NCBI GenBank assembly: GCA_049999805.1
Contig: JBNGIO010006249.1
Span: 255,589-319,588, forward strand
Source: Folioceros fuciformis
Taxonomy: Eukaryota
Direction: 5' to 3'
DNA: 64,000 nucleotides
The position numbers and the translations under genes are program-made. Numbering within the stretch: position 1 is the first letter of the stretch; each line of letters opens with the position of its first letter. This document shows, piece after piece, positions 1 through 64,000 of this stretch. The notes below the pieces were generated by a model, which saw nothing but the letters and a program-made list of their open reading frames with translations, was not told the origin of the DNA and did not search any database.

Positions 1-2838
1 CTCCTTTTCTTGCTTTGGGCCCATCCAAGTCCCATATTGTGATTGGATAAGTTAGATATCTGTATTATCCATACTATTTAAAGTATTATATATATATATA
101 ATTAAAATTAAAATTTATAGAATTGGATTATAGTGATTGGAAATACCTATTTTCATAAAACAAATACCATGTAACATTTATAGAAAAATAATATTCAACC
201 TTACTCTTCAACTAGGAAGTACCTTAACCTCTAACATTTATAGAGGTAACATTTAGTGAGGTAACATTTCCAGAGGGTGGACCGCACATGCATATTTGAG
301 AGATTCTTAGGTATATTCCCGTATACAGTATGCATTAAAAAAGAAAAGAGAAGTGTGCAGCGGCTGTACGTATCGTATTCCGCAGTGCACACCTAGACAT
401 TGCCTGTGATGAGAAAACCACCTGACGGCCATAGAAGAAGAAAAAGGAATTTATTAGAGTCCACGATTACCATCCCTTCCAGAAACTCGACTTGCCATCT
501 TGCCGTCTGAGTGGCCTTGAGCGTGGTTTGAAGATGACATGAGCGGGGCCACCAGATTCTGTGACTGTTGCGTGGCGCTGCCCTCTTGCGAGTGTGGGCA
601 ATGCAACTTTGGAGCTTATTCCTTGTATAAATCAAGATCCATACCTAGACGAATCGCCCTCCTTCGCAAAAACTCGAGAAACCAATCGAGTTGTGGCAAG
701 TGGTCCCTCGGACAAAACCACAAACCACACAGGCAAGAAAAGGAGGCCACACGACTGCATCATGGACGACAGAGATCGAATAATGTACGGGGAGTCTGAT
801 TCCCATGAACATACTTTGGTGGGCAGCTCTCCACGCTTTTGGCATTTTCGGTGCATGTTGATGCCTTGAGCGTGGTCTGTTTGGGTGCGGTGGCTTGAAG
901 TGGACATGTATGCAAACTGCGGCAGCTGGGAGCAAAGGGGTCACATGGAATGCCAATAGCAGTGCATCTTCAGCAGCGGACGGGGCAGTTTGTACAGCGC
1001 TATGCAGGACGCGATGACATGGGTGCACCCGATTCAGTCACTTTGTGTGGCAGTGCTGGAGGCAGGCACAGCTGTAGAGGTGGGGGCAACCCAGCTTTCG
1101 AGACGGACGTTCGAACGCATGGGCCTCACGTCCTCGTTCATTGGTGTATGCTTGAATCTGTGCAATCGAATGCCCTGCTGCGAACGGCAAGCCGGGTCAT
1201 GCACAAAGCATGCGTCAGCCAAGAAGGACATAAAACAGAACTTGTAGTGTGACAGGGCAACATGCTGAGAGGGTCTGTCGAAAATTGAGTATCTGCATCC
1301 TGTCTGAACGACATCACGCTTCCCGAGCTATTTCCTTCATCCTGCAGGGCCTTGTAGACTTACTCCATGAAAACCCTGTATTGATTTTAGTGACGCGTTC
1401 TGGCTTTGGGACTCTGAAATGTAGCAACACACTATACCCGAGTGCCGCCGACGGTTTGCCCAAAACTTAACACCCCAGGGTGCAGTTCAGAACCTTGCAG
1501 ACACCCATCTGTTCGAAAGCCGGACTTTTGCAGAACAGCTCTGAATCATGTCCTGGTTTTGGAACACGTGTTTTCCCGAAGCATCCTTTCGTACTCATCG
1601 CCCAGAAAAATCTATAGTCTTTATCTCTGCTGAGCTTAGCATTATCGTCATCACCATCACCCCACGGTGGTTGCCTGTAAGAACGTAGTGTCCTTCCCCC
1701 GTCGTCCTAGTTCTGTCCTCTCTACTACAGCTCCTCAGAAAAAGTCTCCAGACGCCAAAACTTTCTACGGATTCAGTTGAAACACTTCCACAGGAAACAC
1801 TTCGGGCAATTGTTCCAATCCTTCGTAAAGGTAGTCCTGTATACAACATTAGAACAAGAAAGAGCCGACTGCTACCACTTCAGCTTGCTCAGGCCATGTC
1901 ACAGGGAAATTGAACTCATAACCTCAAGTTCGGCATCGTTTGGGAAAGCCCCATTCGCATGTGAGGCTGTGAGTTGTTCCTTAACTCAGCGGGAGCTGGC
2001 TGTCAGCTCTAGATCTTCTCGTTAAGAGCTCGGGATTGGACAGCCATGCCAGAGGCCAGGATTGTCTTAGCCAAGGATCCAACTAGACCGTCTAGTTAGA
2101 TAGAGAGCTCTGACTAGTCTTCTTGGCCAGCTTTGGTAACAGGGCACTTGGGATGTGTTTGGCAGAGAGCACGGCAGCAGCAGTGTGATCTTCGTCCCAA
2201 TAATTCCGTTCCCAAAGATGCCACAGGTCTGGCAGTATTCCAAGCTTATGTGTCATGTATCGTCACACGGACCCAGTAGGAACCACAGTGGTGTAGGTCC
2301 TTGTGATGCATCAACCGGCTTCTCCCGTCATTGATCAATCTTCAGAACTAGCCAGGAACTCTTATCACAAGGCTTTCTTGTGATACTAAACGCGTGTCTT
2401 GGGAAATGCAAACCTTACGGTGACTGATTCGCTGATCAGGTCGAAGAATGGCTGCAATGAGGAAGAATACTTTTGTACATCCATGAAAAACCATCCTTGC
2501 TGCTGATGCACAAGCTACAAATACTGATTGCATATTATGTTATGTTAATACTAAACATCAAAGAGCTAATGGCTCGAAACAAAAATTTTGCACAAGTCTG
2601 GAGTTCGATAACACTACAAGAGGCGAGAGATGATGAGCAGTCACGGCCCACACAATAATCAAGGTCTAGCGCTAGCCTCAACGCTTTGGGAGGGAAGCCG
2701 GAAGGGAAAGCTGAAGAGTTGGAATCTTAGATGATGCGAGGGAGAAGAGCTCAGAAGATGACAACAGAGTTGTGGTACCGGTGTGGAGAAAAGACTGAAG
2801 TGGTGATGGATAGAGCGGGAGAATTGGGATGGAGATTG

Positions 2839-3828
2839 TCAATGATAGACCTCAATCTTGTGGTGACGATCTCTGTATGTGCCGGCCAGAATGTCCCACC
2901 AGGTGAAGTAGAGGGAGCGGTTGTAGCGCGGGTCCAGGTGGTGGATGAAGTGGTGCTTGGGCCGCTGGGCGAAGGGAGTGAGCAAGACACCAAGGGAACC
3001 CGGCCCGTACACCCACAGCGGCAAGTGGTAGCCGCAGTGACCCATGAGGTCCACGCCGTTCACGGCCCACGCCAGGAACAACAGGCGCAGCACGTTGTAC
3101 GAAGCCTGGCGGTAGAGCCAGAACATTAGCGCGGCGTAGAAGGGGGAGAAGGTGAGCGCGACGTCGAACAGGTCGCCGTAAGCAGTGCTGAAGACGGTGA
3201 TATCGCCCTTGGTGGCGTGGTGCCACTGGTGGAAGTTGCGGTAGATGGGCTTGAGCTTGTGCATCACTGAGTGCACCCCCCAGAAGTAGAGGTCGTGCAG
3301 GAACATGACCGCCCACGTGAATATCCAGGCGCTGGCCGCCTCGCTCCAAGAGGGCACGAACTGCGCCTTCTCCAGATACGCCTTCCTGCACCATCACCAC
3401 CATCAGCCAGCCACCCAGGCTCCGATGATCTAGCTGGCTCCATGTATGGAGCTGGAGCGATCCGTGACGACCGTCACGACAGTGCACGTGCTAGCAGCAG
3501 CGTTAACCTACCTGCCCAGCCAGACAAGGGCGGCGATGGGCATTGGCCCCACGGCCACTGCCCAGAAGCTCTCCTTCCTGTAATTCACCATCGTGACGGG
3601 AATGGAGGGCGCCAGCCGCCGGATTGCGCCCCGCCGTTCCAGATACGTCAGCGTGTAGAACCACAGGTGCTCGAAGAGGGCGTGGCCGATAGCGACGGCG
3701 AAACCTCCCAGGACGCCCGCCAGCAGCAACAGGCCCACATTCGCAGCTCTTCCCCACCATTGCTCCACATCGATGTCCTGCTGCCCCGACACCAGGCCCA
3801 GGAGCTTGTGCAAGGTCGCGCCCACCAT
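2839..3828 (-). CDS. Fatty acid hydroxylase / sterol desaturase superfamily membrane di-iron enzyme (~287 aa, 2 exons: 3828-3512, 3385-2839)
   Basis: Two ORF-track pieces join through a 126-nt GT-AG intron (3511-3386) with the frame preserved. Histidine boxes HSVMH, HQWHH and GHCGY...HHFIHH, a YNRSLYFTWWD.LAGT tail, and several hydrophobic segments are typical of the family. Confidence 0.88.
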
Positions 3829-4401
3829 GCCTCCACCTCCGATATCCGTCTTCCCCTACACTCACTACCGGTGAGCCACGGTGATATGGGCTGCTGTCGA
3901 GGCAATCGCGCCCTGGAGGGATCCGCTTCATTTCAATTGTCATTTCAATTGCGGTAGTGCGGCAGCCGCTGCAGGGTGCAGCGTTCACGGACCACGTGGC
4001 GGGTGCATGGCCGGACTATGTAACCTACTTCAAGTGGAGAGGGAGTTCTATAGCTGCTGTGTGCGTGCCTGGGTGGCCCAGATCTTCTACCCGAACATAG
4101 TGCGCCACATAGTCAGCATTACTTTACGACAGTATGGCATACCAAAGCCGTCACAGAACTTCTCCTTGTGTCCGAAGAGACAAGACACCATACCAGACAA
4201 AAAAAGGGAAAGAACAACGCGCAGCATGGCGTTGCACCGAAGCCGTGCGACACTAGCCACAAAAGGTTGTCACTGACAAGATTGCAAACCAACACACTTA
4301 AATCTCAGTCATGCAAGCTTCATGTTGTTCTCCGCCCATCGTTCACCTTACAACCTTACCATCGCTGTTTCATTGTTTCGGGTTATCCATTAGCAGTCTA
4401 C

Positions 4402-4669
4402 GATCATGATTGCGTTGTTCAAGGTATTGGGTATCAATTACCAGTCTAAGATCATGNNNNNNNNNNNNNNNNNNNNNNNNNNNNNNNNNNNNNNNNNNNN
4501 NNNNNNNNNNNNNNNNNNNNNNNNNNNNNNNNNNNNNNNNNNNNNNNNNNNNNNNNTTGCGTTGTTCAAGGTATTGGGTATCAATTACCAGTCTAAGATC
4601 ATGCTTGCGTTGTTCAAGGTATTGGGTATCAATTACCAGTCTAAGATCATGCTTGCGTTGTTCAAGGTA
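4402..4669. repeat. 48-bp tandem repeat (cttgcgttgttcaaggtattgggtatcaattaccagtctaagatcatg) spanning an N-gap
   Basis: Near-identical units occur on both sides of the gap at 4457-4556, so the true copy number is unknown. Confidence 0.9.
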
Positions 4670-7469
4670 AGCAGCCCACGATGGTCTTTCAATGATTCGG
4701 GTTCGCTACGTAGATTGGAGCAGAATTCCTGGTGGAAAAACCTAGCAATATGTTGCCAATTAAGTCCCTTGGTCTCAAAGGCCACCGAGCAAACACAGAA
4801 AACCCAACAATTCTTAAAAAAAACTCCAATATGAAATTCATTTTGAAAAACTCCAATATGAAATTCATTTTGTAGCAACAACAAAGCAAGGAGGGGTCCA
4901 AAAGCAGGTGGCCTACCTACTTCTAAGCCTGCTTCAAAAGGTGAGGAGGAAAGCACTCACATGGATGGGAAATAGAGGTTGTGGTCATGTAGGCAAGTGA
5001 GGTTGGGTTGCAGACATTGGTTGCAACCTACAGAGTGAGATAGCCCTATGGACACAAGGGTGTTGGTGTATGCTATACAAGATCGACCACTTTTGGAGGT
5101 AGCAAGAAGTAGCGGTTTCTCTACAAGGCTTACATGCTAGATCTACAAGTGAGCAACAAGCAAGTGAACTATGAGCTAAAGAACCCATGGCATATGCACT
5201 CCTTATATGAAGCGTTCGTGCCAATAATGGGAAAGGAGCTTGAAATTTTGTTCCCCATTTGTAATTTGCACATAGTGAGGAAAATGATGTTTGCAAATGG
5301 GGATATACTAGGCCATATTCCATCAATGGCCTTCCAAGAAGCAGAGTGACTTGTAGTATGATGCATACAGAAGTGGCATCATCGTCCTCCACACCAAGGG
5401 TTGATGATGGTGGTAAGTACACGATACTAGAATTGCAATTCGCAAGCACACATGCTCCAGAAGAGCAAAAATTGAAAAACTATTATAGGGGTGAGTTGTT
5501 GTAGGCTTGTGTGAACCTATGTGACTTGAGTTGAGAATTGCCTATGTAGGAGTTAAAAGAGACAAAAGATAAGGCCCACCATTCTAGCTTATAAAGGTAG
5601 AAGGGTGGTGAGGCCAATGTAGAGACAATTGCAAATTTGCAGCAATCACAAAGCGAAATGTTGTACCAATGACAATGACGTGTTGCAATTTCCATGCTGT
5701 GTAAGAGTCGTGTTGTCCTACCACTATTGAAACGTAAGATTAAACTTTTGTAGCTACAATGGGATGAATGCATAATGCTAATGCATTTGTTGCTTTTACT
5801 AAGCTCTTGCGAACAATTGTTCTAAACCCTTTTGTTGTTCCACAATTGCTTAACCTAGTGAGACACATTGCTCGCAAGCAACCGTGTGCAAACCTCAAAA
5901 TCTCTTCTTGCAGGTTTAGCAAGCTGAACGCGGTCTTCTACAGAGATGATCATATGTGAAGCACACCCTATCTTCAATTCCATGAAGCACACTTGCAAGC
6001 TTTCCTAAAGATGTTAGCTTTCCGATGAAGAAAACCTTCCAAGATTGAGGAGTGATGTGAGGTTGTTCCCGTGAGGAGAGTTGTCTATGGTATGAGAGAG
6101 TGGAAAGAGTATGTTGGACATGGACATAATATATATGGCCCCAACTTGAACTATTGTATACTAAATTGAATAGAGGGGAGGGCCAACTAGTTTAGGGCTT
6201 TCATATGGGGTATCTATAGGCATATAATCCTGGATGCTCTTCTTGTTAGTGTACACGTTCGGAGATCAATGTCTGCTTTTGGGATCACCCTGAAAGCGTT
6301 TATCGGTGATCAATGTCCACTTTAGGGATCACCTTGAAAGCGTTTATTTTAGCCACAGTAGTCACTGAAAATTGTGCTGTGTAAAGCTTAGGGTACGAGG
6401 GGGGAGAGCGCATGATCTAGACCAAGTCCAAGATCTCCAAGTCCTTGCCATAGTCCCATGAGTCTCAAGAGCAAGGGGATGAAAGCATGCCCATCTGGCA
6501 AGGGAGAATACTTATGGACTTTGGCTGTGCGAGCATGCATGTCGGGATTGGGGAGTGGTGTTACAAATCATACCTTTTCTTCCAATTACTTGGAATACAT
6601 GCTACCTTTTCTTCCAATTACTTGGAATACATGCTTTATATAGGAACTACTTCACGTCATATCGCTTGAGATTTTGATCCTAATGTCAGTCAAGGTCAGG
6701 AAGTCGGGCCCCAAAATTCCTGCCCCTTTGAGTACGAAGCACGTTTCCCCATCTCTTGGCCGTGTGATATATGTTCCACTAATCCGAGGACATTGTTATT
6801 TTCTTAAAAAGTATTAGTTACTTCAAGGGCACGAGATTGGTGGTTACTTAAATATTTATAGATATTATATTAGGCAATATTTTGTTTTAAGCATGCAGGA
6901 CAAGAGAACTTTGTACCTCGAATCTTCCAACACACATAACCATAAGTAAATCCAGAAAACATGATTGGAACTTCAATGATTCATTGACAAACATAACTGC
7001 TCTCCCAAAAACTTCCAAGCAAAGCATGATCAACACAAATCCCACATGCCAAGGAACCATCAAACAATGCATAGGTTTTCCACCTGCCCAAAATGCTGCA
7101 AACATGCCGACAACTGAAAAACTTGCAAAGCACAAGCAATACGAAGCTTGCTTTCTATTCCGAAGCCTACTATTCCGCTACTACAGGCTCAACCTTGCCT
7201 ATAGGGCCTAAGACTCAAAAGTACAAGCTGAGAAGCTTGCAAGGTCGAGAAGTCGGAGCAAGCTGAGAGGCCTGCAAGGTTTCTTGACGTCTCACAGTTT
7301 GACTCTAGGCAGCTAGGAGACTTGTAAGACCTTTTAGCCTCTCATAGGCTGGAGGTGTTTGTGGGCTACAAGGTATGTGACACCTTCCACTATGTGAGAG
7401 GAGGTGACCATGGCCGCCGCTAGCCTATGGCCTAGAAAAGGCCTCCGTGCCCTCGTCCAGGAGGGGAGG

Positions 7470-7830
7470 TCAGTGCTTGCCCTTGCACCCCTCGCGGCGC
7501 ACTGTCGTGTGTAAGTCCTCGTTGCACTCCACCATGGAGTGCTCCCTAAGCAAACGCTGAGAGACATCAGCGAACAGCTTCCACTCACGAGTGATGCTGT
7601 CGTAGACAGCAACGACCGTAAACAACCCAGACTTGAAACCAGCGCGTCGGAGGGTGGGACTTGGCTGTCCAACCTCAAGGACGTGAACCTTGAGGTCGAG
7701 AATCGTCTCTGTTGTTGAGGAGACCGTTCCCGCCAATCCGTCTTAAAAAACCCAACAATTCTCAAGCATGGGCAAAACTTGGAACTTCTTGTTGCAAGGA
7801 TTGGACAGACACACAGGAAGGAGACGGCTC
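7470..7830 (-). pseudogene. F-box-associated (kelch/FBA-like) gene fragment
   Basis: The minus frame reads LPVCLSNPCNKKFQVLPMLENCWVF*...VVAVYDSITREWKLF. These are the CNPxTxxxxxLP and VYDSxTxxW motifs of plant F-box C-terminal domains, with an in-frame stop. Confidence 0.5.
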
Positions 7831-8452
7831 ACGCACACGAAGTCGTACAGTGAACACTTGTGAACGTGTGTCTCGTAAGGCTGAGAAACTTCTGGCAGGA
7901 AAGAGAGATAACTTCCAGACCGTTGTGCAGCATGGTGTGTGCCATGATCAAGGAGCGCTCATCTCTAAGCTCGTGTTCTGTCCGTCAGGTGAAGCATAAG
8001 TCGGGGAACATGCCTCCAAGGCCGTGGAGCTTGTCCCAGTAAGACAGCTGGAGGCCTTGAGGGTTTTATCCACACGTGTTTCAATAAGGCGAGTGCCCAA
8101 CCTCGGTCACCTCGCATCTTCACCTCCGGTTCAACTCGGTCATACTGGCAACGCAGAGATGGGCCTGTCCAGAAGAATCACCCTGATCAACTTGATTCCT
8201 TCCGGGATCAGAGTTGCCCGGCAAACGACAAGGCGTCTATCTCTGCGTGGCTTAGGTTCAGGTGTTCACATCGAATGAGCTGAAAGTGACAGCACACTGC
8301 CGGTGAAGGTTTTCAAGGGGTATACCGGAGGTGAAAAGTCACACAACACGGGGGACGAGCTCCCCTCCCTCGAGGTTGTGTTGTGAAAGCACAGACTCTG
8401 GTGCAAAGGCATTGTCCACTGCTTCCAGGCATCAAAACGCAACTACTACTAA

Positions 8453-10390
8453 TCAAAGGCCATGAGCCTCCGGACACACCAAGTCCACTTCAGACGGACG
8501 GTCAGTCCTGGGTGTTGCCAAAGAGCAATAAGCAAACAACTGGAAAGGTGAGTTGTTTAGCGGCCAGGTGACCTCTACAACCGGATTCGACCACCTTCTT
8601 AAGTTTGCGGCGTGAGCGCGGGTGAAATCGATATTGCCTTGAATCCACAGATATGACAGACTAAACAAACTACCCTCCCCAAGGTGGAACATGGGCAGGA
8701 GCGAGTCGGCGATGCAATCACCAGATAGGGGACAGTCCCGGATTTCCAGCTTTTCCAAGCGGCGAAGGCCTCGCTCTCCCACGCCTGGGCCTAGATGCCT
8801 CATCCCCGTTCCAGAGCAGCCGGCGCAACCCAGAAGCAGCCACCTGAGATGACCACCGTAAATACCAATATATTCCAGCCCAATATCGGTAAGCGCACCA
8901 TACCTGTGGGCATAGAAGGCCAGCCGCTTCAAGCTGAGGCAGCCCCGCAAAACATCTTTCACACCATCGTCATAGTTTTCCTCCGAGACCTCTTCTCCTG
9001 CGTGGACGAGTATGAAACGAAAGTCCCTCATTTGCAGGCAATTCCTGCCGATGGCACTGAAAGCCGCGTTTGTCATGTCCTTGGCATAGACAAGGAAATG
9101 CTCAAGTCGCGGGCAGCCTTCCGCCACAGCCAGTATTCCGCGCTGAGTAACCTTGGCCTCAGTATCGTGCACAACGCGTTCAACACGAAGCCTCCTGAGA
9201 TTCCCACAATGGAGTCCAATGGCAACGAGCACAGCGTCCTCGACATCATGAGAGACCTGCCACCACAGCACATTTCAGTGTCAGCAACTGTGCAATAAAC
9301 GGGATATGTGCATCCCCCAGCTCCAGCCTAGACTGCGAATACATGTGCACCTCCACATCTTCAAGATTTCCACACCACGAAAACAGCTCAGCAAAGCCAG
9401 CCGTAGACAGGGCAGGAGTAGCTTTCAAGTCGATCTTCACAAGCCTCGGACCGAAAGCACGAAGGTGGGGAAGATAGGAATCCGGGACGTTATGCAACCC
9501 TGAAAGTGACACCAGGGCCCGTGGCAGAGGCACACTTTGATCCTCCGCGTTATCCTCGTCGGCAAAACAGCCTGTTGCAAGCTCAGTCAGGCCAACTGCC
9601 CGTTGCAGAAAACGGCGCAACGATCTCTGCTGGATGAATGCCGGAACCTTCAAGGACCTGAGGGAGATGGGAAGCCTCTCCAGGTCCTGCACGTCGATGC
9701 TGGAGTCTTCCAAGCAGTCGACATCCAAAACCTCTAACACTCGGTTGTTGAGCGCCAGCTCGTGCAACCACAGGGTTCCTCTATTCCACACCTTGCTCTC
9801 TTGAAGACTCAAAACTCGCAACGACCTGCCGCAGAACCAACCACAGCAGCAAGGGTGAGGCAAAAAACCACTCTCCATCCGACTTCCTACCAACTCCACA
9901 TGCACACACCGCCGTACCGGCATCCCTGCGCGAGAAACTGAAGACCCGTTGTGGAAAAACCATCACACAGCTGCAGCCTCAACTCCTGCAGTCTGCTGAA
10001 CCCCAAAGCAGCCAGGTCCTCGTCGGTAACAAACATCCGCTTGAGGTGCAACGACACGAGATGCGGATACGAATCCTTTATCTCCAGCACCCAGAGGCGG
10101 GCATGACCTCCCCAGTTGGCCACCACGAGGTCATAGTCCGCTGCCCGAGGCCTGCCTCTAATCTTGATGTGAGTCAGGTTCCGGAAGCGTCTGGTGAGGC
10201 GGAACGGCTCCGCTGCATACATATGCTTCACCACGATCTGAGACCTGGTCTCCCCGTCCACCTCATGCCACAGCCGGCTCACACAGGACAGCGCATGCCG
10301 GTCCTGCGTGCTACAAAAGTCAAGGATGCGTTCCATCACCCTCTTGGGGGGCTGGAAAGGCGACCTCACCCTGTTGTTGCGGTCGCCCAT
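8453..10390 (-). CDS. COI1: COI1-like F-box/LRR hormone co-receptor (TIR1/COI1 family), ~583 aa, 3 exons: 10390-9918, 9825-9351, 9256-8453
   Basis: N-terminal F-box (DRHALSCVSRLWHEVDGETR) and motifs GRPRAA...NWGG, LRRLRVER, DFRF, AFY, RWLLLG, KLEIRDC, YLWIQG and a C-terminal AYCSLATPRTD. Introns of 92 and 94 nt (GT-AG) give the 3-exon layout of the family. Exact clade (COI1 versus a non-canonical sister clade) needs a tree. Confidence 0.88.
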
Positions 10391-11735
10391 GGATAACTCC
10401 GCGGCCTGCAACCCGCCCGCACCAATGTCATCCGACGACTTCCATTTGCAAGTAATATTTCATCCCGCCGTCACCTCCGCCAGCCCCGCCTTCCATGCCA
10501 CCCGTCCTCTACAACAAAACACACAGCGCACAGTCATGCATGCGACCCTTCAGCTGCCGGAAGCACGTGTGCAGCCTGCTGCCATGTCCGGGTACGGCCA
10601 TTCCCATGATCCGCAGCTTGCAACACCAGGGGAGGAATCCCCTGACAACCATTGCAAAGCGAGGGGGGAGGCGGAGAAACACCAGGAGCAGCGAGCAGAC
10701 AGATAGCAGAGCAACGTCCGTCGGTCGTCTCGCCCTGCTGCTTCCTGCACATTACCTGGCTGTGGAGCAGGAAATGCGTGAAGGGGATCCGCTCCAACTG
10801 CGGCCGCCGCGAAGCCGCAGCTTCAGGCTTTTCCACCGAAGGACCAGGGTTCCGGGTTCCTGCCCTCATTCCCGCACGACCATAAATGGGTCGACGCCTC
10901 TCACAAATTGCGTCCGTCTGTCGTCAATGCAACGCAAGTGGCCCGTGCCCGGGCCCGGTCCAGCACCACGGCATTTCCGGACACTGATCTTGCCCTTTTC
11001 ACACTCTTGCCCGTCTGTGTCCGGGCCCCCCATCTTCGCTTCCTACCCTGACGAAAATTCCTTCTGTCCGAGTTGGCCCGGTGGAACCTACCACCTACTG
11101 TAGCTGCTTGCTACAGTTCCCCCCTACTGTCCACAACAAAGTTGCCGTCATAAGACGAGGAGCTCGACGGACGGACGGACACAAACGGCTCGAACTACTG
11201 ACGGTTAAAGGGCATTCGCAGTCGAACCTCGATTTCGCCACGTGCCTATTTTTGAAACAACTCCCGATACTGCATAGAACGTGCTACGAATTTCGTGGCT
11301 GTGGGGTGAATAATAGTTTTTTTTAGTTTATATTTATTTTTTATATGCAACCCATAGCATATTCCTTCATGTTATTATCCATAAGTTCATAGCCTTCTTC
11401 TCCTACACTATTCATCATTAGTTATTTATTGTATTATAAGAATTTTGCTGAGATATTTCTTTGTTACTTTATGAGGATCAAAAGGAGGAGATGAATCTTG
11501 TAATATAATATGATGATAATGAAGGGACGTGGATTCGTTTTTTTCATTAGTTCCTTGCCATGTTAGAACGATCATGGAGCACGTTCATGATTCTCACAGC
11601 TATGATGGTCATTGTGATCATAATCTCAAGCGCAGAGCACACAATATCATAACTATGTCTACAAGTGAGCTTATTGTGGAGATTTGTGTTTTTCTTCCTC
11701 TGGAAGATGAGGCAGACACCTTCTTCACCATAATG

Positions 11736-12030
11736 TCTTGTGGAAATGGAGAGAATGATTCTCATGAAAAAACATCGATCATTATGGCTGATGGCCACAT
11801 ATAGGAAAGTATAAACCGCTATTCGGTTTGGATAGTTTGATGGCCACATATAGGAAAGTATAAACCGCTATTCGGTTTGGGTAGTTTAATTGTTCCTAAC
11901 TACACTAACTGCGATATTTACTATTTACTCTTATGTGTGCTTAAGCAGGGTAAACGAAATGTGCCCTAAAAATGTTGTGCATCGATCCACGGTGTATGTC
12001 AGCAGTACCCGAACGCGCGGTGCGCCAACA
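11736..12030 (-). repeat. 3' LTR of the copia element, with an internal ~47-bp tandem duplication
   Basis: Aligns with 19340-19596. The unit gatggccacatataggaaagtataaaccgctattcggtttgg occurs twice here and once in the other LTR. Confidence 0.9.
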
Positions 12031-15000
12031 CTCCCCCTCACCGTGGATCCAATCTCGCAAGCCTTGAAATTTGGATGCTGCTAAAGAGAATGTGTGATGG
12101 CTGACAGTCACGGGTGATTGAGTCACTCCCCCTCACGCATGAGCCTGAGATAAGAATCCTTGCTGAAAGGCCCTATTGCAACTACATACTTCTTACGAAG
12201 TGATTTGGATAACCCCTTGGTCAAGAGATCTGCTGTTTTCTCTACTATGCTGATATACTTTAGAATCACTTGCTTGTTGGCCACGGTCTGATAGATGAAA
12301 TTGTATTGAATTTCCACATGTTTCGTCCTGGCGTGCAAGATTGGGTTATAAGTCATTGTGATGGTGGACTGATTATCGCAAAACAGCTCAATTGGTTCTG
12401 ATTGTGACTCGTTGATATCCTGAAGAAATTGCCTAATCCATAGAATCTCTTTCGCGTCTAGGGTTGTTGTTGCATACTCAGCCTCGGTTGAAGATGTGCA
12501 GATTGTTTGCATCTTTTTACTTGCCCAAGAATCTGTTGAAGCGTTGATGCGTATGCAATAGGCTGTTACTGATTTCCTCGAGTCTGGGTCGCCAGCCCAA
12601 TCTGCATCAAACAAGCCAATTAATTTGAGGTTAATTGCATGATCAGCCTTATACAGTAGCCCTAAGGATTTGGTNNNNNNNNNNNNNNNNNNNNNNNNNN
12701 NNNNNNNNNNNNNNNNNNNNNNNNNNNNNNNNNNNNNNNNNNNNNNNNNNNNNNNNNNNNNNNNNNNNNNNNNNCATGATCAGCCTTATACAGTAGCCCT
12801 AAGGATTTGCTCATTTTGAGATAGCGTAGGATTCGTTTCACGCTTGTCCAGTGAGCCTTTCCGAGGTTTAACATATATTTGGCCACAATGTTAACGGCTA
12901 GTGCAACGTCTGGCCTTGTCCATATTGATAAGTACAACAAGCTGCCTACAGCCTCATTGTAAGGTACATTCTTCATCTCATTGATGTCTTCTGGTGATGT
13001 GGGGCAGTCAAGTGCTGACACTTTGTCGCCGAACGCTATTGGTGTAGCAACTGGTTTGGCATCTGACAGATTAAACCTGGTAAGCAGCTGGTCAACATAA
13101 TGTTTCTTATGGATGAAGAAGGAGCCATCGGATGGGTTTTGCTCAAACTGGACTCCGAGTGCGAAGCAGAGAGGCCCCATATCTACAACGTCGTATTCCT
13201 TACCTAGTAAGTCCTTCACATGTTGAATGATTTTAGGAATGTTACCGAAAATGAAATTGTTGTCGACATAAAGTGTCACGATTGCAAGCTCGTCTCCTGA
13301 TTTCAGAACATACACGCTCTTGTCTGCTGTGAGGCTGGAGAAACCATATTTATGGAGGTACAAGTCGACTGTTTCATTCCACACTTGCGCTAACTGCTGG
13401 AGGCCGTAAATGCTTTTAAGAAGCTTGCACACCTTGTTGGGGTCTTGAATGAAACCTGGTGGTTGCAACATGTATATATCTTTATGCAGCGTTCCATACA
13501 GGAAGGCTGTTTTAACGTCAACCTGATGTATCTGCAGATAGTGGTGAGCTGCGAAAGCAAGAAGAATTTGGATAGACGTGGATTTTACGACTGGGCTGAA
13601 AAGCCAATGCTCCTTGTAGTCGAAGCCCGGCACCTGGGTGAACCCACGGGCTACGAGTCTTGACTTGAATCTTGATATAGTGCCATCTGGTTTAAGTTTT
13701 CTTCTGAAGGTCCACTTATAGGAAATTGGTTTCCGCCTAGCAGGCAGGTCAGTAAGCTTCCAGGTCTCGTTTGCAATTAGGGAATCGTATTCGGAATGTA
13801 TTGATGCTTTCCATTCAGGTATACTACGTGCTTCTTCTATGCTTGCTAGTACACCTTGCATCTCAATTGCAGAGAGGGCTTGATGAAGGGCAAGCTGAAC
13901 TGAATCACTCTCGGAAGCTCGTGGTCGAACTGACACCTGTACGGGTGGAGTAACTGAGGGTACCTCTACCTCTACAGATGGTGTGGCTACTTGACGAGAA
14001 AAAGACTCTCTAGGAGCAGTGGGTGGATTTCTCCATTGATGGCTAGGTGGCCTATGGCAAGTGGATCGCCTAAGAGGTGATGTTTCGGGTTGAGGGGTAC
14101 TGACCTCATAATCTGGCTAGTTGAGGAGAGGCAAGCTGTCCATATGGTTGTCTGGTGTGGCATGACCTAATGGTAAGTCGTGTGGATGCGGTAGAGCGGG
14201 AGCTTGGTTTGGAGTTATTGATTGAAGTGGCTGGACGAGAGAAGGTGAAGCCGGAGGTGGATCATTCCCTGTCGGACCTTGAAACTCAAACTCATAATCG
14301 CTGGGGTTATATGTGTCCCCCTTAAGGTCAGATTAGGAATCAGGTGAGAAACTAAAAATACTAGGGTCAAGCAAAGGAATAGCGGTAGAGACGGAATGGA
14401 GGTATGTTTGAATAAGAGTGGCTTCATGGAAGTGAATGCTATGGGATAGGATTACCTGCATTGTAGATGGGTCGAAAAGTTTGTAAGCCTTGGACTGATC
14501 TGCATAACCAATGAACAGAAGTTTGCGTCCTTTGTCATTCCACTTCTTACGAAAATCACCAGGGATGTGAGCAAAAGCTGGGCTGCCGAAGATTCGAAGG
14601 TAAGAAATTTTGGGCTTGTGGCCGGTTCAGCGTTCATAGGGTGTTGTGTTGACAAGCTCCTTAGTAGGTAGGCGATTCTTCAGATAGTTTGCTGTAGAGA
14701 CGGCTTCGGCCCAATAACCTTTTGTAAGCCCTGCCAGCTTAAGGATGGAGCGCGAGATTTCCAGCAACGAGCGATTCAGTCATTCGGCAAAGGGGTTTTG
14801 AGAAGGCGTGTAGGGAACTGTGTACTGGCGAAGAATTCCTCTAGAGGTAGAGAATGAATGAAAGGATTGACTGGTATATTCCCCGCCGTTGTCTGCTCTA
14901 AGGGTGCGAACCTGAAACCCCATCTGCCTTTCTATAGTGGTGACATACTCTTGAAAACAGGAAAAGGCCTCATCTTTGTGACGGAGAAAGTAAACATGAC

Positions 15001-16378
15001 AATATCTGCTCCACTCATCGAGGAAGGTGATAAAGTAAAGGTGACCCCCAAAGCTGGTGGTGCTCATGGGGTCACAGAGGTCGGAATGGACAGTCTCTAA
15101 AAGGCAACGGGCTCAAGTGGGAGCAACATCTTTAAAAGGTAACTGGGCAAGCTTAGCATACTAACAAATCTCACAGAAGAAGTCTTTATGTACTTTAATT
15201 GTCACAGGGTCTTTGTACATGCTGGGGTTAGCAAAAGCATGTAGATAGCGGGGGTTCATGTGGCCGGCACGACAGTGCCAAAGAAGGACATGATTCTGAT
15301 GGTTTGGAGAAGTGGCAGTGGAGCTGTCCACCAAAAGGTAAAGATCGTTGTACAGGAGACCATGAGCAAGCGATGTCTGATTCTGATCTCTCGAGTGGTG
15401 GATCGTGCAGTGATTACCTCGAAAAGTGATGATGAGATCGTGCTTAGTTGCAAGTTTACGAACTGAGAGCAGGTTCTTCGTCATTGCCAGGACGTGGAGA
15501 ACTCCATTAAAGGTGAGTAGCTCCCCGTTAGATAATCGGAGCTGAATTTCTCTCAATCCTTGGATAGCTAGGGCGTTGTTGTCACCGAGCAGGACATGTT
15601 GGTCCGAGAGTGTGCCATGGTATGAGGTGAACATGTCGCGACTACTGCAAATGTGAGTTGTTGCTCCGAAATCGAGAAACCACTTGCTAGTCTCAGTTCT
15701 GGTGAGTGTGAGGCAGACCGCCAAAATTGAATTTGTAGTAGGTGGCGTCGGAGCCTGCGACAAGTGTGTTTTATGTCGAGGAGGGTTGCGACGAGGTTCA
15801 CCTACTACCTTCTTGCGACACTCGTACTCAAAGTGCCCAGAGATCCTGCACCAGTTGCATGGTCCCTTTGTAGTTCTTCGTTGTTGCTGTTGCTGCTTAT
15901 TTCCATTGAAAATCGGTTGTGTTCCAAGCTGATGAACGGGCCTCCTTGTGGCAGGGTTTGGTCTGAGGCCACCCCGTCTTCTGCCTCTACCTCGTGATGT
16001 GAAAAGAGCGTGACTTGGGCCAGCACTGAACTAGGGATTGCTCGCACGGCTTGATTCTTCCTCTAACAAGGCTCCCACAACTTTCGAAAGAGTATATGTA
16101 AGCTGGTACTCCTCCAGATGCCGCTACCTGAATTGACTGCCGCAAGATAGAGTTCTGAGAACTGACGAAAGTTCTGTAAGAGGGAGGAAGAGAAGTGAGT
16201 AGTGCGATGGCTGCTTGCAACGCTGTGACAATTGTGCCGCTGGCTGCAAGCTTGGCCTGCAAGGACCTGAAGTTATGGATGTGCTGCTCCACAATTTCGC
16301 ATTCTTTCATTTTTAGCGAATAAAACTAACGTGTGGCGTTGATTAGGGACATGGAGCTTTGAGCTTGGAACATGTCCT

Positions 16379-18446
16379 TGTCGTGCTAAACAGCATCAGC
16401 CTGATCAGTTGACTAACAATCACCAGGATTGTGTGAGTGAGCTAAATTCTAAGCACTCACTTTCTAGCTAGTTTAGTGGTCATAAACGTGACCGTAAGGC
16501 AAATGGAACGTCCATCAAAAACAAAATAGTAGTCCTTGCCAGTCCTAATCCCCCCCCCCCCAGTGTGGTGATACCTGACACCAACACTGCAGTCAGGCCT
16601 TGCTGAAAGTGAATCGGATCCATTGAACTTACCTGATCACTTGTCCCTGTGGTCTCTGGCTCGGCAGAGGTGGCAATACCACAGGTTCTCCGGCACTTCG
16701 GTCAGTGGTGGCTGGAGGCAAAATAGATGAGAACCTCCATTGCAGCCGTCACACAATAGCATGAGCTCTGGGTCATCAATCCGCCTGCACACTTGACATG
16801 CGTAATCAGCTGGAGGGATCCAATTTGCTGTGACGTGCGTAGGGTCTAAGTTGACAGATGACAAGGGGCGCAATTCTTTATGTGGTCGGTAGTGACCCTC
16901 CCATCTGATCCTTCCAGCAACAATACTCCATTCTTGCGCACCTCTCGCACCCGTAACACATGTAGCGTTGGCAGTGCTTGGCCCTACTCTCACAGCTTTG
17001 TCTGTGGCTCAAGTCCCATCCCCTGCTCACAACCTGCCCAGGCCAAGCCAGCGCTACGATCCAGGCTTAGTGTTGAGGTCCAGGCACAGCGTCACAATCC
17101 AAGCACAGCTTCACGATCCAGGCACCACGCCACGAGCCAGGCACAGTGTCACAATCCAAGCACCCCGTCGAAATCCAAGCACGGTGTCATGATACTGGCA
17201 CTGCGTCGCGATCCCCGGCTCCTCAGTCCCGAAAGCAGTGACGATGGCCTTGCGTGCACACAGACGATCTGTCGATCTCCAGCTCCTGCTCACGACTGGA
17301 CAGGTTCGGGCTCACCTGGGTGTCCTTCACCTGCAAATCATAGACTGTACAGTCCCCTCCTTAGCTCCGTGAGCGGCCTTCCCCACAGTCAGTTCGGTCC
17401 GAGTCCATGGACAGTCTCAGCTTGCGCTCACTGAGTCTCTCCCTCCCGGCTTCTGGCACTCACACACACGTCCATCCACCGTTGTCCACCAGCCCACTGC
17501 TCAGCACCGACTCTGCCCTGGTAACCGCAATGGGTCACACAGCTTGCTGGGATTCCTCTGCCGCTTGAGTTGAGTGCCTCAACTCACTATCCAGCACTGG
17601 CTCTACCTCGATGCCCGCGACGGGACACCACAGCTTGATGGGATTCCTCTGGCCCTTGAGTTGAGTGCCTTAGCTCACTGTCCAGCATTGGCGCTACCCC
17701 GATGCCCGCGACGGGACACCACAGCTTGTTGGGATTCCTCTGGCGCTTGAGTTGAGTGCCTCAGCTCACTGTCCAGCACTGGCGCTACCCCGATGCTCGC
17801 GACGAGACACCATAGCTTGCCGGAATCCCCCTAACACTAGAGCTGAGTGCCTTAGCTCACCGTCCAGCGCTGTCGTCCATCGACGTCATGCTAATGCCCA
17901 CAACGGAGCACCACGACACTTGTGAACTTGCCTGCCTGAGCTCCGGGGTTTGTGAGCCAGATCTCGATCCTGCAAGCATAGCGGCTGGGTTTGCGAGTTG
18001 TAGTAAGTTCTCCACCTAGCCCCGGCGTGGCATGCTCAGATTGTTAGTCACACATCCTCACACCGCAATGCAACCCATCAATGCTTTCACTCTGATTTTT
18101 GAGCAGTGGATTCACAAGTAGTTCCTTGGCTACCTACCTTGACTGCAGGCTTAGGCTCAATGAGAGAACTTCTAACAACTACGGGACTAAGCCTAGAAGG
18201 TCGGCACTTATCTGTCACGTTGCTCCTGGCCGTTACCCCCAGTCCTCCATCGTCGCCATACCGCCCACGCTCAAAACCGTTCCAGCATTTCGCACAATGA
18301 TGGTTCTAAACCCTAAACGGATCACACATTCCCTACCTGGCTATCCCTCATCTACCTAATCATATAGTTAGACTAATTACATACAATTAGCCTAATTATA
18401 TCTATTTGATTAATTGGATACCCTAATTAATCAACATGGCTTGACA
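16379..18446 (-). mobile_element. 2068-bp nested insertion (solo-LTR-like, TGTC...GACA) containing a gypsy integrase C-terminus + PHD finger fragment and tandem repeats
   Basis: Flanked by a 4-bp direct repeat tcct (16375-16378 / 18447-18450). Removing it restores copia gag (EVWSVFKD|MFQAQSS). PHD finger CQVC...MLLCDGC...H..CL.PPL..VP...WYC..C lies at 16637-16810. Confidence 0.85.
17538..17882. repeat. Four ~91-bp tandem repeats inside the nested insertion
   Basis: Units start at 17538, 17629, 17720 and 17811 (cacagcttg.tgggattcc...). Confidence 0.92.
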
Positions 18447-19339
18447 TCCTTGAAAACACTCCACACTTCTGCTGAGGTACTCTGACCTTGTGTGTGGGGT
18501 AGCATACTCTTGTCTAATGTAGAAACAAGAGTGTTGCGTGCTCAATTGTCTTTCTTATGCCAGGCTGCAATCTCATCAAGGGTTGTAGGAGGCACGGTAG
18601 TTATGGATGGTTGCTTCAGGGTTCCATTTACAACTGACATCAGATCATGCTCCTCTCATAGTGCAGTGATGCGCACCTGCCATGCCTCGAAATCACTTCC
18701 GTTGAAGCGATCTGGGTCACGAAACTCTATCTTAGAGATAATTGTGGAAGGTACATAAGGTGTTGAGGTTGTCATTATGTAGTGCTGAAAAAGTCAAAGG
18801 GGATCAAAAGATAGCATCTACAAGGATCATCTATAGGTAAGACTCTACTCTACCTAGACGTACAGTTGTGTTGAGAACTTGCTGATTACCAGGCGCAGTA
18901 CTTCTAATTAAGGTTCTAAACAGGTGAGTTGAATCCTAAGACAATCGTGTGTGGAACGAAGACAAGAAGAGAGCACATGAGAGGCATCATCAGGTTGAGT
19001 TGGTGCAGGGGTTGACCAATTGAGTGAGCTTGAAGTTTTTCCTGGACGAGAATGATGATCACAAGTGTTACGTCTGTGCTCGAAGGGAGGTAGTCTACGT
19101 CAAGGAGGTTTGTTCAAGGACTCAGAGCAGTTGTTCCAAAGACGCTGGTGGTGCTGAGTTGCCTTACTGACAGGTACGTAGATTGAGGAAGTACGTCTTC
19201 TAGGCATCTTGTTGGATGAGAGATTGCTAGAGCTCAACGCAATGAGTACTCTGCAGGGTTATGGCGCTAGGCTGTGAGGGCCTAGGTGAGGAGAGGAGGA
19301 TGGCATATGGCGGCATGGAGCAAGATGGCTCTGATACCA

Positions 19340-19596
19340 TCTTATGGAAACGGAGAGAACGATTCTCATGAAAACACCATCGATCATTATGGCTGATGGC
19401 CACATATAGGAAAGTATAAACGGCTATTCGGTTTGGGCAGTTTAACTATTCGTTACTATTGATTAATTTACTATTTAGGGTTTAGGGTTTTACTATTTAA
19501 TGTGCTTAAGTAGGGTACACCGAAACGTGCCCTAAACACATTGTGCATTGGTCCGCGGTGTATGTCGGCGATACCCCAACGCGCGGTGCGCCAACA
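19340..19596 (-). repeat. 5' LTR of the copia element
   Basis: Abuts the PBS, aligns with 11736-12030, and contains tttagggtttagggttt. Confidence 0.9.
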
Positions 19597-19599
19597 CAA

Positions 19600-20268
19600 T
19601 GCGGCTACTGTATGCACAGCAGCTCAATTGTATTGGAAGCCTTAGATAAGGGTAGGCATGTACTACATCAAGCCACGATCACTTCATTGGTGAGCAAAGT
19701 TCATGACAATGTTCCAAGTGGAGATCCTAACCGTTCCAGAGAGATTATCAAAGTCTCCCCAACCACATTCAATGACATCTATAGTGTTGTTGCTCTTGAC
19801 TTGACCAGACACCCTCCTCCCAAGTCTCATTACTTTGCCAAATTGTAAGTCGTAAGTTGCATGTTGCAAAACATAGATTGGTGATGTTGGTTTCCATTAC
19901 TACCTTAGCTTGTTGTTTCCTTCCCTAGCAGAAACTTGAGCATATTTAAGAAGTCCTTCAACTACAAACACCACTCAAGCAAGATTGTCATAAAGAGGGC
20001 ATTTGGACGTTTGAACAGTACAAAGCGTATCTTGAACAAACGTCTAGTTTCAACGGATTTAAAGCAAGTTGGCAAACCAGCATTTTGGTGTTGTATACTA
20101 CATAACATCAATATTGATATGCAAGTAAGTGATGCTGACCATGCCATAGACACAATCCCTCAGCATGATCAAACTACATTACAATTCCAAGTACAAGGTC
20201 TATCAACGCAAACTAATCTCAATGTGTTTAAACATTGTGATATTAATGAACTCAAAATTTTAATGTAA
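19600..20268 (+). mobile_element. PIF/Harbinger (DDE_Tnp_4/HARBI1-like) transposase relic
   Basis: FNYKHHSSKIVIKRAFGRL...CCILHN matches the FN..HS..R..IE.AFG.LK...CC.LHN C-terminal signature. An upstream HSSSIVLEAL...SKVHD echoes HSI.LQA...GS.HD. Heavily decayed. Confidence 0.65.
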
Positions 20269-21465
20269 AACTCAAAAACATGAAAAAATAATCCATATCC
20301 ATACAGCAAAGATCAAATTTATTTGAGTACTTTGAAGCCCCTCTTTTTCCTTTGATCTAAAAATCTAACTTGGGTTGCTAGACTAACCCCTTATCTTGAT
20401 TTTTTTTTTTCATTTTTGACTTCCACTAAATACCCACATATTTGCGTGTGCCGAGCAAGACATTGATGTAATTGCATTTTGAATACTAATTTTTGCTAAA
20501 AGTTTTCGGATCTACGACTTAGAACCATCCAAATCTTAGATATATGTCGTGGATTTTTAATTTATTTTTTACCTCAACCCCATTTTAATGGAATCGAATT
20601 GTTTGGCACATACCATGTTTTGATAGTATTTTGTATGTACCTGACATGGCCAAACATTTGTTGTCGTTTAGTTAGCTCCTTTAAACTCTTGGATTTTCTA
20701 TGGTAACTTTGGAATGACGTCTTTTTTCCTAGAAGATGTATTCTTGGCTGCAACTGAGCACTAGTGCTTCTCCAAAGCTTCTTCAATTTTCTTCACCACT
20801 GGTCCTTCGCTTCTCATTGAGCTAGGATGATTGTGCCTTCTTAGCTTGCCCATTCCATCGCCTTAAAGAATGAAGGCTGCTCATTTGAAGCTTAGGGCCT
20901 GCTTACAGTCAGTCCCTAACCGTGCAAGGTTAAAGGTGTGTGTTAGGATATATTAACCTAGACTAGTTAGGTATACGATGTGAAACAACATACACACACA
21001 CTTATATTTATAATGTTTTTCTAAACATTGAACCAAATATTCTCTTCTAAACTCACTCTTGTGCTCATTTGTTCTTGAACATCTTCCTCTTTATGTCTTT
21101 CTATACTTAGAGTAAGGCGCATTCCTCTTGAAAAAGGGCACCCACCATATCTGAGAAAAAGATTGGTGACGGGATGCTAATAGCTACAGCATCACTCACT
21201 GCTTGCAAAGAAACACCTTGTTTGTACATGAATGTCTTGTAGCTGGGAGGAAGACTCATGAAAAGCTATGCTATTGCATCCAACTCTAACATAGTTGATC
21301 AAAGTGCTATGAGTTGGGCATGTAGGGGCTGAAATTTACTCACAGACACATAGGCTTGTTTTTCTTTTTTCATGTGCAAACCAAAGAATTCATTCCTCAC
21401 TATGCATAGAGTAAGAATATTCTTCACGTCATAGGTTTCCTAAAGTTGATCCCATATTTTATACA

Positions 21466-22330
21466 CCTTGGACAAGTACTCTACATCAACCACTTATCTT
21501 GGTTGGTTACTACAACGCAGATTGAGCCTTGGAGAAGTACTCTACATCAACCACTTATCTTGGTTGGATACTACAATGCAGATCGAGCCTCAGACAGAGA
21601 TACACAGAGATTTGTTTATATGCCTTCATTTTAGCTAGTGGAGACAATGTTAACTTGGTTCTCTAAGAAGCAGTGAACTATGTCTCTTTTGTAAACTGAA
21701 GTTGAGTATTCAGCTCTTTACACGAGTGGCAAAAGAAACAATTTGGTTAAAAAGATTGCTTAAGGACTTAGAACACAATAAAAAGGATCCTACTCTTTTA
21801 TATTGTGACAATCAATCGGCCCTTACCTTGGTACATAATCTAATGTTCCTGTAGGGTTATTAAAGCCCAATGTGTTTAGGCTAATGTGTTTAGTCTAAGA
21901 TTAGTGTCTAGTTAATGTGTTTAGTCTAAGGTTAGTGTCTAGTTAAGTATCATTAGTTTAGATTAGCTTAAGCTAATATGTAGGAAGCTTCTTGCGCAGC
22001 TTCCTGTGAGCTTCTTGTGAAGCTTCCTAGGGAGCTCTTCCAGAGGGTATAAATACCCCCTTGAGCTCCCTTGCCAACTACTCTCAATGTGACCTTCTTT
22101 TCTCCTGTCCTCTCTACCTCCTCTTCTCCTCTCCTCCACCATGCTCCTTTAGTAATCCTACAGTTCCCTGCACGTACGAAATATATTGAAGCTCATCATC
22201 ACGTCATCATAGATGATGTTTCATCATGTCACATCACTATAGGATATGTAACAACATATTCTAATTCTACAAATCTACTATTAGAAGCACTTCAAACTAA
22301 AAAACAATCACCTTAGGAGGCACTTGGAGT
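21466..22330 (+). mobile_element. Second, highly decayed Ty1/copia RNase H relic
   Basis: Reads LVGYYNAD...TWFSKKQ*...TEVEY...WLKRLLKDL...LYCDNQSA and continues after the solo LTR with ARTKYIEAHHH. Stops and frameshifts present, plus a ~62-bp local duplication at 21466-21590. Confidence 0.8.
21850..22162. mobile_element. 313-bp solo LTR inserted in the copia RNase H relic
   Basis: Termini tgtagggtt...aatcctaca (TG..CA with short inverted repeats), perfect 5-bp TSD gttcc (21845-21849 / 22163-22167), and an internal tataaata. Confidence 0.88.
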
Positions 22331-25300
22331 CTTAAACTTCAGCTTGTTTTTGTCTAATTCTGTTATATTTCCTATCTTTTGATGTTGCTAAGTAGTATGA
22401 GTACTTTCTAAGATGATGAATATGAGCTACTAGTGTCTCCTCCAAAGAACATGTTTGTTTTGTCTTTTGAGCTAGCCTTTAATAGTTCAAGGTAGTTGAG
22501 ATCAAAGTTGTGCTCATATTTCTCATCTTTGTCAGTCTTCAAAGACATACTCTATTCCTACTTCACCACATAGTTTGTCTTTAGAAACTGCAACTTAGAT
22601 AGTAGGGTTAATATGTTTTACTCAACAACCAAACCACACCAATAGTGGAAGAAAGTATAGTAGCTGAAGTTCAATCGTAAAAGAGAAAGTTGCCTTTTGA
22701 ACCAGCCCACTTGAATTGGTCCTCATGAATCCTATTCCAGTGTCTCCACACATACACCTTTGGTGTTAGTCGATAATCCATACCACCCCACTTGAACCAA
22801 TCCTCTCGGATTATTACTATTCTAATGTCTCTACACATACACTTCTGGTGTCAAGCGGATAATCCACACAAGTCCCATCTTAAACCACTCTCACATCCTT
22901 GTTAGGATGTCCTTAATGTAGGGTGAAAGTTTGTTCCTGAAATTGAATAGGTAGCACAATTCTTTTCTCTTCCTGTCGAGGTGCAAGGATGTTTCTCATA
23001 GGTCTGGTCGAGGTATACTTGTTTGTGTTCTCAACAGCAGTGGAAGTAGCGTTTTGGTGCTGTAGCTCAAATAGTTCACGGGTGAGCTTCTCTTCACACT
23101 ATTCAAGCTTTCTCACTCAAGATCTCTAGTATGCATTCATCTTATGACTGCGGTGGTGGGAAGCAACCAGCCACCTTGGAGCACACCTATGCATAGAACA
23201 ATGAAGTGTGTGCCCAAGACTATCACAACCTCACTCATTATCAGAAGGAGTCAAGGGCCTCGAAGTCTCTCTTGTTGCAAGGAAGACGGTTGGAGCGGCA
23301 GCAACATGGGGGTAAAAATTGCATTCGGATTGAGAACTGGAACTCAGCATGGTTGTCATCTATATTTGCGTGACTTCCAATTGCCATTACTAGTAGCTTC
23401 TCCTCCAAGGTTTTGTCTTCAGTTTCTCGTGTTCGAGTTGTAGATTGGGGCCTACGGCCTTCCTGCAACAGAAGGGTTAGCCATCCTGCCATACGGTTGA
23501 GTGCTTGCACTAAAGCAATTTTTGTCCAGTTCTTCTACTCCAATGCATGACTTTACATGCACTCATGGGGTAGAGGCGTAACTCATGGAGGCGAGTGAAG
23601 GACAAGGGGAGGTTCAATGGTTTTGGGTTTAAGTAATTTTTCTTTAAGTCATCGTTTTTCTAATCAAACTCTACATAATCTGCACTTCTTGGTTAGCAAT
23701 AAGTAGGAGTGTTATATATTTAACAGTTGATTTTAGGGTACACCCAACTACGAATTTAAATTCAGAGGAATTGGAAGCTATTTCTCTGAAAAGAAAGAAA
23801 TATTTTAGCATTAAAAAAAATTAAACAATGACATTTCAAAAAGCTGTTTTCTGGATAGACGCGTGGAATCTACGTGTGATGGATAAGCTGTGATACACCC
23901 ACTGGCCGTGGATGCATCACAGCTTATGTGGGCTAAAAACAATAATGCAGTATCACCTTCCTAGCCAGGGTGGGTTTTTGTCGAAATGGATCACTTTGTG
24001 TCGGTCCCGGGGTCTGGGCCAAGTTGGGATGGAAAAGAGGCTTTCCCGAGCGCTGCATCCGGGACGCATGGCCTACTTGGAGGCTCAAAAAGCCATTTTT
24101 TTGGAAAAATATCTCTCATTCTTCCGAAGTTCGGGGCCAAGTTGTTAAGAGAGAACAAGATGCTTTCCTGTGGCCTGGGCGAGGCGAGACCCAGAGCGGG
24201 TAAGATGGAACGCCAGAGAAACGTTATGGACAAAAGGAATCAGGAAAGTGTAAAATACGAGAGGATAAAATGAGACAAAAATAAAAAAAACACAGCAGGT
24301 AAAGACTGACTCAAGGCCAGCGATGGGTTCGTGAACGCCGACGTCATCCTACCTTTCCACCCAAACCTGCTGTCACAAGTGGTGTCCCCCTACAGTACAC
24401 TTCATTCTGTGTAGCGCGGAAGGTGGAATTGATGTCTAAGGCTTTTCCATCCCAACATACCGTATGTAGAAGGAGTCCTTCATCTGGAGCATTGTACCAT
24501 CATGCGCAGCTGGACAAGGCCCTTGTATGTGCTGGATTAGGATGCTCGATCCGATGGCGAATTTGCCCTTGTTCTACTGGAATCCCGTAGAAGGATCTCA
24601 CCACTCCAGCGTGCACATGGCTGCTTGTCCGTCAGGGCAAGACCATGGTGCCAGGTAGTACATATTCTACCCCCTCCTTGTTAACGTTAGAACAATGCCA
24701 GAGAAGAGAGGAAGCACAGAAAAAGGGAGTCAGTGGAATGGGAAGAGCTATGGTCACAGCACCGCACAGGAATGCAAAGAGAGCCATGGGAGCTGACAGA
24801 CCAAGGCCCGAGGAAAATGAAAACGGATATTGATGAATGCCGTGATCTACAAGATGTTTTCGAGATACGGCAGCAAACGACAAAGTTTGCACATGCTGAG
24901 AGTCGGTCTTTCCCTCGTCTGCTCCAACGGAAGCGTTTGAAGCTTCTAATCCCGTATCGCGGCCTAGCACAACGACGGGTAGGCAGAAATGCGGTCTATG
25001 TGAGTAGCTGACGGGCGAGTGAGATGGCAGATCCGGTAAGGGACATGTGCACGCCATCGTGGCCATTCAGCAAATGGGGGTCCGTATTCTGGTGGCGGCT
25101 TCAAACCAGAGTGGTAGATATTCGGCGACTTCTGTAAATCCGTGGCCCCGGTTGATGGCAGCGCACCCGGACAAGGGGCAGAAGGGTTGGTTTTAGATAG
25201 TGTATTAAGGCAACAGGTGGAGGTGCAGCTGCAGATGTTTGGCTTTGCTGCGCTGTTGTGCGCAGCGCACCACGGGGTGACTCTGTGGCTGGGACCCATG

Positions 25301-25535
25301 CTTGCTATGGTCGCACATTTGGGGTGGCCATGGTGTGCTGCTTCTGCTGCAGCAGCTCCTTGTTTGTGGTGCACATGAAGAAGAAGCCCCGTTACCTGAC
25401 TCTGACACCCGCCTTTGGGCCAGCCGGCGCCAGGCATGCCACACTGTGTTGCAATTCGCTGGCTGCGGAGCCCGGATTTGGATTTGGTGATCCTGCTGGT
25501 GCCTGCAGCTGCAGGGGATTCGAGCTGCGCACAGG

Positions 25536-28500
25536 ATGCCGAGAACGAGCGACCTAGATGACCAGCTTCCAGAGGAGGGAGCGCAGGATCCCATCATCTC
25601 CCGCGTGAATTCTATGACTGGATCGCCGGACCGAGGGGCAGGTTCCGAGACTAAGCGCCTCAGCAGGTCCCGCTCTATTCCGTCGGGCGAGCTACAAGAA
25701 GGCGTCACTGCCGTGTTCCCTGGGCCCTTGCTGCCCACAGTTAGGCGTTTGAACAGCTCGCCCAAGTCCATCGGAGCGCAGAAGGAGCCTGTGAGAGACG
25801 CTCGTGCCGCGCTAGAGGCTGCGGGCACTGTGGGATCGGTGAACGGAGACTCGGCGAGCAGAGACCCGAGCAGGAATCAGGCAGAAGCGGCTGCTGCTCC
25901 TGAGGGGTTCGTGGTTGGAAGCCAGGGAATCAGCCCAATTTCTCCTAGGGAAAAGAGGACAGCCAGGGAGTTCTCTGAGGATCTTCTCCGGGTTAAATTT
26001 GATAAATTCGACAAGGGGAAGGTCGGCAAGGAGGGCGCCACAGCCTCCCTGCTCGCCCGGGATGCAAGTCTGTTGCGAAGGAATGCTTGGAAGCCTCCGT
26101 CTCGGGCGGACAGCGAGGGGAATGAGCACTTGCTGGTACGCCCTGCCAAAGCTCCTAGAACGGAAGCGGAAGCTGCAGGCTTGCAATCTGCACCGAACTC
26201 CCAACCCCAGCAACCTTTGCAAGACAATGGAGTGTCTGCCAGCACTGACACTGGCTCTGGCACTGGCGTTGGCATCAGTTCTTCGGGAACTCATTCTGGG
26301 TTACCAGGACCTTCGCGTGCTCCCTTCAAGGCCTTGAACAAGAAGGAGGATTCCAATAGTCAGGATGCTGTCCCAGTTGGCCTCAGAAGGAGAAGGGTGA
26401 ATGCTGGTGTTGGCTTGTTGGATCTCCCCGAGGAAGCCTTTGAGGGGCGAAGACATCTTGAATCCTATGTCAGTGATGTAGCTAAACGGCAGGCATCAGG
26501 AGGGGGTTCCAGGCCAGCGCCAAGCACCTCTGTCGAAGCCCACCAACAGTTATCGCATCTGCGTTCAGTTCTTCAGTGGCCTTTCAGAGTCTTAGGAGGG
26601 CCACTTGGTTCTCCTGTTCATTTTCTGCTGGTAGGCTTGGGTTTGCTGAGTCACGGCCTTTGTGCGTTGTCTTAAAGTTTGTATTTTTGACCTTGTGAGT
26701 CGTTAAATCTCTCCACCCTCATCTCATTGGTGCACATGTGCAGGTTCTGGCAGCATGTGTGCTGTCAATGATGTATGCTATAGCGATGCACTCAGAGGTC
26801 CAACATTTGAGGGTACTAAGCATTACCTTCTTCCTATTGCTTTTCCTTGTCGCTTCAACAGCTGCTGATTATAACGTTTGTTGTCTTTTCAGGGTGAACT
26901 TCTGCGCCTACAAAGCAGAGCCATTTCTTGCCCACCATGCCTCACCCCAAACCACGGGGATCAGGGCGCGATTGAAATGGATGGAAGCGAACAGGATTCA
27001 GTTGGGGCTCGGCGATTTGCTCTGTTCATGTCTTCACTGGTGCTCTTAGCTCCTTTTGTTTTCTTCAGATACGTTGATGACTTTCCCAGGTGGATGGGAT
27101 CTCCAAATAGGACTCCAGAAGAGGCATTACCTCTCAGTAAGCAGCTGGCTTACCGGGTGGATGTCCTCTTCTCTACTCACTCTTTTGTGAAGCCACTTGC
27201 ACTATTGTTGGCTACTATTTTGCTCATAGGAGTGGGCGGGGTTGCTCTCTTTAGTGTGAGCAGCGAGAGCTTGTGGGACACATTATGGCTGGCATGGACT
27301 TACGTGGCTGATGCGGGAAATCATGCAGACAGTGTTGGATTGGGTCCTAGAGTGGTGTCGGTATGCATAAGTTTTGGGGGCATGCTTATCTTTGCACTGA
27401 TGGTAGGGCTCGTGTCCGATGCTATCTCTGAGAAGGTCGACTCACTAAAGAAAGGGAAGAGTGAAGTTATCGAAAGCAACCATACTTTGATTCTGGGCTG
27501 GAGTGATAAGCTGGTGAGGCATTTCCTTACACAGTTCGTTTATCCTGCTAATTTAGTGCGAGATGATGCATGTTTTAAGCTGGACTGACACTGAAAGCAC
27601 CTGGTGCTGCTTCTCACAACTTTGACTGAAATCCAGGGATCACTTTTGAAGCAGTTAGCCATAGCAAATCAAAGCCTCGGGGGAGGTGTAGTGGTTGTGC
27701 TGGCTGAGCGAGACAAGGAGGAGATGGAGATAGACATTGCGAGGCTGGAGTTTGACTTCATGGGAACCAGTGTTATTTGCCGAAGTGGTAGCCCGCTTAT
27801 AATGGCAGATTTGAAGAAGGTTTGTTCTTGATGTGCCAGGGCTTTCCAAGAAGCGCGTCTTTGTTTCATGATAATGCCCTGGACTAGGAAAGGGTGGCTG
27901 GTGTACATCTGGCAGCATTTTAGCTTATTCATTTGTGCCTCTCGGATTGTTGACCAGGTTGTCCAAAACTAGGTTGGCGACAACCCTACAGTGCTTAATA
28001 TCTTTGTGTCCTTGTTACTAAGCAGGTATCTGTCTCTAAAGCTAGGTCAATAATTGTCCTAGCTGAAGTTGAGAATGCCGACCAGGTATGATGCAGTTTC
28101 TCTTCCCGTTGTTGTGCGTGTCATCCATAGTCTCAAGATGATCAGATGGTCTGGCTACTTTCAAATTACGATTTCCCTGCAGGAACATTGTACTTTCACT
28201 AATATTTTCGTAGCGTCCTGCTCGTTGCAGAGTGACGCTCGTGCTCTGAGGGTGGTCTTGAACTTAACAGGCGTGAAGGAAGGCTTGAGAGGGCACATTG
28301 TTGTGGAGTTGAGTGATCTTGACAATGAACAGCTTGTCAAGCTCGTAGGGGGGGACCTTGTAGAAACTGTAGTTGCCCATGATGTGATCGGCCGACTAAT
28401 GATACAGTGTGCCCGACAACCCGGCCTTGCGCAGGTTTATTGGCTCCATGTTATTTCTGGTAGTCTCAGTTTGTTGAATCTGCTCGCACCTTCCACATGA

Positions 28501-30901
28501 GATGCGGCCAACCCTCAAGTGTTTGTGATCGCAGATCTGGGAGGACATTCTTGGATTTGATAATGCTGAATTCTACATCAAAAGGTGGCCTCAGCTCGAT
28601 GGCATGAAGTTTGAAGATGTGCTGATCAGCTTTCCAGATGCCATACCTTGTGGGGTTAAAGTGTCTGCCAGAGGCGGGCAAATAGTTTTGAATCCAGAAG
28701 ACGACTATGTCCTTTCAGAAGGGGATGAATTACTTGTGGTGGCTGAAGATGATGACACATATTCGCCTGGACCTCTGCCTGAGGTAATTTCTTCAAAATC
28801 CACCTTTGAGTGGATGAGTGGAATTCTTTACACTAGCTTTGTGCATAAAAAACAGCAGTAGTTTTTATCATGCTCTAGCAAGCGGATCCATCAGGGTTGG
28901 TTTGGCTTTCGCTACCAATGCTGTAGCTGAGAAACAGATAGAAACGCACCCTACTTCAGTTGAATGAACTGCACCTCAAATCCAGGAGCTCTTAAGCATG
29001 TGGGTGGTTGCACATGATGGTGGGCAGCATGTGCTTGGTATATGATCGATTCGCTTTAAAAGCGGAATATGAGCAGCACCACTCTTGTGGCAACTCTCCT
29101 TTCAGATCAGCTGAACTGGAGGACACAAGGGAGTAGCTCATAGAGATGGGTTTGGTGCTCCAGGTGATGATGCAAGCCCTTCCACCAGGGGCCGTCANNN
29201 NNNNNNNNNNNNNNNNNNNNNNNNNNNNNNNNNNNNNNNNNNNNNNNNNNNNNNNNNNNNNNNNNNNNNNNNNNNNNNNNNNNNNNNNNNNNNNNNNGGC
29301 GAGATATTGATGATATGATAGTGGTAAGCACTGATATTTCCAGGATCCTCTACCTTGCTGTGCTCATTCCAAACCACCGCTGCTGCAGGTGCGAAGAGGG
29401 CCCTTGCCCCAAATTGTAAGTGCTCCAAAGCTTCCAGAGAGGATTCTCTTTTGCGGTTGGCGTCGGGATATTGATGATATGATAACGGTAAGGCACCTGG
29501 GCCATAGTGCGACTCGCAGCACTTTCGGATATTCAAGTATCAGTCTGGGGATAACGTCAATGGGCTGCTGTTGGCTCCATATTGGAACACTACTTCGAAC
29601 AGCATCCTTACTTACCTCCCGTCCTGGCCTTCTGTCCCCAGTCATGGTTGGGGGTCTCGGATGGAAGTGGTGGATGTAGCTTGGAAGCTCTCGTCACTTG
29701 TCTTCTTACAGTACTGCACTTTCTAATGATTATCCAAACCATGTAAACAGGTTCTGGAGGCATTTTTAGCCAGTGGTTCAGAACTGTGGCTCTTCAGCGA
29801 GGTTCCCTTAGCAGACAGAGAAAGGAAACTCCAAGATGGCGGCCTTAATTCTGACCAGCTGGTCAACACAGTGCTTGTTCATCGCGAGGGGAATGCTGTG
29901 ATACGTCGGCATCTTGAGAGTCTGCCGCTTGAGACCTTTGATTCTGTAAGATGTCCGTGCAGTTAGTCCTGATTTTGTACACAAGTCTTCTCCTTTGCGA
30001 TTGATCATGTGGTATCCCAACCTCTTGAAGTTCTAAATGAACATGTTTGCAGATATTGATTCTTGCGGATGAGGCTCTAGAAGATACAGTTGTGAATGCG
30101 GATTCACGTTCTCTAGCTACTCTTCTTCTCATTCGAGACATTCAGGTGACAGAATCAGCACACTACAGATCCGAATGCAGTCTTGTACTGACAGTCATTC
30201 TGCTTATCTGCATATTGTGGACACTGATGCAATTTACCTTAAGACACCCCTTCTGTGTTTGGTTGTGTTCGACAGTCGAAGCGAATGCCGTATAGGGACA
30301 AAGCCAGCCAGGTGTCTCGTCAAACAGAATCTGGTATCATGCAGAGCTCTTGGATCAATGAAATGCAGCAAGCATCTGACAGCTCAATTATCATAAGTGA
30401 AATCCTGGATTCTCGGACAAAGAACCTTGTTTCTGTGTCAAAGATCAGTGATTATGTGCTTTCTAATGAGCTTGTGAGTATGGCATTAGCAATGGTGTCT
30501 GAGGACAAGCAGATCAATAGGGTTCTAGAAGAACTTTTTGCAGAGGAGGTAAGAGCACGTTGCATTTTGATTTTCTTTCAACTTTGCTGCCTCAAGTGGA
30601 GAAGTTGGCATTTTGACGATGCAACAATTTAGAAGCACGTTGCTACTTCGACGTGGTTAGCTCATGATGTTTCTTTACGCAGGGCAATGAGATGTACATA
30701 CGCGCTGCAGAAATGTATCTCTATGACCAAGAGGAGTTGAGTTTTTTTGAGGTCATGATCCGTGCTCGACAACGGCATGAGATTGTGATCGGATACCGCC
30801 AGGCTTTGGCAGAAAGAGCTGTCATCAATCCTCCCAACAAGGGTATCCCTTTAAAGTGGTCAGTTTGTGATGTCTTCATCGTCCTTTCCGAGGAAGAGTA
30901 A
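25536..30901 (+). CDS. DMI1: CASTOR/POLLUX/DMI1 family nuclear-envelope cation channel (common symbiosis pathway), ~1119 aa; exons 25536-26630, 26744-26812, 26893-27513, 27637-27819, 28026-28085, 28231-28434, 28535-28783, [29164-29323 or 29389-29487], 29751-29945, 30053-30145, 30276-30548, 30683-30901
   Basis: Motifs AYRVDVLFS, WTYVADAGNHAD, VSDAISEKVDSLKKGKSEVIESNH, VICRSGSPL, HDVIGRLMIQCARQPGLAQ, ILFCGWRRDIDDM and SNELVSMALAMV. All introns are GT-AG phase 0 with the frame intact. Confidence 0.96.
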
Positions 30902-31435
30902 TTTGAGACGTCAAGTATGCTTACCGACCACAACTTGCAAAACAGAAACTGAGCGCACAGGTGATCTGCCGATTGTTGTTGCATATCAACCACCATAAAA
31001 TTTTGTAGAACGCCTGGTAGGTTCTCATGTTATCCCCAAAGTTCTTGTCACATGCTTGACATAGAAATCTCAACATTGTTGTACAATAGAATGTGTTACG
31101 GAGCTTCAAGTCAGCTATATCTTGGTCACAACGTATCCCAAAGCGTGACTCTCCAACCTCCTTCGGGAGGAGAGTGGTAAGTGGGTATATTGCACGCTAA
31201 TACACCTCTTAGGCTAGAGATTCACCAAGACGACTGATATACTCATGATGCCTGGCCGCAAAGGCACGCGAAGTCAATCTACACTGAGAACCCTTCCCCA
31301 ACGACAGGTGCGTGAGACTGGAAAGCCCACGTCCCTTATGCACAAGGGAATAAGCATGAAGAGGTTCTTTCTGACAGTATCATACAGCCGGTGTCACAAA
31401 GGGGTGAGATGAGCACGATGGCATCATAACTGGGC

Positions 31436-34196
31436 TTAGTCATAGTCGCCTGAGGGAAGTAAATCCTTTTCAAAGTCCGGGTCCACCAAGATGCCCCTGG
31501 CAGCCCGATTCGGAGAGCTAGCTTTCTCCACGCATCGTACAATGCGGTTAGCCAGTCGCCGCACTGCCCACGTTCGATGCCATGGAGCCATTTGGAGTAC
31601 CTACTCAGAGTGAGGAGAACGAGGTGAGAGGCCATAATGCCGGAACATCTACAGACAGACCTCATTTCACGAAGAGACGCGATGGCTAACCTCATCTGAG
31701 TTGAAACTCTCAACAATGACACCACCTCGACGAGGAACAGCAAGGTCCCTCCAGTCCATTTGGAAGAACCCGAAGTCACTGGCCAGCTCCTGTTGGTGGA
31801 AACACAGGCATTTCTATGCTTTCAGAATGCGGGGCTAGGAAACGGCAGCCTGGAAGAAGATGATTTGCAAATACCTTATTCAGGGGTGCGTTGGCATCCC
31901 CGATCACACCCAATACGTGGCCCCTGCAGTCTGCAAGAGTGCCCTGCAGAATGGAGACAGAATGGGGGATGAGTTCGAGATCATGAGATATGCTATCAGT
32001 GGTCAAACCCATTTCATGCAATTGGACAGACCTGGCCGTGGATCTCCAGCACAGGATGGCCTTTCAGTGTCTGCAATGGTCATCAACGAGGATAGAGATT
32101 AGCAAAACCCAGCCTTCTCAGCAAGGAGTCCCGAGAGTCTCACTGAGCGATAGGCTATGGCAGGTTCAAGTTTACTGAAGACACCTGGCAGGAAACCCAG
32201 TTCAGGTACTCCTCCCAGGCCAAGTAGGGCGCATCTCGGTCAGGCCGTAAAACCTCCCAACCATTCCCACGCAGCTGCTTTTCCACCACATTTGCAACCT
32301 GTGCACAAGAATCCAAGTCGATTCATGTGAAACAGAGTACAGTCTGAGCGAGACAGGAGTTCACAGTGAGCCATGACGTGGAGGGTACCTCCAGATTGAA
32401 ATCCCGTTCCCCGGGGGCGCCAGGCTCAAACCCTGGATCAATCCAATGCCCTGGAAGTACACTAATAATGTCACGCCGCCCGATGTGCTTAGACGCTTTA
32501 AGGTATTTGGTGACAGCATAAGGCTCATCTCTTTTGGCCTGCAACAAATTCCCACATGCAGCAACAAATAAGAGGGCATTCACCGATCGTGCTGTGCTCA
32601 GATTGAAACTGAGTGCAGGGAGCCTGTACTACCCGGGAGCCGATGGTATGTGAAACCTTCATGTAATCCAATTTAACCTTCACAGGGATGCTGCTGATAT
32701 GCCTCGAGATCCCATCCAGCACTACTTGAGAAGGAACTTCCACAAGGGCTCCAGCCACCTGGAATTCACGAGGACTTTGTCATCAATCCCTGAATACAGA
32801 CCAAACTTTTCAGTCAAAACGGCTACTTCGCGTTAGCTTACAGCTTTACAGTCTGCTGTTAAATTGAAGCCTCTTGAATATCGCATCATGATGATGTCAT
32901 CAACAGGTTGCGTCGTAACCTTCACCTACAATAGCAAGGAACAAATGTTGTGAGAAGCGACCATCCCTCAGCAAACAGGGCTTCAAACTTTCCATGGTGA
33001 GCATCATCCCACGTACAGAGTCTGAAGGATGCCAATTCAGCTGCAAACTCCATCTCGACCCAGCGGAACCGGTCTTGCCGGACCCGGCCTGCATGGCCCA
33101 AGAATAGAATCAGCAACGTGTCGAAACATGAAGGCGGCTGCAATGCAGTGAAGGTAGAGTGAAGCATGATCACCACCTTGACAGTAGCTCCGACCACCAG
33201 TTTTAGATTTCCAACTCGGAACGCTTTCTTCACGGTCAACGATGGCACAGGTAGGACATCCAGCATCGGCTGCAGGGCTGCACAGCCGACCACGCTCCCT
33301 TCAGATGAACCAAGTACATGCACTGCGCCTTACACCTGCCAACACCCAGCTAGCCTGAGAGGTGTGCAAGTATAACTCCCCAGGCCCACCCTGTGGCCCA
33401 TCTCCACATACTCACATGCTCCCCATTTCCTCCCACCTCTCTAGGCGCCCACCCAGGACTGCGAGAGTGAAACACCTCTACTATGACCGTCATCAAACAG
33501 TCCAAGAAGAATGCAGACAAGACCAAACGCAACGTAGTGCAGCAGCAGCAGCCACAACAGAACCTGGAGCAGCGATTGACTCACCCAGCTTCCCAAACAC
33601 AGGTGTCAGAACTCTAAGCCGGGCATATGGCAATGCCTGTAGACTACTGCCGTTGTCTCCCGGCTTGCACTCATCATGCTCCGCGGCAGAGAGCCTATTC
33701 TGTGCAGCATCCACCGTCAAGCCCACGTTCAACCCCATAGGAACCCACTGCCACCGCCACCTCCCATTATCACCTGCGTCACTCCATCGTCAGTGGAGCA
33801 GACGAGACGGGGACCAAGCTCACTCTACCCCGCGACATGATGATGACCAACCTAGTCCTAGGCAATTAGGGAGCGCCATGGCCCGCTGAAACTTCAGCCG
33901 CAATCCTTGCCCGGTCGTCAGCTTGGCACCCACCTTGTACCGATATTCCTGGAAACGACCGACTCCAATTCAGCCCAACATAGGCCGCAGCAACAATGCC
34001 AAATCCCCAGTCCCCACCCAAACCCGCTCTTTACTGAAAGACCAAGAAGAAGAACACAGACCCGCCCAGGAAACCTGCGGTAGTATCGTGGAGGCACGTA
34101 TCGAGAGTAGGGCTCGGTGAAGCAAAGACGACCCACGCAGGTCTCGTACTCGGACAGGAAGTCTTCATCATCCTCCACCATCTGCCCCGTCTCCAT
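31436..34196 (-). CDS. Unannotated 14-exon gene (~490 aa): N-terminal amphipathic beta-strand (OEP-like barrel) region fused to an Amidase_3-like N-acetylmuramoyl-L-alanine amidase domain
   Basis: Exons 34196-34062, 33948-33852, 33773-33585, 33480-33416, 33269-33177, 33088-33017, 32925-32842, 32758-32657 (alternative in-frame donor after 32633), 32538-32389, 32298-32185, 32070-32032, 31943-31875, 31789-31691, 31600-31436. The 13 GT-AG introns (78-146 nt) give one stop-free frame. The C-domain reads IISVLPGH...PGAPGERDFNLEVANVVEKQLRGNGWEVLR...VLEIHG...GVIVESFN. Confidence 0.85.
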
Positions 34197-34814
34197 GGCC
34201 ACTCCGGTCCCGCCTTCAGGCTGTGTCCTGCTCTAACCGCGCATTGCTCCTGGGAAAAGTACGTTCCCCATACACCCAGCAATGCAGGCTCGAGCTTATC
34301 AACTGCTGATCTCCCAAATGCTCCACATTGGACCCATCAGCTGATCCCAGCACCAGCTTCCTTTGCCAATTCCTTTCGGTTGCAACGGACCGGGACCAAC
34401 ATCGGACGTGAGAGCCTGATCTCGGGCAACACCCTAATTCGGGCAAGAGCTCGCTACGTAAACGCGCCTCTAGGCAATTCTAAAAAAACAGCTGGACACC
34501 TCGTATGTGTGGTTGTAATGTACCGTGGAGTGTGAGCCGTTGTTGGAATGTGAATCGTTGTAATATAGTAGTAGTAAGGTAGTGAGCAACGTAGTATAAG
34601 TAGACTAAGTAGTAAGCATTGGTCTGATTTGTAAAGTGATCTACTTAATTTTTCAGTTTTGTTCTTCAATCTGCCAAAAATCATAGGACATAAGGTCGTT
34701 TATGGCATTTTTTTTTCCAAAAACATCTAGAGGCTTTATGGCATCCTTTTTCCCCAAAACATATGAGGGCAAATAATACTCTTTTCCTGCTTAACCAGTA
34801 ACCAATAACGACGT

Positions 34815-35205
34815 AGCCTCGAATCTCATCTATTCACTCCACAAGAGTCTAATGAAAATTTAAAATCTCGTCTACTCTCTCCACAAGAGTTTGGTGGCCA
34901 CTTAACTCTCACGGCATAACACTACTCTCGAAGTAGCACTGAACTCCAAAGCTTGTCTATTCACTCAACAAGAGTTCGATGTACAATAATTTTGAATCTC
35001 GTCTACTCGATGTACGATCATTTCGGATCTCGTGGTTTGAATCTCGTTTATTCTCTCCACGAGAGTTTGACGCACACTTAACTCTCATGATTAGAGCACG
35101 AGGCCCCAAGTAGCACTAAACTCTAGATCTAGTCTATTCACTCCACAAGAGTCTAATGCACACTTAACTCTCACTACATAACATTAGGCCTCAAGTAGAA
35201 CTAGG
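34815..35205. repeat. Degenerate local repeats (gaatctcgtctactctctccacaagagt / cacttaactctca motifs)
   Basis: Several imperfect copies of the same motifs; probably TE-derived. Confidence 0.55.
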
Positions 35206-35871
35206 CTCTAAACAACCTTCCGTCCAATGACTACTAATTGACCACCTCCTATGAACATAACCAACTCTATTACGCATAATCAACTTGTTTAATAGAGTTT
35301 ATGATCATCTACTTGCAAACCACTTACTTTAAATGTTGCTCTAAGGGTTTTATTCAAGCTCTTCATATCTCTCTTTTCAAAGAAGGTATAGAGTTCCTCG
35401 TACTTGTATAAAGTTTCTCATATCTTTCCCATCATCATCTCTTCATATGGTAGTCTTTCCCACCTTATAGAGACAAATAAAGTTAAGTTATTGTCGTGAG
35501 AGTGCGTAAATAGCAATCTATCAAAACTTTTGAATTAAGCATTTTATGCCCTAACAAGTAATAGGATGAGTTCTTTACATGTATTTGAGTCCAAGTGCAT
35601 AGTTAACTATTAACTCCTAACCTACAATATGCTTATAGTTATATAGCATGTCTACATCATAAATTATCCTTTAGGCCTATTATCTACTCCTTACTAATCT
35701 ACCTAAACTATTGTTGATTAAATTACAAGCTTAGATCTATACATTCTTAGGTTGCTATGTTGTACTTTTTGGGCCTCACCATCCAATTATTGTAATGCTT
35801 GCTATGATTCCTAATTGGTAGATACTTCATGCCTATCGATAACACTTTGATTCAATGTCACAAATTGTAAA

Positions 35872-36490
35872 GCCTCACTCTTAGGTTAGATGATAAATAT
35901 GGACCTAAACATTCTATAACTCACTCTTAGGTTACATGAGAAACGTGCACCTAAACATTCTATAACCCACTCTTAGGTTACATAAGAAACGTGGACCTAA
36001 ATATTCTACAACTCGCTCTTAGATTACATAAGAAACCTGGACCTAAACATTCTATAACTCGCTCTTGGGTTACATAAGAAATGTGGACCTAGACATTCGA
36101 TAACTCACTCTTAGGTTAGATGATCAACGTGGACCTAAACATTCTATAACTCACTCTTAGGTTAGATGATCAACGTGGACCTAAACATTCTANNNNNNNN
36201 NNNNNNNNNNNNNNNNNNNNNNNNNNNNNNNNNNNNNNNNNNNNNNNNNNNNNNNNNNNNNNNNNNNNNNNNNNNNNNNNNNNNNNNNNNNNGACCTAAA
36301 CATTCTATAACTCACTCTTACGTCACATAAAAAACGTGGACCTAAATATTCTATAACTCACTCTTAAGTTACATAAAAAACGTGGACTTAGACATTTGAT
36401 TACTCACTCTTAGGTTAGATGATAAACATGGACCTAAATATTTTATAACTCACTCTTAGGTTACATAAGAACGTGGACTTAGGCATTCAA
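35872..36490. repeat. 46-bp tandem repeat array (ggacctaaacattctataactcactcttaggttacataagaaacgt) spanning an N-gap
   Basis: About 11 visible contiguous units with scattered substitutions and no unique spacers; gap at 36193-36292. Confidence 0.93.
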
Positions 36491-38730
36491 TAACTTCAAT
36501 TAGATTCAAAGTTGTTAGACTTGGAGAAAGCTATGGCTATTAGGATACTTACGATACTCATAATCACCCGTGCTTTCCCTCCTAATCGCTCTTGCTTGAA
36601 CCCCTCCCCATTGCCCTGCTACCTCGCCTTTCAACACAATGGTGAATAGTAAGCTCAAGGCTCGATATCAATTACTCTAAGTATTATGGGTTTTAGGGTC
36701 ATACCACATTGCTCACTCAATTTTTGTTGCACTTGGAGAAAGTTGTGGCCCTTCAAAGTTTATTCAACGACACATCTGAGAAGGAGGATTGTTTTATTAA
36801 TAATCTCTATACTAGCCTCTCTTTTTGTGAAACATAGCATTCTCCTTTGAATTGTCACAATAGTCTTTCATAACACAAATGTAGAGTACAATCCATTTTC
36901 AACGTGCGTAATGCCATGACCCCTACATGGCTTAATATTTTTAATGTACCAAACCTTTAATTCACTAGTTTCTATTCATAGTATTGTTCTTTTAATATTA
37001 GTATTTTAATGGTTTTTATTCACAATACTATTTCCCTAATATTAGTATTCTTAATATTTCTAAGTTAGATCTTTCTCTCTACACTCAAGCTCTATTTTAA
37101 TTAAAATAAATAAATCATATGGGTGAACTTCAAAGTTTAGTAAACTTTGGAACAATAATTAGGTGTATAATATCTATATAAACCTATAAAGGAACTTGCA
37201 AGCTCTGGAAAGTTCCAAGCTTTTTCATGTGTTCTAGATCTTGGCAGCTTTGAGAGCTCGTTGTGCCCGTGCCATAAAGTAAGTGATTTTTTTTGTCGGG
37301 TTAAATTGGTTGTGTTAGACCTAATTCATGCATGTTCTCTGATACCATTGATTTTTGTTTCATTTATGTAATTTCATATTTTGTTGACTATCTATTTGTT
37401 ATGTGTAGAGGGCATGCTCATTAGTTTTAGGTTATTCGCCTTGTGTTGAGGTACATTCTTACACTTCAAGGCATAAATTATTATACCTTGAGAGAAAAGT
37501 TTTAGGAGTTTATGATCTTAATGGATTATACTTAATAAAAAATATTTATTTCTCCTACACTCATATTGCAAGGTAAAATCATAAACATCTAATAAAATCT
37601 TGATAAGGATAGATGAAAAGATTAATAATCCCCAAGAAATGAAGATTGTTTTGAGAATTGTAGCATTTGTTTATTACACATGAAAAATATTAATTGTACA
37701 CAACGGATGCTTTACAAACATAAATTTCATAAGAGTTGTATCAATGAGTGGATAAGCTATGGTAAAAATTCTTGCCCTCTTCATAGAGAATTCTTATACG
37801 AAGGACCTATACAATCAAGATCTACCAGACATGTTCTTGAAAATTTGGATGATCGTTAATGTGTGGTAAATGAGGAACTCTTTCAACATGACCTTAAAAA
37901 TATAATGTATCGTCTAAGTTTGGCGTTAGATGAAGTATTTGAAGATGAACTAAGTTTAGCATTAAATGAACTCTTTCTCCATCACCTTGAAAATTTTGAT
38001 GATGTTCTAACTATGAAATTGAATGCATTCTTTAGAGAAATAAGTTTTGGGTTTCACCAACAACGTCATCTATTTCTGGTTTTCATGATGTTATAATGTA
38101 TATGAACATTGATTTTTGGTTTTCATAATGCTATAACATATGAATATTTATTTTTGGTTTTCATGATGATATAACGTATATGAACATAGTGGCTGTAAGT
38201 AGGTAGTATAATGTATTGTATTTATTTGGAACAAGATAATTATTTTAGATATAATAGATAATCATTATGCATAGGTGAGGGTTGAAATCTTTCAACAATT
38301 TATGTACATTGAAATATTTCGTAAAATATTTCAATATAACCTTAATATTTTAGAGTTTATTACTTTATTTTTTTAAGATTATAATATTAATATTTTAATA
38401 AATATGTCTTCGATTTTGTGATGGTTTCAAAATTCTTTCTTATTCAGTTGCTCCTTAATGCACATACTACTACTTTATTGGATAGCAGTTGTTAATGGCA
38501 GAAAGAACGGATGTCAATTAAGTCCTTGATCTTGCGGATATGGGAGCATTCTAATTGTTGCACAAAGGTAACATGAAAAAGTTTCCAACGGCTAAATCAA
38601 GACCAAGAGGATGAATGATTTGCCAAACACGCAAGAGTCTTGCACGTTGGATGCATATTTGCGATTGTGGTCACTCTTGTACAAAACAATGTTTGAATCA
38701 TGGTGTCGGTGTGCCTTGCCCCTAGGTAAA

Positions 38731-40090
38731 CTAGAGAATTGCCTCCAAAAGTAAGGTGGAATGTTTTCCAACCAAGGATCCACACTTTGAAGAGTCTTCT
38801 TTCCAACCTGCTCGTATGTATGGGTAGGAGAACATCCACCTCCAAGTAGGAGGCATGTATGGCAAATCCACACCCATAATCTTATTCTCGAGCCCGTCCA
38901 ACATGATAAATACTTGGTCACATCCTACCACAATCTTAATCTTATCAAAACTACTAATGAGGCGATCACCAATTGTCCGCCCATGCAAGCCATCGACATA
39001 TGCATACAAGGGCTTGAGCATGGTAGAAGGCATTGCTGCCACCTTCATCCATGCCATGTGTGCAAAATCCAACTCCCAAACTTGAATATGCAGCATATTC
39101 TCATCTAGACTCTCGATGAGACGCACAATTAATACCAAGCAAAGCAATCGCTCTCGCACAATGATGGGCCCATGGTACAAACGAATGCACCAAAAAGGAC
39201 CATATATATAATCCCTAGGACATGACACAACAAGCTTTCTCCAACTACCTTGCTCCAAATCATAGGCCAACAAGATTAAACCACAAGTGAAGCAATAAAG
39301 CAAGTTTCCCAAAAACACGCCAGCTTGGTGGGTATGGATACGGCTATGCTCATACAGTGGATGCAAGTGGTCAAGCTCCACTTCTTAACTGCAGAATCAT
39401 ACACGAAAGTTCGTAAGGGGGTCAAGATAAGTCTTCCTCATGTCCTTCATCACTACTAGCTTGAAATAGCTCGTCTTGGCATCCACCAATATCCCTCGAA
39501 TATGCTCCACCCCGAAGTCATATGGATCTACTTAAGTAGGCAATGTTGGCAAGCAGGCCCATGATCGCCCTACTGGGTACGTATAGTGTCCCCATGTTGG
39601 ACATGCACTTGCAAATATCTGCATTCCTGTTACAAAACACTAGTGCCCCGCCACTTCCCAATACCTCAGGGAACTTCAAGGACAAATTCGATAGGCTAGA
39701 GAGACGCAAATCTTGGAGCTTGTGCCAACAATTAGAAGCCACATCATAAATGCAAGACTCTTTCGATAAAATTATTAGAGTTGGGTAATGTATGGGCTAC
39801 CACCCACAGTAGTGGTTCCCCTGCTCCAACAATTGCTGCTCCTTCACTAATGAGGACCATAACCCAGACTCCCTCCACTCTTGCCCACATACTACTCGTA
39901 ATAATAGTTGGATCACCAACGACTGCTTTGCCAAGATGATGATAATCAAATCACGTGGCAATTTTCCCCATTCAATGGCCTTCCCCAACTCCTTGGCGCC
40001 ATCTATTGGTTCCGGCCTTCTCACTCTCTTACCATTAGATTGTGTCTGCTCCTTTACTACCATCTCCTTCGAATTCTTCGTGGCCATCAT
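38731..40090 (-). pseudogene. F-box / F-box-associated domain pseudogene
   Basis: F-box WGKLPRDLIIIILAK...LRVVC..W, then YDVASNCW and LAYDLEQGSW...IQVWELD...WMKVAAMP. Split into three ORFs by an internal stop and frameshifts, with no compensating introns seen. Confidence 0.75.
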
Positions 40091-40539
40091 CCCGGATAGT
40101 TTCTTATCATAGTCAAATCAATATTCAAACCAAATTTGAAGTGCACACATCAACTAGTTTATCATAGACCACATACAAATCGACTATACTTACCAAGGAG
40201 ACCATAGTAAATTCATAAGATAAACACATGGACAAAAATTCTTCTCTAAATCGTAAATCATCTAAACCTTACAAAAGTTACCTGCAAACATATATGCAAG
40301 CCTGATGTCTCCACAAGCAAATCTTAGTGTCATAAAATGAAACTTGAAAAGAACACTAGATCTTTGTTTTGCTTTCCAGATCTATACAAACATATATAGA
40401 ACTTGATCTCGATATCTATTTTTTCTTTCGTTCATCACTAAATTATGAGTAATATAATATTTAAATAATAGTAAAATATATTATGATTGTTACTTCATAA
40501 GTATAAGTATTATGTTATGAAAGCAGCAGAAACAACCAT

Positions 40540-40920
40540 GCATGGGTTAGTTTGATTGAGTCATTGTAATACAATGCAAACTGATTCAAGATGCGTCAAT
40601 TTGATCCAGTTGTTGTAGTATAGTCCTAAGTTTTCTTGGATGTCTTAGGTTAATAAGTTGTTGTAATACAGTGCAAAGTGTCCCTCCCTATTAGAGTTCC
40701 ATTGTGCAAAGTGTTCCCAGATGGGTAAGTTTGATTAAGGAGTTGTAAATAGTGTAAAGTGTTCCCACATGGGTAAATTCGATTGAGAAGTTGTAAATAG
40801 TGCAAAACGTTCATGCATGTGACTATGGGTTGGATTGTGCAAAGTGTTCTCAAATGGATAGGTTCGATTGAGGAGTTGTAATATAGTGCAAAACGTTCGT
40901 ACATGGGTCCATGGGTTCGT
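40540..40920. repeat. Degenerate ~47-bp tandem repeats (gttgtaatatagtgcaaa...atggg...ttcgattgag)
   Basis: Several imperfect copies upstream of CHLM. Confidence 0.65.
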
Positions 40921-41155
40921 TTGGGCTATGACATTTTTCATTTTCCTTGATGAAAGTGAGGGCAGTCAGATAGACGGCGAAGGCAAAAATATGTATACGA
41001 CGTGGAGGCGCCACGTCAGGAGCATTGGATAATACGGGATCGAGGATCCGGCCAGTAGCAATAGCGGCAGCAGAAGCCATGGAAGCAGCAGAAAGAGCGA
41101 GACGTGGATTCTGGGAAGGTTCAGAAGGCGCACGGAGCTCGCAGGTGCACCTGCG

Positions 41156-42163
41156 ATGGCGGCTGCGGGAAGGGGATCACTGCTGTGCAGCTGCGCTGTC
41201 AAGAGCGAGGAGCCGAGAGCCGGGACGAGCAGGAGCGGGAGTCTGGTGTGGCGGACGAGGTTGCCGGTTAGTGCTGCTCCTGCTCCGCAGTCCTACCGGG
41301 CGCGCCAGTACGGCACGAGGGCAGCATTGCTGGAAGATGGCGGATCCGGGGTGACGTTTGCGCTCGCGGGCGGGAGCGCCATAGCTGCTTTGGCAGCGGC
41401 GCTGTCGATTGCGGACCCCGAGAAGCGGCGGCAGAAGCAGGCGGCCGAGGCCGGCGGAGATGAGAAGGACGTCGTGCGGAACTACTTCAACACGCAGGGC
41501 TTCGAGAGGTGGAAGCGGATATATGGAGAGACAGATGACGTGAACTCGGTGCAGCTGGACATCCGGCAGGGCCATGCGCAGACGGTGGAGAAGGTGATGG
41601 CACTGCTCCGAGACGGGGGCTTGCAGGGGGCCACGGTGTGCGACGCCGGGTGCGGGACTGGAAGCCTGGCTATCCCCCTGGCGCTGGAGGGGGCCGTGGT
41701 GAGCGCAAGCGACATATCGTCGGCTATGGTAGCCGAGGCCGGGACCAGGGCGTCCGACGCGGTGGAGAGCGCGGCTAGGGATGGGAAGAGCGTCACGATG
41801 CCTAGGTTTGAAGCCCGGGACCTGGAATCCCTGTCCGGGAAGTACGACATTGTGATTTGTTTGGATGTGCTCATCCATTACCCGCAGGACAAGGCCGGCG
41901 GTATGATCACGCACCTTGCGTCCCTGGCAAACAAGAGACTTGTGCTTAGCTTCGCTCCCAAGACGCTCTACTATTCGGTGCTCAAGCGGATCGGGGAGCT
42001 TTTCCCTGGCCCTTCGAAGGCTACCAGAGCTTATCTGCATGCGGAAGAGGATGTGGAGGCCGCTCTCAAAGCTGCCGGCTGGGTTGTCACGCGTAGGGAC
42101 ATGACCGCTACCAAATTCTACTTCTCGCGCCTGCTAGAAGCTGTGCCTTCCAATTCCCTGTAG
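41156..42163 (+). CDS. CHLM: Magnesium-protoporphyrin IX methyltransferase, chloroplastic (335 aa, intronless)
   Basis: Transit-peptide-like N-terminus; YFNTQGFERWKRIYG, SAM motif VCDAGCGTGSL, CLDVLIHYP, FPGPSKATRAYLH, FYFSRLLEA. Confidence 0.97.
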   Translation: MAAAGRGSLLCSCAVKSEEPRAGTSRSGSLVWRTRLPVSAAPAPQSYRARQYGTRAALLEDGGSGVTFALAGGSAIAALAAALSIADPEKRRQKQAAEAGGDEKDVVRNYFNTQGFERWKRIYGETDDVNSVQLDIRQGHAQTVEKVMALLRDGGLQGATVCDAGCGTGSLAIPLALEGAVVSASDISSAMVAEAGTRASDAVESAARDGKSVTMPRFEARDLESLSGKYDIVICLDVLIHYPQDKAGGMITHLASLANKRLVLSFAPKTLYYSVLKRIGELFPGPSKATRAYLHAEEDVEAALKAAGWVVTRRDMTATKFYFSRLLEAVPSNSL

Positions 42164-42462
42164 ACGACATTTTTGTACTACGCCCGTCTTCATCTCGCCT
42201 ATTAGCTGTTCTTTCGAAATTTGCTCTGTCCACAGGCAGGGAAAAATTACATCTCCTTGAACGGAGAGGGGTACCTTCCTCGGAAGATGGACCAGATACA
42301 CATACGTAGAAGTTTGATCAAGATTCTCCTCTTCTAGGATTGGATGGTAGATGCGCATACCATGGGTTTCTAGACATAGGACCCATCCAGAATGTAGGTA
42401 CCGTTAAGCAACATGACGCTACATGTTGAACGAATTGAGAGAGAAGTCGGACCACAAGAATT

Positions 42463-44057
42463 TCACTTCATTAAGTCCTCCCATTTGCAATACTGGCCGC
42501 CTGCAAGAGCTCTGTAGAATCGATCGCTGCAGTACACAGGCCGTCCTTTGGCAGCAGCTGCGGCTGCAGCTGCCAATTCGTCGTCATCGGCCACCTCCAC
42601 TGGAAGACTCAGAAGATCTTTCGCCCTGTGCGATGAAGCAGACAGAGAAACAGGAACTGGCTATGATCAGAAAAGCTCAGCCTGATGGAACAAGAGGCGG
42701 ACTGCTTGGCAGAAATGGACGAGGACAACAGACCTGAAACCGGGTTTGCCCTCTGCTGCCATGGCCTCCGAATTGGCCCGTCGGGGGGCGAACACAGATG
42801 CATCTTCTTGTGGAGGGAGCAAGGCCACTAGTGCTACTGTAGCTGTGGCAAGAAGAGCGGCAGCCCCGATCAGCGTTTGCTTCAGACGGTTCATGATAGG
42901 CTTAACCTGGTAGGCCCCTAGCAACCTATCTCTTGCCAGCACCTGAGAATAGGGATCAAGCAAGAGGCGAGGAATCAACAGATGTGAATACCGCAAAGAG
43001 ATAAAACCTTGACAGCATCTGCTAGGCATAAGCATGAGACTTGGGTACGACCTCAGGTGGCTTCACCCAAAGCTGTCCATCGTACCACCCTGTTTCTTCG
43101 TACGGGACCACTGCAGACAGCAACCTGTTGCCAACGTAGCTCCATCCCTGACAAGATGCAATAAGGCAGGTGTGAATCTTTTGTTCCACAGAGATGGAAA
43201 CATGATGCGCTGGACTCATGTAAGTTCGGTATCATAAGTCTGAACGCAGAGGCTACCAAGTACATTCGTAAAACGAGAAGGGCCACAGGGAAGAGTGCTC
43301 CCGCTCCGGCAGCCACCACAAACTTCAAGGGCTCCTGCAAAGTTGCCAACAACTCAGTTGCCTTCACCGACAGTCCAGGTTTTGTCCAGAGCAAAGACAT
43401 TAATTCAACCACCGTGTTGGCAGAGGCGAGGCAGCTTACTCGGGAGGGCTCAAAACTGGCAGCAGAGATAGGGCCACCAAGAAGCAGGAAAAAGAGCACC
43501 CACAAGCCTCCGAGTCGAAGAGCGAAATCCAACGGACTTAGCTGAGCCCAAGAGTAGAGCACAGACTCCTTCAACGCCGCCAGCTCATTCGCCTGCACAG
43601 TACATCCATCCACGCATCCAGCCATCCTCACACCTCAGAATACGCTGTCTCTGCTGCGTGCCCACCTCTCATCACCCAAATCCAAAGTGATGGGCATCAC
43701 CACCCACCATACCGGCCGCTGGTCGGAGGGCACTTCGATTTCGAACTCCGAGTCCCAGTCATCCACGCTCTCCCCATCCCTCCCGCTCCTGTCCTTTTCC
43801 AAAGCCCTGACCACCACACTGCTGCTGCTCTGCCTAATCCCAGAATTCAGCCGCCACCGCAGCTCCTTCCCCACCGGTAAAGTTCCTTCCCAGAACACGA
43901 ACCTCACTGGCAGCAGCCGGCAGCGCTGCCTGAAGCCCCTCCCGATTCTCTCCGAACACGCGCCCACGTGCTGCCTGAAGCCCCTCCCGATTCTCTCCGA
44001 ACACGCGCCCACGTCCACCAGATGCGCAATCCCGGGTTGCACCACAGATTCGAGCAT
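42463..44057 (-). CDS. CGLD27: CGLD27 / Ycf36 (DUF1230) plastid protein; exons 44057-43713, 43592-43440, 43334-43257, 43147-43052, 42942-42734, 42625-42463
   Basis: EVPSDQRP|ANE..ALKESVLYSW, RMYL|GWSYVGNRLLSAVVPYEETGWYDGQLWVKP, ARDRLLGAYQVKP, and a terminal GRPVYCSDRFYRALAGGQYCKWEDL. GT-AG introns keep the frame. Confidence 0.93.
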
Positions 44058-44556
44058 CTTGCAGTGGCCGCAGACGGTAGCGCTAGCAGGCAGACATGCA
44101 CTGCATCTTCCTACCACGGATCGATGGTCGAACTCTAGATCACATCTCTGTATCTACTCCACCTTGCAACCAGCTACGGCAGTTGCACCTCTGGTATGGT
44201 TTGAATTCCGGTTCTCAAGCGTTTCCTTTCCTTGCATGCCTTCCCTGATGCTGATTCAAACCAAATCCAACCAATCGGTCAGGCACGTCGCTGGCAACGT
44301 GGCGTGCTCCGAAACGTCAACTCACGCTTGGCTCTCATCAGGCCAAAGGAGAGGGCCTGGGCACCATGTAGAACTAGGACGTATTGCAACGTTTGCTATC
44401 CCACGATGTTAAACTTTTTTACTGCACGAAAGCTTTCGGGCCTACAGCAAGGGAGCCCGGAGGGAAGCAGATAGTTGCTTAGTGTGCCTATGAGGTTTCA
44501 GCATATGTTGAGTCTTAATACAAGGGCCAAGCAGCAGACGGATTGCAGCATGACTA

Positions 44557-46366
44557 TCAGTCGTCATCACTACCGCCCTCATCAAAGGTCCTCAGATCTT
44601 CGGCTGGCAGTGTATCCTTCAGACCATCAAGCAGAAACGGATTCAGGAGTTAGACCAGGGCAGGCAAAGGAACAATCACAACCACCACCCAGCCTAGACA
44701 GCAGAATTGAAAGACAAGCTTTACCACTTTCTTATCCCAGTCCTTCAATTTGGCTTTGGTGCGTAGGAAGTTGTCTCTCAAGATGGACCAACCTTGAGCC
44801 CCTTCCTCTGCCTGGATAACCAACAAAACCGGCCAGTCAGTTCCCCGAACTTTTGTGACACAGGTACGGTAGGTTGCGCAACGACAAGGCGTGTGCCATA
44901 CATCGTTTGAATCTGAATCTGGTTGTGGCTCTGTAGCCCATGAATTGCTAGATTTGTCACCATTTGCAGAGGCAACTCCCTTTAGCTCAGCCAAAAAGGC
45001 AGATTTGCTTTGCTTTGTCACCTCTGCAAGTCACGAAAAATTGCTCGTTTTTGAGGCCAGACGAAGGCAAGTACGACTAAAAATCAGCATATCGCAACGT
45101 TGTATTCAAGCAAGCAGTGGCATCCGGGCTACAAGTTCACCTTTCGCAGCTTTCCAGGAGTCAGTTGGGACACCAGTTTGTATTTTTTGAGCTTTGCTGA
45201 TCTGCAGGACAACAGAGAAAATTGCATCAGCGCAAGAGGCTGGTGGTGCACAGAGCGCGTGCACGAATAGTCCCAACCTTCCCCAGGGGTAAGGTCCTAA
45301 CTTTCTAAGCAAGGGAGTGGGGAAGACGTAAATAAATGTAACGAGGACCGCTTACCGCATTGAAGAGCATTACAACTGATGACGTTCAGCACATGATACA
45401 AACAAACCACGCAAGAATAGTCAGAAAACGCGACGAAGACCAGACAGCAGTATGTGAATTCTGACGGAAAGACTAGATGCCAACCTCCTTTGGTGGCAAG
45501 CTTGCTGAGAGCCTTTTCATGGTTGTCTGTGTAGGAAGGCGGACGAACGTGCCCCAGCTCACGTTTCTGCAAGATATCCTCGACATGTGAGATGAATTTG
45601 AGTTGGGAGAGTTGAAAAGTAGCCAAGAAGGCTCCAATATACAGAGCTGACGGTCCATCACCTCTTTCCTTTCCTTGCTGAGCTCTGGATTCGTAGCTTG
45701 CTTGGTGGCCTCTTCAAGCTTCTTCGCTACCAACTTCTTATTTTCAGCTAATACTGGGCCCTGCAAATGACCTAACTCAATGCCCACATCGGTGTCCACA
45801 AAACTGACCAAAACTCGAACCACAATGCTGAAGCATCAAACGAAGGAAGGAGGACAAACCAGAGAATCTGCAAGAGAAGAATCAGGAACTGACTTCTTCA
45901 TAATTTTGCTGAAAGCTCGGCTGTAGGCTGCTTGAAACCCACCCAGAGCTTTGCCATCGCCTGCGGCATCCTCTTTACCATCCCTTTCACTGTCGCTATC
46001 ACCATCACTACCACTACCACTGGCCAGGCCTTCCTCCTCATCTTCCTCTGGACCAGAGTACTCTCCTTCATCAAGCTCAGCAATTCCTACCTCTGCCTCA
46101 CCGGTCCTTGACTCTTTAACAGCTATGGCATCTGGCAAGTTATCGTCGGCACCATCCCCAGAGTCTTCAGCTTCCACCCACTCCAACTTGCAGACATCAT
46201 CTAGCCCTGCTTCTAGGTCGCTACTTATTTGGTCCCCCTCTTCACTACTGCCGTCACGTTTACCTCTAAAGCCTGTAGAAGCTGTCTTCTTGTTTGACTT
46301 CTCTCTCGACGACCCCCTATTTCCCTCTAACGAGACTTCAGCCCGCAGCTTGCGCTTAGACACCAT
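44557..46366 (-). CDS. RRP15: RRP15-like ribosome biogenesis protein (about 8 exons)
   Basis: Acidic N-terminus; SRAFSKIMKK, GPVLAENKKL, ELGHVRP...HEKALSKLATKG|VVMLFNA|ISKAQ, SKSAFLAEL, GWSILRDNFL..KAKLKDWDK. Confidence 0.88.
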
Positions 46367-46560
46367 CTGGGCTCAACTTCCTACCGAAATTGCTGGGAAT
46401 CTGCCTCCGATACGTGAGTAAAGATTCTTGGAACACCAAACCGGCGGACCGTAGCCAAAGCGGCGGCTGGATGGGGGGCACTAGACTAGAACTAAACTGA
46501 ATGAAGACGGGACGATAACTGACGTACATAGGTAGCTAGTCTTTCCTAATTGGCGTGGGA

Positions 46561-48673
46561 ATGGCGGTCAGGGTCGGTCTTCGCTTGCTATTCTCGTCTT
46601 CTTCCTACTCTGGGGTGGGTTGGATAATTCAATAGTGAATGATGCGTAGGAATTTGAGCGGTTTTGTACTGATGCAGACATCTCTTGTGGTGCAACGCAG
46701 CAGGGGCAGCGGATGGGCTCTGGTAGTTGGGGGTTGAGCCGGTGGCTACACTCGGCAAGGGTATTGTTGTCGAAAGATGTCAACAAGAGGAAGCTGAGTC
46801 CCTTGCAGGTGGGGCCTGCCTTAAAGAGTTTGGATGTTGGTTTGTTCAGTGTGTCGTGATCCTGATGAATTCATGTGGGTAAGTGGTCGGGAACAGGAAC
46901 GAAAGATGGTGGACACGCACAAGTTACATGTACGAGGTGGTCAGGGAGGAGCTGGGTGTACCAGTATGCGAAAGAGTCGTCTTGCCCGCTATGGGTTTGC
47001 TGACGGTAACCCGACTCGTAAACTTGTAAGATGATTTGTTGATGTTGACGATGTCTGGATGCACGTTTCCCGGTTTTTGGCTCCTGCATGATGTCATTGC
47101 TTATTCTGGGTTTGGTGCAGGAGGTAATGGGGGCACTGGAGGAAGTGTGATCCTTGTCAGCTCTGCAGCAGTTTGGGACTTCAGTAATATGCAACACCAT
47201 CTCGTATGTGGTTTTGAACATGGTGTGGGCTCTGTTGCAAGTAGTTGGAGATGGGTGGGAGGCTCCAATGTTGCTTGCTTAAGTGTGCTTTGCTGCACTG
47301 TGTAGAATGCGAAGAATGGTGGTGCTGGAAGTTCAAAGAGAAGAGCAGGCAGTAGAGGTGCAGACAAGGTATATTGCCGGAGTCGAGCCTTGGGAAGTTG
47401 TTGATCTTCTCAGAGCTGAAGTTACAGTATCGCTTTCCGTTTTCGACAGGTTGTGCAGGTTCCTGTTGGAACGGTAATGCACCTACTGGAGGGGTCTCTG
47501 AGCTCATTTGAGCCTCCATCAGTCACTCCTGACGAGTCGTCATGGAGTACGCTGGAGAGAAATTTCTCCAGAGGCACAGTGGTCCACAGCCAGGACTCGC
47601 GGGAGACAGATACCGAGGCAGATGATAGTGTGGAATCGGCTGAAGCGCCGGTGTCTGACAAGAGGGAAAACCACCAGCCTTCAGATGGAAGTCTGACTTC
47701 TGAGGCGGTAGTCTGTGCTGTTGATGGGCACCCAGACAAGCAAGTGGATCCTTCTACCGATCAGCTGACGGATTCAGTTATTGTGGCTGCAGACAATGAA
47801 GAGGTGGATGCCTCTAGCGATCAGCCCTCAGAAGATCCAGATATTGAGTCTCCGGAGAATGAGGAGATAGAGGCCTCTAGCCACCAGACCACAGATCCAG
47901 ATACGGAGGCTGCAGACGATGGGGCCATGCCTCTGCCCATTCGTAGTTGTGTGGTAGAATTTGTAAAACCTGGCCAGAGTGTTATAGTTGCTTGTGGTGG
48001 TCGAGGTGGGAGGGGCAATGTCTCCATGGGTAAAACAAAGGGGGGCTTGCCAAGGCTTGAACATGAACAGGGTCATCCAGGATCTGAGGCTGTACTGCTG
48101 CTGGAGCTGAAGAGTCTGGCAGATGTGGGACTTGTTGGAATGCCTAATGCTGGCAAAAGTACGCTGTTAGGGGCACTCTCACGGGCAAGACCGGCTGTTG
48201 GGCACTACGCTTTCACAACACTAAGGCCAAACATTGGGAAAGTGGAGTTCGAGGACTTTTTCTCATTAACAGTGGCAGACATTCCTGGTTTGATTGAAGG
48301 TGCTCATCAAAATAGAGGCCTGGGTCATGATTTTCTGAGGCACATAGAGAGAACTAAAGTTTTAGCATACGTAGTGGACTTGGCTGGCGGCCTGCGAGAA
48401 AACAAAGGCCTATCACCATGGGAACAGCTCAGGGAGCTCATGTATGAGTTGGAACAGTATCAAGCGGGGTTGTCTCGTAGGCGGTCCTTGGTGGTGGCAA
48501 ACAAGGTCGATGAAGAAGGTGCAGAGATTGCTCTGAAGGAATTGAGAAGAAAAGTGCCAACAATGCCAGTTTGTCCGACCTGCGCAGTGCTGGGAGATGG
48601 AATTCATGACCTGAAGGAAGCCCTACGCGATCTCATAGATGGCTCTCAAAAGTACGAGCCGGTGAGATTATGA
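46561..48673 (+). CDS. Obg family GTPase, probably mitochondrial (ObgM-like), multi-exon
   Basis: Gly-rich Obg fold (RGGQGGAG, DGGNGGTGGSV, VPVGT) and G motifs GMPNAGKST, YAFTTL, DIPG, NKVD. An Arg/Ser-rich N-terminus suggests a presequence; the start at 46561 assumes a small first intron. Confidence 0.9.
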
Positions 48674-48811
48674 CATGCAACATGTAGATTCAGCCCATTT
48701 TGTGTTCTTGGCGTCCATTGCAGTGGAAGAGGTCTACTAAGCTGAGGGCGTCCCATATACATGGGTGAGAATCGCTCTCACCAAAGGAATTGAGAAAGAG
48801 ATCCGAACATC

Positions 48812-50951
48812 CTACACAGATGCAAGCTGCTTAGCTGCAAGGAGGTCCGATATCTGATTTGCGTAAAAATCTGGTTGAACTTGGTTCTCTGGGCTTTGAA
48901 GGGTCGTCAGGGAGGTTACCCCTGAATGTGAAACGACAACTTCTTGTTAGTTGGGAGATTGTTGACAGAAGTCCCATCGTACCGCACGCAGCGAGAAAGT
49001 ACCTGATAACACGAGAAGTGTTTTACATCCGCCATTCTGCCCGAACAGAATGTCGGTATCTAGTCGGTCTCCAACCATGCAAATCTGTGATTTTGTGATC
49101 TGGAACCTGCACAAATACAGGAAGCTTCTAAGGTCAGAACTTGTTCCTGTGTCTACGTTGCTGAACAACGTTGCAAGTGTCTCCAAAGAAAACATCACAG
49201 GCACTTACTTTTCAGCCAAGTAATCCATCATGAAAGTGGAAGGCTTTCCAACCACTAGAGGCTCCTTCTTGGTCGAGCCTTTAATGGCTCCAACCATTGA
49301 ACCCCCGCCTAAGTACAGGTGAAAACAAATCCAAAACTTTCAGAATATGCGATGGATCTGAACAAGAATTGCTGCCATCAGGCTACATGTCATACCTGCC
49401 CACTCCTGTGCATCAGTCAGATGCGTGACTGCATCACAGTTGGTGGCCACGAACAAACATCCGGGATTTTCGCGGATACACAGAGTCGCATACCTGGCAG
49501 TTTACATGCAGAACAGGGTGACAGCCCATCGCAGATAAGACACATCTTCACTGAGATTGAAGATAAAACCACTAGTTCAACAACTCCTCGGACAACTCAC
49601 TGAAGCTTATAGTAGTTGAGATATCTGTCAAACCCGACCACGACTGCACCCACCTGCCGGTGCAAGCCAAGACATGTGGACCATTGGCCAACAAAAGAAC
49701 AAACAGTGAAGGCAGATATAATGCCTTGCAAACTTGGAAGAAAGCAGAAGTAGATATTTGGAACTTACGTCATGATCATGCTCCATCAACTGACCTGGTG
49801 CAAGATCTATTTTCTTTTCCCCATCCTCCTGCAAAAATCAGATCCATCGGTGGACGTGGCCCTGTCAGTCGTCTGCCTATCTGTGGTGAGACCCGAGAAG
49901 GGGGATAAAGAAAGTCATACAGGGCCCCCAATATAGTTGATGCCTGCGAGCTCTAGCTCTTTCTGAATCCCAACCTCACCAACGATGTACACCTGCATAG
50001 GTTGGCATATCTCCCTAAATCAGAACTCGAGACCAGCACGACCTCCCTTCCATCCAGTCTTTCAGGTGAGCATTTCCTACTACTAGCACCTTCTTCGTGG
50101 TAGGGAAGTTGATGGACTTCAAGTAAGCAGCTGCCGCAAACGATGACGCGAAAATTTCTTCCTGTCAAAGTGCTCCTGAGTTACAAGTGTGCAACATGTT
50201 GAGGGCAGAAGAGCTTATGACCATCAGAGTACAAGTCACCTCCGTCACAGTCAGCCCGAGAGTTTCAAACTTCTTCCCATACTGCTTCCTCGATTTGGTG
50301 GAATTGTTTGTCACAAACACCAGCCGCTTACCCTGTTTGCAAAAACCAAGCATAAATTGGACAAGGCCCGTTCCAGCACTCTCTGACCAAAGGAACGGGG
50401 AGTGCAATGCGTGCCCATAACACTCAAGGATCGAAGGAAGCATCAGTGGCCTACATGCACTGACCAGAGACCGCAATAGATCCAGCGTCTCAGGAACCCC
50501 ATCAATCAGAGTGTCTCCCTTCCAAATCACTCCATCACAGTCGAATATGAAAGTCTCCACGCTGTTGATCAGTGCAGCTGCATCAGACAGCCGAGGAGCT
50601 GCACCCGCCTTCTCTGCATACCAAGACAAAAGGATGCCATCACCCTCAAAGTCATGGCCCAAAAAAACCTCTTCCATCCTGCATTTGTTTGCCTCCCACA
50701 CCGTCGTCCCCAAGTGCAAGCTCACCAGCAGTGCTGCCATTGCCCTCGGAAGCCATGGCGCGCACCAAACGGGGAACTGCAGCCCGGGCCCTGTAAGCAC
50801 CAGAGCGGAAGCCTCCTCTCCCGCACAGCAGCGGAGCGGCAGTGACACCCCTGGAGCAGAACGCAGCCAAATTGGTGAATGTGAGCTTGGCAGGCCCGGC
50901 ACACAGCCCCGCCTTCAAGCCCCCAGCGCGCAGCACTGCTCCCGTCTGCAT
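48812..50951 (-). CDS. PGLP1: Phosphoglycolate phosphatase (HAD IIA), chloroplastic, multi-exon
   Basis: FIFDCDGVIW, VFVTNNSTKSRKQYGKKF, VATNCDAVTHLTDAQEWA, VVGKPSTFMM, MVGDRLDTDILFGQNGGCKTLLVLSG; transit-peptide-like N-terminus. Confidence 0.95.
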
Positions 50952-51773
50952 TGCTCTTGCTCCTGCCTCCTGCTCCTGCTGCAACAATCTGCCCAGCAGC
51001 GAGCAGGGGCCGTCGTGCTAAGAAATCCTCCCTGATTGAATCGATTTGCGCACTCTGGAAGTTGAGAATTGCGAGGAAAATTCGTGGGCGATGCCTACGA
51101 TAGGCGACGAGGAACGTCTGAGCCGCTGCAAAAACTGGACCTCCCGTATTCGGCGGCCGGATAAAGGAGGGAGGAGGGAAGAGGTTGCGTACGTATCTAC
51201 GTGCATACATAGCCGGACGATAGTATGGCAACCAGGTAGGGCCAGTCAAGCACGTGGTGGGTCCGTAGTCCCGGTGACCAACGGAGGATTGCACGCTGAT
51301 GCGATGGCGACACACCCACCAAACTGGAGATGCCTAATTCCTTTGCCCGATTCCCGCATGGAAGGTCCAGGGTGGGCGGCGCTTTAAGCACCAGCACGAC
51401 AGTGCAGCTCATTCCTGCGCAGTGAAGTAGCGGAGCAGAGTGAAGTGCAGTAGCACGCACGCAGAAAGTCGGGGTCGGCTGGAACCGTTCACCGTGTCCT
51501 TCTGTATGCCTCGCTCTGCAGTGATTCTTTTCTTCCTACCTCGCAGCTTAGGGGTGCTTTCCCGCCAGCCTGACTGATTCATGAGTATTAGCTGCCGGGA
51601 GGTAGATTGGTGGGCGGTGCTGTTTGCGGGCTTCGTTCCTTTGATTGCTCGGGAGGTGTAGGTGACGGAGCTCGGTTTGTTGCCACGCTGCGGATGCCAT
51701 TGAATTCAGTGTCCTGGGAGAGTGAGTGGGTGAATTTGCGGCTGAGCGGGTAGAGCTCCTGCTTGCTCCGATC

Positions 51774-53244
51774 ATGGGGAGTGTGGGGGTGCATGTGGGC
51801 TTGTCCTCTTGCAAGGGATGTGACTTGAATGCGATGCTGCACGACCTGTCCCCGCCAAGCTCGCGACTGGGGAAGGCGTCGGGATTGTGGTTAGGCGATT
51901 TGGGATGTATAGGTGATGTGGGCGAGTCCTTGTCGGTCCGGTGGGGGGCTTTGTCTAGCTGCAGGGCTGGAGTGCATCCGTTGTTGAAGAGGAGCATTTC
52001 GAGTAGGAAGCTTCTCAGGGCTGCCGTGAGGAGGGGGAGGACGGTGAGGGCATCGCTGCAGGAAAGTGTGTTTCCGGTTCCTCAGGAGGATCTTAGAGGC
52101 GAGAACGGAGCGGCCGCCGCCGTGCTCGAAGGCTCTACTCGGGGCCGGGCTGCAGCCTTGCTCGGTGATGATGATTCGAAGCAGCCTGGGAAGAAGCCCA
52201 GGAAGGAGACTATCCTGGAGAGAACTCGCCGCCTGGAGGAGCTCATCGAGAGGGTTTGTTCTGCCTCCGTTCTTTCGTATTCTTTACTGCTTTGTGAGTC
52301 TCATGTTCTCTGTGCTTGTTGCTGGTGCTGGTGCAGGTGATATTCAATTGTCGGTTCTTCGCCATCATGGCTGTCTTTGGTTCGCTAGCAGGGTCTCTCC
52401 TATGCTTCTTCAAGGTGATTTTTGCGCTGTGCATTGTGTTGAATCTATTGCATATGGTTCAGGAAAGAATCTGTAACAGTCTTGTCTTGCAGCTTTCCCA
52501 CTGCTAGTGCTACGGCTTCCCGACCTGATTTGGAACGGTTGTGATCAGGGTTCGTTGTTCATTGTGGAATCCTTCCGGGAGTACTTCTGCTGTCAGTTCT
52601 CTGGGGTTCGGACTGGGAAAGTGATACTCCTCCTTGTAGAGGCTGTTGGTAAGCCTCACTCATCACTGTATCTATCCTTTTGGACCTCACTCTAGTTCTT
52701 AAAGTCATTGGACTTCGTAAGGCAAGTTGCCAAGATCATAAGTAGTCAGTTTCCATCCTCCCATCTACTTGTCAGTTCACACATGGAGAGCTTTGTGTGC
52801 AGATGTGTATCTGATGGGTACAGTGATGCTCATATTCGGCATGGGCCTGTACGAACTCTTCATTAGTAGCTTAGAAATTGCAGGTGAAGCTTGTGAAGGA
52901 AGATCAGCCATGTGCGGCTCCAATCTCTTCGGCTTGTTCAGATTGAGGGTAAGTATCAAGCCAAATGCTACGTGCAGTGTTCTTTCATGGGCTGCTACAC
53001 TGCATCTGAACTCCAGTGCTCCGAGCAGGAACGACCAAAATGGCTGGAGATACGATCTCTCGATGAGCTAAAGACAAAATTGGGACACGTCATTGTCATG
53101 ATTCTGCTGGTTGGGATGTTCGAGAAGAGCAAGAAGGTTCCTGTGAATTCGGGTTTGGATCTTCTCTGCTTTGCTGCCTCAATACTTCTGGCCTCTGGTT
53201 GCCTATTTCTTCTTTCTAAGCTCAGCAAGGAGGGAACGCATTGA
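51774..53244 (+). CDS. UPF0114 (YqhA-like) membrane protein, probably plastid-targeted, multi-exon
   Basis: IER|VIFNCRFFA.MAV.GSLAGS.LCF, DVYLMGTVMLIFGMGLYELF, SNLFGLFRL, RPKWLEIRSLDELKTKLGHVIVMIL. Start codon uncertain. Confidence 0.88.
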
Positions 53245-55191
53245 TCGTCTCTATCATGCTATCATCACCTGCTGGCATGGTTGCAATGGTTACTGGGGAA
53301 CTGGGAGGAAGTATTCTTGCTTGTACATGTTGCCGGGTAGACATCTTGTAACTGGTGGATAAATCCGTCTGTTGTTCCTTCGAGTGACACCCACTCCAAA
53401 TGATGGCTCTGCAGAAGGCACAGCTCATCACAAGCAGCAGGTGTCCAGGAACAAGCAGTCAATCAATCTAATTTAACAACGCTTGACTCCAACCTGTCAA
53501 GGCTTAGAAAAGGGTCGTCTTCGATTGTGACCTGGTGCCACGAGCTGTGATTCAAGTCTCCTGAAAGCACACCATGCCATCGGCCACGAAAGCACACGCC
53601 ATAGCTATATACGACACTCTCTCAAGCAACCAAGTTGTCCAAGTTGGCCGAGTCAGCCAACTTTTTTTTTTTCCCCTTTCTCTTCTTCTGTGAAATAAAA
53701 GCTGGCCGGCTCGGCCCACACCGAGGCTATGGCAGCAGGTACAACTCGGGTCCAGGTTCGCCTAGCTTTCTAAGAGCTGGAAGTACATCCAGAGCTGAGG
53801 CACATTCTTGTACTGGTGGTAACGGACAAAGAACCCAGTGGCAGCCGGCAACCAATCCGTACTTACGTGTTCTTACATTGATACGTATATATCTAAAATA
53901 TGTTTAATATAGCTCATAAATGCAAATATGTATTTCAGCATAAGATTTTGTTCCACTCTGATATGCTTCCCGCAAGAGGAAGAGATGGCAGAGCACCGTC
54001 CGGTCCGTGAGGAGTGTTAGGGGCCATATTAGTCAGGTAGCCACACTAGCTCCATTCGCACGATACTGAAGTGGCCTGCCCGGCGCTCTCTAACGGAATG
54101 AGAGGGATTACCAAGACTCGCCCTGACTGGTTTGAAGACGAGCATTTTAGTTCGATCTGGATCGAGGATGTCACTGCCTGACTACCTGGTCTTCAATGCA
54201 AGCCATAGATGATGTGCATCACAGAACAATCTTGGAGCATGATCCTCAGTTTCGCTGGGAGAGCATGGAGAGAGCATAGCATGAGTAGAGGGGAACAGAG
54301 ACATGGAGATCAGTGGTGACTGGTGAATTCCGTCCGTGATGGAGTGTAGAATGATGAAGCTGAATGTCGAATAGCCACGGGAAGCCTATGAGGTATTCCG
54401 GCTGCTGACTACCCGACAGAGCCCTCTACTGCACCCAAAACCCTAAACCCGCACAACACCCTAACAACACCTCACCTGCTAGAAAAAAGATAACCCCGGC
54501 AGCATCGCCTGCACGAAGGCAGGTCTTCGCTCGTCCGCCTCCTTCTCTAATCATAGGTGGAGCGGGAGGATAGCAAGGCAACCAAGAAGGCCGCCGCCCG
54601 CAGATCCCGCAAGCACAAAACAGGGTAGGGTAGACTGTAAGGTGGGAACGGAGGGGAAGGGTATGAGAAAGGGGAAAAAGCCCTCCAGCGGCCCGCAGCC
54701 CCTAGTGCTATGGAGCTCAGCTCTCCACCGGTCTTCGCCAGGGCCTCCCCGCTAACTGAGCCCTTCCTTGCTGTCGGATCTTCGCTTGCTCCAGCCACAG
54801 TGGCAGCTTAAGTGTATGCCTACAGAGAATAGACGAATATTGGGCTCTAATTGGGGGGCTTTAATTTTAATCTATCCTACCGAACATAAATGCTTTACCC
54901 ACATGCGTCACTTTTTCTTGCTCTCGTATATTCGTCTGCTCTCGGCATCTGAAGGAGAGGAGGAGCAGTTTCTACGAGAGCAAGTGAGCGGAAAGTGCAA
55001 GGTAAGGTAATTTCCCTACAAATCGTGTTTAACGAGATGACGTCTAGGGATAGGAGATACACGCATGGCGCTTGTGCTGAACTGACTCCCAGGCTCCGTG
55101 ACGGCCAGCCATGATGCTGCAGGGTGCTGGTTGGGCAAGGGAGCAAGTATTGTGTTTGTGATCGGGAGCGAGGGAAGGCCAGGCGAGCAAG

Positions 55192-56250
55192 ATGCAGACT
55201 GCTACTCTGGGAGCCAGCAAGGTTTTGATCCTCATCGGGGCCGGGGTGACGGGGTCAGTGGTTTTAGGGAATGGCAGAATCGGGGATCTCTTCTCAGACT
55301 TGTCCAAAGTGGTGTTGAAGTACGTGAAGGAGGACAAGGACGGCACCGCGGAAGGAGGCGCGGGAGAGAGCACCGCCATTCTCACTAAGCAGATCGAGCG
55401 CCTCACGAGGGAACTTAGGCAGCTGGCGGCTTCCAGACCTATCACAGTGGTGAATGGACCGGGCCAGAGTTCGGGCACCAGTATTGCGTCCTTAGCTGTT
55501 CCGGTGGTGGTGATTGGAGCTGCGGGATATGGCTACATGTGGTGGAAGGGCATCACGCTCAGCAGCATCATGTATGTGACCAGGAACCAGATGAATTCGG
55601 CTGTGGCTACAGTGAGCAAGCAGTTAACGCAGTTTTCTGAAGCTCTGTCCGTTGCCAAGAAGCATCTGACTTCGCGGCTTGATTTCATGTCCAAGAGGTT
55701 GGATGAGAGCATCAGTGTACAGTCGGTGATCAAAGACCAAGTCTCTGAGGTTTTATGCAAGGTGGAGGACGTCGGGGCTGAGATGCAGACTGTGCAGCAG
55801 ATAGTGCAGGGGCTGGAAGTGAGGATCACTGACATCCAGGGAAAGCAGGATTTCGGGAATCGTGGGATTGTGTTGTTATGCCAGTTTGCTCAGCGGAGCA
55901 TGGAAGGCGGGCAGGGCCCTCGCTTTGTCATGGGAGGTGCAGAGGGCCCTCCGCTCCTCGTGGACAGCTCCGACAAGCCTCACGTTCTCATGGAAGGTGG
56001 ATGCACACCTCAGCTTTTGGAAGATATCAAGACCTTCTCGTCCATGCGTTTGGAGCGAGCTGCATCCTCACCAGCCATTCCCAACATGTCAGGGCTCAAG
56101 GAATTGCAGTTTATTTCGGATCACTTAGCTCCAAGCGTGGGCAATACAGATAAAATAGATTTCAATGCTGCAGTGGAAACTCCAGTCAGACATCATTTGC
56201 CAAGATCTTTTCAGTTTTTACGGCCTGTTATGTCAATGCCAAGGACGTGA
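55192..56250 (+). CDS. DUF1664 family protein (352 aa, no CDS introns)
   Basis: KVLILIGAGVTGSV, RPITVVN, GAAGYGYMWWKG, MYVTRNQM..AV..VSKQL, a coiled coil, and QDFGNRGIVLLCQF. Confidence 0.9.
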   Translation: MQTATLGASKVLILIGAGVTGSVVLGNGRIGDLFSDLSKVVLKYVKEDKDGTAEGGAGESTAILTKQIERLTRELRQLAASRPITVVNGPGQSSGTSIASLAVPVVVIGAAGYGYMWWKGITLSSIMYVTRNQMNSAVATVSKQLTQFSEALSVAKKHLTSRLDFMSKRLDESISVQSVIKDQVSEVLCKVEDVGAEMQTVQQIVQGLEVRITDIQGKQDFGNRGIVLLCQFAQRSMEGGQGPRFVMGGAEGPPLLVDSSDKPHVLMEGGCTPQLLEDIKTFSSMRLERAASSPAIPNMSGLKELQFISDHLAPSVGNTDKIDFNAAVETPVRHHLPRSFQFLRPVMSMPRT

Positions 56251-56900
56251 CATTTTGCATGGGTGGGAGGTGCCAACTTCTTTGCCCGCCCTCAACATCG
56301 CATTGCGAGGTGTCATGAGTTCTACTTTTTTTTCTACACAGTTTCCTACTGGTGTCTACCTGTTTAGTGTCCCCGATATTCCAGGAACTATGGAGATATT
56401 CATTTCATATGAAGGACGCTGAGCATCCTGTGGAGTGTAGTGTACACGGGAACTGTCTACTTTATTCATCTGACCTTTCGTACTGCGGATCCACACTTGT
56501 GAAAGCTGCGAAATTTGATGGAAAAGAAATTGTGCAGGTAACATTTTCTGGGTGCTGTAGTGAGGTCTCCAATTTTGTCGGCCTGGTGGCCTGGAACTGG
56601 TCGCTGCAGACTACTACATATGTGGCCCACTTTGTCCAAGCATTGGGACCATATCGGTTCTTAGCCAGGCGCACACATACTTCGCAAATGCTCTTCTTGG
56701 TTTTCGTAACAAAAATCGTTCCAAATCAGTTTCCGGGGAGGCCTTGGTCGGTGGTTGCTACGCGTGTCCTAAGAGCCCGGAGTTGTCTAAGAAGAAATCC
56801 CAATACTAGTCTCTCCGCACTGCGCGGAAGCTGACATTTAACAGGCAAAATGAGCTGTCTTTCATTCGAAGCTGAAATTAAGCGCGGCAAACATGTGCGT

Positions 56901-57536
56901 CTAGGAAACCTCGATCTTGCGAACAGCTGCTGCGCTCGAATTCTTCTCTTTCGGGACGGTGATAGTCAGAACACCGTCTTCCACGTGAGCACTGATGTCA
57001 TCCAACTTGTAATTGGAATCCGGAGGCAGGCGGAAATGTCTCTCAAAGGTGCTGGAGAATCTCTCAACGTGGTGCCAATGATCCTTGTCGTCGCTCTCTT
57101 CCCGTGGGCGCTCTCCGTAGATGCTAAGCGTGCGATCATCTTCTAACTGCACGGTGATATCCTCCTTTGTCAGGCCTGTGAAGAGGAGCATCAGAGACTT
57201 CAACAACTCCAATGCAGCAAACTGGCAGAGCATTCATCAACTGCACTGCTGCAAAGTGTGAAAGGGATTACGAACTAAACCGCTGCACAGTAACACAGAC
57301 GTCTGCGAAAGACGTGCAACACAATCCTCTGAATGGGCTTTCGAAGTGGTAGCATACCAGGAAGATCAGCCTTGAAGACATGTGCATCCACGGTCTCCAA
57401 CCAGTCGGTCCTGGCGATTGTGTGCTCGTCACCCCTGCGGCAAAGAAGCGAGTCAGAGATTGTTCCAGATATCGGCACAAATGGTGAACAAGGTCTTGCA
57501 CCATCCCGACCAGCTGCTCTGTCGCGCCAGCGCCAT
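56901..57536 (-). CDS. Small heat-shock protein (HSP20/alpha-crystallin domain); exons 57536-57502, 57434-57359, 57174-56901 (approximate)
   Basis: DWLETVDAHVFKADLPG|LTKEDITVQLED, WHHVER...F.R.FRLP, DGVLTITVPK, and C-terminal IEVS. The first exon is the least certain. Confidence 0.9.
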
Positions 57537-57577
57537 TGCCTGCTACCTACTATCGTCCGGCGGAATTGACGAAAATA

Positions 57578-57640
57578 CAACTTATACAGACTCAAGAAGG
57601 TTGCTGGGATGAAGCGTCGGATCCAGAATTCTCCAGAAGA
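57578..57640 (-). promoter_or_regulatory. Imperfect heat-shock element plus TATA-like box upstream of the sHSP
   Basis: On the minus strand, TTCtgGAGaaTTCtgGAT (57638-57621) has correct nGAAn spacing; TATAAG lies ~35 nt downstream and ~50 nt before the ATG. Confidence 0.55.
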
Positions 57641-57839
57641 TGTCGGAAGTTTACCGTTTGAAGGACAGTAGTACAGGACTAAAGGACCGAAACAGCGGCT
57701 GGAATAACCTCACGAAAACGGTTCACATGATTCGCGAACAGAAGTCTTGATAAAACATTTAGGTGAGAGTAGTTTCAAAATCAACTCTTCCGCATAATGC
57801 GAAGATAGAGGACAGTTCCTCGTAACAAAATTGGAAAAC

Positions 57840-59642
57840 CTAGTCGTCATCAGCCTCCTCGTTCAACTTGTTGAGACGAGCAATCAAATTTGCCTTCCTC
57901 TGTTCGTAGGACAGTTTCTTGGTTTCCCACCTGCACCCCGGGACCAACCATCCATCAGTCACGTGCAGTAGATTTATCTCCACAAGCAGACGAAAAAGAG
58001 CGAGAACAGATACTTACGTCCTCATAACAGAAGGAACTTTCTTCTCGGTATGCTGGATGGAAGGATCGGCCCTGATTGCTGCGTGCACACTGGAATACAA
58101 CTCTTCAAGGTCATCGGGATCAACTCCGGCCTTGATGAACTGACTAAAGTTCGACTGGTACTTCTCCGGTTTCTCCTCCTGCAAATGCTGCATCCAAAGG
58201 TAACATGCCCCAGCAAGAGACCCTTAACATTTATAACTGGCAGCACAAAGAGGTTGAGGACGACAGAAACAGTCTGCACTTGCGTACTTCGGCACCCAGG
58301 GCCTGGCAAGGGAAAGAACACCGACCAACGCCTACCTTCATGTAGTCAGCAACATGGCCACCCAAGATGTATTTCCGATGGGTTTCCGGCTTCAGAGACT
58401 TCTCCTCCTTGCTGTACCCAGGAAATCGCTTCTCACTGTGAGGGATGTCCAAGCCACCGTCCAAAGCTCCCTGTGATAAGAGCCACATCGAATGTAAGAC
58501 AGTGTGTACACAATGAAGAGAACCCAACAAATCCCACATTCCTTTGAGAGACGGAATCCATCAGGCGCCTAGATGAGAAGCAAACTAAGCACAAGAACTC
58601 GAGTTGCCACCAAAAATTCACCTTAAGGGCACCAAACACCCTGTTGCCAGTTGTGGTTCTAGTCAGACCAACGTCAAGAAGAGCACGGAAGGGCCTCTTC
58701 TCCCCGCCAGCTTCAACGTTGTAGTCTTCACCAGCGGCCTGTAACATTGGCGGCCAGTTATTAGAAACTTAATCCACTGGTACAAACAGCAAGAACAAGG
58801 ACGAAGTTAGCCAAATTCATACCTTCTCATTGCCAACATACTCCTCATCCAGCTCATACTTTTTCAGAAGTCTCCGGGCCAACAGCAGCCCGGTGCAGTA
58901 CGCTGCACCACGAAAAAACAGAAGGATTGAGAATGGGTACCAACTAAACATCAACGTGTACTCTGTAATTCTCATAACCAGAATATAGCAGTGAGAGAGA
59001 GGGGAAAAGGGAAGGGAGCCATACCTGCAGCATAGTTGGTGAGGCCAACCTTCAATCCGTACCTGGGAAGCTCATGCGAGTAGGCAGCAACCAGGACAAT
59101 GTCACCAGCGAGGGTAGCATAGCTGATTTGCGCTACAATGTCTTTGTTGGTCTGCGAAATTGGTTAAGAACATCCATGACCATAACACAAACCAAGCAGA
59201 TCCCACACAACCTAAAACGTACCCTAAACCTAGACAACAGCGAGTCCATGCAAGGAGTTAGATCACCACCTCTAAATTCTTAGGATACGAATCGAACAAC
59301 GAAGCGGTATTTCGGAGTGTTGTATTTGTTCTTGTCCTGGGTCGTAAGACGAATACGAGCCCGATAGTCTGTCTTACCGGCTGGAAAACAGTTCAAAAGT
59401 TCAGGGAACAGCGACGTGAGACACGGCTGCATCTACGCAAATCCCAACAACGTGCAACAAACTCGTGGACGCTGGAACGCTGGATAACCTCTGCGGCGCT
59501 TGTACTTCACTTGGAACCTCTTGAAGTAAGCCTTGCTTTTGTGAGCCTTCACAAACGCCTGCGCAGACAGATGCAGGTCACAGGTTCAGCAGCGAGGAAA
59601 TTCCAGCAGCGGCTTGGAAGGGTAAGGTAGACAACGCACCAT
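57840..59642 (-). CDS. RPL5: 60S ribosomal protein L5 (uL18), multi-exon
   Basis: [93 protein letters not shown]. Confidence 0.98.
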
Positions 59643-59736
59643 TGCGAAGGCGGCCTGAGGCGAGCTTCACTGCTCGAACCACAAGCCCCGTCGAAGAGAA
59701 CCCTTCAGAATTCTGCAGCCCTACTTAAACCAGACC

Positions 59737-59761
59737 AGAACCCTAAAGTGGTGGGGCCCCA
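59737..59761. promoter_or_regulatory. Telo-box-like and site-II-like motifs upstream of RPL5
   Basis: gaaccctaa adjacent to gtggggcccc, ~100 nt upstream of the ATG. This pairing is typical of plant ribosomal-protein promoters. Confidence 0.45.
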
Positions 59762-61950
59762 GTTTAACAGAAGATGAAGAATTTTATGGAAGTCCACGAA
59801 AACTCGTTTTGCTAATTGAATACGGAGGTATGGAAACAAAGGCCCTGTGCCCCTATCTACGGCAACGTGGGATTCGCTAGGTACCATAAACAGATAGACG
59901 CCTCAGAAGCCTCTAGGGCTTATCCTTCCTTAGTGGACTGAAATAGAATTATGCTTCTTCTTTTATCATGTCCTCTGCGCTACTTTCATAGCATGCTTTG
60001 GTTCTTTTTTTGCACCAGTGAGTACAACTAACAAACAACTTATAGTTTACTTAGTTTAGAAACACTATCACAAAGATGATCACATATTGTATGGAATATT
60101 GGAAACTTTCATTAGACACATTTGGGCTTATGTTCCTAGTGTGTCAAACACAAGTGTCTTCAAGCATTTTTCTTTCACATCAACAATACTTGACAAAGAG
60201 TCATGCACAATATTTTGTGCATAACATGTGTCCCCTATGTCGTAGATGAATATAAACTCACTATCCCAAGTTTACAAATGCAAGTTGCCTTTTGCAAAGG
60301 CTTGGTTCTGTCTAGTATGCAACCAAAAAACATATTTTTACACAAACATTAAGTCTGCCTACCTACACACAACACATAATTTCGAAAACGCTTGCACTTA
60401 GGACATGGCTACATTACCTCATATCACAATTGTAGTTTGCAAAGACAAGCATAATGGGCTACCTTCCCCTCAACGTTACCTCTTCAGACAGGACATTATG
60501 CTAGATCATCGCCATGTGTAGTTGCCCGTACTTCTTGGTCTATAAGATACAACAAAACCCTAAACCTAAGAAGGGACTACAAGATGCAACAAACCCCAAG
60601 ATCCAATCCACAAAAGAAAAATTTTATAACAAACAACATGATAATATGAAAACACCACAAGTTAAGAGGACAAGGGAATTTGGTTGGCCCTTTCCTCAAA
60701 AATTAGGCATTGCAAAATTAATGGATACTAAAAGCTATCCGGCCCACAAGTTTTCTACGGAAAAGCTTCCTTGTCCACAAATTGCAAAGCACCCAATTGT
60801 AGCAAATGGAAGGACAAAACCTCCACAATATCTTCTCTCCTTTTGGTAAACTTGCTATTTCCAAAGGATCCCTGGTGTGAAATCCGATTTGAACAAGTTT
60901 TAGATGAGTCCTCAAGCTATGCATATAGTCTACTCCGTCATCCAAATTAGAGGCCCTTTCCCTCTTTGCTTGCAAGGTGCTGGCAATGGAATGAGCTTGG
61001 CCGTACTTTACAAATAAGAAGAAAAGCAAGCCTAGGATGGGAGCTTCACCATTCTAGGAAGGTTGTTTCTAATGCTTTGTGACCTCGAAAGAATCTTGGT
61101 GGAGTTTAATTGAGTTGCTAGAGAGGTTGTTTCTCGAGCCTATTGGCCTTGAAAGGATGTTGGTAGAGTTGAACTAAGTTGTACAAAGTTGTTTCTAAAG
61201 CCTTTTGAACCAAATTCTTCTTCTTTGGTAAGTATCAGGCTTACCAATCAATCTCCTTGCACTTGCATTGAGACTTGTTCATGTGTAAGGTCGTGTTGAT
61301 GTAAGCACTTACTAACCTCGCCTGTCCGGAAGTGTACTCAGCAAAACCCATATTAATCCTAGAAGGATGGATTTTTTCGCGGCGTCCCAAAACAATGAAC
61401 TTCAGAAAGCAGGCTTATTGAGCTTCATTTAGGAAAGCTCATAAGGGTGCCGCGAAGTAGAAAACCAAGTACTGTAGGTCAAGTACAAAAATCCTAAGAC
61501 GCCGAGGCATCTTGTACTGGAAGGATAGCATAAAACACGATACAGTATGTGAAGACAGACAGTGCTACATGTCGACCAACTTAAGCACCAGCATCTGGAG
61601 AGAAATCTTGCAGTGAGCTATCTGCAAAAATTGTTGGGAGAAGTGGCCAGCCACTACTATCTTGGTAGACTGTGAGTGAGCCCTACTCAGCACCAACACA
61701 GCAGTTACATGGCGTGTCACTGTTATCAGACATGCCACTGTCCAAGGTCAGATGCTGCTATCACGGCCAAGTATTTGACTCAAGCAGCCTTCACATACTG
61801 TACTTAAACCTCTTGCAAACTATCCCCGTGCTAGAAGGCAGTCCTGCAGTAAGCCACACTAGGGTGTTGGGTCTGAGTACTCAAGGAGCAGATGATTCAC
61901 AGGTCAAGGAACGGTATAATCGGCTCGACAACTTGTTCATCCCAACATGT

Positions 61951-64000
61951 TCAAGCAAGCAGCCCAGCGTCAACGTAAGTATCTTTCTCTGAAACCTCCT
62001 TCCCAACCTGCTCAAGCAGCAAGACCACATGCTGGATTGTGGGTCTTTTCTGCGGGATGTGACTCACACACATAGTGGCTACGTCTAAAACTTGGAGCAT
62101 TTCGCTCTCGTAACCTTGATGTCGCAATAGGACATCAAAGGTCTCTTCTGCAGTTCCCTTATTCTTCATCTGCTGCACCCAAGACACCAGGTCAGCCACC
62201 CCTTTCTTGCGGGAGACCTCTACTGGCCGTCGGCGAGTCAGAAGCTCTAATACTACGACACCAAAACTGTACACATCGCCCCTCAGTGTGGCAATCCATG
62301 CTTGCCCATATTCTGGAGGGATATACCCAAGAGTGCCCACCAACTCAGTCGTCACGTGCGTATCAGCGTTGGCCAGGTGTCTTGCAAGCCCAAAATCTGC
62401 AAGATGGGCCTCAAACTTCTCATTGAGGAGAATGTTGCTGCTCTTTATGTCCCTGTGAACAATGTGAGGCTCACACATTTGATGGAGGTACGCGAGCCCT
62501 CTGGCAGTACCCAGTGCAATCCTTCGTCTCATGGGCCAGTCTAGCTTCGATCCACCGTCACTCTTTTCATGCAGCCAGAAATCTAGACTCCCGTTCTCCA
62601 TGTAGTTGTAGATGAGCAAACGGTCGCTCCCAAACCTACAGTAGCCTTGCAGAGCCACCAGATTCTTGTGCTGAATTCGACCCAGCGTTAGTAGCTCTGC
62701 TTGCACCTCCCGCTCAGCTTGCCCTGTGTCACCAGTCAATCTTTTGATGGCCACATGAGTTCCATCTGACAGGGTTGCCCGGAATACTAAACCAAAACCA
62801 CCACACCCTATGATGTTGGATTGGTCGAAGTTGTTGGTAGCCTTAACCAAGTCAGCCGGAGACAGTTTAGACAACTGATCATTGAGATACAGGTCAACAC
62901 TGAAACTAACCATCCCGTCATCTGTGTACTCAGTCTCATCATCAGTTGGTGACTTGACACGGCGTCGAGATAGAATGCACATCGTCAGCAAAGCCAACAC
63001 ACCGGCCAGACCAACGCCAACTCCCATGGTCAGTCCCAAGATGGCTCTTTTGCTTAGCCTTCGGTCATCGTACACAGGCAAATATGAGCTGTGAGGACTG
63101 GAGGCTGTGTCAAACATAGTGCCACATTTCTGCGACAAAGACCCACCACAAAGAAGAGGGTTACCAAGAAAGGAGGTACTAGGGAAGGAATCAAACTGGG
63201 GACCTTCAGGAATGGGACCAGAGAGGTTGTTATTCGAGACATCGAACAAAGCAAGAAAGTTCAGCGCTGTCAACGAGGAAGGGATAGGGCCAGACAGGGA
63301 ATTGTTGGCAAGGTTCAGGGAGTACATGTTACTCATGTTTGACAATGAGTCCGGAATAGGGCCAGTCAGATTATTGTGGCTCAGATCAAGGGCCATGACA
63401 CTGCGTAACCAGCCCAGTGCATCGGGAATCTGACCATGAAACTGGTTGTACCCAAGAAGCAGTGAAGGAGGAAAGGAACTCAACTTGGTGTATCTCTGAG
63501 GATAGGCACCACTGCTTGTGTTCTTTCTCACAAAGAGAACAAGCGTGGTAACCTCAACCAGACCAGTAGTACTCACGCTCTCTCCTCTAAAACTTGGGGC
63601 AGTGGACAGATTATGTGGAATAGGACCTGTCAAAGTGTTGTTTGAAAGTTCCAAGTAGATCAAATGCTGCAGGTCGCTAATCCACGGTGGTATAGAGCCG
63701 TTGAAGTGATTCCACGACAGATCCAACAATTGCAACTTGCTGCAGTTACCAATCCAGTCCGGAATTGGCCCCTTGAGACCACAAAACCCTACAGCCAGGA
63801 GCTGCAGGTTAGGAAATGGTGAAATTTTAGCAGGAATCTCACCCCCCAGCCAAGGATTCTTTGTCAAGAGCATGGACACCAAGGCCGTACATCCATCCAA
63901 CTCTGGTGGTATGCCCCCTGTGAGATTGTTAAAAGACAGAGATAAGGTTGTTAGGTTCTTCAACAGTCCGAGCTGAGGAGGGATCATCCCAGTGAGACTG
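61951..64000 (-). CDS. PSKR: LRR receptor-like kinase, PSKR/PSY1R-like (LRR-X); 5' end lies outside the window
   Basis: Plant LRRs with an island domain (LFVRKNTSSGAYPQRYTKLSSFPPSLLL) resembling PSKR, a TM helix, and a kinase with IIGCGGFGLV, HRDIKSSN, DFGLAR and THVTTELVGTLGYIPPEYGQAWIAT. Confidence 0.92.
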   Translation of the reverse strand, partial: SLTGMIPPQLGLLKNLTTLSLSFNNLTGGIPPELDGCTALVSMLLTKNPWLGGEIPAKISPFPNLQLLAVGFCGLKGPIPDWIGNCSKLQLLDLSWNHFNGSIPPWISDLQHLIYLELSNNTLTGPIPHNLSTAPSFRGESVSTTGLVEVTTLVLFVRKNTSSGAYPQRYTKLSSFPPSLLLGYNQFHGQIPDALGWLRSVMALDLSHNNLTGPIPDSLSNMSNMYSLNLANNSLSGPIPSSLTALNFLALFDVSNNNLSGPIPEGPQFDSFPSTSFLGNPLLCGGSLSQKCGTMFDTASSPHSSYLPVYDDRRLSKRAILGLTMGVGVGLAGVLALLTMCILSRRRVKSPTDDETEYTDDGMVSFSVDLYLNDQLSKLSPADLVKATNNFDQSNIIGCGGFGLVFRATLSDGTHVAIKRLTGDTGQAEREVQAELLTLGRIQHKNLVALQGYCRFGSDRLLIYNYMENGSLDFWLHEKSDGGSKLDWPMRRRIALGTARGLAYLHQMCEPHIVHRDIKSSNILLNEKFEAHLADFGLARHLANADTHVTTELVGTLGYIPPEYGQAWIATLRGDVYSFGVVVLELLTRRRPVEVSRKKGVADLVSWVQQMKNKGTAEETFDVLLRHQGYESEMLQVLDVATMCVSHIPQKRPTIQHVVLLLEQVGKEVSEKDTYVDAGLLA

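What the first reader, a model, noticed from the sequence alone, without database searches (positions are those of the whole stretch)
29164..29487. Tandemly duplicated, diverged exon 8 in DMI1/CASTOR/POLLUX: probable mutually exclusive splicing
Seen: exon 8b (29389-29487, 99 nt) encodes VRRGPLPQIVSAPKLPERILFCGWRRDIDDMIT. Just upstream, a second copy has its own acceptor (ctccag|29164) and donor (29323|gtaagc) and reads VMMQALPPGAV..[N-gap]..RDIDDMIV. Both are phase 0-0. The copies differ synonymously and in amino acids, so this is not a simple overlap artefact. The spacer is only 65 nt, with a CTGAT branch-like motif about 10 nt from the donor. The flanking introns (380 and 263 nt) are much longer than the gene's others (80-145 nt). 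Inference: steric mutual exclusion gives two channel isoforms differing in the linker/start of the second RCK gating domain, a splicing alternative to the CASTOR/POLLUX gene duplication. If 8a is 99 nt, the true gap is 39 nt.
Basis: partly seen in the sequence, partly recalled or inferred. Interest (0 to 1): 0.75.

Follow-up and report, generated by a model that had tools for sequence, protein, structure and literature searches.

The report
Alternative exon pair in symbiosis channel
A plant nuclear ion-channel gene needed for root symbioses carries two tandem copies of one small exon, and RNA data indicate that a transcript uses one copy or the other, giving two channel versions; the same arrangement sits unremarked in many other plants.

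Summary
Exon 8a (29164-29323) and exon 8b (29389-29487) of a CASTOR/POLLUX/DMI1-type gene are diverged tandem copies with their own splice sites, 65 nt apart.

Contigs of four public runs bridge the 100-N gap with 42 letters, not 39. Exon 8a is therefore 102 nt (34 codons) and in frame.

Three of the runs skip the gene's other introns, so they are RNA. They give joints 7->8a (2 of 3 runs), 8a->9 (1 of 3, a close relative), and 7->8b and 8b->9 (3 of 3). No 8a->8b or 7->9 joint is listed. Mutually exclusive use is thus supported. The full 7-8a-9 form is not shown in the window's own species.

The pair is not unique to this organism. Seed-plant CASTOR genes have an upstream "A" and a downstream "B" version of the same exon, 54-66 nt apart, with equal-length A-only and B-only database isoforms. 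Selaginella has a 34/33-residue pair.

The exon encodes the second half of the RCK1-RCK2 linker and the start of RCK2. All solved structures carry the B form.

Six of my nine literature searches looked for such splicing; none found a paper on it. Whether 8a is orthologous to the A exon is open, because the 42 letters were never displayed.

The parts
25491..30898 (+). CASTOR/POLLUX/DMI1-type ion channel gene. The 5' limit is approximate. It has a long low-complexity N-terminal ORF, then the transmembrane exon from about 27007; the stop codon ends at 30898.
   Evidence: ORF list; tblastn of 8 homologues; PF06241 at 111 bits on exon 7; E 3.6e-43 to solved DMI1 7VM8; exon borders.
28535..28783 (+). 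Exon 7 (249 nt, 83 codons). It is the common upstream exon and ends ...DDDTYSPGPLPE.
   Evidence: RNA contigs of X3, X6 and X17 end here and branch three ways: intron, 8a and 8b.
28784..29163 (+). Intron between exon 7 and exon 8a (380 nt, GT..AG).
   Evidence: Joint 28781->29162 (cut +2) in X3 and X6.
29164..29323 (+). Exon 8a, the upstream alternative copy. Its true length is 102 nt (34 codons): 34 nt, then 42 nt that the window shows as N, then 26 nt. It reads VMMQALPPGAV, 15 unseen residues, then RDIDDMIV.
   Evidence: for the sequence; 42 letters between 29197 and 29298 in 4 of 4 runs; joints 7->8a in X3 and X6; joint 8a->9 in X6.
29198..29297 (.). Assembly gap of 100 N that stands for 42 real bases.
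   Evidence: for the N run. In one search, X1 record 2 places 28668-29197 at its positions 30-559 and 29298-30400 at 602-1704.
29324..29388 (+). Spacer intron of 65 nt between 8a and 8b (gtaagc...tgcag), with CTGAT at 29331-29335. No contig shows it spliced out on its own. RNA contigs of all three runs contain it unspliced.
   Evidence: In one search, none of the 9 listed joints is 29323->29389; pieces X3 record 10, X6 record 15 and X17 record 4 run through it.
29389..29487 (+). Exon 8b, the downstream copy (99 nt, 33 codons). It corresponds to the form in all solved structures.
   Evidence: Joints 7->8b and 8b->9 in X3, X6 and X17.
29488..29750 (+). Intron between 8b and exon 9 (263 nt). Its first 132 nt (29488-29619) show no difference in the relative 'organism C', against 9 differences in the rest. 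RNA contigs of all three runs cover it unspliced.
   Evidence: tables 3, 5 and 8; Fisher test.
29751..29945 (+). Exon 9 (195 nt), the common downstream exon (VLEAFLASGSELW...).

Best explanation
Exons 8a and 8b are a real tandem duplicate of one coding exon in a channel gene that is co-orthologous to CASTOR and POLLUX, in a non-seed land plant. A transcript takes either 8a (102 nt) or 8b (99 nt) between exons 7 and 9. The two channel subunits would be identical except for 33-34 residues: the second half of the RCK1-RCK2 linker and strand A of RCK2.

Shown:
- The DNA is contiguous across the gap.
- Both exons are spliced to exon 7.
- Each exon is spliced to exon 9; for 8a this was seen only in a close relative.

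Inferred:
- The two exons cannot be joined to each other because the 65-nt spacer is too short. Any branch point 15 nt or more upstream of the 8b acceptor lies 50 nt or less from the 8a donor.
- The two isoforms differ in how the gating ring couples Ca2+ binding to opening.

The same exon exists in two alternative versions in seed-plant CASTOR and in Selaginella, so this looks like a recurring or ancient property of the family.
For: Gap and frame: 4 of 4 runs bridge 29197->29298 with 42 letters. 34+42+26 = 102, which keeps the head frame (VMMQALPPGAV) and the tail frame (RDIDDMIV) in one reading frame.

The runs are RNA: X3, X6 and X17 skip four other GT..AG introns of the stretch. DNA run X1 skips none.

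Joints:
- 7->8a in X3 (same species label as the window) and X6.
- 8a->9 in X6.
- 7->8b and 8b->9 in X3, X6 and X17.
- Nine joints are listed; none is 8a->8b or 7->9.

One locus: the exon 7 contigs are single (3581 nt in X3, 0 other letters) and branch only at the exon end.

Constraint: in organism C, at most 3 differences fall in 322 nt around 8a tail, spacer, 8b and the intron start, against 39 in 872 nt of five other exon pieces (Fisher p = 0.002). The RRDIDDMI codons differ between 8a and 8b at synonymous positions (cga against cgg).

Other plants:
- Equal-length A-only and B-only isoform pairs exist in Cornus (899/899 and 891/891), Rhododendron (900/900) and Asparagus (754/754).
- Selaginella has a pair of 917 and 916 residues, with a 34-residue and a 33-residue exon.
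- Gene models that read through the A-B spacer give 18 codons (5 proteins) or 22 codons (1 protein), that is 54 or 66 nt.

Structure: LjCASTOR linker is residues 553-580 and RCK2 is 581-853. R589 and R590 contact H463 and D442 at the Ca(I) site (passages of PMC6697748). Exon 8b aligns to chain positions 254-286 of 6O7C, which are residues 565-597.

Steric criterion: a donor-to-branch-point distance under 50 nt is the published criterion for steric interference (passage of PMC5740500).
Against: In X3, the window's own species, no 8a->9 joint is listed. The contig that holds 8a runs on through the spacer into 8b. Read in the 8a frame, that form meets a stop 31 codons after 8a.

X17 shows no 7->8a joint.

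All runs are contigs, which drop rare variants, so the missing 8a->8b joint is weak evidence.

The 42 letters were not displayed, so a stop codon inside 8a is not excluded.

No branch point was mapped. Introns of about 65 nt are spliced in some plants (recalled), so steric exclusion is not proven.

Folding 29298-29640 gave no structure signal (z = 0.77).
Confidence: 0.78

Rival explanations
1. Exon 8a is a decoy or regulatory exon rather than a coding alternative. Splicing exon 7 to 8a mostly yields transcripts that keep the spacer and stop early, which lowers channel output.
For: In X3 the 8a contig continues unspliced into 8b and no 8a->9 joint is listed. In X6 one contig of comparable depth also continues unspliced. 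With the spacer retained, the 8a frame stops after 31 codons. The introns around the pair are covered by RNA contigs while other introns are not.
Against: An 8a->9 joint exists in X6. Exon 8a is exactly in frame at 102 nt. It keeps RDIDDMI with synonymous changes. A-only isoforms of equal length are annotated in many plants. Unspliced contigs may simply be splicing intermediates.
Confidence: 0.13
2. Both exons are included together, so the protein carries a tandem 67-residue repeat, as many automatic gene models of other plants show.
For: Double inclusion would stay in frame (102+99 nt). 71 of the 321 stored proteins are models with both exon versions in tandem.
Against: No 8a->8b joint appears in 3 RNA runs, while both 7->8b and 8a->9 joints exist. 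In the solved structures a single copy forms the linker and strand A.
Confidence: 0.03
3. Assembly artefact: two haplotypes or two loci were joined across the N gap, so there is really only one exon 8.
For: A 100-N scaffold gap lies inside 8a.
Against: One DNA contig (X1 record 2, 2066 nt, 0 other letters) and RNA contigs of three runs cross the gap with the same 42 letters. The 8a tail, spacer and 8b lie on one uninterrupted stretch of the window. Two related species have the same layout.
Confidence: 0.02

Closest known systems
A/B exon pair of seed-plant CASTOR (database isoforms, for example Vitis X2, Cucumis X2, Cornus X1-X4, Asparagus X1/X2, Ginkgo Gb_17779, Cryptomeria SUGI_0489020)
   Same: It is the same exon of the same gene family, in two versions. 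The upstream copy ends ...DDMIV, as 8a does. The spacer is very short (54-66 nt against 65 nt). Either copy is used, giving isoforms of equal length.
   Different: Those genes belong to the CASTOR clade, which arose after the seed-plant gene duplication. The window gene branches outside that duplication. The seed-plant A exon has 33 residues, while 8a has 34. The visible head of 8a (VMMQALPPGAV) resembles 8b-type heads (xxLPxxV), not A-type heads (VKEASFIHIAR). The diagnostic middle of 8a lies in the unseen 42 nt.
Selaginella moellendorffii 'probable ion channel POLLUX' isoforms X2 and X3 (P0234, P0233)
   Same: It is a non-seed-plant gene from before the CASTOR/POLLUX duplication, with two versions of this exon. 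The alternative version has 34 residues, the same length as 8a.
   Different: Only the proteins were seen, so the order of the exons and the spacer length are unknown. Its A exon groups with seed-plant A exons only weakly (support 75, 34 columns).
Mutually exclusive exons enforced by steric hindrance (alpha-tropomyosin exons 2/3, recalled; OGDH exons 4a/4b, abstract of PMC7969005 seen in the listing)
   Same: Two adjacent homologous exons are separated by an intron too short to hold both the donor complex and the branch-point complex. A branch-like CTGAT lies 8-12 nt from the 8a donor.
   Different: Those cases are from animals and have mapped branch points. Here nothing is mapped, and the minimum intron length of this plant is unknown.
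BK (Slo1) channel splice variants in the RCK1-RCK2 linker (STREX insert; recalled, not checked here)
   Same: An RCK gating-ring channel is tuned by alternative splicing in the linker between its two RCK domains.
   Different: STREX is a cassette insert, not a swap of homologous exons. There is no sequence relation.

Membership tests
CASTOR/POLLUX/DMI1 ion channels | Castor_Poll_mid domain (PF06241) | tested here: met
   Exon 7 scores 111 bits against a cut-off of 26.7.
CASTOR/POLLUX/DMI1 ion channels | Two tandem RCK domains that can be aligned to the solved gating rings | tested here: met
   Exon 7 matches DMI1 7VM8 at E 3.6e-43 and exon 8b at E 3.2e-10. tblastn of 8 homologues is collinear from the transmembrane exon to the stop.
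CASTOR/POLLUX/DMI1 ion channels | Position in the family tree | tested here: met
   In a tree of 32 rows the window falls among 12 non-seed-plant rows (95*), outside seed-plant POLLUX (99*) and CASTOR (94). One chosen row, P0253, dropped out because a motif was not found.
Mutually exclusive exon cluster from tandem exon duplication | Adjacent exons that are homologous, of similar length and in the same phase, each with its own splice sites | tested here: met
   102 and 99 nt, phase 0-0, AG/GT on both. Alignment against shuffles.
Mutually exclusive exon cluster from tandem exon duplication | Transcripts contain one exon or the other, never both and never neither | tested here: inconclusive
   All four single-exon joints were seen across the runs and no 8a->8b or 7->9 joint was seen. 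However, 8a->9 appears only in the relative (X6), and contigs cannot prove absence.
Steric-hindrance class of mutually exclusive exons | Donor-to-branch-point distance below about 50 nt in the intervening intron | not testable with these tools
   The spacer is 65 nt. The criterion comes from PMC5740500. The branch point is not mapped.
Seed-plant/Selaginella 'A' version of the exon | P-[QK]-K-I-L-L-C-G-W core without the glutamate of the B form | not testable with these tools
   The core of 8a lies in the 42 letters that read laying did not print.
Seed-plant/Selaginella 'A' version of the exon | Upstream position, short spacer, ending ...DDMIV | tested here: met
   These features are weak on their own.

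The most novel reading that the evidence does not exclude
The two-exon switch is ancestral to land plants, or at least to vascular plants, and has been kept for more than 400 million years. After the seed-plant gene duplication CASTOR kept it and POLLUX/DMI1 lost the A exon. The A isoform would then be a functionally distinct, so far unstudied subunit that changes Ca2+ gating of the nuclear symbiosis channel, alone or in mixed tetramers with the B isoform.
Probability: 0.3. Interest if true: 0.8.

Novelty: new member of a known kind. Interest (0 to 1): 0.62.

Why it matters
CASTOR, POLLUX and DMI1 generate the nuclear calcium spiking needed for mycorrhizal and nodule symbioses.

- Every solved structure found here (6O6J, 6O7A, 6O7C, 7VM8) carries the B form of this exon.
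- A second, conserved form would alter the linker that ties the two RCK domains together, next to the R589/R590 contact at the Ca(I) site. It would be a natural variant of the gating machinery that nobody appears to have tested.
- Annotation is affected. 71 of the 321 stored family proteins are models that wrongly string both exons together.
- Mutually exclusive exons are, to my recollection, rarely documented in plants. A pair shared by a non-seed plant, a lycophyte and seed plants is either very old or repeatedly evolved. Both cases point to selection on this segment.

Tried and rejected
- Whole-genome search of the window's own assembly: no genome is held.
- Earlier findings of this scan by place, words and sequence: nothing.
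- The look-up of sequencing runs: no RNA holder listed. X3, X6 and X17 are labelled 'RNA?' as a guess. I treat them as RNA only because their contigs skip introns.
- Parts without cover or joints not listed: no 7->8a joint in X17, no 8a->9 joint in X3 or X17, and intron 7 uncovered in X6. Contigs do not show absence.
- Reading the 42 gap letters: read laying prints at most 40. An exact 30-mer scan of metagenome contigs found 0 matches. No protein of this genus is in the protein collection; the best exon 7 identity was 87%. The letters stayed unseen.
- RNA structure as the exclusion mechanism: the fold of 29298-29640 gave z = 0.77, and 78 of 100 shuffles fold as well. There are four 10-nt inverted repeats at 90% complementarity, one linking 29330-29339 to 29535-29544. 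This is not more than chance.
- Literature: nine searches in all. Searches asked for splicing of CASTOR/POLLUX/DMI1; two searches asked for mutually exclusive exons in plants in general, and I did not open their hits. I found no paper that describes alternative or mutually exclusive splicing of this exon; the 298 matches were seen only as its 12 listed titles. Searches looked for structure and mechanism papers. PMC9013439 and PMC3228551 had no passages on steric exclusion or on plants. About 1.7 million PMC articles and subscription journals are outside the search.
- Exon-level tree to decide whether the pair is ancient or independent: 34 columns and support 75 are too weak.

Full report
**1. 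What is in the sequence**

One search confirms every coordinate of the finding.
- Exon 7 ends at 28783 (GAG|gtaatt).
- A first copy of the next exon starts behind ctccag at 29164. It reads VMMQALPPGAV, runs into exactly 100 N (29198-29297), resumes as ..RDIDDMIV and ends before gtaagc at 29323.
- Sixty-five bases later, behind tgcag, a second copy (29389-29487, 99 nt) reads VRRGPLPQIVSAPKLPERILFCGWRRDIDDMIT and ends before gtaagg.

The two copies are alike beyond chance. The tail alignment, including the first bases of the following intron, was reached by 0 of 500 shuffles. The head alignment, including 8 bases of the acceptor, was reached by 2 of 500 and needs a 1-nt gap.

The gene is a CASTOR/POLLUX/DMI1-type channel.
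- Exon 7 scores 111 bits on PF06241.
- Exon 7 matches solved DMI1 (7VM8) at E 3.6e-43.
- Eight homologues align collinearly from the transmembrane exon to the stop.

**2. The gap and the RNA evidence**

The look-up of sequencing runs listed 24 coded runs. I laid four on 28000-30400 at 85% likeness.
- X1: DNA, possibly the source of the assembly.
- X3: same species label as the window.
- X6 and X17: two close relatives, 95-99% alike.

All four are contig sets, so they can show presence but not absence or expression level.

All four bridge 29197->29298 with 42 letters. In X1, one 2066-nt contig with no other differences does so. Exon 8a is therefore 34+42+26 = 102 nt. This is the one length class modulo 3 that keeps the visible head frame and tail frame in a single reading frame. 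The letters themselves were not printed, because the tool shows at most 40.

X3, X6 and X17 skip four further GT..AG introns of the stretch and X1 skips none. I therefore treat the three as RNA.

The joints around the pair were as follows.

| Joint | X3 | X6 | X17 |
|---|---|---|---|
| 7->8a | yes | yes | no |
| 7->8b | yes | yes | yes |
| 8a->9 | no | yes | no |
| 8b->9 | yes | yes | yes |

None of the nine listed joints is 8a->8b (29323->29389) or 7->9.

The exon 7 contigs are single and branch only at the exon end. The two forms therefore come from one locus.

RNA contigs of all three runs also run unspliced through the spacer and through the 263-nt intron behind 8b, whereas the other introns are uncovered. 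In X3 the contig holding 8a continues this way, and no 8a->9 joint is listed. Read in the 8a frame, that form stops 31 codons after 8a. It may be a splicing intermediate or an unproductive product.

**3. Signs of constraint**

In organism C (X6) at most 3 differences fall in the 322 nt from the 8a tail to 29619. All 9 differences of the 8b-9 intron lie at 29620 or beyond. Five other exon pieces carry 39 differences in 872 nt (Fisher p = 0.002). Near-invariance of the alternative exons and of adjacent intron sequence fits regulated splicing. Between 8a and 8b the RRDIDDMI codons differ at synonymous positions.

**4. The same exon elsewhere**

A search with exon 7 showed that CASTOR proteins of Gossypium, Cucumis, several Malvaceae and Ginkgo exist with either of two versions of this exon, or with both in tandem.

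A profile of the upstream 'A' version (A1) was used as a query. It found the A exon in CASTOR of many eudicots, grasses, Vanilla, magnoliids, Ginkgo and Cryptomeria.

Over all 321 proteins stored from my three searches (a chosen sample, not a random one) the tally was:

| Exon content | Proteins |
|---|---|
| B only | 169 |
| A only | 55 |
| A followed by B | 71 |
| No core motif | 26 |

Equal-length A and B isoform pairs are annotated for Cornus florida, Rhododendron vialii and Asparagus officinalis. An unequal-length A/B pair is annotated for Citrus clementina.

Six models read through the A-B spacer. It is 18 codons in five of them and 22 in one, that is 54 or 66 nt. It begins VS (GTnAG) and ends Q (CAG).

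In seed plants the A exon was found only in proteins named or placed as CASTOR.

Selaginella moellendorffii isoforms X2 and X3 differ at exactly this exon. The two versions have 34 and 33 residues.

**5. Where the window gene sits**

The transmembrane exon is 74-75% identical to Diphasiastrum, Calypogeia and Marchantia, and 68% to Selaginella. Nothing closer is in the collection.

I built a tree of 32 rows with the exon 8 columns removed; one chosen row, P0253, dropped out. Seed-plant POLLUX (9 rows, 99*) and CASTOR (11 rows, 94) together form one clade (95*). The window gene lies among 12 non-seed rows, next to liverworts (support 90). The gene therefore predates the CASTOR/POLLUX duplication.

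An exon-only tree (36 rows, 34 columns) puts the Selaginella A exon with the ten seed-plant A exons, but with support of only 75.

For 8a the diagnostic core is hidden in the gap.
- Its length (34) and its ending (DDMIV) fit the A type.
- Its visible head, and the nucleotide similarity to 8b that extends into the acceptor, fit a younger duplication or gene conversion.

Ancient origin and repeated duplication both remain open.

**6. What the exon encodes**

In LjCASTOR, RCK1 is residues 320-552, the linker is 553-580 and RCK2 is 581-853. The linker is described as a rope that ties the C-terminal subdomains to the RCK2 N-lobe. R589 and R590 stack on H463, and R590 forms a salt bridge with the Ca(I) ligand D442 (passages of PMC6697748).

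Exon 8b aligns to positions 254-286 of the 312-853 construct, which are residues 565-597. The two versions keep the RRD motif. They differ mainly in the linker half and in the last residues.

That the isoforms differ in Ca2+ gating is my inference and is untested.

**7. Mechanism of exclusion**

The 65-nt spacer (54-66 nt in angiosperms) leaves 50 nt or less between the 8a donor and any branch point 15 nt or more from the acceptor. A distance under 50 nt is the published criterion for steric interference (passage of PMC5740500). A minimum plant intron length of about 70 nt is recalled, not checked.

Double inclusion or double skipping would stay in frame, so nonsense-mediated decay cannot enforce the choice.

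No RNA structure signal was found.

**8. Novelty**

Nine searches of the held library were run. Searches asked about splicing of this family and about mutually exclusive exons in plants in general; two searches sought structure and mechanism papers. I found no paper on splicing of this exon, though I saw only the listed titles. The isoforms do exist in public annotation.

The kind of feature (tandem-duplicated, mutually exclusive exons) is known. This is a new, well-supported member in a gene of high interest. The family-wide pattern appears unremarked.

Noticed in passing
proteins P0057, P0073, P0103, P0106, P0117, P0122-P0144 and others: 71 of the 321 stored CASTOR/POLLUX proteins are gene models that include both exon versions in tandem. 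Six more read through the 54-66-nt spacer. These are probably systematic annotation errors in public plant genomes.
   Followed up: partly
window 27007-30898: All nine mapped exons from the transmembrane exon to the stop have lengths divisible by 3 (507, 183, 60, 204, 249, 195, 93, 273, 216), so every intron is phase 0. Exon-8-skipped isoforms (…PEVLEAFL…) are annotated in other plants: P0008, P0025, P0036, P0084, P0235.
   Followed up: partly
window 29488-29619: The first 132 nt of the intron behind 8b show no difference in organism C, while the remaining 131 nt show 9. This may be a conserved splicing control element.
   Followed up: partly
window 29330-29339 and 29535-29544: A 10-nt inverted repeat (ACTGATATTT / AAGTATCAGT, 90% complementary) links the CTGAT just behind the 8a donor to a site about 50 nt behind the 8b donor. 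It is not above chance on its own.
   Followed up: no
window 28643-28668: The DNA run X1 has two contigs that stop at 28643 and start at 28668, inside exon 7, each with about 30 unlike loose letters. The RNA contigs run straight through. The cause is unknown.
   Followed up: no
window 4457-4556, 12675-12774, 36193-36292: Three further runs of exactly 100 N are present. As at 29198, the real gaps may be much shorter than 100.
   Followed up: no
window 25491-26672: A long open frame of low complexity lies upstream of the channel domains. A short stretch (25635-25787) is 57% identical to the N-terminus of the Diphasiastrum protein P0005. It is probably the N-terminal extension of the same gene; the start codon was not determined.
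   Followed up: no
protein P0240 (JGI metagenome; 708 aa): A plant-type CASTOR/POLLUX protein is labelled 'Trk K+ transport system NAD-binding subunit' in a metagenome source. It groups with the window gene and liverworts. This is probably host plant DNA in an environmental sample.
   Followed up: no

Follow-up and report, generated by a model that had tools for sequence, protein, structure and literature searches.

A gene on the minus strand of the window, by which is meant the whole stretch of 64,000 nucleotides of Folioceros fuciformis DNA that was analysed, is real and expressed, and one transcript of it spans both an N-terminal set of exons and a set encoding an amidase-like domain. The N-terminal half of the protein is predicted to be a closed 12-stranded barrel of the membrane type, a prediction supported by structural models of two relatives, and the best reading of the whole protein, to be held tentatively, is that of an outer-envelope barrel that holds a peptidoglycan amidase in the intermembrane space. 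This architecture of barrel plus amidase is novel, with no published description of it found. The membrane embedding, compartment, topology, catalytic activity and substrate of the protein are things that we infer.

Plastid peptidoglycan is kept in mosses, ferns, lycophytes, some gymnosperms and many green algae, and the genes for synthesis of the wall are known and are needed for plastid division, according to two papers (PMC12681378, PMC9434261). A conserved, nuclear-encoded protein with an amidase fold that is restricted to peptidoglycan lineages would fill a gap on the degradation side, and the protein described here may be the means by which the wall is trimmed in plants whose chloroplasts have one.

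The gene and its transcript

The gene model has 13 exons, all with GT-AG boundaries, and a product of 479 amino acids, and it is collinear with full-length homologues such as P0012 (59% identity over 462 columns). A single spliced contig of 3,026 nt, 100% identical to the window, shows all 12 of the 12 predicted joints; it comes from run X1, which is labelled 'RNA?' and is the only run with the gene. As the contig carries both exon sets, the barrel and amidase exons lie on one mRNA, the point on which a preliminary description of this DNA had asked for long reads, and the transcripts ending after exon 8 that it had envisaged as a contrary outcome are not what is found, the contig spanning all 12 introns. 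That description had counted 8 exons in the N-terminal half, a number to be corrected to 7 from both the gene model and the contig. It had also placed the start of the reading frame at 34196 on the minus strand with METGQMVEDDEDF, downstream of an in-frame stop, and both are there, the stop being a TAG 13 codons 5' of the start. The TAG lies within an unspliced 5' UTR, and therefore the reading frame is fed by no upstream coding exon. The alternative donor after 32633 that had been suggested to add VSHTIGSR turned out to be the real donor, with the contig joining 32633 to 32538, and an equivalent peptide (..SQIIGTR) occupies the same place in homologues. The features are as follows, with residue numbers of the 479-residue product and the basis of each in brackets.

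34197..34400, minus strand: 5' UTR, continuous with exon 1, holding the TAG at 34235-34233 (contig unbroken over 34061-34400 and beyond)
34062..34196, minus strand: exon 1, residues 1-45, with the start codon, acidic leader and conserved CxGxxCF...Y.PP..Y segment (donor GTCTGT, contig joint 33949-34061; family conservation)
33852..33948, minus strand: exon 2, predicted strands 1-2 (48-56, 61-70), conserved LPNCLGLG loop, R67 in the hydrophobic phase (model, alignment, contig)
33585..33773, minus strand: exon 3, DNGRWRWQ, predicted strand 3 (90-102), variable loop, predicted strand 4 (119-132) (model, alignment, contig)
33177..33277, minus strand: exon 4, predicted strands 5-7 (142-149, 153-162, 165-174), including K158 (model, alignment, contig)
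33017..33088, minus strand: exon 5, variable loop and predicted strand 8 (186-196, RWSLQLNWHP) (model, alignment, contig)
32842..32925, minus strand: exon 6, predicted strands 9-10 (199-206, 209-221), including R216 (model, alignment, contig)
32633..32758, minus strand: exon 7, predicted strand 11 (224-235), variable loop, predicted strand 12 (253-266), VSHTIGSR at the end (contig joint 32539-32632; homologues)
32389..32538, minus strand: exon 8, linker and start of the amidase-like domain (PGHWIDPG...GERDFNLE), invariant H299 and E312 (model, alignment, contig)
32185..32298, minus strand: exon 9, amidase-like domain (VANVVEKQLRGNGWEVLRPDRDAP...) (model, alignment, contig)
32032..32070, minus strand: exon 10, TLKGHPVLEIHGQ, invariant H367 (model, alignment, contig)
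31875..31943, minus strand: exon 11, amidase-like domain (model, contig)
31691..31789, minus strand: exon 12, ..VPRRGGVIVESFNSDE, invariant E419 (model, alignment, contig)
31436..31600, minus strand: exon 13, C-terminal helix of the amidase-like domain and stop codon, with the 3' UTR reaching to at least 31300 (model, contig)

The N-terminal leader

The leader that precedes the conserved CxGxxC motif is 8-24 residues long in 23 of the 27 family sequences, and acidic residues (D/E) outnumber basic ones (K/R) in 26 of them, the protein studied here having 8 D/E and no K/R. The conserved segment of exon 1 has its equivalent in residues 11-30 of the homologue P0019, for which AlphaFold2 gives a pLDDT of 84-85. 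A hydrophobic helix is absent from the protein, the highest Kyte-Doolittle mean over 19 residues being 1.26, and the two traits first remarked upon, an acidic start and the lack of a long hydrophobic helix, both hold. No transit peptide was found in the leaders of the 27 sequences, judged by length and charge. The earlier claim that there is none agrees with the short acidic leader throughout the family and with the position of the upstream stop inside the unspliced first exon, and an upstream exon supplying a stromal transit peptide, which would have told against that claim, is not there, as the 5' exon runs unspliced through the stop.

A predicted barrel in the N-terminal half

The fold was predicted by running AlphaFold2 on P0019 with a family alignment of 34 sequences. 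The resulting model (pLDDT 82.5, pTM 0.75) has 12 antiparallel strands of 8-14 residues within residues 41-258, which map onto residues 48-266 of the protein studied here, and no lid helices are predicted; the mean pLDDT of all five models is 75-82.5, with strand blocks mostly at 83-92. About 12 strands of alternating polarity had been described beforehand, and this is borne out by the 12 strands of the model and by the strict hydrophobic/polar alternation of the family alignment. A second AlphaFold2 model, of the distant member P0036, is weaker (pLDDT 69.2, pTM 0.44) and has a poorly formed last strand.

Structural neighbours were sought without bias among 48,161 chains with VIA-align. The best match to the N-terminal domain of the P0019 model is 9fdg, a transmembrane barrel of 12 strands obtained by design (Z 12.8, rmsd 3.4 Å, 166 residues aligned), and other matches are KdgM at Z 12.2, OEP21 (7bgh) at 11.3, and FapF, COG4313 and NalP at 11.2 each. 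The P0036 model gives KdgM at 13.1, OEP21 at 10.6 and LolA3 at 7.8, although the two models are not independent, most of the alignment being common to both. Soluble LolA/LolB-like and DUF1329 half-barrels match both models more weakly, at Z 7.7-9.2; the LolA/LolB type is an 11-stranded barrel left unclosed, with lid helices and a hydrophobic cavity. The soluble non-barrel fold that had been named as the outcome fatal to a barrel is thus not what the models give, since they have 12 strands and membrane barrels as their top neighbours. Of the proposal that this is a barrel of the OEP type, the likeness of fold stands, OEP21 being among the neighbours in both models, but membership of an OEP family by sequence does not: Pfam searches with the N-terminal half of five family members gave no match at E <= 1, hence no OEP, porin, KdgM or other barrel family. 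By protein-language-model features, the named clusters to which the barrel part comes closest are OEP24 (0.91, 175 shared features) and Porin_3 (0.87), which is a lead only.

The two faces of the predicted strands differ in character, one being 75.7% hydrophobic with 1.3% D/E and the other having 24.5% K/R and 8.5% D/E, and the barrel is basic throughout the family, all 27 sequences having a net charge between +9 and +23 and the median pI being 10.3. Long, variable loops of low confidence (P0019 96-110, 167-177 and 228-244) lie opposite to the termini, with two-residue turns on the terminus side. A parity argument that combines the two-residue turns assigned by DSSP, the geometry of L-amino acids and the strand handedness given in a preprint (10.64898/2026.07.15.738633) would have strands 6, 7, 9 and 11 turn their hydrophobic faces outward, but strands 8 and 10 would need bulges that are not seen, and it is not counted as evidence.

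Taken alone, the alternation of the strands would be just as compatible with a soluble barrel whose interior is hydrophobic. At exactly three strand positions, in strands 2, 6 and 10, a conserved K/R stands between columns of at least 96% hydrophobic residues at -4, -2, +2 and +4, and these are R67, K158 and R216 (P0019 positions 60, 150 and 208). Three basic residues in this phase would be awkward if the hydrophobic face meets lipid. The hydrophobic face is also more conserved than the polar face (1.76 vs 2.15 bits, p = 0.004), a measure that is confounded by the smaller hydrophobic alphabet. That the hydrophobic face should be the more conserved is not what is usually described for surfaces in contact with lipid. 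Residues of the polar face conserved at 74-85% are K43, R41, K123, G88, E139 and K252.

A three-fold repeat had been read into this half of the protein. The four strings quoted for the repeat units are all present, at residues 61, 91, 152 and 210, and the three conserved K/R of strands 2, 6 and 10 fall inside the three units, which is the part of the claim that survives. As similarity of sequence the repeat is not upheld: Smith-Waterman comparison of the units against 500 shuffles gave z = 1.21, -0.64 and 1.30, a blastp self-comparison shows the diagonal only, and hhalign of the three strand quartets returned probabilities of 0.3-2.6%.

The amidase-like domain

The C-terminal half of the predicted model best matches Rv3717 (Z 14.6, rmsd 3.0 Å, 154 residues aligned), and in the two models the Amidase_3 fold is seen in matches at Z 13-15 to CwlD, CwlV, AmiC2, LytH and AmiA/B/C, with the top matches at 13.9-14.6. 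The closest of these, Rv3717/Ami1 and CwlD, are short forms of the domain. The same fold is found at lower scores in poly-gamma-glutamate hydrolase (Z 8.8-9.4) and cyanophycin dipeptide hydrolase (Z 7.6-7.7). By sequence the domain falls below the Pfam threshold, as none of five family members reached the gathering score of 27 bits for Amidase_3 (PF01520), with P0006 at 16.1 bits (E 0.012), P0002 at 13.6 (E 0.069) and the other three without a match. Searched with 14 stop-free pieces from the minus strand, Pfam gave matches at chance level only, and none to Amidase_3 for the window's single exons; NCBIfam searches with three members gave nothing meaningful, and the family profile had 0 matches at E <= 1 among all PDB sequences.

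Four residues, H291, E304, H359 and E411 of P0019, are invariant in 34 sequences and correspond to H299, E312, H367 and E419 of the protein studied here. In the P0019 model the first and third sit at the end of a strand, the second at the start of a helix and the fourth in a strand, a comparison at the level of secondary structure. The motif of Amidase_3 consists of His-Glu-His zinc ligands with a catalytic Glu. The metagenomic relative P0142 combines LysM domains with the amidase-like domain; a group of long relatives (P0054, P0056, P0066, P0040, P0045 and P0049) has the amidase-like domain at the C-terminus and no Pfam domain in the N-terminal parts.

Distribution of the family

The family is small, with 50 matches at E <= 0.001 and 135 in a wider search among 1.84 billion representatives. 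Its named members are confined to ferns, lycophytes, mosses, liverworts, Ginkgo, Taxus and green algae (Closterium, Spirogloea, Pycnococcus and others), with no angiosperm or Chlamydomonas protein among the named matches, and all are labelled uncharacterised. These are lineages that keep plastid peptidoglycan genes. One paper states the same (PMC12681378). Members in Physcomitrium (XP_024400487.1) and Marchantia (MPTK1_4g21500) offer direct targets for knock-out, and there is a member in Selaginella too. A literature search, which did not extend to a paper by Utsunomiya et al. 2021 (Plant Mol Biol 107:405) that is reportedly on moss peptidoglycan hydrolases, turned up no publication dealing with this protein or with any amidase of plastids, and nothing came from searching by the identifiers of the genes and proteins of the members in Marchantia, Physcomitrium and Selaginella.

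A possible function and its alternatives

In the mechanism proposed here residues ~47-266 would form a strongly basic 12-stranded barrel that has no cleavable transit peptide and is inserted in the outer envelope of the plastid. OEP21 is a barrel of 12 strands with a positively charged lumen and has both its N and C termini in the intermembrane space, according to its description (PMC10279527), and both ends of the present barrel would probably face the same way. The barrel would thereby hold the short conserved leader and the C-terminal zinc amidase domain (~288-456) beside the plastid peptidoglycan, where the amidase would work from the outer side of the wall and cut stem peptides off the glycan strands while plastids grow and divide. 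A route by which a soluble domain of ~210 residues enters across the outer envelope without a presequence is assumed. That the amidase is oriented towards the intermembrane space, and that cleavage products may pass through the barrel, are thus suggested here as they were in the preliminary description. A broader proposal, and a rather doubtful one, is that the family supplies the wall-splitting amidase so far missing from plastids with peptidoglycan and at the same time forms a new class of beta-barrel protein in the outer envelope. The barrel would anchor the enzyme at the inner face of that envelope, and the wall would be cut from its outer side while the envelope constricts; control by the LytM factor DipM may apply, and the basic lumen with its three-fold Arg/Lys set may pass anionic peptides to the cytosol.

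The same alternation of strand faces leaves some room for a barrel that is soluble or peripheral, with the hydrophobic face inside as in ligand binding of the LolA or FABP type, the three basic residues near the axis holding an anionic amphiphile or the basic surface binding anionic peptidoglycan or membranes. Such a protein would be found in the cytosol or attached to a surface, its amidase acting on released wall fragments. The three conserved K/R, 120 degrees apart in the hydrophobic phase, speak for such a protein, as do the greater conservation of the hydrophobic face, the matches to LolA/LolB-like and DUF1329 half-barrels and the absence of a targeting signal of any kind. Membrane barrels, however, score 2-5 Z units higher with all 12 strands in register, the predicted fold is without lid helices, and by a geometric estimate the axial void of a round 12-stranded barrel is too large for aliphatic side chains to fill. 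The conservation of many polar-face residues is moreover unusual for a free surface, and a wall amidase in the cytosol would have no known substrate in these organisms, which makes a soluble barrel unlikely. A worry of another kind is that the barrel is a prediction artefact on amphipathic strands whose real fold is an open sheet or sandwich, given that the alignments hold 31-34 sequences only and that the second model scores lower and forms its last strand poorly. This seems most improbable in view of the confidence of all five models of the first run, strand blocks included, and of two members that are 32% identical yet give the same structural neighbours.

Other alternatives accept the barrel and differ over the enzyme. 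With a score below the Amidase_3 threshold, no sequence match to any solved amidase and a fold shared with the hydrolases of poly-gamma-glutamate and cyanophycin dipeptides, the amidase-like domain of an outer-envelope barrel might be a non-catalytic wall-binding module or a hydrolase of another gamma-linked or amide substrate. It is quite unlikely to be either, as true MurNAc-L-Ala amidases lie 4-6 Z units above those two enzymes, the His/Glu/His/Glu set is invariant and sits where the secondary structure would lead one to expect it, a relative has the domain fused to LysM, and the range of the family is that of the lineages keeping plastid peptidoglycan. Less likely again is an opposite topology, with the barrel in the outer envelope or the mitochondrial outer membrane and the amidase in the cytosol, degrading wall fragments from plastids or bacteria. 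It would suit a protein made in the cytosol without a presequence, but both termini of OEP21 are in the intermembrane space, the structural alignments to OEP21 and KdgM pair first strand with first strand, and the long variable loops lie opposite the termini, as in bacterial outer-membrane proteins.

If the preferred reading of an outer-envelope barrel with an amidase in the intermembrane space is true, it would be the first plastid outer-envelope barrel with a wall enzyme, as far as found, and a eukaryotic parallel to the layout of OmpA. A 2026 catalogue of outer-envelope barrels (preprint 10.64898/2026.07.15.738633) has ten categories and was seeded from Arabidopsis, wheat, Chlamydomonas and Saccharum; a barrel of this family that does lie in the membrane would belong to a family outside the ten categories given there.

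Comparison with known systems

OEP21 (7bgh), a solute channel of the chloroplast outer envelope, resembles the protein in its 12-stranded barrel, on which the predicted N-terminal domain superposes with an rmsd of 3.8 Å over 147 of 177 residues (Z 11.3, and 10.6 for the second model), as well as in its basic polar face and the lack of a cleavable transit peptide. The identity in the superpositions is however only 5-10% and there is no Pfam match, hence no detectable sequence relationship; OEP21 is without an appended enzyme domain, and the present family has a conserved N-terminal leader and is absent from the angiosperms named in the searches. The KdgM/NanC porins (4fqe, 4pr7, 2wjr) are the best natural match to the predicted barrel, at Z 12.2-13.1 and an rmsd of 3.2-3.6 Å over 157-158 of 170-171 residues, although there is no sequence match, the lineage studied here is eukaryotic, and KdgM is a barrel only, whereas the present protein adds a C-terminal soluble domain.

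A layout close to the one proposed is that of OmpA, with an N-terminal barrel as anchor followed by a C-terminal domain in contact with the peptidoglycan beneath the outer membrane. Both proteins would have an even-stranded N-terminal barrel and a C-terminal wall domain, a likeness that implies no homology, and of OmpA only the barrel is found among the structural matches, at rank 50. OmpA differs in having 8 strands and a non-catalytic OmpA_C domain, against 12 predicted strands and a hydrolase fold.

The cell-division amidases AmiA/AmiB/AmiC and AmiC2 (PF01520) share with the protein the fold of the catalytic domain (Z 12.6-13.7), probably the His/Glu/His/Glu set that is invariant in the family, and the proposed role in splitting the wall at division, although by sequence the family is below the Pfam threshold. 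The bacterial enzymes have a signal peptide and a soluble AMIN targeting domain, as described in one paper (PMC4015805), whereas the targeting part of the present protein would be a barrel. A 2014 motif search reported in the same paper placed Ami amidases in cyanobacteria only and left DipM, a LytM-domain factor, as the only factor of wall hydrolase type in photosynthetic eukaryotes (PMC4015805). DipM is needed for chloroplast division in moss, as stated in two papers (PMC4015805, PMC4164004). The lineage range of DipM, which is found with moss and glaucophyte plastids, overlaps that of the present family, but its fold and family are different. LytM factors activate amidases in E. coli, and DipM is therefore a candidate partner of the protein described here rather than a relative.

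Gene model and transcript

Three-frame reading of the minus strand together with comparison to homologues gives a gene of 13 exons, with GT-AG borders throughout and a product of 479 aa, in which the N-terminal half occupies seven exons rather than the eight counted in the preliminary description.

Exons of the gene model (window positions)
34196-34062, minus strand, exon 1
33948-33852, minus strand, exon 2
33773-33585, minus strand, exon 3
33277-33177, minus strand, exon 4
33088-33017, minus strand, exon 5
32925-32842, minus strand, exon 6
32758-32633, minus strand, exon 7
32538-32389, minus strand, exon 8
32298-32185, minus strand, exon 9
32070-32032, minus strand, exon 10
31943-31875, minus strand, exon 11
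31789-31691, minus strand, exon 12
31600-31436, minus strand, exon 13

Full-length homologues are collinear with this model from end to end, the closest being a Diphasiastrum protein (59% identity over 462 columns), followed by Sphagnum (56%) and Marchantia MPTK1_4g21500 (55%). One public run, in which 40% of the words sampled from the locus are present, yielded a single contig of 3,026 nt that matches the window at 100% identity and has 12 joints, all 12 of which coincide with the modelled introns; barrel and amidase exons thus lie on a single spliced molecule. The donor after 32633 that adds VSHTIGSR, previously offered as an alternative, is the donor used in this contig. The first exon of the contig is unspliced from 34061 to past 34400 and includes an in-frame TAG at 34235-34233, so in this transcript no presequence is supplied by an upstream exon.

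In the 5' UTR (34244-34402, minus strand) the start codon is preceded by five ATGs; four of them share the frame of the main ORF, and all four are closed by the same TAG. From the stop codon the contig continues over 31300-31435 (136 nt) and has ~1.18 kb of further downstream sequence, suggestive of either a long 3' UTR or read-through into neighbouring sequence. Upstream of the gene, at a distance of about 1.7 kb, is a 46-bp tandem repeat array (35874-36495) of two parts, with 6.9 copies (88% match) and 4.4 copies (81% match), divided by a 100-N assembly gap at 36193-36292; further scaffold gaps of exactly 100 N are found at 4457-4556, 12675-12774 and 29198-29297, and GC-rich blocks (about 54-56%) alternate with AT-rich blocks (31-41%) along the window.

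Range of the family

A search with a 50-aa amidase exon led to full-length relatives, one of which as the next query retrieved 50 proteins at E <= 0.001. Named members come from ferns (Adiantum, Ceratopteris), lycophytes (Diphasiastrum, Selaginella), mosses (Sphagnum, Physcomitrium), liverworts (Marchantia, Riccia, Calypogeia), a gymnosperm (Taxus) and green algae (Closterium, Pycnococcus), with no angiosperm or Chlamydomonas protein among the named matches. By the prefixes of their identifiers, other members are presumably from Ginkgo, Spirogloea, Mesotaenium, Chlorokybus and Mesostigma. The records are named uncharacterized, hypothetical or unnamed, except for three JGI metagenome matches (P0041, P0043, P0046) annotated as 'chemotaxis protein histidine kinase CheA', whose similarity is confined to the amidase-like part.

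With HMMER, a 34-member profile matched 135 of 1.84 billion representatives at E <= 0.001, 33 of them at E <= 1e-30 and many being fragments; the family is thus small, with no stand-alone barrel branch visible to HMMER. Members derived from Trinity and MMETSP transcripts have both halves within one ORF. Three longer proteins of 1100-1181 aa (P0054, P0056, P0066) end in the amidase-like domain, with no Pfam domain in their N-terminal 750-980 residues, and P0056 also matches profile positions 119-447, the later barrel strands; these may be fusions or gene-model artefacts.

Predicted fold of the N-terminal half

AlphaFold2, given a 34-sequence alignment with the Marchantia protein (P0019) first, produced a model with pLDDT 82.5 and pTM 0.75, in which 12 strands of 8-14 residues (residues 41-258) are followed by an alpha/beta domain (284-451). 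Foldseek against the PDB matched the N-terminal part to outer-membrane barrels and the C-terminal part to Amidase_3 enzymes. VIA-align searched the full set of 48,161 representative chains with no Foldseek pre-filter, and its N-domain alignments run from first strand to last in both partners.

VIA-align matches of the N-domain
9fdg, designed 12-stranded transmembrane barrel: Z 12.8, rmsd 3.4 Å, 166/179 aligned
KdgM porin: Z 12.2, rmsd 3.6 Å, 158/171 aligned
chloroplast OEP21, 7bgh: Z 11.3, rmsd 3.8 Å, 147/177 aligned
FapF, COG4313, NalP: Z 11.2
soluble LolA-like and DUF1329 half-barrels: Z 7.7-9.2

A second model, of the distant member P0036 (32% identity to the first), is less confident (pLDDT 69.2, pTM 0.44) with the strand pattern unchanged, its neighbours being KdgM (Z 13.1), FapF (12.5), OEP21 (10.6), LolA3 (7.8) and CwlD (15.3); because the two alignments have much in common, the agreement shows consistency and does not amount to independent proof. 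In language-model features the nearest named clusters to the barrel segment are OEP24 (0.91) and then Porin_3 (0.87), scores at which proximity is only a lead.

Strand alternation is strict in 27 full-length sequences, one face being 75.7% hydrophobic, 12% aromatic and 1.3% D/E, and the other 24.5% K/R, 8.5% D/E and 32.6% S/T/N/Q/H. All 27 have a basic barrel segment (median pI 10.3, median net charge +16), and for the amidase segment the median pI is 5.9. On the side opposite the chain termini the loops are long, vary between sequences and are modelled with low confidence (P0019 residues 96-110, 167-177, 228-244), and on the terminus side are two-residue turns and two conserved loops, one of them LPxCLGLGDDxRWRWQ. 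Bacterial outer-membrane proteins likewise have long loops away from the termini and short turns beside them. OEP21 is reported (PMC10279527) to be 12-stranded, with a positively charged lumen, one long loop on the cytosolic side and its two termini in the intermembrane space.

Conserved cysteines occur in a leader CxGxxC (conserved to 90% or more in alignment A2; residues 20-25 of the window's protein, exon 1), in the LPxCLGLG loop (residue 73, exon 2) and in the strand 10-11 turn (residue 225, exon 6; C in 77%). All are on the terminus side of the predicted barrel, and they might pair as disulfides or bind a metal.

Strand pattern and the proposed repeat

The acidic start, the upstream in-frame stop and the quoted strings of the preliminary description are all present, and the absence of a hydrophobic helix holds (top 19-residue Kyte-Doolittle mean 1.26). 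Its three-fold repeat, taken as sequence similarity, fails: Smith-Waterman comparison of the three units against 500 shuffles gave z = 1.21, -0.64 and 1.30, blastp self-comparison found the diagonal only, and profile-profile comparison among the three four-strand segments gave probabilities of 0.3-2.6%. What survives is one conserved K/R position in each unit. A scan of the 12 strands in the aligned family, looking for conserved charged columns whose -2 and +2 neighbours are at least 75% hydrophobic, returned exactly three.

Columns found by the pattern scan (residues of the window's protein)
strand 2, R67: K/R in 20/27 sequences
strand 6, K158: K/R in 26/27 sequences
strand 10, R216: K/R in 24/26 sequences

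In each case the neighbours at -4, -2, +2 and +4 are at least 96% hydrophobic. The pattern of the strands therefore has a three-fold pseudo-symmetry with a period of four strands, and no homology between the repeats is detectable.

Membrane or soluble barrel

A simple arrangement with the hydrophobic face turned to lipid is disfavoured by three conserved basic residues in phase with that face, by its being more conserved than the polar face (1.76 versus 2.15 bits, Mann-Whitney p = 0.004) and by the soluble half-barrels among the structural matches. However, the membrane barrels score higher Z and cover the whole barrel in register, many individual polar-face residues are conserved, and lid helices are absent from the predicted structure. 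A signal-less eukaryotic protein, if it is a beta-barrel, has an established route only to an outer organelle membrane, which also favours insertion. On balance we lean towards an N-terminal barrel that is embedded in a membrane.

The amidase-like half

By its predicted fold the C-terminal half clearly belongs to the Amidase_3 group, with VIA-align matches to Ami1, CwlD, CwlV, LytH and AmiB/C at Z 12.6-13.9 and a further structural match to Rv3717 at Z 14.6. Among five members searched with Pfam, two match Amidase_3 at 13.6-16.1 bits, below the cut-off of 27, and three are without a match, and no solved structure matched the family profile at E <= 1. His291, Glu304, His359 and Glu411 (H299, E312, H367 and E419 in the window's protein) are invariant in 34 sequences, at positions that probably correspond to the zinc ligands and catalytic Glu of Amidase_3.

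A metagenomic protein of 1244 aa (P0142) has a C-terminus that matches the family profile (E 5.4e-8) and two LysM domains (E 4.8e-22), a fusion that connects the domain with binding of peptidoglycan or chitin. It is an alternative means of coupling the same amidase-like domain to a wall-binding module.

Proposed role and comparison with known systems

The barrel would insert into the plastid outer envelope, leaving the leader and amidase suspended in the intermembrane space, the site to which moss peptidoglycan has been assigned (PMC12681378), and the amidase would strip stem peptides off the wall from its outer side as the plastid grows and divides. This whole chain, from membrane barrel through plastid location and topology to amidase activity, is tentative, its chances falling a little short of even.

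Two 2014 papers on DipM (PMC4015805, PMC4164004) state that constriction of the outer envelope needs the wall to be cut from its outermost side and that in E. coli the Ami amidases are activated by LytM factors; the 2014 motif search reported there found Ami homologues in cyanobacteria only, and DipM, a LytM-domain factor, in glaucophytes and moss. A divergent amidase missed by Pfam would account for the absent Ami. A full-text literature search, leaving aside the study of peptidoglycan hydrolases in moss by Utsunomiya et al. 2021, which could bear on the point, found no paper that treats this protein or any amidase of plastids. Neither 'amidase' nor 'peptidoglycan' occurs in the main text of two outer-envelope barrel preprints, one of which, a catalogue, takes its seeds from Arabidopsis, wheat, Chlamydomonas and Saccharum (10.64898/2026.07.15.738633). 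Each half taken alone is of a known kind; what is new is how they are combined, together with the family of barrels and the role proposed for the protein.
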